Part shown: piece by piece, positions 1 to 29,656 of the stretch
How the letters are laid out: each line of letters starts with the position of its first letter
How positions within the stretch are numbered: position 1 is the first letter of the stretch
From: a virus
Lineage: Duplodnaviria > Heunggongvirae > Uroviricota > Caudoviricetes
Length of the DNA: 29,656 nt
Strand: one strand, 5' to 3'
IMG/VR virus record: IMGVR_UViG_2718218453_000002
Notes under the pieces: generated by a model
What the model saw: the letters and a program-made list of their open reading frames with translations, nothing else
What the model was told of the DNA's origin: nothing
Databases searched by the model: none
Program-made: the position numbers and the translations under genes

Positions 1-1170
1 TTATATTTTGCTTTCCTCTGAGCTGTACTCTATATCAGATAGCTTAACCTCAAGCTCTAACCCCGTCGTGAAGCCACTATTATTCAGAATGTGAGTTACT
101 TTACTGATTAACCATACCTGTTCGTCTATTACGCGCTTAAAGCCCGACACACGTACAGGCGTCTCAGGAAATAAATCCGCTCGCCCTAGCGCCAGTGTGA
201 TTGAAAACTCCGCAACGCCTCGCTGCAGTTTATCCCACTTAGCCTGAGCGGCACGCATCGCCTGCGCCTTTGATGCGTAGACCGTTGTCAGCGCCAGCAC
301 GTTATCGGCTTCACCGGCCATATACTCACCCTCGCGAGCCTCCTGCTCTTTTTTGGCCTTTGTCTTTTTGCTAACAGGCTTTGCTTTCGGGTGCTCCAGT
401 GCGCGTAGGTGTTTCTCTTTTGGCTGGCGTTTCAGCGTCACTTTTTGCTTTTGCGGCTTCGGGTCTTTGGTGTGCAACCATTTTGCCGTTACGCCGGTAT
501 AAGCCCCACGGTCGGCAATAGCAAATTGATGACGGTCACCATTGCTACGGGTCAGCGTCATTTGCGGGATGGGTCTGCCGCTGGCCGTCATCGCACTACC
601 GGCTTTCAGAAACAGCAATTTCCCCGCTTTCACTGACACCGCAGCTCCGTTTCGGTCAGCTAGCCGGGTCAGAAACACCGCGTCGGACTCCTGCGACTGG
701 TCGATATGCGGTACCGGGATTTTTTTCAGTGAATCAGCGACACTGGCCGTCAGTTTATTGCGTTTTGCGATGGTGCTGACCAGTTCTCCGATGGTGGTGT
801 CATGCCATGACTCTTCACGCCTGGAATTTAGCGTGCCGCGAAAGTCCGCGCTGCGCGCCCGGATGGTCAGGGTGTCAGGCGCTCCCCGGTGCTCAATCTC
901 ATCGACCGTAAAATCCCCCTTATTCAGCAACGCCGAGCCCTGCCAGCCAAGCCACAGCGTCAGCACTGCCCCGCGCAGGGGTAACTCAACTTTCCCGTCG
1001 GTATCATCAAGCTCAATATCGAGCTGGTCAGCCTCAAAACCCCGGTTATCGGTCATGGTGAGAGAAATTAATCGGTCACTAAAATTGCTGGTAATGTCCT
1101 GGCTGTTCAGCGTCAACATAAATGCCGGTGCAAGGCTGGCACCGGCGTCAATTGCCATCCCCGTTATCAT
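1..1170 (-). CDS. D: Tail protein D (late control gene D family)
   Basis: 389-aa ORF whose N-terminus (MITGMAIDAGASLAPAFMLTLNSQDITSNFSDRLISLTMTDNRGFEADQL) matches what I recall of P2 gpD; size (P2 D about 387 aa) and synteny after U fit. ATG overlaps the U stop (ATGA). Confidence 0.9.
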   Translation of the reverse strand: MITGMAIDAGASLAPAFMLTLNSQDITSNFSDRLISLTMTDNRGFEADQLDIELDDTDGKVELPLRGAVLTLWLGWQGSALLNKGDFTVDEIEHRGAPDTLTIRARSADFRGTLNSRREESWHDTTIGELVSTIAKRNKLTASVADSLKKIPVPHIDQSQESDAVFLTRLADRNGAAVSVKAGKLLFLKAGSAMTASGRPIPQMTLTRSNGDRHQFAIADRGAYTGVTAKWLHTKDPKPQKQKVTLKRQPKEKHLRALEHPKAKPVSKKTKAKKEQEAREGEYMAGEADNVLALTTVYASKAQAMRAAQAKWDKLQRGVAEFSITLALGRADLFPETPVRVSGFKRVIDEQVWLISKVTHILNNSGFTTGLELEVKLSDIEYSSEESKI

Positions 1171-1652
1171 GCAGTGAAACCTCCGGGCATACCCTGCAGT
1201 TTATCTGTCAAATTACCGGCAGAGCCGAGAAGCTCACTGGCCTGTTTATTCAGGTCACCAAACATCTCTGTCAGCGATTCATCAACCCGTTTTAGCGAAA
1301 GCGTGAAATCAATCTTTCTGGCCGCACCATCACTGAAAAACTCGGTGCGTGTAGTCGATACTTTATCGACGATATACATCCCGAGGATATTTCCGGTTCC
1401 CTCTATCAACGGCCACGCTCTGCCTTCATTGGCCATCACCTCTACAGCCTTAAGTGAGATCCAACCGCCAGTGATAGCGGGGTATAGCGTACCAGCAAGC
1501 TGTATAGAGGTTTCCCCCTCGCCAAGAAACTGATAGGCAGGTGGTTTACCCACCCGGTCATTGGACACCCAGCGATAATCTTTCGAATGCTGCATCGACT
1601 GGTAAGGCAGGGTGCGAAGTTCAAACACAAACATTCCGAGAGCAAGCATCAT
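1167..1652 (-). CDS. U: Tail protein U
   Basis: 161-aa ORF resembling P2 gpU (RTLPYQ, YRWVSNDRVGK, LKRVDESL motifs); sits between T and D. Confidence 0.9.
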   Translation of the reverse strand: MMLALGMFVFELRTLPYQSMQHSKDYRWVSNDRVGKPPAYQFLGEGETSIQLAGTLYPAITGGWISLKAVEVMANEGRAWPLIEGTGNILGMYIVDKVSTTRTEFFSDGAARKIDFTLSLKRVDESLTEMFGDLNKQASELLGSAGNLTDKLQGMPGGFTA

Positions 1653-1665
1653 CGTTTAATCCCCC

Positions 1666-4110
1666 TCAATAGTCGTGGGTCATGTTGGCACGCTGGCGGG
1701 CGCGTTTATCGCGCTCAATCTGTTCGAGCGTGTCGCGTAGTTGTCTGTCAAGCTGATGCCCCGGCGCAACACCTCCCGGCAGATTGATGTTGTATTCGCT
1801 TTTGCTCTGGTCAATGTAAGAGCGCCCCGCCGGTGCGGTAACTGGCTGATAAGCCTGATAGCCGCCATATGTGCTGGTTGCCGGGATGTAGGAATTACCC
1901 TGTGTGGCGGCATTGGTTTTGGCGGCGGTCTGGTCGAGGCTGTCCGACTCTTTGTTGATGATGCCGAGCTTTTCGAGAAGCCAGTCGACACCGCTGCGCA
2001 GCTTGTTAAAAACATTGAGCGGAGCCATCAAGGCAGAGGCCAGTGCCTGACCAAATATGACGCCGACATTTTTGCAGCTATCAAGCGTTTCCTGCGTGGC
2101 CTTAACCGGTGCTATCAGGTCTTTAAACCACTGCCAGACGCCGCGCAGTTTCTCGCCGAGACCATCAAAAATGGGAGCCAGTGGAGCTAACATTTCCCCG
2201 ACTGGGGCAAAGGCACTCATGATGCCTTCAATCACTCCCGAGAAAAATGCGCTGATGGGCTCCCAATATTTACGGATGAGTAGCGCCCCCGCCACAATCG
2301 CCGCACCGACGGCCACTATCGGCCAGGTAATCGCACCGAGCGCTGTCGCAATGGCACTACCGACGACAGTAAAGACCGTACCCAGCACGCCAGCAGCGGC
2401 GATAATTGCATTAATCCCCATGACAACCGGCCACGCAACGAGACCAATGCCGCCGATGATACCAATCAGCGCCAGCGCACCACCGGCGATGATGCCGATA
2501 GTTTCCGCTAACTCCTTGTTGTCTTTGATCCAGTCATCAAGCTTTAGCACATACCGTGTTGCTGTCTGAGTTAGCTGACGCAATAAGCTATCTTGCTGGT
2601 CATAGAGGTCAGTGCCGACCGCCTCATATGCTGACTGGAACTCCTTGAAGTCGCCGCCGAGGTTATCCTGCATAACCTTGACCAGCTCCTCTGTTTTACC
2701 GTCTGAATCCTTTATCGTGGCAGTTAGCTTATCGAGTTTTCCGCTTGCCGCTGCCGCCATAAGGACACTTGCAGACTTCATAGCCTCCTCGCCGAATATC
2801 GTTTTCACGTACTCGGCCTTTTGTGAGGTACCAAGATTGTTGCGCTTAAAACTGGCCTGCATTTCTTTCAGGATGGTAAATAGCGGGCGCGTATTGCCTT
2901 TGCTGTCTGAGGTTTTAACTCCCAGCTCTTTGAGAGCATCGTATGCTTTGCCTGTGGGTGCCTGTAGTCTCGTTATAACAGCAGCGCCGCCAGTCCCAGC
3001 CATTGACCCCCTGATGTTATTATCATGAAGTGTGCCGGTAATCGCCGCCGCCTGTTCAAGACTCACCCCAGCATTTTTCGCAACAGGGGCAAGGTAACTT
3101 AATGAGTCACTTAGTCCCTGAAAATCAGCGGTGGTTTTGTTCATCGTGGTTGAAAGAACATCACCGATATGCGCAGCCGCGTCATTAGAAAGCTGAAAGG
3201 CGGCTTTTGTCCCCATCAACAGTTGCGCGTTTTCCTCCATTGTTTTTTTGTTTGCAAGCGACAGGTTGAGAGTTACAGGTGTCATGGCCGCTATAGCCGC
3301 CGCATCACCACCACCTTTTGCAATGATAATCTGCGCACTGGCTGCATCATCAGCAGAAGCGGCTGTATTGTCACCGAGCTGGCGCGCCTGTTTGCGTAAC
3401 GCCTGCATTTCTGGCGACTGCTTATCGACCCCGAGCACAGCCTGCAGCTCGGAGTTTTTTTGCGCAAAGTCATAACCGGGCATCAGCAATTTAACCCCGG
3501 CCATCGTTCCCGCCGTCGCAATACCGACCCCGGCAGCACCTGCAGCGGCCATGTTACCGGCAAGCTCCTTACCCGATTTATATCGCTCTTTCACTCGGTT
3601 TAGGTGCGCCTGCTGTGCGCTGACCTTCGCCAATGCTTCACGCTGCCGGTTGAGCTGCGCCGTCGTCTCGCTGATGCGTGTTTTAAGCCCCCGCTCATCG
3701 TTTGCCAGATTGCGGGTATTGATACCGGCAGCACCCAGCTCGCGTTGCTGGCGTTTAACCGACTCGGTGAGGCTGTTGTATTTAACCTGCAGCCCCTCGG
3801 CGGCACGTTTTGCGGATTCGAGCACCTGTGCCTGCGCTCGCGTCGGGCGCTCAGTATTTTTGAATTGCGTGGCAAGCGCTTCAGCCTCGCGCTTTGCCTT
3901 CTCCAGCGACTGGCCGGTTACGGCCAGTTGCGCGCTGGTTTTGCGAAAGCCGTCGATTTTCGCGGCCTGCCCGTTCAGGTCACGCAGCCCTTTTTGTGTG
4001 TCGCGAATATCGCCCGACAGGGTTTTACTCGCGGTCTGGATGGATTTAAGCGGTCGGGTCGCCTGGTCGACCGCTTTCAGCAAAACCTCAAGTCTCAGGT
4101 TATTACTCAT
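1666..4110 (-). CDS. T: Tail tape measure protein
   Basis: 814-aa ORF with a coiled-coil-rich N-terminal half, Gly/Ala-rich hydrophobic central segments and a C-terminal domain; P2 gpT-sized, immediately downstream of E/E'. Confidence 0.9.
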   Translation of the reverse strand: MSNNLRLEVLLKAVDQATRPLKSIQTASKTLSGDIRDTQKGLRDLNGQAAKIDGFRKTSAQLAVTGQSLEKAKREAEALATQFKNTERPTRAQAQVLESAKRAAEGLQVKYNSLTESVKRQQRELGAAGINTRNLANDERGLKTRISETTAQLNRQREALAKVSAQQAHLNRVKERYKSGKELAGNMAAAGAAGVGIATAGTMAGVKLLMPGYDFAQKNSELQAVLGVDKQSPEMQALRKQARQLGDNTAASADDAASAQIIIAKGGGDAAAIAAMTPVTLNLSLANKKTMEENAQLLMGTKAAFQLSNDAAAHIGDVLSTTMNKTTADFQGLSDSLSYLAPVAKNAGVSLEQAAAITGTLHDNNIRGSMAGTGGAAVITRLQAPTGKAYDALKELGVKTSDSKGNTRPLFTILKEMQASFKRNNLGTSQKAEYVKTIFGEEAMKSASVLMAAAASGKLDKLTATIKDSDGKTEELVKVMQDNLGGDFKEFQSAYEAVGTDLYDQQDSLLRQLTQTATRYVLKLDDWIKDNKELAETIGIIAGGALALIGIIGGIGLVAWPVVMGINAIIAAAGVLGTVFTVVGSAIATALGAITWPIVAVGAAIVAGALLIRKYWEPISAFFSGVIEGIMSAFAPVGEMLAPLAPIFDGLGEKLRGVWQWFKDLIAPVKATQETLDSCKNVGVIFGQALASALMAPLNVFNKLRSGVDWLLEKLGIINKESDSLDQTAAKTNAATQGNSYIPATSTYGGYQAYQPVTAPAGRSYIDQSKSEYNINLPGGVAPGHQLDRQLRDTLEQIERDKRARQRANMTHDY

Positions 4111-4590
4111 TGTGGTGTCCGCTACGCTGCAGCGCCTTTTCGCGCCATGTGATGAGCTCGGTCAGGCTCAGGGAATAGAGCTCTGATAGCGGCCAGTGGA
4201 ATATCACCGCGATATCCGCCATCAGGTCATCGGTCGACAGGTCGGGCGGGAAATCTACTCCGCCGAAGCCGGTGACAAAAAACCAATCACCTTAGCGGCC
4301 AGCGACAGCATATCGGGCAGGTTCATTGCGGTAAGCTCCTGCGCCGTAAGCGCGGGGTAAGTCATGCGTGGCAATACCTTAATCAGCGCATCGACTTCGG
4401 ACTGCGCCACCGCTGCCAGACTGACACCGCGCAGGGTACCGGCGTTCGGCTCAATCAGTGTGACTTTATCAATCGTCTGACCGGCGCGCTTAATCGGCTT
4501 GTCGAGGGGCACGACGTTCGGGTTTACGGTGTCAATTTCATTGCCAGCCATATCAACAAATTCAGCGGTTTTACGTGGTGCTTTTGCCAT
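4103..4590 (-). CDS. E': Tail assembly chaperone E+E' (-1 programmed frameshift fusion)
   Basis: Minus-strand heptamer TTTTTTG at 4276-4282 in X_XXY_YYZ phasing; after a -1 shift the frame stays open for about 53 codons (..LITWREKALQRSGHHNE) and stops at 4103-4105, overlapping the T start codon as in P2. Confidence 0.6.
4255..4590 (-). CDS. E: Tail assembly chaperone E (zero-frame product)
   Basis: 111-aa ORF between FII and T; contains the slippery heptamer T_TTT_TTG in the zero frame near its 3' end. Confidence 0.8.
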   Translation of the reverse strand: MAKAPRKTAEFVDMAGNEIDTVNPNVVPLDKPIKRAGQTIDKVTLIEPNAGTLRGVSLAAVAQSEVDALIKVLPRMTYPALTAQELTAMNLPDMLSLAAKVIGFLSPASAE

Positions 4591-4653
4591 GATGTTTTTC
4601 TCTGCTCTGAATGGGGATTAATAACCGGCCAGCAGTGCTGACCGGTCAGGGAA

Positions 4654-5172
4654 TTACAGCCCGATTGCGCGGCGGTGCTGTTCCAGACGGTCGACGCCGT
4701 TCACCTTCTCAACCATGTTGACGGTGTCGATTTCGATGACGTCGCTACCATCAATCGTGAGGCGGTAATAGGTGCATACGGTCGACAGTTTGGTCGAGGT
4801 GTTTTCACCCTGCTTATTCTCGCCGCCGTCGATTTCTTTATGACGGCCACGCATGACCACCTCGACCGCCACGATTTCGCCAGTGTCGTCACGTTGGTAA
4901 GAGCCAGCAAAACGCAACGGCACAGCGTCAGCACCCGGTGCGGCGTACTGCGCCCACAGCGCCACATCAGGCAGGCCACCGACAGACCATTCGACGGTGA
5001 GCGCATCATCGTCGAGACCAAGGTCAATCGCCGCCGCGCCATTCATGCCGCCGCCGCGATAGTTTTCGAGCTTGCGGGTCAGCTTCGGCAGCGTCACGGA
5101 TTCCACAACGCCCATGTAGCTAAGGCCGTCATTGAACATGTTCAGATATTTAAGTTTGCGGGGTAGTGCCAT
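4654..5172 (-). CDS. FII: Tail tube protein
   Basis: 172-aa ORF, same size as P2 gpFII, directly downstream of the sheath gene. Confidence 0.9.
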   Translation of the reverse strand: MALPRKLKYLNMFNDGLSYMGVVESVTLPKLTRKLENYRGGGMNGAAAIDLGLDDDALTVEWSVGGLPDVALWAQYAAPGADAVPLRFAGSYQRDDTGEIVAVEVVMRGRHKEIDGGENKQGENTSTKLSTVCTYYRLTIDGSDVIEIDTVNMVEKVNGVDRLEQHRRAIGL

Positions 5173-5187
5173 GTTGTTTCAGGCTCC

Positions 5188-6366
5188 TTAGCTGTTGACC
5201 GATTCGGCCAGATTCACCAGATATTTATCGGTGATACGCTGGCGCAGGGTTAGGCTTTCCAGTGGTGGAACCGGTGTATAGTCGTAGTCGATATACAGTT
5301 TCCCGGCCTTGAGGGTTTCCTTATCGTTCGATTCCTCGTCGAACCAGCATTCACCGTCCACGATGTAGCCGTTTGATTTCAGCTCGCGGAATTTGGCGTT
5401 AATGCCGTCGACAATGTCACGGATAAGTGATGCGGTGATGGGCTTATCGACCGTCCACATGTGCGCCTCGGCCATCGTGTCGGCCAGCACCTGCGCGGTG
5501 CGGGTGTAGTTCTCAAACAGGAAAAGCGGGTCATCAGAGCAGGTGCGGTTACCCCAAAAGCGGAAGCCATCCTTACGCACCAGTGTCGTGACCCCGGCCT
5601 CGTTGAGCAGATCAGCATCGGTGCCGGATGCCTGCAAATCCCAAAACACTGACGCACTGATGCCGGTAACACCCTGCACGCCGACGTTAGACAGGGTTTT
5701 GTGCCAGCCGACGGTCTGGTCGATATAGGCACGCAGGCCGAGTGCGCGCGCAGTTGCGTATGCCGGTGCGGTGGCGTTTGTGGTGGTATCCCATGCAAGG
5801 AAATCAGGCCAGATGACCATCAGCTCGCGCTGGCTGAAATTCTCGCGATAGGCCATCGCCTCGGAAATGGTTTTACAACCCCATGCGCTGATATAGCCAA
5901 AGGCGCGCAGGCTGATACAGACCGAAGCAAGTGCGACTGCGACCTCTTTGGTATCGAGACCCGGCACGCCGAGAATGCGCGGCTTGACGCCGGTGACCGC
6001 TTCGGCAGTCAACAGCGCTTTAATGCCGGTGTATTTACCGTTCTCATCCGTTCCGCCGATGATATTGGAAATTGTCTGCGCTTCGGCGTCGTCGCCGGTA
6101 CCTTCGTCCACGCGCACGACAACTGTGACAGGTTTTGACTGGTCGGCGATGGCCTGCAGGGACGCGGCCAGCGTGCCTTTTTTACCGGCTTTCGCAATGG
6201 CGCTTTGCACATTGGTAATCAGTACCGGCTCGTTGAGGGGAAAGGTTGCCGCATCCGCATCGCTGGCTGTACAGACCATGCCGACGATTGCGGTTGCAAC
6301 AGTGGAAATGACGCGGGTGCCGTCGTTAATCTCAAGCACCTGCACGCCGTGGTGAAAATCACTCAT
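5188..6366 (-). CDS. FI: Contractile tail sheath protein
   Basis: Strong match to recalled P2 gpFI N-terminus (MSDFHHGVQVLEINDGTRVISTVATAIVGMVCTASDADA). Start placed at the internal ATG at 6366 (GGAG Shine-Dalgarno upstream) rather than the track start at 6393. Confidence 0.9.
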   Translation of the reverse strand: MSDFHHGVQVLEINDGTRVISTVATAIVGMVCTASDADAATFPLNEPVLITNVQSAIAKAGKKGTLAASLQAIADQSKPVTVVVRVDEGTGDDAEAQTISNIIGGTDENGKYTGIKALLTAEAVTGVKPRILGVPGLDTKEVAVALASVCISLRAFGYISAWGCKTISEAMAYRENFSQRELMVIWPDFLAWDTTTNATAPAYATARALGLRAYIDQTVGWHKTLSNVGVQGVTGISASVFWDLQASGTDADLLNEAGVTTLVRKDGFRFWGNRTCSDDPLFLFENYTRTAQVLADTMAEAHMWTVDKPITASLIRDIVDGINAKFRELKSNGYIVDGECWFDEESNDKETLKAGKLYIDYDYTPVPPLESLTLRQRITDKYLVNLAESVNS

Positions 6367-6466
6367 CCGGTTAACTCCGTGGTTAGTGGGCAAGTGTTAT
6401 TGTCCTGGCTGGTCTGGTGAGGGGCTATTTGTCGGCGATGGGTGGCGGATGGCACATAAACAAGTC

Positions 6467-6493
6467 ATAAAAAAGGCGGGCATCAGCCCGCCC
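6467..6493 (-). terminator. Rho-independent terminator downstream of tail-fibre assembly gene G
   Basis: Minus-strand GGGCGGGC-TGAT-GCCCGCC hairpin followed by TTTTTTAT, 5 nt after the G stop codon. Confidence 0.6.
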
Positions 6494-6497
6494 TGCA

Positions 6498-7094
6498 TTA
6501 TTCCGGTTTAACCGGCCACCCGATATCCGGTGCAGTGGAAGTGTCGACCGCGTTCAGTGCCTGAATGTATTTCATCCACATAATCAGACTGGCCTTGTCA
6601 TCGTCGCTGATGATGCCGAGCTGCAGCTCTGTCTGCCACAGGCTGATGGTGCTTTGCGCTTCGGCCAGTAGCGAGGCTTTTTTCTGTTGCGCTGCCGCAA
6701 CCTGACCGCCTTTTTGTGCATCCGCATCCGTAACCCATTCGCTACCGTTCCAGCGGTCATAAGTCGTCAGCGGTTTGATGGTGGTCATATTATCAGGGTA
6801 ATCACCGAGCCCGTTTATCTCGACAGGTTGGCCGGATTCAGTGTCATACACGATCTCGCCCCGATGGTCGATAACATATTCCCACCCATCAAGACTGGTC
6901 GCGCGGCACACAGCAAAACCATCTTTCGCGTCGACGGGAGCATCGGTGCAGGAGTTGGCAGGAATACCTACGCCGACGGCGAGAAACTCCACGGATGCCG
7001 ATAAATATTCGCGCGTCTCGCCATCAAAGTTATAGACGGTCATATCACCAGCTTTTGTGGCAATGCCGTTTTTGTTTAGTGTCGCTTTTGCCAT
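6498..7094 (-). CDS. G: Tail fibre assembly chaperone
   Basis: 198-aa ORF directly downstream of and overlapping the tail fibre gene; position and size fit P2 gpG. Confidence 0.8.
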   Translation of the reverse strand: MAKATLNKNGIATKAGDMTVYNFDGETREYLSASVEFLAVGVGIPANSCTDAPVDAKDGFAVCRATSLDGWEYVIDHRGEIVYDTESGQPVEINGLGDYPDNMTTIKPLTTYDRWNGSEWVTDADAQKGGQVAAAQQKKASLLAEAQSTISLWQTELQLGIISDDDKASLIMWMKYIQALNAVDTSTAPDIGWPVKPE

Positions 7095-8077
7095 TATGCC
7101 GCCCTCACGATGTAGTTAAATGCAATGTTGCGCGGGCGAACACCAATATAATTGGTGATTCCGTCTTTTCGAACATCAGTTCCACCAAAAGCAGTAAACC
7201 CAGTACCGGCATAGCTGACAAAGTCCTGATTGGTGTAATAATTTCGAGGTGGTTGCCCTGTTGCTCCGTCCCCATGATATTCAGTAAATGCTGTGGCTCC
7301 TTGCTGACTTAGCAAAATTCGGCCCGCATCGACCCCTCGACCATCGTCCCACCCACGGATAAATTCAGCACGCAAATCAGGCAGATTACCTGATGGATAA
7401 GCGACGGCCAGCTTTGGATATTTCGCCTTGTCAAAAGCCGCACCGTTGCATTTCAGCCAGCCACTCGGCGGAGTTGCCTGCGGCCACGGCAGCGGAAAGC
7501 CGACCGGAATATATTTATCAATATCCGCCGTTTTGAGGTACTGCGAATGCGGGTCAGCAGCGGCGAGGTGCGCGGCCAGCAGACTATCAGCATAGGCTTT
7601 CACCTCGATAACCTTATCGTCGACATACTGGCGCGTTGCCAGCACGACTGCCGGGTCGATTTTCAGGGTGATTGCCGATGTGCTCGACACAATCAGAATC
7701 ATGCGAATGGTCTGCGTGCGACCGCTTCCCTCCTGCAGTTGTGGCTTGTAGGTCTCCGGACAGTTCGCCACGGCAATCAGAATACCATCATCGTCATAGA
7801 GACCAATCTCGCGGATCCAGAAACCACCTTCATTCTCGGGAATAATCTGTTCCGCGATAATCTGACTGGTATTGGCCGGGTCAACGGTCAGCAGGTTCAG
7901 CGGCGCGATGCGTTTCTGGTTAATGAGCTTCGTCTGCGCCGGGTCAGGGGTCGGCAACGTACCATTCGCATCACCGACGGCCATCTGCGTCAGGTTGAGT
8001 TTGGTACCGAGTGCCGCCGCGTTCGCCAGCCGCGCCGCGCCCTGATTGGTCAGAATGGCAAAATATTTTGCGGTCAT
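7094..8077 (-). CDS. H: Tail fibre protein (short form, collar-type C-terminal domain)
   Basis: N-terminal about 150 aa match the conserved P2 gpH N-domain (ILTNQGAARLANA..MAVGDANG..IREIGLYDDDGILIAVAN..YKPQLQEGSGRTQTIRMILIVSS); C-terminal region (PSGWLKCNGAAFDKAKYPKLAVAYPSGNLPDLRAEFIRGWDDGRGVDAGR) looks like a phage tail collar domain. At 327 aa it is much shorter than P2 H (669 aa). Confidence 0.8.
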   Translation of the reverse strand: MTAKYFAILTNQGAARLANAAALGTKLNLTQMAVGDANGTLPTPDPAQTKLINQKRIAPLNLLTVDPANTSQIIAEQIIPENEGGFWIREIGLYDDDGILIAVANCPETYKPQLQEGSGRTQTIRMILIVSSTSAITLKIDPAVVLATRQYVDDKVIEVKAYADSLLAAHLAAADPHSQYLKTADIDKYIPVGFPLPWPQATPPSGWLKCNGAAFDKAKYPKLAVAYPSGNLPDLRAEFIRGWDDGRGVDAGRILLSQQGATAFTEYHGDGATGQPPRNYYTNQDFVSYAGTGFTAFGGTDVRKDGITNYIGVRPRNIAFNYIVRAA

Positions 8078-8682
8078 GCGTTCACTCTCAGGTTATCAAT
8101 CAAATGGATGGCCGAGGCCGGGTAATATTCACCGCCGACGACAATCTCCTCGGGGGTGTAGGGGTAAACAGTCAGCGCGTCGCCGTGATAGCATCCCGCG
8201 CCGACATACAGTTCGCCGGTCGAGCTCAGACTGATAGCCAGCCCGGTCAGGTGGCGACTTGCCGGTTTGGCGTCTTCAATCAGGCGCTCAAGCTCCTGAT
8301 ACATTTCGTCAGTGATGCCGCTGTCGAGGACGCCAACAACGAGGCGGAATGTGCCTGGCTCCTCGTCGAGTTGCCACCACTCGCGCACCTCAATCAGAAA
8401 GCCGAGCGGCTCGACGACCCGACGCAATGCGCTGATGGTGCCTTTGTGCTGATGGACGAAAAATGAGGACGCGCAGACGCTGCGCTTTGTCGCCTCCGGC
8501 CATTTCTCATCCCACCTGTCGACCGATAGCGCCCACGCCAGATACGGCAGCAGCTTTACCGGGCAGGTGCGCCAGTTCCACAGGGTGCGCAGCGGTACCG
8601 GCACGCGCTGAATCTCAGAGAACGCAGCGGCGGCGGCGACCTCCAGCGGCGACGAGCCAACGGGTAATAGCCGGTCATTCAT
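8074..8682 (-). CDS. I: Baseplate assembly protein I
   Basis: 202-aa ORF between J and H; synteny and gpI-like sequence. Confidence 0.85.
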   Translation of the reverse strand: MNDRLLPVGSSPLEVAAAAAFSEIQRVPVPLRTLWNWRTCPVKLLPYLAWALSVDRWDEKWPEATKRSVCASSFFVHQHKGTISALRRVVEPLGFLIEVREWWQLDEEPGTFRLVVGVLDSGITDEMYQELERLIEDAKPASRHLTGLAISLSSTGELYVGAGCYHGDALTVYPYTPEEIVVGGEYYPASAIHLIDNLRVNA

Positions 8683-9583
8683 CCGAGCCCCCGATAGTTA
8701 TCTGGTACTCGGTACAGTTCGACGCCTGCGACTTACTCAGCACTATGTCGGCCTGCGGTGATGTCAGCTCGACACGCTGCACCCCCTCAACATGCAGCGC
8801 CGCATAAATAGCTGACAGACGGATATCACGCCCGAGGCGGTGCTGCGCGCTGATGTAGCTCTGCAGCTTCTGCTCTGACGCCTGCCTGATGGGTTCAGAT
8901 TCGGGGCCGGGGTAAACGTAGATCGTCGCGTCAATCTGGTACGGCACAATCTCGGCTGACTGGACGGTCACCCGGTCAGCTACCGGGCGCACATCTTCGG
9001 CGTTCAGCGCTTTATCAACAATCGCCAGTAGCTCAGGGCTGGCAGTGCCGTCCCCCTCACGCGATAGCACGGTAATCGTCACGCAGGCTGGCGACGGGCT
9101 GGCGACCGAAACGTCAGCGACCCGCCCGTCGGCGCTGCGGCCGTGATACTCATATGCACCGACCGGACCCGCCACGCTCAATCCCTCAAACGCCTGTTGC
9201 GTGCGCAGTCGCAGGTCGGTATCAGATTCCATAACGGCAGGTGTCGGCGGGATGGTGGTATCATCCGCCGGGGTGATGGTCAGGCGTTCGGTATTATTGT
9301 TCCCGGCCACGACGTCGAGGTCGTTACCGGCGGAGTAGGCCAGCGTCACCGCCTGCGCGGCTTCGTTCACCCGCTGACGCCAGATAACTTCACGGTAGGC
9401 GTTTTCCTGCAGCAGCTTAACAACCGGCTCTGACTCAAGTGTGAGCGTCCGGGCAATGGCCTCCTGCTGGTCTTCTGGATAGAGCGATATCAGCGTCGCT
9501 TTGCGTTCCGCAAGGATGGTTTCATAGTCCAGTTCCTCAACCACATCGGGAACGGGTAACTGACTCAGGTCAACGGTTGCCAT
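8675..9583 (-). CDS. J: Baseplate assembly protein J
   Basis: 302-aa ORF, same length as P2 gpJ, between W and I. Confidence 0.9.
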   Translation of the reverse strand: MATVDLSQLPVPDVVEELDYETILAERKATLISLYPEDQQEAIARTLTLESEPVVKLLQENAYREVIWRQRVNEAAQAVTLAYSAGNDLDVVAGNNNTERLTITPADDTTIPPTPAVMESDTDLRLRTQQAFEGLSVAGPVGAYEYHGRSADGRVADVSVASPSPACVTITVLSREGDGTASPELLAIVDKALNAEDVRPVADRVTVQSAEIVPYQIDATIYVYPGPESEPIRQASEQKLQSYISAQHRLGRDIRLSAIYAALHVEGVQRVELTSPQADIVLSKSQASNCTEYQITIGGSDE

Positions 9584-9589
9584 AGTTAT

Positions 9590-9937
9590 TTAACTCAGTG
9601 AAACAGTGGTTGAAACTGACGCACCGGTATCGGTGCGCATCCCGGTAATATCGACATATATTTCGCCAGCGTCGCCGGTCTCAAAGCTGATGGCGGTAAG
9701 CCTGATGCGCGGCTCCCACTTCTGGATAGCCGAATAGCACGCCACCATAATTTGCAGCCTGAGCGCCGGGTTTTGCGGCATATCAATCAGCGCCGACAGA
9801 AGCGAGCCATATTCACGACGCATCACCCGCGAGCCGACCGGCGTCAGCAGAATGTCGCGCATGCTCTGGCTGATATGCTCGGTATCGCTGATGCCGAGGC
9901 CAGTATTTCGGTTCATACCCTGATAACGCGCTGTCAT
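9590..9937 (-). CDS. W: Baseplate wedge protein W (gp25-like)
   Basis: 115-aa ORF, same length as P2 gpW, overlapping the V stop. Confidence 0.9.
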   Translation of the reverse strand: MTARYQGMNRNTGLGISDTEHISQSMRDILLTPVGSRVMRREYGSLLSALIDMPQNPALRLQIMVACYSAIQKWEPRIRLTAISFETGDAGEIYVDITGMRTDTGASVSTTVSLS

Positions 9938-10569
9938 ATCGGCGCACCCGTTGTCCCGCCGCTGTCGCCGGGGTGTTTATGGGTGTGGAGCACCTTGCCA
10001 TTAGATGACAGTGACCCGCCTGTATGCTCGATGTTGCCTTTCATCGTTCCGCCCTTTTGCACCTCAAGCGTCGCTGTCGTCAGCTTGTTGGTGCAAATCA
10101 CCTCGGGGGTGTCGAGGGTGATACTGGTTGAGGCTTTCACCAGTACCAGCGGCACGGTTGCGGTGATGGATCCCGATGCCGTCACGTCGGCCGTTTTGAT
10201 GCCGCTGACCGTCAGCGCACTGGTCTCGGGCTCGTACTCAATGACCGCACCATCAGGGAAAACCACATGCCACGCATCCGCCGAGGCAGAGGGGGCGAGG
10301 TTATCGTCGGAGAAAATTCCAGGCAGCACGAAAGCGGTATCAAGCTCGCCACCGATTGCCAGCAGCAGAACCTGCTCACCGACCGAGGGAGCCCACCACG
10401 TCCGCGAACGACCGGCGCGGGTGGTCAGCCAGTTCAGCCATGTAGTCTGGATCCCGCCGCTTTGTACGCGGCACAGCCCCTGCACGGTATCAACCTCAGT
10501 CACCACACCTGAGCGGATGAGGTTGCGAATCGCGCGCGCGAGCTCCTGTATCGTGGATAACGTATTCAT
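9934..10569 (-). CDS. V: Baseplate spike/hub protein V
   Basis: 211-aa ORF, same length as P2 gpV; first gene of the V-W-J-I-H-G block. Confidence 0.9.
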   Translation of the reverse strand: MNTLSTIQELARAIRNLIRSGVVTEVDTVQGLCRVQSGGIQTTWLNWLTTRAGRSRTWWAPSVGEQVLLLAIGGELDTAFVLPGIFSDDNLAPSASADAWHVVFPDGAVIEYEPETSALTVSGIKTADVTASGSITATVPLVLVKASTSITLDTPEVICTNKLTTATLEVQKGGTMKGNIEHTGGSLSSNGKVLHTHKHPGDSGGTTGAPI

Positions 10570-10637
10570 AGTGCAAGGATGCCTCTGGTCTGGAGTCGCG
10601 CCAATTCGCGCGGCTCCGGTGGTGGTTCACACAATAT

Positions 10638-11087
10638 TTATTTGCCGAGATGCCTGATAATGACGTCTTCAATCATCTGCTCATCGTCGCGGGTGAAACC
10701 GAGTAACGGGCGCGCCTCGTACTGCACATCCCGGCTGTTGCGGTTTGGTCTGTCTTTGAGCCCGTACTGATGCACCCGCGCCATGCGCTGCACCTTGCCG
10801 GTAAACTCCACCACCGCCGCACTGTCGCTGCCTTTGGCTTTCATAAAGCGACTGGTGCGCAGTTTGGCGAACATTTCACGTTTAATCCGACCTTTCTTGC
10901 TCCTCACCGGCTGGCGCTTTCGTGCCGCATACGGGGTGCCGTCTGGTGCCTGCTGGCGCTTGATACGCTGTTGCTGACTGGTACGCAGCTTTTTCGCAAT
11001 CTCAGCCGCCATTTGCCGACGCGCCGCCGGTGACAGGCTGGCAATCAGACCGGCAAGGCGTTCCTGCAGTGCGGTTAACTCACTCAT
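10638..11087 (-). CDS. S: Tail completion protein S
   Basis: 149-aa ORF following R; size and position match P2 gpS. Confidence 0.85.
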   Translation of the reverse strand: MSELTALQERLAGLIASLSPAARRQMAAEIAKKLRTSQQQRIKRQQAPDGTPYAARKRQPVRSKKGRIKREMFAKLRTSRFMKAKGSDSAAVVEFTGKVQRMARVHQYGLKDRPNRNSRDVQYEARPLLGFTRDDEQMIEDVIIRHLGK

Positions 11088-11556
11088 CCCACTTACTCAC
11101 CAGTTCGCCGTTAACGTACAGCTCGACCGGGCGCGTCACCGGCTCAGGCAGCGGCGGCTCAGGGGCATAGCTGACATGCAGCGCGCCGTCGACCTCTTTG
11201 ACGAGCGTGCGCTCGGTGAGCCTCAGGCTGATACTGATATCGAGCGAATCGTCGTTATTGATATCAATAATCCAGGTGAATCCTTTTTCCCGCCCGTCGT
11301 CGGTGGTCATAATGTCCGGCTGATGTTCACGCAGCCACGCCTGCACCGGCACGAATATCAAATCAAGGTCACCGGTGAAGTCGGTCACCACCACGTTAAG
11401 CACGTACACCTTTTCAAACGACAGCGAGCTCGCCAGTCTGGAATCGGTATGGCCGTTGTCGGCAAAAAGGCGCAGCATATCGGGGTTGTTTCGGAGCTGC
11501 GGCACGGCGTTAATCAGCGCTTTGCGCAGGCTTTTGTGCTTCTGCATCGAGTTCAT
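11080..11556 (-). CDS. R: Tail completion protein R
   Basis: 158-aa ORF following the lysis genes; size and position match P2 gpR. Confidence 0.85.
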   Translation of the reverse strand: MNSMQKHKSLRKALINAVPQLRNNPDMLRLFADNGHTDSRLASSLSFEKVYVLNVVVTDFTGDLDLIFVPVQAWLREHQPDIMTTDDGREKGFTWIIDINNDDSLDISISLRLTERTLVKEVDGALHVSYAPEPPLPEPVTRPVELYVNGELVSKWDE

Positions 11557-11800
11557 CCTGACAGTGTTTGACGGTTTTGACCTGTAGCGCGCAGGCGATC
11601 AGCGCGCCCTCAAGGCGGCGGATATCTGCGCTCAGGTCACCATTGGTTTTCGGGTCACTTCCCGGCATCGGGCAAAGGCTCACTCTCGGGCATCCGTTGA
11701 CCACAATCACCGGCGCTGGCGCAGGCGGTGCGGATGTGCAACCGACGCACAACATCAGGTAAAGCAGCGTTATACCAGCGGCGAAAGGCTTCATTTTCAT
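11510..11800 (-). CDS. lysC: LysC, Rz1-like outer-membrane spanin lipoprotein (embedded/overlapping gene)
   Basis: 96-aa ORF in an alternative frame overlapping the 3' part of lysB and the 5' end of R; N-terminal signal with lipobox-like LCVGC; Pro-rich mature part. Same nested arrangement and length as P2 lysC. Confidence 0.65.
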   Translation of the reverse strand: MKMKPFAAGITLLYLMLCVGCTSAPPAPAPVIVVNGCPRVSLCPMPGSDPKTNGDLSADIRRLEGALIACALQVKTVKHCQDELDAEAQKPAQSAD

Positions 11801-12068
11801 TAAGTAACCTCGTTATTGATTGCTCGCGGCGGCTGGCTTCCTCGCTGGCCTTTGCGAGCTGTTCACGCAGTGCCACCTGCGCAGATTCATTACGTCTGGC
11901 AAGCTGACCGGCAACACTGAGCTGATTTTTCAGCATGCCAATCGTCGTCTTTTGTTCGCTCGCGACGCGGTTTGCTGTCTCAAAGGAGCGGGATAAATTG
12001 CCGTTCTCATGGCGCAACCACAACATCCCGAGCACAGTCAGCACCAGAAGTGTAATCAGGATTTTCAT
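11655..12068 (-). CDS. lysB: LysB, Rz-like inner-membrane spanin
   Basis: N-terminal TM helix (MKILITLLVLTVLGMLWL) then coiled-coil region. Start placed at the ATG that overlaps the endolysin stop (ATGA); the track start at 12095 is an alternative. Confidence 0.7.
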   Translation of the reverse strand: MKILITLLVLTVLGMLWLRHENGNLSRSFETANRVASEQKTTIGMLKNQLSVAGQLARRNESAQVALREQLAKASEEASRREQSITRLLNENEAFRRWYNAALPDVVRRLHIRTACASAGDCGQRMPESEPLPDAGK

Positions 12069-12562
12069 TCCATTACCCCGCCAGCGGTGCGCCATACGGT
12101 GACCAGTTTGTCGAGGCTGTGCTCACGTTGGCCGTAACCGGCACCCGGTAACGACGCCCAGATATTGCGGCACCGTGAAATTGCCCGCTCAATACGCCCC
12201 GCCTTAATATCCTCAATGGCACCGCGTTCGCGGATTAACTGAATCGCAAGTTTGTCCTGCGACAACGGGCTGAAATCAGGCAATGCGAGTTGTTTCTGAT
12301 AGTGCGGCCAGTAGAGATAAAGCTGCTGGTAACGCCCTGATGCCGTGGATTTTTCGCCGCGTCGATTAAACACTTTCGCTGGTCTGCCATGTGCGAAAGG
12401 GTGGTCGGTGTAGTCGGTGAAAATTTCCGGCTTGCCATCAAGGCCAGTGACAATGACGTCGTAACCACGATTTTTCGTCAGCGGATGCGTCGCCGTCCCT
12501 TCGGAATAGGCCAGCATGTCCAGAAATGCGGCGATATTCTGGTGAGTATTAATGACCGGCAT
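12065..12562 (-). CDS. K: Endolysin, lambda R-like lytic transglycosylase family
   Basis: Clear similarity to the lambda R / P2 gpK family (FLDMLAYSEGT, GYDVIVTG, FTDYTDHP, GRYQ, NIWASLPGAGYGQREH). Start at internal ATG MPVINTHQ (12562); the track's 77-aa N-terminal extension overlaps the holin gene. Confidence 0.85.
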   Translation of the reverse strand: MPVINTHQNIAAFLDMLAYSEGTATHPLTKNRGYDVIVTGLDGKPEIFTDYTDHPFAHGRPAKVFNRRGEKSTASGRYQQLYLYWPHYQKQLALPDFSPLSQDKLAIQLIRERGAIEDIKAGRIERAISRCRNIWASLPGAGYGQREHSLDKLVTVWRTAGGVME

Positions 12563-12845
12563 CGCTATCCCCCTGTTGTGACTTAAAGCGGCGCTGAATG
12601 GCGATTTCCACCACCTGATAACCTGCAATGCCGAGCATGGATCCAATCCCACAAACGGCAGGCAGTGACATATCTGGAAACTGCACCAGAACAACACCGG
12701 CGACCATTGAAACAAAACCGCCGAGCAGCATGCGGCCGATAAACAGGCGCGGGGTAATGGGCTCACCACCCGCCAGCACTTTTCCGACAACAATCATCAC
12801 GCCAATCACAAACAGTGACAGGACGCCTTTTTCCCCTTCTGTCAT
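12549..12845 (-). CDS. Y: Holin (P2 gpY family)
   Basis: 98-aa protein with hydrophobic segments (LSLFVIGVMIVVGKVLAGG; LLGGFVSMVAGVVLV; AVCGIGSMLGIAGY) and charged C-terminus; sits immediately upstream of the endolysin as in P2. Confidence 0.8.
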   Translation of the reverse strand: MTEGEKGVLSLFVIGVMIVVGKVLAGGEPITPRLFIGRMLLGGFVSMVAGVVLVQFPDMSLPAVCGIGSMLGIAGYQVVEIAIQRRFKSQQGDSDAGH

Positions 12846-12848
12846 GGT

Positions 12849-13052
12849 TTACTCCCAAAGGTTGATAGTTTCTGTTACGGGTGACGATGCCACGTCGGGC
12901 AGGTCAATCGCCGTGCCATGCGGCAGAATGACGCCCAGCTCAGACAGACCGGGATTAGCCTGCAGCACCGTCTCGACCACGCCCTCAGTGCGCCCGTAAT
13001 ACCGGGCGCAAAGCGCGTCGAGGGTGTCGCCCTGCATCGCGTAGACTTTCAT
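12849..13052 (-). CDS. X: Tail protein X (LysM-like)
   Basis: Matches recalled P2 gpX (MK..A.QGDTLDA.CARYYGRTEGVVETVL.ANPGL.ELG..LPHGTA..LPDV....V.ET.NLWE). Start placed at internal ATG at 13052, which overlaps the L stop. Confidence 0.75.
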   Translation of the reverse strand: MKVYAMQGDTLDALCARYYGRTEGVVETVLQANPGLSELGVILPHGTAIDLPDVASSPVTETINLWE

Positions 13053-13561
13053 CAGAGCTGACCCACGATGCAGCGCGGCTTGTCCTGCAGACGCGAGACC
13101 GACCAGCGCATATCCCGCCACAGGTCATCAATGGTGGTTTCGACGCTGTCGGCTTTTTTGTCACCCTTGCCCGTGGCCTCAACCCCGCGATAACGTTCAT
13201 ACAGGGTGGCGGTCGCCATCGCCGTCACGGCGCTGAGGTAGTGGAAAACGCGCACATTCTCGCCGTCGATTTCCTCGGCGTCAGGCACGTCGGCCAGTGT
13301 CTTAAACCCTGCGGCAATCTGGCGCAGCCGGTAGTCGTAAAGCTCCGCATTGGTTTCCGCCATGCCGGTCTTGATGGCGTTACGTAGGCGCGCATCGGAA
13401 ACCGTCTGCTCAAGGCGCATCAGTTCGCGCACCCGCTTCGGATCCACATCAGGGAAAAAGAACGTGTTTTTAATCACTGCGTCGCCCATCTCCGGTGTGG
13501 GAATCACCACGCCCGGTACGTCCTGCGGTTCGTCGGGCTGATTCAGTATTACTGTCGTCAT
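13052..13561 (-). CDS. L: Head completion/stabilisation protein L
   Basis: 169-aa ORF, same length as P2 gpL, between M and X. Confidence 0.85.
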   Translation of the reverse strand: MTTVILNQPDEPQDVPGVVIPTPEMGDAVIKNTFFFPDVDPKRVRELMRLEQTVSDARLRNAIKTGMAETNAELYDYRLRQIAAGFKTLADVPDAEEIDGENVRVFHYLSAVTAMATATLYERYRGVEATGKGDKKADSVETTIDDLWRDMRWSVSRLQDKPRCIVGQL

Positions 13562-13654
13562 GACAACCTCATTAGGTTGGGCGGTGGACGCCGGTCGCCG
13601 TCAGGGTCAAAACCCACTTTGACCGGCGTGCCGCCCGGCTCGGGGAGCGTTCAG

Positions 13655-14404
13655 TTAACCGGCGGTTTTTACCGCCTTTGGTGGACGCCCGCGCTTTGCC
13701 GCCGGTTTGTTGGCAGGTTTGCGCGTGCGCGGTTTAGTCGTTTTACGGGATGCTGCCTCTGGCTTTGGCTTCAATGCGCGCTCCAGCCGCTCAATCTCTT
13801 TGCGCACACCGGCATTGCGGTCGAGCTGCATCGCGCGCTGAAACTGTGCCAGTGCTTCGGCGCTCTGACCGGCATCGCGCAGGGTTAGGCCGGTCACCTT
13901 ATGCAGTCGAGCGCGCACCATATCGGGAACGTCAGCGCCGTCGGTCAGGCTAAGGGTGGTCAGCAGTAATGCGAGGTCGACAGGCTCACCGGCATCGCGC
14001 AGGCGCAGCGCGGCAAGCGCCACCTCCTCAACCAGCATGTAAGGTGTCGTGCGGCGATAGTCAGAGGTGAGGCCGTACTTCAGCGCGTATGGCGCAATTT
14101 CCAGCGCGCCAGCGATATCACCGGCATCGAGACGCCACAGCATGACTGTCATCAGAATGTCATCCTGCGCACCACGGCCATCAGCCAGCACACCGGCGAC
14201 CCACGGCGCATAGAACGGCAGCAGCTCACGCTTTTTCGCGGCTTTCAGTTCGTTTGAACGGATGGTTTTCAACGTGCGGCGGTCATCGGCCAGCTTTACC
14301 AGCATCTGCTCGTAGGCGGTTGCATGGCGCAGCGGGGCTTGTTCCCGCTGCGCGGCTTGAGAGGCCGAGACCCGCATCATGTGACGCTGTGCGGGGCTCG
14401 TCAT
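13655..14404 (-). CDS. M: Terminase small (endonuclease) subunit M
   Basis: P2 gpM-like protein. Start placed at the ATG (14404) just downstream of the N stop with a GGAGAG Shine-Dalgarno, giving 249 aa; the track's longer form would overlap N. Confidence 0.85.
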   Translation of the reverse strand: MTSPAQRHMMRVSASQAAQREQAPLRHATAYEQMLVKLADDRRTLKTIRSNELKAAKKRELLPFYAPWVAGVLADGRGAQDDILMTVMLWRLDAGDIAGALEIAPYALKYGLTSDYRRTTPYMLVEEVALAALRLRDAGEPVDLALLLTTLSLTDGADVPDMVRARLHKVTGLTLRDAGQSAEALAQFQRAMQLDRNAGVRKEIERLERALKPKPEAASRKTTKPRTRKPANKPAAKRGRPPKAVKTAG

Positions 14405-14408
14405 GGGC

Positions 14409-15476
14409 TTACTCTCCGCTTTCCGGTGCTGCAGGTGCGGTGAAATCGCCCAGGGTGATGTTTTCCAGCAGACACCCGGCGGCATACGCCTCGACCACAT
14501 AGTCGATATTCATTGACTCGTAGTTTTCCACGCGGTCTTTTTTCGGGTTTTCATCAATGCTGCGGCGGTGGCTCTCATCCATGAAATAGATAGAGAGGTT
14601 TTCCAGCGTTGTCACTAACACGGCATTCGCCGGGAAGTACGGCACACGCACAGCAGGCAGGTTGCCGATTCGCTTCTGGCTGATGATGATATCTGCCGCG
14701 AGCGCTTCGCTGTTTTCTTGCGGCTTGTTCACCAGCGGGAAATATTTGTCGGCCAGCAGCTTACGGCCAACGATGGCAACGAGTTTCGGGTCATCCTGAT
14801 AAACCTCGTCAATCAGGTTGTTGGTAGCATCCATCACCAGCGCGTCGAGGTTCTCATAGTCGCCGTTTTTACCGACGCGAATCACTGCCGAAACGACCTT
14901 ACCGTCAGCATCGGTGATATTGCTCATCACACGCGTCGGGGCTTCGTTGCGGTATTTCTGCAGCCAGCCGACGGCTACATCCTGCAGCATCGGATTTTTG
15001 GTGCGGTCAGAGGTGGCGGCGCGGGTGGTACCGTTAAAACCGGCCATGATGAAATCGAGCGCCTGACGCTTAACAATGGCGTCACGGATGCGGCGCTGAA
15101 AGTCCTGAAAACGCGCCCACAGGTCGAGGGTTTTATATTTCAGATGGAAGTCAAAGTTAATCTGGTCGCACTCGTACTTGTTGGACTCAAGCGCGGTGAA
15201 GTCTGCGGTCTTACGCTCATCATCGCCCGAGGTGTCGGTCGTGCTGGCGATAGTACCGGTCACACCGACGCCGATTTTCTCACCCTTCATTTCTGCGACC
15301 GGCAGAATGTTAATCGTCTGCAGAAACGCGGATGACTCCTGCACTTTGTTCATCAGCGTTTGCGTGACGGACGGCTCGACGGTGAATTTTTTACTGACGT
15401 CATCAGTGCTGATGCCGTTCAGCTCAGCGACGCGGGTCAGATAGGCATTGAACTTAAAACGGGTTTCCGGGCGCAT
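14409..15476 (-). CDS. N: Major capsid protein N
   Basis: 355-aa ORF (P2 gpN about 357 aa) between scaffold O and terminase M. Confidence 0.9.
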   Translation of the reverse strand: MRPETRFKFNAYLTRVAELNGISTDDVSKKFTVEPSVTQTLMNKVQESSAFLQTINILPVAEMKGEKIGVGVTGTIASTTDTSGDDERKTADFTALESNKYECDQINFDFHLKYKTLDLWARFQDFQRRIRDAIVKRQALDFIMAGFNGTTRAATSDRTKNPMLQDVAVGWLQKYRNEAPTRVMSNITDADGKVVSAVIRVGKNGDYENLDALVMDATNNLIDEVYQDDPKLVAIVGRKLLADKYFPLVNKPQENSEALAADIIISQKRIGNLPAVRVPYFPANAVLVTTLENLSIYFMDESHRRSIDENPKKDRVENYESMNIDYVVEAYAAGCLLENITLGDFTAPAAPESGE

Positions 15477-15552
15477 AGTATTTCCTGTTTGAATTTATCG
15501 GTTAGTCACTGCATCGGGCGGAGTTACCGCCCGGTTTCTGGTCTGCGGTTTA

Positions 15553-16407
15553 TCAGCAGTCGGTCAGCAGCTCATCGCCACCACCGCCGCTGGCTTTCGT
15601 GCGTCGCGGCTGGCTGAAACTTTCGGTTTTGTCGAGGGTGGCTTTCAGGGCGGAAAATGCCTGGCTGGTTTCTTCAATCTTGCCGGTCAGTTCCTGTTTA
15701 AAGGTGGTAAGCGCGGCTTCCATAGCGGAAAGACGCTGATCCTGCGCAGTGAGGTTGGTCTGCACATGCTCGCTGACGGTGGTCACCGCTTCATGCACAT
15801 CATTCAGGCGCGCATCGTCGCTGACCTGCTTACGGCTGAAAATGGCTTTCACCTTATCTGCCAGGCTGATTAGCACCGTATCGGGAACGTCTTCAAATTC
15901 CAGTTCGGCCAGCGTGGCAGCGGAAAAGACGTTTTCAGGGTTGGCCTTAAAGCGCTGCAGAGGGTTGTGCTTCGCGTTGCGGCAGAATTCGAGGTATTCA
16001 GTGCCGAGGCTCGCCGGGTCATCGGTGACAGCAAGGCCGACGAGGTAGCATTTGCCGGTATTGGCAAAATTCGGCTGAATTTCCATTGAGGTGTAGACCT
16101 TCTGCAATTTTTTATTCATCGCAATCAGGTCGTCGGTTGGGGTGATTCTGGCGAACAACGCCCATTTGCCGTTAAGCGCAGAATCGTCGTCAATTATTTC
16201 AGCTTTCAGTTCAACCACATCGCCTAAGCGTTTGAAGTCGCCATCAGGAAAGAGACCGCGAATATGCTCAAGGTTAATGCGGCAACCGTAGACGCGAGGG
16301 TCAAACGATTCGGCCATTTCCTGAATATCGTTGCCGCTGATAATGCGGCCGTCGCAGGTGTCACCCTCGACGCCGATGCGAAAGAATTTTGAGACTTTTT
16401 TTGCCAT
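15553..16407 (-). CDS. O: Capsid scaffolding protein O
   Basis: 284-aa ORF, same length as P2 gpO; first gene of the minus-strand late operon, divergent from P. Confidence 0.9.
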   Translation of the reverse strand: MAKKVSKFFRIGVEGDTCDGRIISGNDIQEMAESFDPRVYGCRINLEHIRGLFPDGDFKRLGDVVELKAEIIDDDSALNGKWALFARITPTDDLIAMNKKLQKVYTSMEIQPNFANTGKCYLVGLAVTDDPASLGTEYLEFCRNAKHNPLQRFKANPENVFSAATLAELEFEDVPDTVLISLADKVKAIFSRKQVSDDARLNDVHEAVTTVSEHVQTNLTAQDQRLSAMEAALTTFKQELTGKIEETSQAFSALKATLDKTESFSQPRRTKASGGGGDELLTDC

Positions 16408-16572
16408 TGTCAGGAGTCCTGAGGTTGAGGTTACTGGTCACCGCCAGTTTCCAGACTCAGGACACGCCAGACCACCAATGACGACTGGACAACCGCCCAC
16501 ACAACAGCACCTTAGCGAATCACTGACGGCCATTAAGTAGCCTTGCCCTGAATCCACTACGGCGAGGCATCA
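16408..16572. promoter_or_regulatory. Divergent late-promoter region between O and P (exact promoter elements not identified)
   Basis: 165-bp intergenic region between divergently transcribed O and P, where P2 carries the Ogr-dependent late promoters. I could not find a clean TGT-N12-ACA activator site, so only the region is called. Confidence 0.3.
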
Positions 16573-18342
16573 ATGACCATTTCCACCGATACAACCTTGT
16601 TGCATGACCCGCGACGGCAGGCATCGCTGCTTTACTGGCAGGGTTTTTCCGTGCCACAGATTGCCGAAATGCTGCAGGTCAAGCGCCCGACCGTGCAGAG
16701 CTGGAAGCAGCGCGACGGCTGGGACGGCATCGCGCCGATTTCCCGCGTTGAAAGCAGCCTTGAGGCTAGGCTGATTCAGCTCATCGCCAAGCCGCAAAAG
16801 ACAGGCGGCGATTTCAAAGAGATTGACCTGCTCGGACGGCAGATTGAACGGCTGGCGCGCGTCAACCGCTACAGCCAGACCGGCAACGAGGCCGACCTTA
16901 ACCCCAACGTCGCCAACCGCAACAAAGGGGAGCGCAAAAAGCCGAAAAAGAATTTTTTCAGCGACGAGGCTATCGAGAAACTGGAGGAATTATTTTTCGA
17001 CCAGTCTTTCGAGTACCAGTTGCAGTGGTACCGCGCAGGACTGGAGCACCGTATTCGTGACATTCTCAAATCCCGCCAGATTGGCGCGACGTTCTATTTC
17101 TCCCGCGAGGCACTGCTGCGCGCACTCAAAACCGGCCATAACCAGATATTTTTATCAGCCAGTAAAACGCAGGCTTACGTGTTCCGCGAATACATCATCC
17201 AGTTTGCGCGATTGGTCGACGTTGACCTGACCGGCGACCCGATTGTCATTGGTAACAACGGCGCAAAACTGATTTTTCTCGGTACCAATTCCAACACCGC
17301 GCAGAGCCATAACGGCGACCTGTATGTCGATGAAATATTCTGGATCCCGAATTTTCAGAAACTGCGCAAAGTCGCCTCGGGCATGGCCTCGCAAAAGCAC
17401 CTGCGCTCGACCTATTTTTCGACACCTTCCACGCTGGCGCACGGTGCTTACCCCTTCTGGTCTGGCGAGCTGTTCAACAAGGGGCGCAGCCGGATTGCCG
17501 ACCGCATCGAAATCGACATCAGTCACAGCGCGCTCGCCGGTGGCCAGCTCTGCGACGATGGCCAGTGGCGGCAGATTGTCACCATTGAGGACGCCCTTGC
17601 GGGTGGCTGCACCCTGTTCGACCTCGACCAGCTCAAACGCGAAAACAGTGATGAGGACTTTAAGAACCTGTTTATGTGCGAGTTTGTCGACGATAAAGCG
17701 TCGGTATTCCCGTTCGAGGAGCTGCAGCGCTGCATGGTCGATGTGATGGAGGAATGGGAGGACTTTGCCCCGTTCGCCGACCATCCGTTCGGCTCTCGTC
17801 CTGTCTGGATTGGCTACGACCCGTCACACACCGGCGACAGTGCCGGGTGCGTCGTGCTCGCGCCGCCAGTGGTCTCTGGTGGCAAGTTCCGCATGCTGGA
17901 GCGCCACCAGTGGAAAGGCATGGACTTTGCCGCTCAGGCTGAGGGCATCCGCAAACTGACCGAGAAATACAACGTCGAATACATCGGCATTGACGCAACC
18001 GGCCTCGGCCTCGGCGTGTTCCAGTTGGTGCGCTCATTCTACCCGGCTGCACGCGGCATCCGTTACACCCCTGAAATGAAAACCGCAATGGTGCTCAAGG
18101 CGAAAGACACCATTCGCCGCGGCTGCCTGGAGTACGACGCCGGGGCGACCGACGTCACGCAGTCGTTTATGTCGATTCGCAAAACCATGACCAGCAGCGG
18201 GCGCAGCGCCACCTACGAGGCCTGCCGTACCGAGGAAGCCAGTCACGCCGATATCGCATGGGCGACCATGCACGCCCTGTTAAACGAACCTCTTTCCGCC
18301 GGTAGCGGCATGCATTCAACGACAATTCTGGATATTAACTGA
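16573..18342 (+). CDS. P: Terminase large (ATPase) subunit P
   Basis: 589-aa ORF (P2 gpP 590 aa) with the conserved N-terminal motif LLYWQGFSVPQIAEML and a GAGG Shine-Dalgarno 5 nt upstream. Confidence 0.9.
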   Translation: MTISTDTTLLHDPRRQASLLYWQGFSVPQIAEMLQVKRPTVQSWKQRDGWDGIAPISRVESSLEARLIQLIAKPQKTGGDFKEIDLLGRQIERLARVNRYSQTGNEADLNPNVANRNKGERKKPKKNFFSDEAIEKLEELFFDQSFEYQLQWYRAGLEHRIRDILKSRQIGATFYFSREALLRALKTGHNQIFLSASKTQAYVFREYIIQFARLVDVDLTGDPIVIGNNGAKLIFLGTNSNTAQSHNGDLYVDEIFWIPNFQKLRKVASGMASQKHLRSTYFSTPSTLAHGAYPFWSGELFNKGRSRIADRIEIDISHSALAGGQLCDDGQWRQIVTIEDALAGGCTLFDLDQLKRENSDEDFKNLFMCEFVDDKASVFPFEELQRCMVDVMEEWEDFAPFADHPFGSRPVWIGYDPSHTGDSAGCVVLAPPVVSGGKFRMLERHQWKGMDFAAQAEGIRKLTEKYNVEYIGIDATGLGLGVFQLVRSFYPAARGIRYTPEMKTAMVLKAKDTIRRGCLEYDAGATDVTQSFMSIRKTMTSSGRSATYEACRTEEASHADIAWATMHALLNEPLSAGSGMHSTTILDIN

Positions 18343-18343
18343 C

Positions 18344-19354
18344 ATGAAAAAGCAACTGAAGATACCCACCACAACGACCGTTAGCGCACCGCAAAAAATG
18401 GAGGCGTTCACCTTTGGCGAGCCCTCTGCCGTTCTGGATCGTCGCGATATCCTCGATTATGTCGAGTGCATCAATAACGGTAAGTGGTACGAGCCGCCGG
18501 TCAACTTCTCTGGTCTGGCAAAAAGCCTGCGCGCCGCCGTTCATCACAGCTCGCCGATTTACGTGAAACGTAACATTCTGGCGAGCACCTACATCCCGCA
18601 CCCGCTGCTGTCGCGTCAGGATTTCAGCCGCCTCGTGCTGGATTATCTGGTCTTTGCGAATGGTTATCTTGAGAAGCGCATGAGTGTTACAGGTCAGCTT
18701 TTAAAACTGGAAACATCGCCAGCTAAATATACCCGTCGTGGCGTTGAGGATGGTGTTTACTGGTACGTGTCGAGCTTTAACAACCCACATCAGTTCGCAC
18801 CCGGCTCGGTGTTTCATCTGCTGGAGCCTGACATTAATCAGGAGCTTTACGGTATGCCGGAATATCTGAGCGCACTCAATTCCGCCTGGCTGAATGAATC
18901 CGCCACCCTGTTTCGTCGCAAGTATTACCAGAATGGCGCGCACGCGGGTTACATCATGTACGTCACCGACGCTGCCCAAAGCAGCACCGACGTCGAGTCA
19001 CTGCGTTCTGCGATGCGTGATTCAAAGGGACTCGGGAATTTTAAAAACCTGTTTTTCTACGCACCGAACGGGAAACCGGATGGTATCAAGATTGTGCCGC
19101 TGAGTGAGGTTGCCACGAAAGATGACTTTTTCAATATTAAAAAGGTGAGCGCCGCTGACCTGCTCGATGCGCACCGCGTGCCGTTCCAGTTGATGGGGGG
19201 CAAGCCTGAAAACATCGCATCGCTCGGGGATGTTGAGAGGGTAGCAAAGGTGTTTGTTCGCAACGAGTTAACACCGTTGCAGGAGCGATTCAAAGAAATT
19301 AATGACTGGCTGGGGGTGAAGGTAATAAGCTTTAAAGATTACACAATCGGATAA
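18344..19354 (+). CDS. Q: Portal vertex protein Q
   Basis: 336-aa ORF starting 1 nt after the P stop; P2 gpQ-like size and synteny. Confidence 0.9.
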   Translation: MKKQLKIPTTTTVSAPQKMEAFTFGEPSAVLDRRDILDYVECINNGKWYEPPVNFSGLAKSLRAAVHHSSPIYVKRNILASTYIPHPLLSRQDFSRLVLDYLVFANGYLEKRMSVTGQLLKLETSPAKYTRRGVEDGVYWYVSSFNNPHQFAPGSVFHLLEPDINQELYGMPEYLSALNSAWLNESATLFRRKYYQNGAHAGYIMYVTDAAQSSTDVESLRSAMRDSKGLGNFKNLFFYAPNGKPDGIKIVPLSEVATKDDFFNIKKVSAADLLDAHRVPFQLMGGKPENIASLGDVERVAKVFVRNELTPLQERFKEINDWLGVKVISFKDYTIG

Positions 19355-19364
19355 ATATCGATAT

Positions 19365-26341: not shown

Positions 26342-26851
26342 TCAAATCAGACCAAACGATGCGCCAATACCGCTCATGGTATCGACCACGCTCGACATAG
26401 CTGGATTAGTCTGCAGACGTGCATGCAGCGCCAGAGCCGACAATGACAACATGCGAATGCCGGAGTTAACGCTTTCAATCATGTTGTGCTTACGGGCAAT
26501 GGTCAGACGTTCATCAGATACCGCGCCGCTCGCCAGTTCGCCGAGTTCACGCATTGCGCGCATGACATAAGACTGCAATTTGTCTTTAGCCAACTCATTA
26601 ACCGGCACGCATGGTAGGCAGTGAATCTGCGCTAAAAAACCATCAATGAGGGTTGAGTCTTCGGTCAGGTCAGTCAGCAGCCACAATTCAGGCGGCGTGA
26701 ACTGGTGAGGCTGTTCCGGGTTGAGCTTGTTACGTAACGTTTGAACGTTCATACCTGCACGCTCGGCCAGCTTCGCCATGTTGTGACGCTGTGCGAAAAT
26801 GCGGCATGCTTCGTCATAGTGGGGATGTTTGGAAACCTGAAAATCAAACAT
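26342..26851 (-). CDS. cII: CII-like regulatory protein (phage 186 CII family)
   Basis: From the internal ATG at 26851 (MFDFQVSKHPHYDEA.., GAGGGA Shine-Dalgarno) the protein is 169 aa, the length of 186 CII, and matches what I recall of its sequence; the track start at 26881 is TTG. Confidence 0.75.
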   Translation of the reverse strand: MFDFQVSKHPHYDEACRIFAQRHNMAKLAERAGMNVQTLRNKLNPEQPHQFTPPELWLLTDLTEDSTLIDGFLAQIHCLPCVPVNELAKDKLQSYVMRAMRELGELASGAVSDERLTIARKHNMIESVNSGIRMLSLSALALHARLQTNPAMSSVVDTMSGIGASFGLI

Positions 26852-26883
26852 GGTTAAATTCCCTCTAACTTGCATAATCAAAT

Positions 26884-27255
26884 TCAGTTAAGAGCGGTGC
26901 GCTGGTCGATGTAGCGACAATCAATCGCTTGTTGAGTCAGCTTATCGCGCCATGCTTTTACGTTTACGAGGGTTCGGCTTCGTTTAGCAGCTTCCTCTTT
27001 GTTGGAAAAGTCTTTGGTCGGAGCTTTGAGAAGGACTCCCTCATCGAGCCATTGCCAGACCAGACGCTCGCTAACACCGCGAGTAGCGGCGAAGTCTTTC
27101 ACAGTCATCGTGTCTGACATAGCGGAGCGAATCATTGTCTGTAGAGCTGGCAGCATGGCGGTAACGATGGCATCAAACTGTGTTGGATCTAGCAGCACAG
27201 TTTGATTTTGTGAGTTTTGCGAATCATTCGTCGAGATTGATTTTGCATCTGACAT
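26884..27255 (-). CDS. Apl/Cox-like excisionase and transcriptional regulator (HTH), with N-terminal extension
   Basis: First gene of the leftward early operon, in the position of 186 apl / P2 cox; HTH-like segment TVKDFAATRGVSERLVWQWLDEGVL; ATG at 27255 with AGGAG upstream. At 123 aa it is longer than 186 Apl (87 aa). Confidence 0.55.
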   Translation of the reverse strand: MSDAKSISTNDSQNSQNQTVLLDPTQFDAIVTAMLPALQTMIRSAMSDTMTVKDFAATRGVSERLVWQWLDEGVLLKAPTKDFSNKEEAAKRSRTLVNVKAWRDKLTQQAIDCRYIDQRTALN

Positions 27256-27376
27256 ATCGCATTATCTCCTGTTGTTTGAAATGTAGTGCAGTGGTGTGCA
27301 TCTTGGTCGATGAATGCCACTATAGATCGTAAAAAGTTTTCTGTAAACACCCATAAAATTATCTGTAGGGGGTTTT
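27256..27376. promoter_or_regulatory. Lysis-lysogeny switch region (promoters and operators not resolved)
   Basis: 121-bp region between the divergent apl-like and cI genes; in 186 and P2 the lytic and lysogenic promoters face each other here. Candidate TATAGA and TTGAAA elements and short repeats (TCTGTA twice) are visible but not assignable. Confidence 0.4.
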
Positions 27377-28237
27377 ATGAGTTCTGAGCTTGATGTTCAG
27401 TGGCGTGTTAGTGCAACGAACGGCGTATTGGAACGCTTAATGTCAGCCTATGGGGTCAAGATGCAAAAGGATTTGGCTGACCTGCTAGGTATCGCTAAAC
27501 ACAGCGTTAGCGGCTGGGTTCAGCGTGATGCAATACCTGGCAATGTCATAGTTAGGTGTTGTCTTGACACGGGAGCTGATATCAATTGGCTTGTAAATGG
27601 AGAGCTTGCAAATGCAAATCACGAGCGAGCCAGTTGCAAGTTAAAAGGTAAAGAGCTTTATGACGAGATTATGACGAATGGTGGTAAAACCGTTTTGCGT
27701 AGGATTCTTGATGCGTATGGCTTTACCATGCAAAAGGAGCTCGGTGATTTGCTCGGCATTTCCTCTGGCACAATTAGCACATGGGTAAGGCGAGATTTTT
27801 TCCCTGGTGATGTTGTTGTTACATGCGCTCTTGATACCGATACGTCACTGGAATGGTTAGCAACAGGCAAGGGGCAAATGCGAGCTAACAGGGAAGATGT
27901 CACATCTGGTTTTTCTATTAAAAAATCTCGTCTTGAATCTGGTGAGCTTAAGGATGCAGGAACGTGGCATCCTGACCCCTCAATGATTCCTTCTAACTCA
28001 GGGGAATTGATTTTTGTTGACGGTGTAGCTGCCTCTTGGCTTGTCGACTGTTCTGCTTCGAATATAAGTAATGGTCGCTGGTTAATTGATATCGACGGCG
28101 CTCTTGATGTTTTTGATGTAATTCGTTTACCTGGTGGAAAAGTCAGGTTGTCAAATAAGTCTGCTGAGTTTGAATGCAACATTACCGACATTACGCCTGC
28201 CGGGGTTGTAGTTTTCACATTGGAAAAACACGTATAA
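27377..28237 (+). CDS. cI: CI-type immunity repressor with tandemly duplicated N-terminal DNA-binding domain
   Basis: 286-aa ORF upstream of int and divergent from apl/cII. Residues about 14-75 and 98-160 are clearly homologous and each resembles the 186 CI N-terminal HTH domain; the C-terminal about 110 aa resemble a CI oligomerisation domain. AGGGGG Shine-Dalgarno. Confidence 0.75.
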   Translation: MSSELDVQWRVSATNGVLERLMSAYGVKMQKDLADLLGIAKHSVSGWVQRDAIPGNVIVRCCLDTGADINWLVNGELANANHERASCKLKGKELYDEIMTNGGKTVLRRILDAYGFTMQKELGDLLGISSGTISTWVRRDFFPGDVVVTCALDTDTSLEWLATGKGQMRANREDVTSGFSIKKSRLESGELKDAGTWHPDPSMIPSNSGELIFVDGVAASWLVDCSASNISNGRWLIDIDGALDVFDVIRLPGGKVRLSNKSAEFECNITDITPAGVVVFTLEKHV

Positions 28238-28245
28238 GGGAAATT

Positions 28246-28584
28246 ATGAAACGTAAACTCTTTTTAGCTATGCTTCTTACCTTTTCTTTTGGCTCCTTAG
28301 CCGCTGAAAAAACACAGGATTTAGATGGCGCTAAGTTTGGTGAGGATTGGCCGTTAACTTTTGAAAAAGCTACGGTGTCTTGCGTTAACGGTAAGTATGC
28401 CTTTGTATACGACAAAGCAACTGATGACCGATACCCATTAAATGGTTTTGCTATTGATGGAGTAAAGTCTGGAAAGCTTGAGGGGAGCAATATTGATGCT
28501 GTTTGGAAAGACAGTCCAGAGTATGCAGGTGTAAAAATTCCTTTGGATCCTGTAATGGATGCCGCAACAGCACTTTGCGAATAA
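28246..28584 (+). CDS. Secreted/periplasmic protein of unknown function (moron between cI and int)
   Basis: 112-aa ORF from ATG at 28246 (AAGGGAAA Shine-Dalgarno) with signal peptide MKRKLFLAMLLTFSFGSLA-AEK and two cysteines in the mature part; no equivalent gene lies between C/cI and int in P2. Confidence 0.6.
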   Translation: MKRKLFLAMLLTFSFGSLAAEKTQDLDGAKFGEDWPLTFEKATVSCVNGKYAFVYDKATDDRYPLNGFAIDGVKSGKLEGSNIDAVWKDSPEYAGVKIPLDPVMDAATALCE

Positions 28585-28606
28585 TTAGAGTTGCCTCGGT
28601 GACATT

Positions 28607-29656
28607 ATGACTGTAAGTAAGCAAAAAAATGGCAAATGGTTATGTGAGCTCTATCCAAATGGTCGAGAAGGGCGGCGTATACGTCGGCAATTCAATACCA
28701 AAGGTGAGGCCGAGGCATTCGAAGCATTTACCAAAAGCGAGAGTGAAGATAAGCCGTGGCTTGGCAAGAAAGAAGACCGCCGACGCTTAAGCGAGATTAT
28801 TCAGCTTTGGCACAATTTGCACGGTCAAGCGTTAGTCGCCAGTAAGTCGAGGTTAGCAAAGCTTCAAATCGTATGTAATGGGCTTGGTGACCCGATTGCA
28901 TCTCGCCTTACCGCGAAAGACTGGGCTCATTATCGTGACCGTCGATTACGTGGTGAAATAGACAATGGTTATCATAAAGCCCCCTCGAAATGGATCGCCA
29001 AACCTATAACCGTCAATCGCGAACAACAATACCTAGAAGCAGTGTTTAATGAGCTCCGCCGGTTAGGGGAGTGGAGCCTACCCAATCCACTTGATGGGAT
29101 CCGAGTATTCAAAGAGGCTGAGAAAGAAATGTCCTGGCTAACTTTGTCTCAGCTCCCGGAGCTGTTTCGAGCCTGCGAGCAATACGGCAAAGAAGACCTC
29201 ACCATGATTGTTAAGGTGTGCCTTGCAACCGGCGCTCGATGGGGGGAAGCGGAGAGATTGACCCGCCCTCAACTTTCTCCATATAAACTGACGTTCACCA
29301 AAACCAAAGGTAAGAAGAATCGCACAGTTCCTATTCCTAAATGGCTGTACGACGAGTTGTCCGTACGTCAAGGCAGAATGTTTAAACCCTGCTATCAGGA
29401 GTTTAAGAAGATGCTCAAACTAACGAATATTGAATTGACGGAAGGGCAGAAGACGCACGTTTTGCGTCATACTTTTGGTGCGCATTTTATGATGAACGGC
29501 GGGAATATACTGGTACTGCAGAAAATTCTCGGGCATGCCAATATTCGAGAAACAATGAAGTATGCACACTTTGCTCCTGACCACCTTGAACAAGCTGTAA
29601 CCCTTAATCCGTTATCGCTGTATGTTGGCGACAATATGGCGGCAGAGGTTGCATAA
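28607..29656 (+). CDS. int: Tyrosine integrase (P2/186 Int family)
   Basis: 349-aa ORF with catalytic signature residues in the expected order (R in GARWGEAERL, HxxR in HVLRHTF, Y in ETMKYAH); its stop is the last codon of the window. Confidence 0.9.
   Translation: MTVSKQKNGKWLCELYPNGREGRRIRRQFNTKGEAEAFEAFTKSESEDKPWLGKKEDRRRLSEIIQLWHNLHGQALVASKSRLAKLQIVCNGLGDPIASRLTAKDWAHYRDRRLRGEIDNGYHKAPSKWIAKPITVNREQQYLEAVFNELRRLGEWSLPNPLDGIRVFKEAEKEMSWLTLSQLPELFRACEQYGKEDLTMIVKVCLATGARWGEAERLTRPQLSPYKLTFTKTKGKKNRTVPIPKWLYDELSVRQGRMFKPCYQEFKKMLKLTNIELTEGQKTHVLRHTFGAHFMMNGGNILVLQKILGHANIRETMKYAHFAPDHLEQAVTLNPLSLYVGDNMAAEVA

What the first reader, a model, noticed from the sequence alone, without database searches (positions are those of the whole stretch)
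27377..28237. Immunity repressor with a tandem duplication of its DNA-binding domain
Within one 286-aa polypeptide, residues about 14-75 (LERLMSAYGVKMQKDLADLLGIAKHSVSGWVQRDAIPGNVIVRCCLDTGADINWLVNGE) and about 98-160 (LRRILDAYGFTMQKELGDLLGISSGTISTWVRRDFFPGDVVVTCALDTDTSLEWLATGK) are clearly homologous and both resemble the N-terminal HTH domain of 186 CI, which has one such domain (192 aa total). A single chain with two HTH domains could recognise a composite or asymmetric operator and change cooperativity and immunity specificity. The underlying DNA repeats are diverged, so the duplication is old and presumably functional.
Basis: partly seen in the sequence, partly recalled or inferred. Interest (0 to 1): 0.6.

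Follow-up and report, generated by a model that had tools for sequence, protein, structure and literature searches.

The report
Two-headed 186-type phage immunity repressor
This prophage's immunity repressor carries two copies of the 186-type DNA-binding domain; comparison of about 80 related prophages suggests that the variable first copy reads the phage-specific operators while the nearly invariant second copy reads a conserved DNA site shared by otherwise hetero-immune phages.

Summary
ORF 27377-28237 (286 aa) has two Phage_CI_repr HTH domains (52% identical to each other) plus one 186-type C-terminal domain. It is the cI gene of a PSP3-type P2/186-like prophage (PSP3 CI is 98% identical). 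It is not a frameshift artefact: the two-HTH form occurs in at least 73 Enterobacterales species, and both domains are under strong purifying selection (omega about 0.03).

New findings:
- HTH2 is almost invariant, whereas HTH1 varies in discrete types.
- HTH1 and the pR operators form one exchangeable cassette, and operator sequence tracks HTH1.
- A conserved dyad, YTTGCA-AA-TGCAAR, lies inside cI (27605-27618), between apl and cII (26869-26882), and upstream of the late activator ogr/pag. These are the FL, FR and pB positions of phage 186.
- The intragenic copy survives in two reading frames and constrains synonymous sites.
- Single-HTH relatives with the HTH2-type recognition helix use this dyad as their pR operator, at the same 84-nt offset. 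Linker 1 therefore looks like a swallowed ancestral operator plus 5'UTR.
- Tandem HTHs arose at least three times independently.
- The TumA antirepressor is invariant across immunity types.

The division of labour between HTH1 and HTH2 is inferred from sequence comparison and has not been shown biochemically. I classify this as a new variant of a known kind.

The parts
27377..28237 (+). cI immunity repressor gene, 286 aa (stop codon included)
   Evidence: ORF list; two PF07022 stretches plus PF16452; phrog_4 transcriptional repressor, E 2e-59; 98.3% identical to PSP3 CI and 100% to vB_EcoM-613R3 cI.
27425..27604 (+). HTH1 (residues 17-76), the variable domain and proposed immunity-specificity reader; recognition helix about residues 41-50 (AKHSVSGWVQ)
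   Evidence: Domain hits; helices in the AF2 model; mean pairwise identity 0.61 in the family; omega 0.03 within immunity types; lies in the low-identity DNA cassette.
27605..27688 (+). Linker 1 (residues 77-104), partly disordered; proposed to be the translated ancestral operator plus 5'UTR and N-terminal tail
   Evidence: Low pLDDT at residues 79-87. The DNA aligns in register with the operator, 5'UTR and first codons of single-HTH relatives.
27605..27618 (.). Conserved dyad CTTGCAAATGCAAA inside cI (FL-position site)
   Evidence: 59 of 106 strong matches in 73 loci fall at this position. It is kept in two reading frames and both orientations. Its two Ala codons have the lowest third-position entropy of the 82 four-fold codon columns.
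27689..27871 (+). HTH2 (residues 105-165), the nearly invariant domain; recognition helix about residues 130-138 (SGTISTWVR); homologous in position to the single HTH of 186 CI
   Evidence: mean pairwise identity 0.87; omega 0.02. The same recognition helix occurs in single-HTH relatives.
27914..28234 (+). 186-type C-terminal oligomerisation domain (Pfam residues 180-274, plus the C-terminal tail)
   Evidence: PF16452, E 1.3e-20. Foldseek against 2fkd: TM 0.88 normalised to the target, rmsd 1.5 A.
27319..27347 (-). pR-like lytic promoter: -35 TTTACA (27347-27342), 17-bp spacer, -10 TATAGT (27324-27319)
   Evidence: Promoter scan, 10/12. The same frame is found in most of the two-HTH loci.
27330..27370 (.). 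Type-specific operator-like repeats at pR: TAAAAAGTTTTCTGTAAAC (27330-27348) and CATAAAATTATCTGTAGGG (27352-27370), 22 bp apart
   Evidence: Repeat D7. Conserved in loci with the same HTH1 helix (PSP3, L007, L008) and replaced by other repeats or dyads in other HTH1 types.
26869..26882 (.). Candidate FR-position dyad CTTGCATAATCAAA, between the apl-like stop codon and the cII Shine-Dalgarno (weaker match, 10/12)
   Evidence: A match of at least 10/12 occurs in 54% of loci with a mapped cII start, against 2.6% of control windows. The Kosakonia group has CTTGCAAAAGCAAA at this position.
26884..27255 (-). apl/cox-like gene (123 aa), first gene of the lytic operon
   Evidence: phrog_3554 plus a weak Cox-like phrog_575 hit; PSP3 orf30.
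26342..26851 (-). cII-like activator gene (169 aa counted from the MFDFQ start)
   Evidence: PF06892, E 3e-46.
27199..27315 (.). Near-invariant switch segment (apl N-terminus, putative pL, inter-promoter region); left boundary of the variable cassette
   Evidence: Alignment A2; 95-100% DNA identity to Midge and SW9 here, against 20-65% from 27330 to 27650. Assigning pL as TTGATT (27238-27243), 17-bp spacer, CATTAT (27261-27266) is my own reading and falls below the scan threshold.
23000..23015 (.). LexA box CTGTATATTTATACAG upstream of tumA
   Evidence: Exact match to CTGT-N8-ACAG; the equivalent arrangement is annotated in 186.
22796..22978 (-). tumA, a 60-aa putative antirepressor
   Evidence: Annotated as TumA in PSP3 and 98-100% identical in all ten phage records with a PSP3-type CI, across three HTH1 types. 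The literature reports that the upstream half of the split tum gene carries the antirepressor activity (PMC3121763).
22562..22792 (-). DinI-like gene (76 aa), equivalent to the C-terminal half of 186 Tum
   Evidence: PF06183, E 1.7e-17; 70% identical to 186 Tum residues 71-146.

Best explanation
The gene encodes the CI repressor of a PSP3-type 186-like lysis-lysogeny switch, built as HTH1, linker, HTH2, linker and a 186-type oligomerisation domain. I propose a division of labour. HTH1 is variable between phages but strongly constrained within a type. It reads the type-specific operators that overlap the lytic promoter pR, and so sets immunity. HTH2 is nearly invariant and corresponds in position to the single HTH of 186 CI. 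It reads a conserved dyad, YTTGCA-AA-TGCAAR, found inside cI (the FL position), between apl and cII (the FR position) and over the -35 of the late-activator promoter (the pB position). The oligomerising C-terminal domain would bring these sites together, as in 186. The intragenic dyad and linker 1 are the ancestral pR operator and 5'UTR, which were swallowed when an HTH with its own promoter and operators was added upstream. Induction occurs through the LexA-controlled antirepressor TumA, which is identical across immunity types and so must act on the constant part of CI. Shown here: the architecture, the conservation pattern, the cassette boundaries, the DNA-level constraint on the dyad, and the positions of the sites. 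Inferred: which domain binds which site, oligomerisation, looping, and the target of TumA.
For: Architecture.

Unequal conservation: mean pairwise identity is 0.61 for HTH1, 0.87 for HTH2 and 0.63 for the CTD. Omega is 0.03 and 0.02, so both domains are functional.

Cassette: DNA identity between the window and Midge, SW9 or L009 is 87-100% up to about 27315, 20-65% across 27330-27650 (operators, HTH1 and linker 1), and 75-97% thereafter.

pR operators differ by HTH1 helix type while the HTH2 helix stays identical. Mantel correlation of operator with HTH1 is r = 0.77. The partial correlation given HTH2 is 0.66; the reverse partial is 0.28. A one-residue S/G change in helix 3 goes with a change in operator arms.

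Conserved dyad: 59 of 106 strong matches lie at one position in linker-1 DNA. The dyad is kept in two reading frames that encode ELANAN, NSHLQ or NLNLQ. Codons A78 and A80 are GCA in 40/41 and 28/33 loci, giving the lowest synonymous entropies of 82 columns (0.17 and 0.61 bits against a median of 1.77).

The same dyad lies upstream of ogr/pag in PSP3, Midge, SW9 and the near-identical E. coli prophage, which together represent three HTH1 types. A related site sits at the FR position. In 186, the annotated FL, FR and pB sites form one sequence class that is distinct from pR, and the literature states that the one HTH of 186 CI reads two recognition sequences (PMC3675496).

Link to HTH2: single-HTH relatives with the helix SGTISTWVRRDY carry CTTGAYTTTGCAAG or CTTGCATTTGCGAG in their pR spacer, starting 84 nt before the HTH, which is the same offset as the intragenic dyad from HTH2. 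All four loci with the HTH2 helix SGTMSAW have a TGTAAG arm, against 0 of 69 others.

Replicate: the independently derived Klebsiella lineage has a perfect dyad in its inter-HTH linker, centred 84 nt before HTH2.

Induction.
Against: There is no binding data, so the assignment of domains to sites rests on covariation.

The operators and HTH1 are physically adjacent, so part of their covariation is linkage rather than function.

The pR sites of the window's own type are AT-rich direct repeats rather than clean dyads, so their stoichiometry is unclear.

In the Serratia type, a dyad of the conserved class overlaps the pR -35, next to a type-specific dyad, which would also fit joint binding at pR.

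Four Lonsdalea loci lack the intragenic dyad.

The SAW/TGTAAG covariation probably reflects a single evolutionary event.

Window-wide counts of the dyad pattern are not above chance (7 against 13.3 expected; 13 against 14.3). The evidence is positional and comparative.

The FR-position site in the window matches only 10/12.

The conservation of HTH2 could owe as much to TumA or to protein-protein contacts as to DNA.

The AF2 inter-domain geometry is not reliable (pTM 0.45).
Confidence: 0.6

Rival explanations
1. Composite operator. HTH1 and HTH2 of one chain, joined by the flexible 28-residue linker, bind adjacent subsites of each operator, so that every operator is read by both domains.
For: The operators of the window and Midge types are asymmetric direct repeats 21-22 bp apart. 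In the KSNVASW type, ATCGC and GCGAT-like arms lie 26-27 bp apart around the -35, with AT-rich inner arms. In the Serratia type, a type-specific dyad and a conserved-class dyad are adjacent at pR. Operator distance retains a small partial correlation with HTH2 (0.28).
Against: The conserved sites are symmetric dyads located far from pR. Many pR sites (Kosakonia, L045, L074, L077/78) are symmetric dyads whose two arms change together while the HTH2 helix is unchanged. No invariant half-site is present in all pR regions.
Confidence: 0.2
2. HTH2 is mainly a protein-interaction or scaffold module (docking of the TumA antirepressor, dimer contacts, or spacing of HTH1 from the wheel). The conserved dyad is then read by another factor, or by HTH1 through relaxed specificity, as in 186 CI, whose one HTH reads two sequences.
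For: TumA is 98-100% identical across three immunity types, so it must contact a constant part of CI. HTH2 is more conserved than any other part of the protein. There is a 186 precedent for dual recognition by one HTH.
Against: HTH2 keeps the full HTH signature, and single-HTH relatives with the same helix have the same dyad as their only pR operator. The SAW-helix variants carry matching changes in the dyad arm. HTH1 helices are too diverse to share one conserved target.
Confidence: 0.15
3. Artefact or decay: either the ORF is a frameshift fusion of two genes, or one HTH is a decaying relic with no function.
For: None found.
Against: The same open reading frame occurs in at least 73 species-level loci, ten phage genomes and 123 E. 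coli genomes. Omega is 0.02-0.03 for both domains.
Confidence: 0.01

Closest known systems
Coliphage 186 CI repressor (PDB 2FJR, 2FKD)
   Same: It has the same HTH family (PF07022) and the same C-terminal domain (PF16452; fold TM 0.88). The switch context is the same: convergent pR/pL, apl, cII, fil and int. There is no S24 protease domain. Induction is by a LexA-controlled Tum-type module. Operators lie at pR, with distal sites inside cI (FL), between apl and cII (FR) and at the late-activator promoter (pB).
   Different: 186 CI has one HTH (192 aa), which reads two site classes. Here there are two HTHs with very different evolutionary behaviour. The site sequences are unrelated to those of 186 (ATTCAC-N5-GTGAAT). 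The intragenic site lies between the two HTHs rather than after the NTD. Only about 30% identity over HTH2 plus the CTD.
Salmonella phage PSP3 CI (NP_958086) and other Eganvirus CIs (SEN1, SW9, Midge)
   Same: It is the same protein family and architecture. PSP3 CI is 98.3% identical and 286 aa long.
   Different: Nothing substantive differs. In the literature I could search, the extra length was noted but ascribed to 'a longer C-terminal domain' (PMC3448106). I found no description of the second HTH or of its sites.
Bipartite DNA-binding proteins with two HTH-containing modules on a flexible linker (eukaryotic POU domain; AraC/MarA two-HTH domain) - cited from general knowledge
   Same: One chain carries two HTH units that can read different DNA sequences.
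   Different: In those proteins the two units bind adjacent subsites of one composite site as a monomer. Here the evidence favours two separate classes of symmetric site, each read by a pair of like domains within an oligomer.
Monomeric mycobacteriophage immunity repressor that uses two domains on an asymmetric site (PMC9283540)
   Same: It is a phage immunity repressor with two DNA-contacting domains in one chain (title and abstract).
   Different: The folds are unrelated (HTH plus a second, non-HTH domain), it acts as a monomer on one asymmetric site, and it has no oligomerisation wheel.
Other tandem PF07022 proteins found here (Klebsiella Felsduovirus/Elveevirus CIs of about 313 aa; P0184/P0196/P0198; P0227 with a Peptidase_S24 domain)
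   Same: All have two Phage_CI_repr domains in tandem.
   Different: They have independent origins (bootstrap 88% and 99.6%; a single origin is supported at 0.6% or less). In the Klebsiella group the two helices are similar to each other, and HTH1 is not the more variable domain.

Membership tests
186-type CI repressor family | N-terminal Phage_CI_repr (PF07022) helix-turn-helix domain | tested here: met
   PF07022, E 1.3e-52, present twice. HTH2 aligns to the 186 CI NTD.
186-type CI repressor family | C-terminal Phage_CI_C (PF16452) beta domain with the 186 CTD fold | tested here: met
   PF16452, E 1.3e-20. Foldseek against 2fkd: TM 0.88, rmsd 1.5 A over 106 columns. The CTD pLDDT is about 85-93.
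186-type CI repressor family | Assembly of dimers into a 14-mer wheel that wraps and loops DNA | not testable with these tools
   Only a monomer model could be made (pTM 0.45). This needs SEC-MALS, AFM or a multimer prediction.
186-type CI repressor family | Genomic context: cI followed by int on one strand, with apl, cII and fil on the other, read from a face-to-face pR | tested here: met
   ORFs and annotations; pR-like promoter; the 186 map for comparison.
186-type CI repressor family | Operators at pR spaced two helical turns apart, plus distal sites inside cI, between apl and cII, and at the late-activator promoter | tested here: inconclusive
   There are two repeats 22 bp apart at pR, and conserved dyads at the FL, FR and pB positions. 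All are sequence inferences with no binding data.
186-type CI repressor family | No RecA-stimulated self-cleavage; induction by a LexA-controlled antirepressor (Tum) | tested here: met
   No Peptidase_S24 hit. LexA box at 23000-23015, followed by tumA and a DinI-like gene. Antirepressor activity is taken from the literature.
186-type CI repressor family | A single HTH domain per chain | tested here: not met
   There are two domains. On this feature the protein is a variant and not a typical member.
Lambda/LexA-type (S24) repressors | C-terminal Peptidase_S24 domain with a Ser-Lys dyad | tested here: not met
   No PF00717 hit. The LexA and lambda CTD matches are weak fold resemblances only (E 1e-5 or worse).
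Bipartite single-chain readers of one composite site (POU-like) | Both HTH units of one chain bind adjacent subsites of the same operator | tested here: inconclusive
   Symmetric dyads and two spatially separate site classes argue against it. Asymmetric repeats in some immunity types leave it open.

The most novel reading that the evidence does not exclude
An HTH with its own promoter and operators was added upstream of an ancestral single-HTH cI. The old pR operator and 5'UTR became coding linker and an intragenic distal operator. The old HTH (HTH2) kept the conserved network of sites (FL, FR and the late-activator promoter) and the TumA interface. The new HTH1, together with the pR operators, became a freely exchangeable immunity cassette. 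If so, immunity could diversify without re-evolving sites scattered around the genome. Hetero-immune PSP3-type phages should still cross-repress each other's late activator gene and be co-induced by one TumA. The same solution would have arisen at least three times among 186-like repressors, with the dual-specificity single HTH of 186 as the alternative solution to the same problem.
Probability: 0.45. Interest if true: 0.75.

Novelty: new variant of a known kind. Interest (0 to 1): 0.62.

Why it matters
The 186 switch is one of the few well-quantified alternatives to lambda. An open question there is how one HTH serves two operator classes on a 14-mer wheel. A natural relative that appears to split those two jobs between two domains makes the question directly testable by domain deletion and domain swapping. 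The finding would also explain how immunity types can be shuffled as a small cassette (operators plus HTH1) while the rest of the regulatory network stays fixed. It predicts partial cross-regulation and co-induction among hetero-immune prophages that are common in E. coli, Klebsiella, Salmonella and Enterobacter. It also provides a clear example of an operator embedded in, and constraining, coding sequence. For annotation, the second HTH of PSP3 CI was previously read as a longer C-terminal domain.

Tried and rejected
1. ATTGTCTGTAG at 27134-27144 as an FR-like copy of the pR repeat. This is rejected. PSP3 has the same HTH1 type but reads ATGTTTTGCATGG there, while Midge, a different type, keeps the motif, so it is coding-sequence coincidence.

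2. A universal half-site for HTH2 within pR ('AGATCG' next to the -10). This is rejected as a general HTH2 site, because it is absent in several types that have the same HTH2 helix (L077/78, L045, L043). It may relate to the GATC site instead.

3. Window-wide enrichment of the dyad pattern. There is none; only positional conservation across loci is informative.

4. A single ancient duplication shared by all tandem-HTH CIs. This is rejected (bootstrap support 0.6% or less). My first bootstrap runs failed, once on the time limit and once on NaN distances, and were discarded.

5. An internal promoter as the explanation for the intragenic dyad. There is no -10-like hexamer at the right distance in the window, and the downstream sequence is variable between loci (my reading).

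6. An RNA hairpin as the explanation for the dyad. A 6-bp stem with a 2-nt loop is not foldable, so the constraint is at the DNA level (inference).

7. Similarity of TumA to the N-terminal half of 186 Tum. None was found.

8. A structural search for a solved tandem-HTH analogue. None was found; only 186 CI and LexA/lambda CTDs were returned.

9. The Dodd and Egan 2002 paper could not be read because it is not held. The 'A-type' label for the pB sites comes from PMC3675496 only.
Full report
**1. Observation**

The window contains ORF 27377-28237 (+ strand, 286 aa) as described.
- Pfam assigns two stretches of PF07022 (Phage_CI_repr, whole-protein E 1.3e-52) and one PF16452 (Phage_CI_C, residues 180-274, E 1.3e-20). 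PHROGs places the protein in phrog_4, transcriptional repressor.
- The two segments align with 50% identity, E 9e-25. Domain to domain they share 31/60 residues and 100/180 nucleotides, but only 21/60 third codon positions, so the repeat is old.
- 186 CI (192 aa; PDB 2fjr) aligns to residues 105-279 only. The second HTH plus the CTD therefore correspond to the whole of a normal 186-type repressor, and the first HTH is the addition.
- An AlphaFold2 model (mean pLDDT 76, pTM 0.45) shows three folded domains joined by low-confidence linkers at 79-87 and 171-177. Its CTD superposes on 2fkd with TM 0.88 and rmsd 1.5 A. No solved tandem-HTH analogue was found.

**2. Identity and context**

The window is almost a complete PSP3-type P2/186-like prophage.
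- PSP3 CI is 98.3% identical and phage vB_EcoM-613R3 cI is 100% identical. The region occurs in 123 of 5,426 complete E. coli genomes.
- Gene order matches PSP3 and 186. On one strand are cI, a DUF2511 gene and int. On the other are an apl/cox-like gene (26884-27255), cII (26342-26851, PF06892), fil and the rest.
- A pR-like promoter faces away from cI: -35 at 27347-27342 and -10 at 27324-27319.
- The induction module is present. There is a perfect LexA box (23000-23015), then a 60-aa ORF annotated TumA in PSP3 (22796-22978), then a DinI-like gene (22562-22792). The DinI-like product hits PF06183 at E 1.7e-17 and is 70% identical to the C-terminal half of 186 Tum.
- The literature reports that in PSP3 tum is split and that the upstream gene carries the antirepressor activity (PMC3121763).

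**3. Not an artefact, and not rare**
- The best 120 database homologues are essentially all 278-290 aa and come from Klebsiella, Enterobacter, Citrobacter, Salmonella, Escherichia, Pantoea, Cronobacter and others.
- A scan of one genome per species returned 80 loci. Of these, 73 have two HTHs, across Kosakonia, Serratia, Pectobacterium, Dickeya, Brenneria, Rahnella, Erwinia, Lonsdalea, Buttiauxella and more.
- Within immunity types, dN/dS is 0.03 for HTH1 and 0.02 for HTH2, against 0.11 for the CTD and 0.22-0.24 for the linkers. Both domains are functional.

**4. The two domains evolve very differently**
- In an alignment of 25 family members, mean pairwise identity is 0.61 for HTH1, 0.87 for HTH2 and 0.63 for the CTD.
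- The HTH2 recognition helix (SGTISTWVRR) is almost invariant. The HTH1 helix falls into discrete types: KHSVSGWVQRD in the window, and SNSVSTWVQRN, ANNVSSWLARN, ANNISSWIQRD, PNNISSWQQRG and others elsewhere.
- DNA identity between the window and phages Midge, SW9 or locus L009 is 87-100% up to about 27315. It falls to 20-65% from 27330 to 27650 (pR operators, N-terminal tail, HTH1 and linker 1) and returns to 75-97% through HTH2 and the CTD. The operators and HTH1 therefore form one exchangeable cassette flanked by conserved DNA.

**5. pR operators track HTH1**
- Anchoring 64 loci on the pR -35 shows a conserved promoter frame. Inside it are repeats or dyads that differ by HTH1 type even where the HTH2 helix is identical.
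- Examples are ATCGCAAATGCGAT plus a second copy 21 bp away (Kosakonia type), ATCACAAATGTGCT (L074), ATCGAAAATGAGT twice (Midge), ATACACAAATGTAT (L045), CCCGCATTTTGCGGG (L077), and TAAAAAGTTTTCTGTAAAC with CATAAAATTATCTGTAGGG 22 bp apart in the window.
- Operator distance correlates with HTH1 distance (Mantel r = 0.77). The partial correlation given HTH2 is 0.66, while the reverse partial is 0.28.
- A single S/G difference in helix 3 goes with different operator arms.
- Caveat: the operators and HTH1 are adjacent, so linkage contributes to this signal.

**6. A conserved dyad at the 186 FL, FR and pB positions**

The single-HTH relatives L081, L082 and L086 have the same recognition helix as HTH2. 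They carry CTTGAYTTTGCAAG or CTTGCATTTGCGAG in their pR spacer.

*FL position.* The window has CTTGCAAATGCAAA at 27605-27618, inside cI, 228 bp after the start.
- Across 73 two-HTH loci, 59 of 106 strong matches within +/-1.8 kb fall at this one position.
- The dyad is kept in two reading frames and both orientations, encoding ELANAN, EFANAK, NSHLQ or NLNLQ.
- Its two Ala codons are GCA in 40/41 and 28/33 non-redundant loci. These are the two lowest synonymous entropies among the 82 four-fold codon columns of the gene (0.17 and 0.61 bits, against a median of 1.77). The constraint is therefore on the DNA.

*pB position.* The same dyad lies over a TTGCAA -35-like hexamer upstream of the late activator gene. 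This holds in PSP3, Midge, SW9 and the E. coli prophage that is near-identical to the window, which together represent three HTH1 types.

*FR position.* A weaker copy, CTTGCATAATCAAA, sits between the apl stop codon and the cII Shine-Dalgarno at 26869-26882. The Kosakonia group has CTTGCAAAAGCAAA at that position.

*Comparison with 186.* The annotated FL, FR and pB sites of 186 share one sequence class (ATTCAC-N5-GTGAAT) that differs from its pR sites. The 186 literature describes three pR operators two helical turns apart, distal FL and FR sites about 300 bp away, 'A-type' sites at pB, and a single HTH that binds two distinct recognition sequences (PMC3675496).

**7. Linking the dyad to HTH2**

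This link is an inference. It rests on three points:
- (a) The dyad and the HTH2 helix are both invariant, while HTH1 is not.
- (b) Single-HTH relatives with that helix use the dyad as their pR operator.
- (c) All four loci whose HTH2 helix is SGTMSAW carry a TGTAAG arm (for example CTTACAAATGTAAG), against 0 of 69 others. This is probably one evolutionary event.

**8. Origin**
- In the single-HTH relatives the dyad starts 84 nt before the HTH. In the window and many two-HTH loci the intragenic dyad starts 84 nt before HTH2.
- The singles' N-terminus (MQLDELEGGKAVL) aligns with ELYDEIMTNGGKTVL of the doubles. The singles' 42-nt 5'UTR, which has in-frame stops and an SD, aligns with linker-1 codons.
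- Linker 1 is therefore most simply the ancestral operator and 5'UTR read through after an HTH with its own promoter was placed upstream.
- Whether HTH1 arose by intragenic duplication or came from another cI is unresolved: HTH1 and HTH2 are each other's closest relatives in only 9% of bootstraps.

**9. Recurrence**
- Among the 150 best 50%-identity representatives, 106 have one HTH, 27 have two and one has three.
- Other tandem forms include Klebsiella Felsduovirus and Elveevirus CIs of about 313 aa, a third group (P0184, P0196, P0198), and a protein with two HTHs plus Peptidase_S24.
- Both domains of the Klebsiella group cluster together apart from all PSP3-type domains (88% bootstrap). The third group does the same (99.6%). 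A single ancient duplication has 0.6% support or less.
- In the Klebsiella phage locus L004, a perfect dyad, GTCACAACAATTGTGAC, lies in the inter-HTH linker, centred 84 nt before HTH2. It shares the TCACA half-site with that phage's pR repeats. L005 keeps only a half-site.

**10. Induction**

TumA occurs in exactly the ten phage records that carry a PSP3-type CI. It is 98-100% identical across three HTH1 types, and it has no similarity to the N-terminal half of 186 Tum. Its target must therefore be a constant part of CI. This is a second possible reason for the conservation of HTH2, and it predicts co-induction of hetero-immune prophages.

**11. Literature**

In the library I could search, I found no description of the second HTH of PSP3-type CIs. 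Nilsson and Haggard-Ljungquist (2011) noted that the PsP3 and PhiECO3 CIs are longer but ascribed this to a longer C-terminal domain (PMC3448106). Searches for tandem or two-HTH phage repressors returned unrelated systems, such as a two-domain monomeric mycobacteriophage repressor and Wolbachia Wmk. Domain databases do show two PF07022 hits, so the architecture itself is retrievable.

**12. Verdict**

The most likely mechanism is a division of labour between a variable immunity reader (HTH1 with the pR operators) and a constant reader (HTH2 with the conserved FL, FR and pB dyads), with an operator swallowed into the coding region. My confidence in this is about 0.6, because no binding data exist. 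The main rivals are a composite operator (0.2) and a mainly protein-interaction role for HTH2 (0.15). I classify it as a new variant of a known kind and rate its interest as moderate to high for specialists in phage genetic switches.

Noticed in passing
window 27325-27328 (and the same position in most loci L007-L080): A GATC (Dam methylation) site directly upstream of the pR -10 hexamer is conserved in most immunity types, even where the rest of the promoter spacer differs. Its possible role in methylation-sensitive pR activity was not examined.
   Followed up: no
window 28246-28584: A DUF2511, signal-peptide-like gene (phrog_2950) lies between cI and int. In other loci (L007, L013) this slot holds unrelated DNA (identity 0-50%), so it looks like a variable cargo (moron) position within the lysogenic operon.
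   Followed up: partly
window 19426-22121: Three ORFs of unknown function lie between the late genes and the tum module: 249 aa (phrog_8999, with a weak ZorB/MotB-like PADLOC hit at E 3e-4), 275 aa (phrog_13337), and 143 aa on the opposite strand. None has a Pfam hit. This may be an accessory or defence cargo island, as in other P2-like phages.
   Followed up: partly
window 26884-27255 and 27199-27315: The Apl/Cox equivalent is a 123-aa protein with only a weak Cox-like match (phrog_575, E 8e-5); an earlier paper called it a singleton. The roughly 110 bp spanning its start codon and the putative pL is nearly invariant among phages whose flanking coding DNA varies. It contains direct repeats (AGTTTGATTTTG and AGATTGATTTTG, 35 bp apart; GTGCA twice, 10 bp apart) that could be its binding sites.
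   Followed up: partly
L001 (PSP3) compared with L003 (SW9) and the window, alignment A2: There is a mosaic. PSP3 shares its cI and operators with the window, but its apl-like gene is of the SW9 type. The recombination junction lies at the conserved GGTCGATGA just left of the pR -10.
   Followed up: partly
window 27590-27603: CTTGTAAATGGAGA, a 3-mismatch relative of the conserved dyad, lies 15 bp upstream of the intragenic dyad in the last codons of HTH1 (WLVNGE). It resembles the CTTGTAAATGCAAA that overlaps the pR -35 in Serratia-type loci. It could be a second weak site or a remnant of the duplicated promoter.
   Followed up: no
window 28499-28514: A second exact CTGT-N8-ACAG match (CTGTTTGGAAAGACAG) lies inside the DUF2511 gene. 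It is probably chance, since 12 matches with one mismatch or fewer were found against 8.5 expected.
   Followed up: no
proteins P0227, P0236, P0214: Other multi-HTH repressor architectures exist. P0227 has two Phage_CI_repr domains plus Peptidase_S24 (LexA-like). P0236 has three HTH domains. P0214 is a 525-aa protein with 5-7 HTH_3 repeats.
   Followed up: no
L048, L050, L053, L058 (Lonsdalea): These four two-HTH loci (HTH2 helix PGTISTWIRRD) lack the intragenic dyad at the usual position, and no pR-like promoter was found with my anchor. They may have a reorganised switch.
   Followed up: no

What the first reader, a model, noticed from the sequence alone, without database searches (positions are those of the whole stretch)
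28246..28584. Secreted-protein moron inserted between the repressor and integrase genes
A 112-aa protein with a classical signal peptide and two cysteines lies between cI and int, expressed in the lysogen orientation (same strand, 8 nt after the cI stop, own RBS). Genes at this position are expressed from the prophage and are typical lysogenic-conversion or exclusion candidates; P2 has no gene here.
Basis: partly seen in the sequence, partly recalled or inferred. Interest (0 to 1): 0.45.

Follow-up and report, generated by a model that had tools for sequence, protein, structure and literature searches.

The report
Phage-borne periplasmic YebY-like gene
The small secreted-protein gene between the repressor and integrase genes of this 186-like prophage is real and is a relative of the bacterial periplasmic protein YebY; it is already catalogued, is a regular passenger of the repressor operon in this phage lineage, and its role in the lysogen is untested.

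Summary
ORF 28246-28584 encodes 112 aa with a cleavable-type signal peptide and two cysteines. It starts 8 nt after the cI stop, behind a Shine-Dalgarno that overlaps that stop.

It is not an orphan. It is a DUF2511/YebY-family protein: Pfam PF10709 at 63.7 bits, and an AlphaFold model (pLDDT 90) that fits E. coli YebY (7n0j) at 1.2 A. The cysteines align with the YebY disulfide. It is 97% identical to gp28 of Salmonella phage PSP3 and 100% identical to a gene of phage vB_EcoM-613R3.

All 67 related loci from the IMG/VR and genome scans show cI - DUF2511 - int. Even relatives at 30-37% identity sit just downstream of a P2/186-type repressor. Phage 186 has no gene there. The gene has no promoter or terminator of its own, so it is operon cargo rather than an autonomous moron.

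Divergent alleles (48% identity) sit between nearly identical cI (95%) and int (99%) genes. Each allele is under purifying selection (dN/dS about 0.09).

Function is inferred only. I favour a periplasmic protective or exclusion factor of the lysogen (about 0.4). The main rival is a YebY-like brake on copper import (about 0.25). Interest is moderate.

The parts
27319..27347 (-). pR-like sigma-70 promoter (TTTACA-17-TATAGT) for the leftward early lytic operon (apl-like, cII, fil ...). It marks the switch region upstream of cI.
   Evidence: 10/12 match. The position corresponds to pR of phage 186 in the annotated record. Consensus match only.
27237..27265 (+). Candidate pL-like promoter (TTGATT-17-CATTAT), convergent with pR and lying inside the 5' end of the apl-like gene. 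It would drive cI, the DUF2511 gene and int.
   Evidence: Loose hexamer scan, 8/12. The arrangement mimics the face-to-face pR/pL pair annotated in 186. Weak, not validated.
27377..28237 (+). Immunity repressor cI, 286 aa, with two tandem Phage_CI_repr HTH domains and a CI_C domain. It is the first gene of the lysogenic operon.
   Evidence: Pfam PF07022 (2 stretches, E=1e-52) and PF16452. 98% identical to PSP3 cI.
28235..28245 (+). cI stop (TAA 28235-28237) overlapping the Shine-Dalgarno AAGGGA (28236-28241), with 8 nt between stop and ATG. This is a junction suited to translational coupling, and it is also the left boundary of the exchanged allele cassette.
   Evidence: The junction is conserved in 9 relatives and across swapped alleles.
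28246..28302 (+). Signal peptide (residues 1-19, MKRKLFLAMLLTFSFGSLA), with predicted signal peptidase I cleavage after A19.
   Evidence: Hydropathy and the -3/-1 rule. The region is variable but keeps its pattern, and is followed by invariant A20-E21. dN/dS is 0.31, against 0.09 for the mature part. No lipobox.
28303..28584 (+). Mature YebY-fold (DUF2511) domain: 93 aa, about 10.1 kDa, pI 4.4, no His. C46 (28381-28383) and C111 (28576-28578) are predicted to form a disulfide. Stop TAA at 28582-28584.
   Evidence: PF10709 at 63.7 bits. YebY 7n0j by sequence, E=4e-7. AF2 model pLDDT 90, TM 0.90-0.92 and rmsd 1.2-1.5 A to 7n0j.
28585..28606 (+). Spacer of 22 nt before int containing the conserved GCCTCGGTG motif. 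It is the right boundary of the exchanged allele cassette.
28607..29656 (+). Tyrosine integrase (349 aa), last gene of the operon. The window ends at its stop codon.
   Evidence: Pfam PF24624 and PF00589. In relatives it lies next to the host yfiB/dgcN genes.

Best explanation
Shown or strongly supported: the ORF encodes a Sec-exported, disulfide-stabilised periplasmic protein of about 10 kDa with the YebY/DUF2511 fold. It is the middle gene of the prophage's lysogenic operon (cI - yebY-like - int). It has no promoter or terminator of its own, and its ribosome-binding site overlaps the cI stop. It should therefore be made whenever the repressor is made, that is, continuously in the lysogen. 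It is a fixed, selected component of PSP3-type 186-like prophages.

Inferred mechanism: in the lysogen's periplasm the protein binds a target through its conserved face (W35, Y63-P-L-N-G67, K74-S-G-K77). This protects the lysogen at the envelope level. The most likely form is superinfection exclusion, meaning interference with DNA entry by incoming phages. A related possibility is protection against other agents that act in the periplasm. Either would complement the cytoplasmic immunity given by cI. The variable N-terminal (residues 20-34) and C-terminal (81-110) surfaces, which differ between allele cassettes, would set specificity.

Rough probabilities: family identity and periplasmic location about 0.95; co-expression with cI about 0.85; protective or exclusion role about 0.4.
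For: Identity: Pfam PF10709 at 63.7 bits against a cut-off of 21. YebY 7n0j by sequence at E=4e-7, with both cysteines aligned. A high-confidence model fits 7n0j at rmsd 1.2 A and MlbQ at 1.9 A, and nothing else in the PDB is significant.

Export: signal-peptide features and invariant A20-E21. YebY is periplasmic with a C48-C113 disulfide (PMC8689200).

Operon membership: 8-nt gap with the SD overlapping the cI stop, and no promoter or terminator between cI, the ORF and int. In 186 the pL transcript covers cI and int (annotation).

Selection: dN/dS is 0.08-0.27 against relatives and 0.09 within allele groups.

Conserved linkage to the repressor: 67/67 loci have cI directly upstream and int downstream. 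The best hits in a library of 1.84 billion proteins, at 57% and at 30-37% identity, lie directly behind repressor genes in P2/186-like prophages. These repressors include single-HTH cI and a small XRE-type HTH protein. One further hit (P0025, 31%) is also in a P2-like phage contig, but the contig ends just upstream of the gene, so its upstream neighbour is unknown.

Allele exchange: cI 95% and int 99% identical with the DUF2511 protein at 48%. DNA identity falls from above 90% to 43-65% exactly over the ORF. There are seven allele groups below 80% identity.

Not a copy of the host gene: the cluster representative closest to E. coli YebY (P0131, 55% identical to it) scores only E=1e-5 against the window protein and sits far down the hit list. 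Chromosomal yebY appears in viral contigs only as a flanking gene at the contig end.

Precedent (my knowledge plus PMC7067206): genes co-transcribed with prophage repressors are typically exclusion or defence cargo, such as lambda rexAB and BTP1 bstA. Lactococcal sie2009 and S. thermophilus ltp lie between repressor and integrase. P1 Sim is a processed periplasmic exclusion protein. The only other studied family member, MlbQ, is a self-immunity protein (PMC8689200).
Against: There is no experimental data on any phage-borne member. No similarity was found to any known exclusion or defence protein: PADLOC none, PHROG 2950 'unknown function', BFVD no significant structural match.

Most characterised exclusion proteins are membrane-anchored or lipoproteins, whereas this one is predicted to be soluble. 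There is no sign of positive selection (dN/dS about 0.1 even in the variable C-terminal third). The allele diversity therefore looks like old lineages reshuffled by recombination rather than an arms race, and general mosaicism of immunity regions could explain it.

The only functional data for a Gram-negative homologue point to copper import, not phage exclusion (PMC11923076). Expression in the lysogen is inferred from gene arrangement and was not measured.
Confidence: 0.4

Rival explanations
1. Copper-import modulator. The phage protein works like chromosomal YebY. It acts in the periplasm on the host CopD/CopC pair (YebZ/YobA) and damps copper uptake into the cytoplasm. Because it is expressed from the cI promoter, it would be free of the host's own copper/FnrS regulation. 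This would be lysogenic conversion of metal homeostasis, and through MarR of antibiotic tolerance.
For: Same family and fold as YebY, with the disulfide conserved. YebY lowers YebZ-dependent copper accumulation, and the AZY operon links copper to mar induction (PMC11923076). yebY disruption changes streptomycin tolerance (bioRxiv 10.64898/2026.08.18.745456). The known hosts named for the phage isolates (E. coli, Salmonella, Klebsiella) are among the taxa reported to carry AZY-like operons with DUF2511 (PMC11923076).
Against: Identity to E. coli YebY is only 32%, and the phage clade is not nested among AZY-type YebYs; its nearest relatives are all phage-borne. About half of the family lies outside copC/copD contexts (PMC8689200). 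The mature protein has no His, one Met and only the two disulfide cysteines, so it has no obvious copper ligands. YebY itself binds copper only weakly, and only after reduction (PMC8689200). Exchange of alleles at 48% identity between identical flanks is hard to square with docking onto one conserved host transporter. [quoted passage not shown]
Confidence: 0.25
2. MlbQ-like immunity protein. It binds and neutralises a peptide antibiotic, bacteriocin or other small envelope-active molecule in the periplasm. This would protect the lysogen against competitors rather than against phages.
For: The fold matches MlbQ (2mvo, rmsd 1.9 A). MlbQ is proposed to confer self-resistance by binding the lantibiotic NAI-107 (PMC8689200). 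Multiple allele types could match different ligands.
Against: MlbQ is a lipoprotein of an actinomycete encoded with ABC transporters, and identity is about 22-25%. No bacteriocin or transporter genes are linked to the phage gene. Lantibiotics rarely reach the Gram-negative periplasm (my knowledge).
Confidence: 0.1
3. Passenger or cis-acting spacer. The coding function is irrelevant, and the segment persists because it separates int from cI (lowering int translation in lysogens) or through hitch-hiking with the immunity module.
For: In 186 the cI stop and int start overlap, so inserting any ORF would uncouple them. The divergence of the gene partly tracks cI (r=0.52). One allele (P0001 cluster, L048/L049) has C111W, which removes the disulfide.
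Against: Strong purifying selection on the protein: dN/dS is 0.06 in the core and 0.09 over the mature protein. There are 40 invariant residues across 62-100% homologues. Signal-peptide properties are preserved despite sequence turnover. The same protein family is retained through allele replacement and down to 30% identity. A spacer would not need to stay a DUF2511 protein.
Confidence: 0.05

Closest known systems
E. coli YebY (PDB 7n0j; DUF2511/PF10709; third gene of the yobA-yebZ-yebY 'AZY' copper operon)
   Same: Same Pfam family. Same size (112 against 113 aa). Sec-type signal peptide. Two cysteines at equivalent positions (C46/C111 against C48/C113). Same fold (TM 0.90-0.92, rmsd 1.2-1.5 A). 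Shared motifs: G-x-x-W, Y-P-L-N, S-G-K, D-P, L-C at the C-terminus.
   Different: Only 32% identical. Encoded in a prophage lysogeny operon between cI and int instead of next to copD/copC. Low GC (41%). Belongs to a separate phage-borne clade. Exists as exchangeable divergent alleles. No evidence of any copper link.
PSP3 gp28 (orf28, NP_958085) and its orthologues in phages SEN1, Midge, RCIP0057, SI22, SW9 and vB_EcoM-613R3
   Same: This is the same gene: 97-100% (PSP3, SEN1, 613R3) or 72-88% identical, same length, same cI - gene - int position, same junction sequences.
   Different: Nothing substantive. None of these has a tested function; the annotations read 'DUF2511 domain-containing protein', 'putative periplasmic protein' or 'hypothetical'.
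MlbQ (PDB 2mvo/6qfp), lantibiotic NAI-107 self-resistance lipoprotein of Microbispora
   Same: Same family and fold, with the disulfide in the same place (PMC8689200). It is an extracytoplasmic protective ('immunity') protein.
   Different: A lipoprotein with a long linker, from a Gram-positive host, encoded with ABC transporters. Identity about 22-25%.
Prophage exclusion genes of the lysogeny module: lactococcal sie2009 and S. thermophilus TP-J34 ltp (between repressor and integrase), lambda rexAB and BTP1 bstA (downstream of cI), P1 sim (processed periplasmic protein)
   Same: Position in the repressor transcript, or between repressor and integrase. Expression expected in the lysogen. Envelope location for Sie2009, Ltp and Sim. 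Presence/absence polymorphism among related phages.
   Different: No sequence or structural similarity was detected to anything in the defence-system (PADLOC) or viral-structure (BFVD) libraries; these named proteins were not compared individually. Most of them are membrane-anchored. The analogy is positional and rests on my own knowledge and PMC7067206, not on a test.

Membership tests
DUF2511 / YebY family (Pfam PF10709) | Significant match to the family HMM above the gathering threshold | tested here: met
   63.7 bits against a cut-off of 21, E=2.1e-17, covering profile positions 5-87 of 87.
DUF2511 / YebY family (Pfam PF10709) | Two conserved cysteines that form the stabilising disulfide (YebY C48-C113) | tested here: met
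   C46 and C111 align with YebY C48 and C113. C46 is invariant and C111 is conserved in at least 90% of 97 family members. Disulfide formation itself was not tested.
DUF2511 / YebY family (Pfam PF10709) | Extracytoplasmic location through an N-terminal signal peptide | tested here: met
   The sequence has a canonical n/h/c-region and an S-x-A cleavage motif, with no lipobox. This is a prediction only; no SignalP run or experiment.
DUF2511 / YebY family (Pfam PF10709) | YebY/MlbQ fold (antiparallel sheet packed by helices) | tested here: met
   AF2 model with pLDDT 90. Foldseek against 7n0j gives TM 0.90-0.92 and rmsd 1.2-1.5 A; against 2mvo, rmsd 1.9 A. No other PDB hit below E=1.
AZY-operon YebY orthologue (copper-uptake accessory protein) | Encoded adjacent to copD (yebZ) and copC (yobA) | tested here: not met
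   It is flanked by cI and int in the window and in 67/67 related loci. A CopD query found no match in those loci.
AZY-operon YebY orthologue (copper-uptake accessory protein) | Orthology (closest relatives are AZY YebYs) | tested here: not met
   The closest relatives are phage-borne. The representative closest to E. coli YebY (P0131) scores E about 1e-5, and identity to YebY is 32%.
AZY-operon YebY orthologue (copper-uptake accessory protein) | Modulates YebZ-dependent copper import or binds copper | not testable with these tools
   Needs ICP-MS or reporter assays. The mature sequence lacks His and has a single Met.
Moron (autonomous accessory transcription unit in a phage genome) | Present in some phages and absent at the same site in close relatives | tested here: met
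   Absent from 186, where cI and int abut. Present in only 10 of 50,697 phage records, out of 201 records that match the region.
Moron (autonomous accessory transcription unit in a phage genome) | Nucleotide composition different from the surrounding genome | tested here: met
   GC 41% and GC3 31%, against 52.6% for the window. The neighbouring cI is also low (44.8%).
Moron (autonomous accessory transcription unit in a phage genome) | Own promoter and terminator | tested here: not met
   No promoter-like or terminator-like site between cI, the ORF and int. The only loose hexamer pair ends inside the start codon. The SD overlaps the cI stop.
Superinfection-exclusion / prophage defence proteins | Homology to a described exclusion or defence family | tested here: not met
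   PADLOC: no hit at E up to 1. PHROG 2950 is 'unknown function'. BFVD has no significant structural match.
Superinfection-exclusion / prophage defence proteins | Expressed in the lysogen and located in the envelope | tested here: inconclusive
   The operon arrangement and the signal peptide predict both. No expression data exist for this prophage. The cI and int genes of the related prophage BTP5 are transcribed in all conditions tested (PMC7067206).
Superinfection-exclusion / prophage defence proteins | Reduces infection by incoming phage | not testable with these tools
   Requires plating, adsorption and DNA-entry assays.

The most novel reading that the evidence does not exclude
The phage-borne DUF2511 proteins are a previously unrecognised family of soluble periplasmic exclusion or immunity determinants. 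They are hard-wired to the repressor gene of P2/186-like prophages, and interchangeable allele cassettes set which incoming phages or envelope-acting agents are blocked. If so, the chromosomal YebY/MlbQ family as a whole might be better understood as periplasmic 'shield' binding proteins than as copper proteins.
Probability: 0.3. Interest if true: 0.65.

Novelty: new member of a known kind. Interest (0 to 1): 0.4.

Why it matters
The finding places a secreted protein of a structurally solved but functionally unclear family (YebY/DUF2511) inside the repressor operon of a common group of E. coli, Salmonella and Klebsiella prophages. At least 43 of 5426 complete E. coli genomes carry this allele group, and one Salmonella allele is indexed in about 1900 blocks of the assembly collection.

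If the gene excludes other phages, it would bear on phage-therapy host range and on how P2-like prophages compete. If it damps copper import, it would be a prophage-encoded modifier of metal homeostasis and mar-dependent antibiotic tolerance.

Either way, the tight repressor linkage and the cassette-like allele exchange give a simple, testable genetic system: delete the gene, swap alleles, and plate phages or measure copper.

Tried and rejected
(1) Orphan or novel secreted protein: rejected because of the clear Pfam, PDB and structural membership.

(2) Recent capture of the host yebY: rejected. Identity is 32%, GC is 41%, the nearest relatives are all phage-borne, and the representative closest to E. 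coli YebY sits far down the hit list. In addition, aberrant excision would place captured DNA outside int, not between cI and int (inference from the 186 map).

(3) Chromosomal yebY carried by phages: 303 IMG/VR contigs contain it, but in all 80 loci kept it sits at or within about 60 nt of the contig end, and in the one locus examined the next ORF is an opposite-strand integrase-sized gene. This is a prophage-boundary artefact.

(4) Autonomous moron: no promoter or terminator found.

(5) Arms-race positive selection: dN/dS is about 0.1 in all regions within allele groups.

(6) Function by domain fusion: long proteins containing DUF2511 gave no informative partner domains, and two apparent multi-stretch hits were low-complexity or cadherin-repeat artefacts.

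(7) Known defence or exclusion families: PADLOC, NCBIfam and BFVD were all negative.

(8) A broad alignment (A2) was too divergent for the genome-contig scan. The scan with the close clade found only 2 species-representative genomes. A viral-contig scan with the distant P0021 found nothing.

(9) The first AF2 model, built from 16 close sequences, was mediocre (pLDDT 71). It was superseded by the 97-sequence model.

(10) A literature search for PSP3 gp28 or for a function of the gene between cI and int found none. A proteomics paper lists a 'DUF2511 domain-containing protein' (QGA31985) as differentially abundant in an ESBL E. coli, but I could not establish whether that is the phage or the chromosomal paralogue.

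Full report
**1. Observation**

The window runs from tail gene D to the stop codon of a tyrosine integrase. It is a 186-like (Peduoviridae, Eganvirus-type) prophage. Region 26300-29656 is 99.7% identical to Escherichia phage vB_EcoM-613R3 and 86-90% identical to Salmonella phages PSP3 and SEN1.

ORF 28246-28584 (+) encodes 112 aa. The upstream gene (27377-28237) is a CI-type repressor with two tandem Phage_CI_repr HTH domains and the CI C-terminal domain. The downstream gene (28607-29656) is the integrase.

The cI stop (TAA, 28235-28237) is followed by 8 nt and then the ATG. The Shine-Dalgarno AAGGGA overlaps the stop.

The N-terminus has a textbook Sec signal: MKRK, then a hydrophobic core, then G-S-L-A / AEK. 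In 16 homologues these 19 residues vary freely in sequence but not in character, while A20 and E21 are invariant. There are two cysteines, C46 and C111. Signal-peptide cleavage remains a prediction.

**2. What it is**

The protein is a member of Pfam PF10709 (DUF2511, now named YebY) at 63.7 bits against a gathering score of 21. By sequence alone it finds E. coli YebY, PDB 7n0j, at E=4e-7, with both cysteines aligned to the YebY disulfide pair C48-C113.

An AlphaFold2 model built on a 97-sequence alignment reaches pLDDT 90, with values above 95 for residues 21-112. It superposes on 7n0j with TM 0.90-0.92 and rmsd 1.2-1.5 A over 91-93 residues. [quoted passage not shown] Nothing else in the PDB is significant.

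PHROGs places the protein in phrog_2950, 'unknown function'. NCBIfam and PADLOC have no model for it. The viral structure library BFVD has no significant match.

The gene is already in GenBank. It is gp28/orf28 of PSP3 (97% identical), and the 613R3 gene is 100% identical. The DNA is at least 99% identical in 21 complete E. coli genomes. RefSeq annotates it as 'DUF2511 domain-containing protein', and phage Midge calls it 'putative periplasmic protein'.

**3. Context and evolution**

Phage 186 has no gene here: its cI stop abuts the int start. In the INPHARED collection only 10 of 50,697 records contain any DUF2511 gene. These are 7 phages, all Eganvirus-like, and all have the gene between cI and int. 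The result is the same whether the query is the window protein, a distant relative or E. coli YebY.

Scans of IMG/VR and of GTDB genomes with the close clade returned 67 loci. In 67 of 67, a tandem-HTH cI ends 8-11 nt upstream and an integrase follows. The exceptions to strict adjacency carry a second cargo gene in the same interval:
- a 134-aa protein with its own signal peptide, between cI and the DUF2511 gene;
- a 166-aa bPH/SHOCT protein, between the DUF2511 gene and int.

An exhaustive HMMER search of 1.84 billion representative proteins found one close representative (57% identity). Similarity then drops sharply to 37% identity or less.

I looked up the genomic context of the best of these distant hits:
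- P0020 (37%), P0024 (32%): directly downstream of a tandem-HTH cI in a P2/186-like prophage.
- P0021 (35%), P0029 (31%): directly downstream of a single-HTH 186-type cI.
- P0023 (30%): directly downstream of a small XRE-type HTH protein in a P2-like phage.
- P0025 (31%): in a P2-like phage contig, but the contig ends 192 nt upstream of the gene, so its upstream neighbour is unknown.

By contrast, the cluster representative closest to E. coli YebY (P0131, 55% identical to it) scores only E about 1e-5 against the window protein. Chromosomal yebY turns up in viral contigs only at or next to the contig end; in the one locus examined the next ORF is an opposite-strand integrase-sized gene, so this is a prophage-boundary artefact.

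The phage gene is therefore not a recent copy of the host gene. It belongs to an old, phage-borne branch of the family whose constant feature is linkage to the lysogeny repressor.

**4. Operon membership and selection**

No sigma-70-like promoter or intrinsic terminator lies between cI, the ORF and int. The SD/stop overlap is conserved in all relatives. In 186 the pL transcript covers cI and int (annotation). I therefore infer constitutive co-expression with the repressor in lysogens. This was not measured.

The gene is under purifying selection. dN/dS is 0.08-0.27 against individual relatives. Within allele groups it is 0.09 for the mature protein, 0.06 for the core (residues 35-80) and 0.31 for the signal peptide. 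Its GC content is 41% (GC3 31%) against 52.6% for the window, and cI is also low at 44.8%.

**5. Cassette-like allele exchange (new here)**

Mean pairwise protein identity among 62 complete loci is 74% for cI, 67% for the DUF2511 protein and 91.5% for int. In 68 pairs, cI is at least 85% and int at least 90% identical while the DUF2511 protein is below 60%.

The extreme case is L047 against L089: cI 95%, int 99%, DUF2511 48%. DNA identity falls from above 90% to 43-65% exactly between the cI stop/SD and the conserved GCCTCGGTG motif before int.

The 47 unique alleles fall into seven groups below 80% identity. Variation is concentrated in the signal peptide, residues 20-34 and residues 81-110. 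The core is nearly invariant: WPLTF, SCVN, FVYD, TDDRYPLNG, VKSGKxEG.

Synonymous sites between groups are saturated and there is no positive selection within groups. The pattern is one of old allelic lineages reshuffled by recombination, not a fast arms race.

**6. Mechanism**

Shown or strongly supported: a small exported YebY-fold protein, co-transcribed with the repressor and kept by selection.

What it does is inferred. I favour a protective or exclusion role in the lysogen's periplasm (about 0.4) for four reasons:
- the invariant linkage to the immunity gene across very different repressors;
- the periplasmic location;
- the exchangeable allele types;
- the precedents of repressor-linked exclusion genes and of MlbQ as an immunity protein.

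The main rival (about 0.25) is that it behaves like YebY, which lowers YebZ (CopD)-dependent copper uptake and belongs to an operon linking copper to mar-mediated antibiotic resistance (PMC11923076). yebY disruption also alters streptomycin tolerance.

Several points count against the copper rival. Identity is low and the protein belongs to a separate clade. The mature protein has no obvious copper ligands: no His and one Met. Divergent alleles are freely exchanged. About half of the family lies outside copCD contexts (PMC8689200).

Several points count against the favoured reading as well. There is no similarity to any known exclusion or defence protein. The protein is predicted to be soluble rather than membrane-anchored. 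There is no positive selection and there are no experimental data.

Two minor rivals remain. An MlbQ-like binder of antimicrobial peptides is possible (0.1). A mere spacer or passenger is unlikely (0.05) and is contradicted by the strong constraint on the protein.

**7. Comparison and novelty**

Membership of the DUF2511/YebY family is met on all testable criteria: HMM, cysteines, signal peptide and fold. Membership of the AZY-operon orthologue group is not met, on context and on phylogeny.

The 'moron' label is met for presence/absence polymorphism and for composition. It is not met for transcriptional autonomy.

No exclusion or defence family membership can be claimed.

The gene and even its context are already on record, so this is a member of a known family, not a new kind of element. 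What this analysis adds is:
- the depth and constancy of the repressor linkage across P2/186-like phages;
- the cassette-like allele replacement;
- the recognition that the cI-int interval is a small cargo slot.

Interest is moderate (0.4). The function is open, and a simple deletion and plating experiment or a copper-uptake assay would decide between the two leading models.

Noticed in passing
window 27377-28237: The immunity repressor has two tandem Phage_CI_repr HTH domains plus one CI_C domain (286 aa). 186 cI has a single HTH (192 aa). Earlier literature described PSP3 CI as having 'a longer C-terminal domain' (PMC3448106); the extra length is in fact a duplicated N-terminal DNA-binding domain.
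   Followed up: partly
L011/L012/L013 4570-4974; L031, L058: Some Escherichia prophages carry an additional 134-aa ORF with its own signal peptide (MKRSIFALVLLTSFAVHAQP...) between cI and the DUF2511 gene. The same TAAGGGAAyTTATG junction is repeated in front of both genes. No Pfam or PADLOC hit.
   Followed up: partly
L010 5168-5668; L071-L074; L019-L022 5475-5975: A 166-aa bPH_3/GRAM/SHOCT-domain protein lies between the DUF2511 gene and int in another sub-lineage. The cI-int interval therefore acts as a small cargo slot.
   Followed up: partly
L019/L020 (GCA_032164335.1, CP134152.1) 1-6000: A degraded prophage remnant (truncated integrase, cII fragment, tandem-HTH cI, DUF2511 at 37% identity, SHOCT gene) lies immediately downstream of the chromosomal copC-copD-yebY operon. 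That genome therefore has a host and a phage-type DUF2511 gene within about 4 kb of each other, only 32% identical.
   Followed up: partly
L097-L176 (IMG/VR): E. coli chromosomal yebY is present in 303 IMG/VR 'viral' contigs, and in all 80 loci kept it lies at or within about 60 nt of the contig end. In the one locus examined the next ORF is an opposite-strand integrase-sized gene. yebY seems to flank a prophage integration hotspot and gets swept into prophage predictions.
   Followed up: partly
L048, L049 and protein cluster P0001: One allele (about 94% identical to the window protein) has C111W. This removes the C-terminal disulfide cysteine, whose mutation abolished YebY expression (PMC8689200). 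It may be a decaying copy.
   Followed up: no
window 19426-21005 (-): Two adjacent ORFs (249 and 275 aa) lie in the accessory region between the portal/terminase genes and the replication gene, which by my recollection of the P2 map corresponds to its old/tin accessory region. They have no Pfam family. The 249-aa protein has a weak PADLOC ZorB/MotB match (E=3e-4). They may be an unclassified defence pair.
   Followed up: partly
window 26884-27255 (-): The first gene of the lytic operon, in the Apl/Cox position, is a 123-aa protein with no Pfam family. It has only a weak PHROG match to Cox-like excisionases (E=8e-5), and the literature describes the PSP3 protein as a singleton (PMC3448106).
   Followed up: no
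window 27377-29656 versus relatives: Recombination breakpoints separate the immunity module from int. The Salmonella locus L004 has int 99% identical to the window but cI 72% and DUF2511 65%. PSP3 has cI 98% and DUF2511 97% but int 91% with saturated dS.
   Followed up: yes
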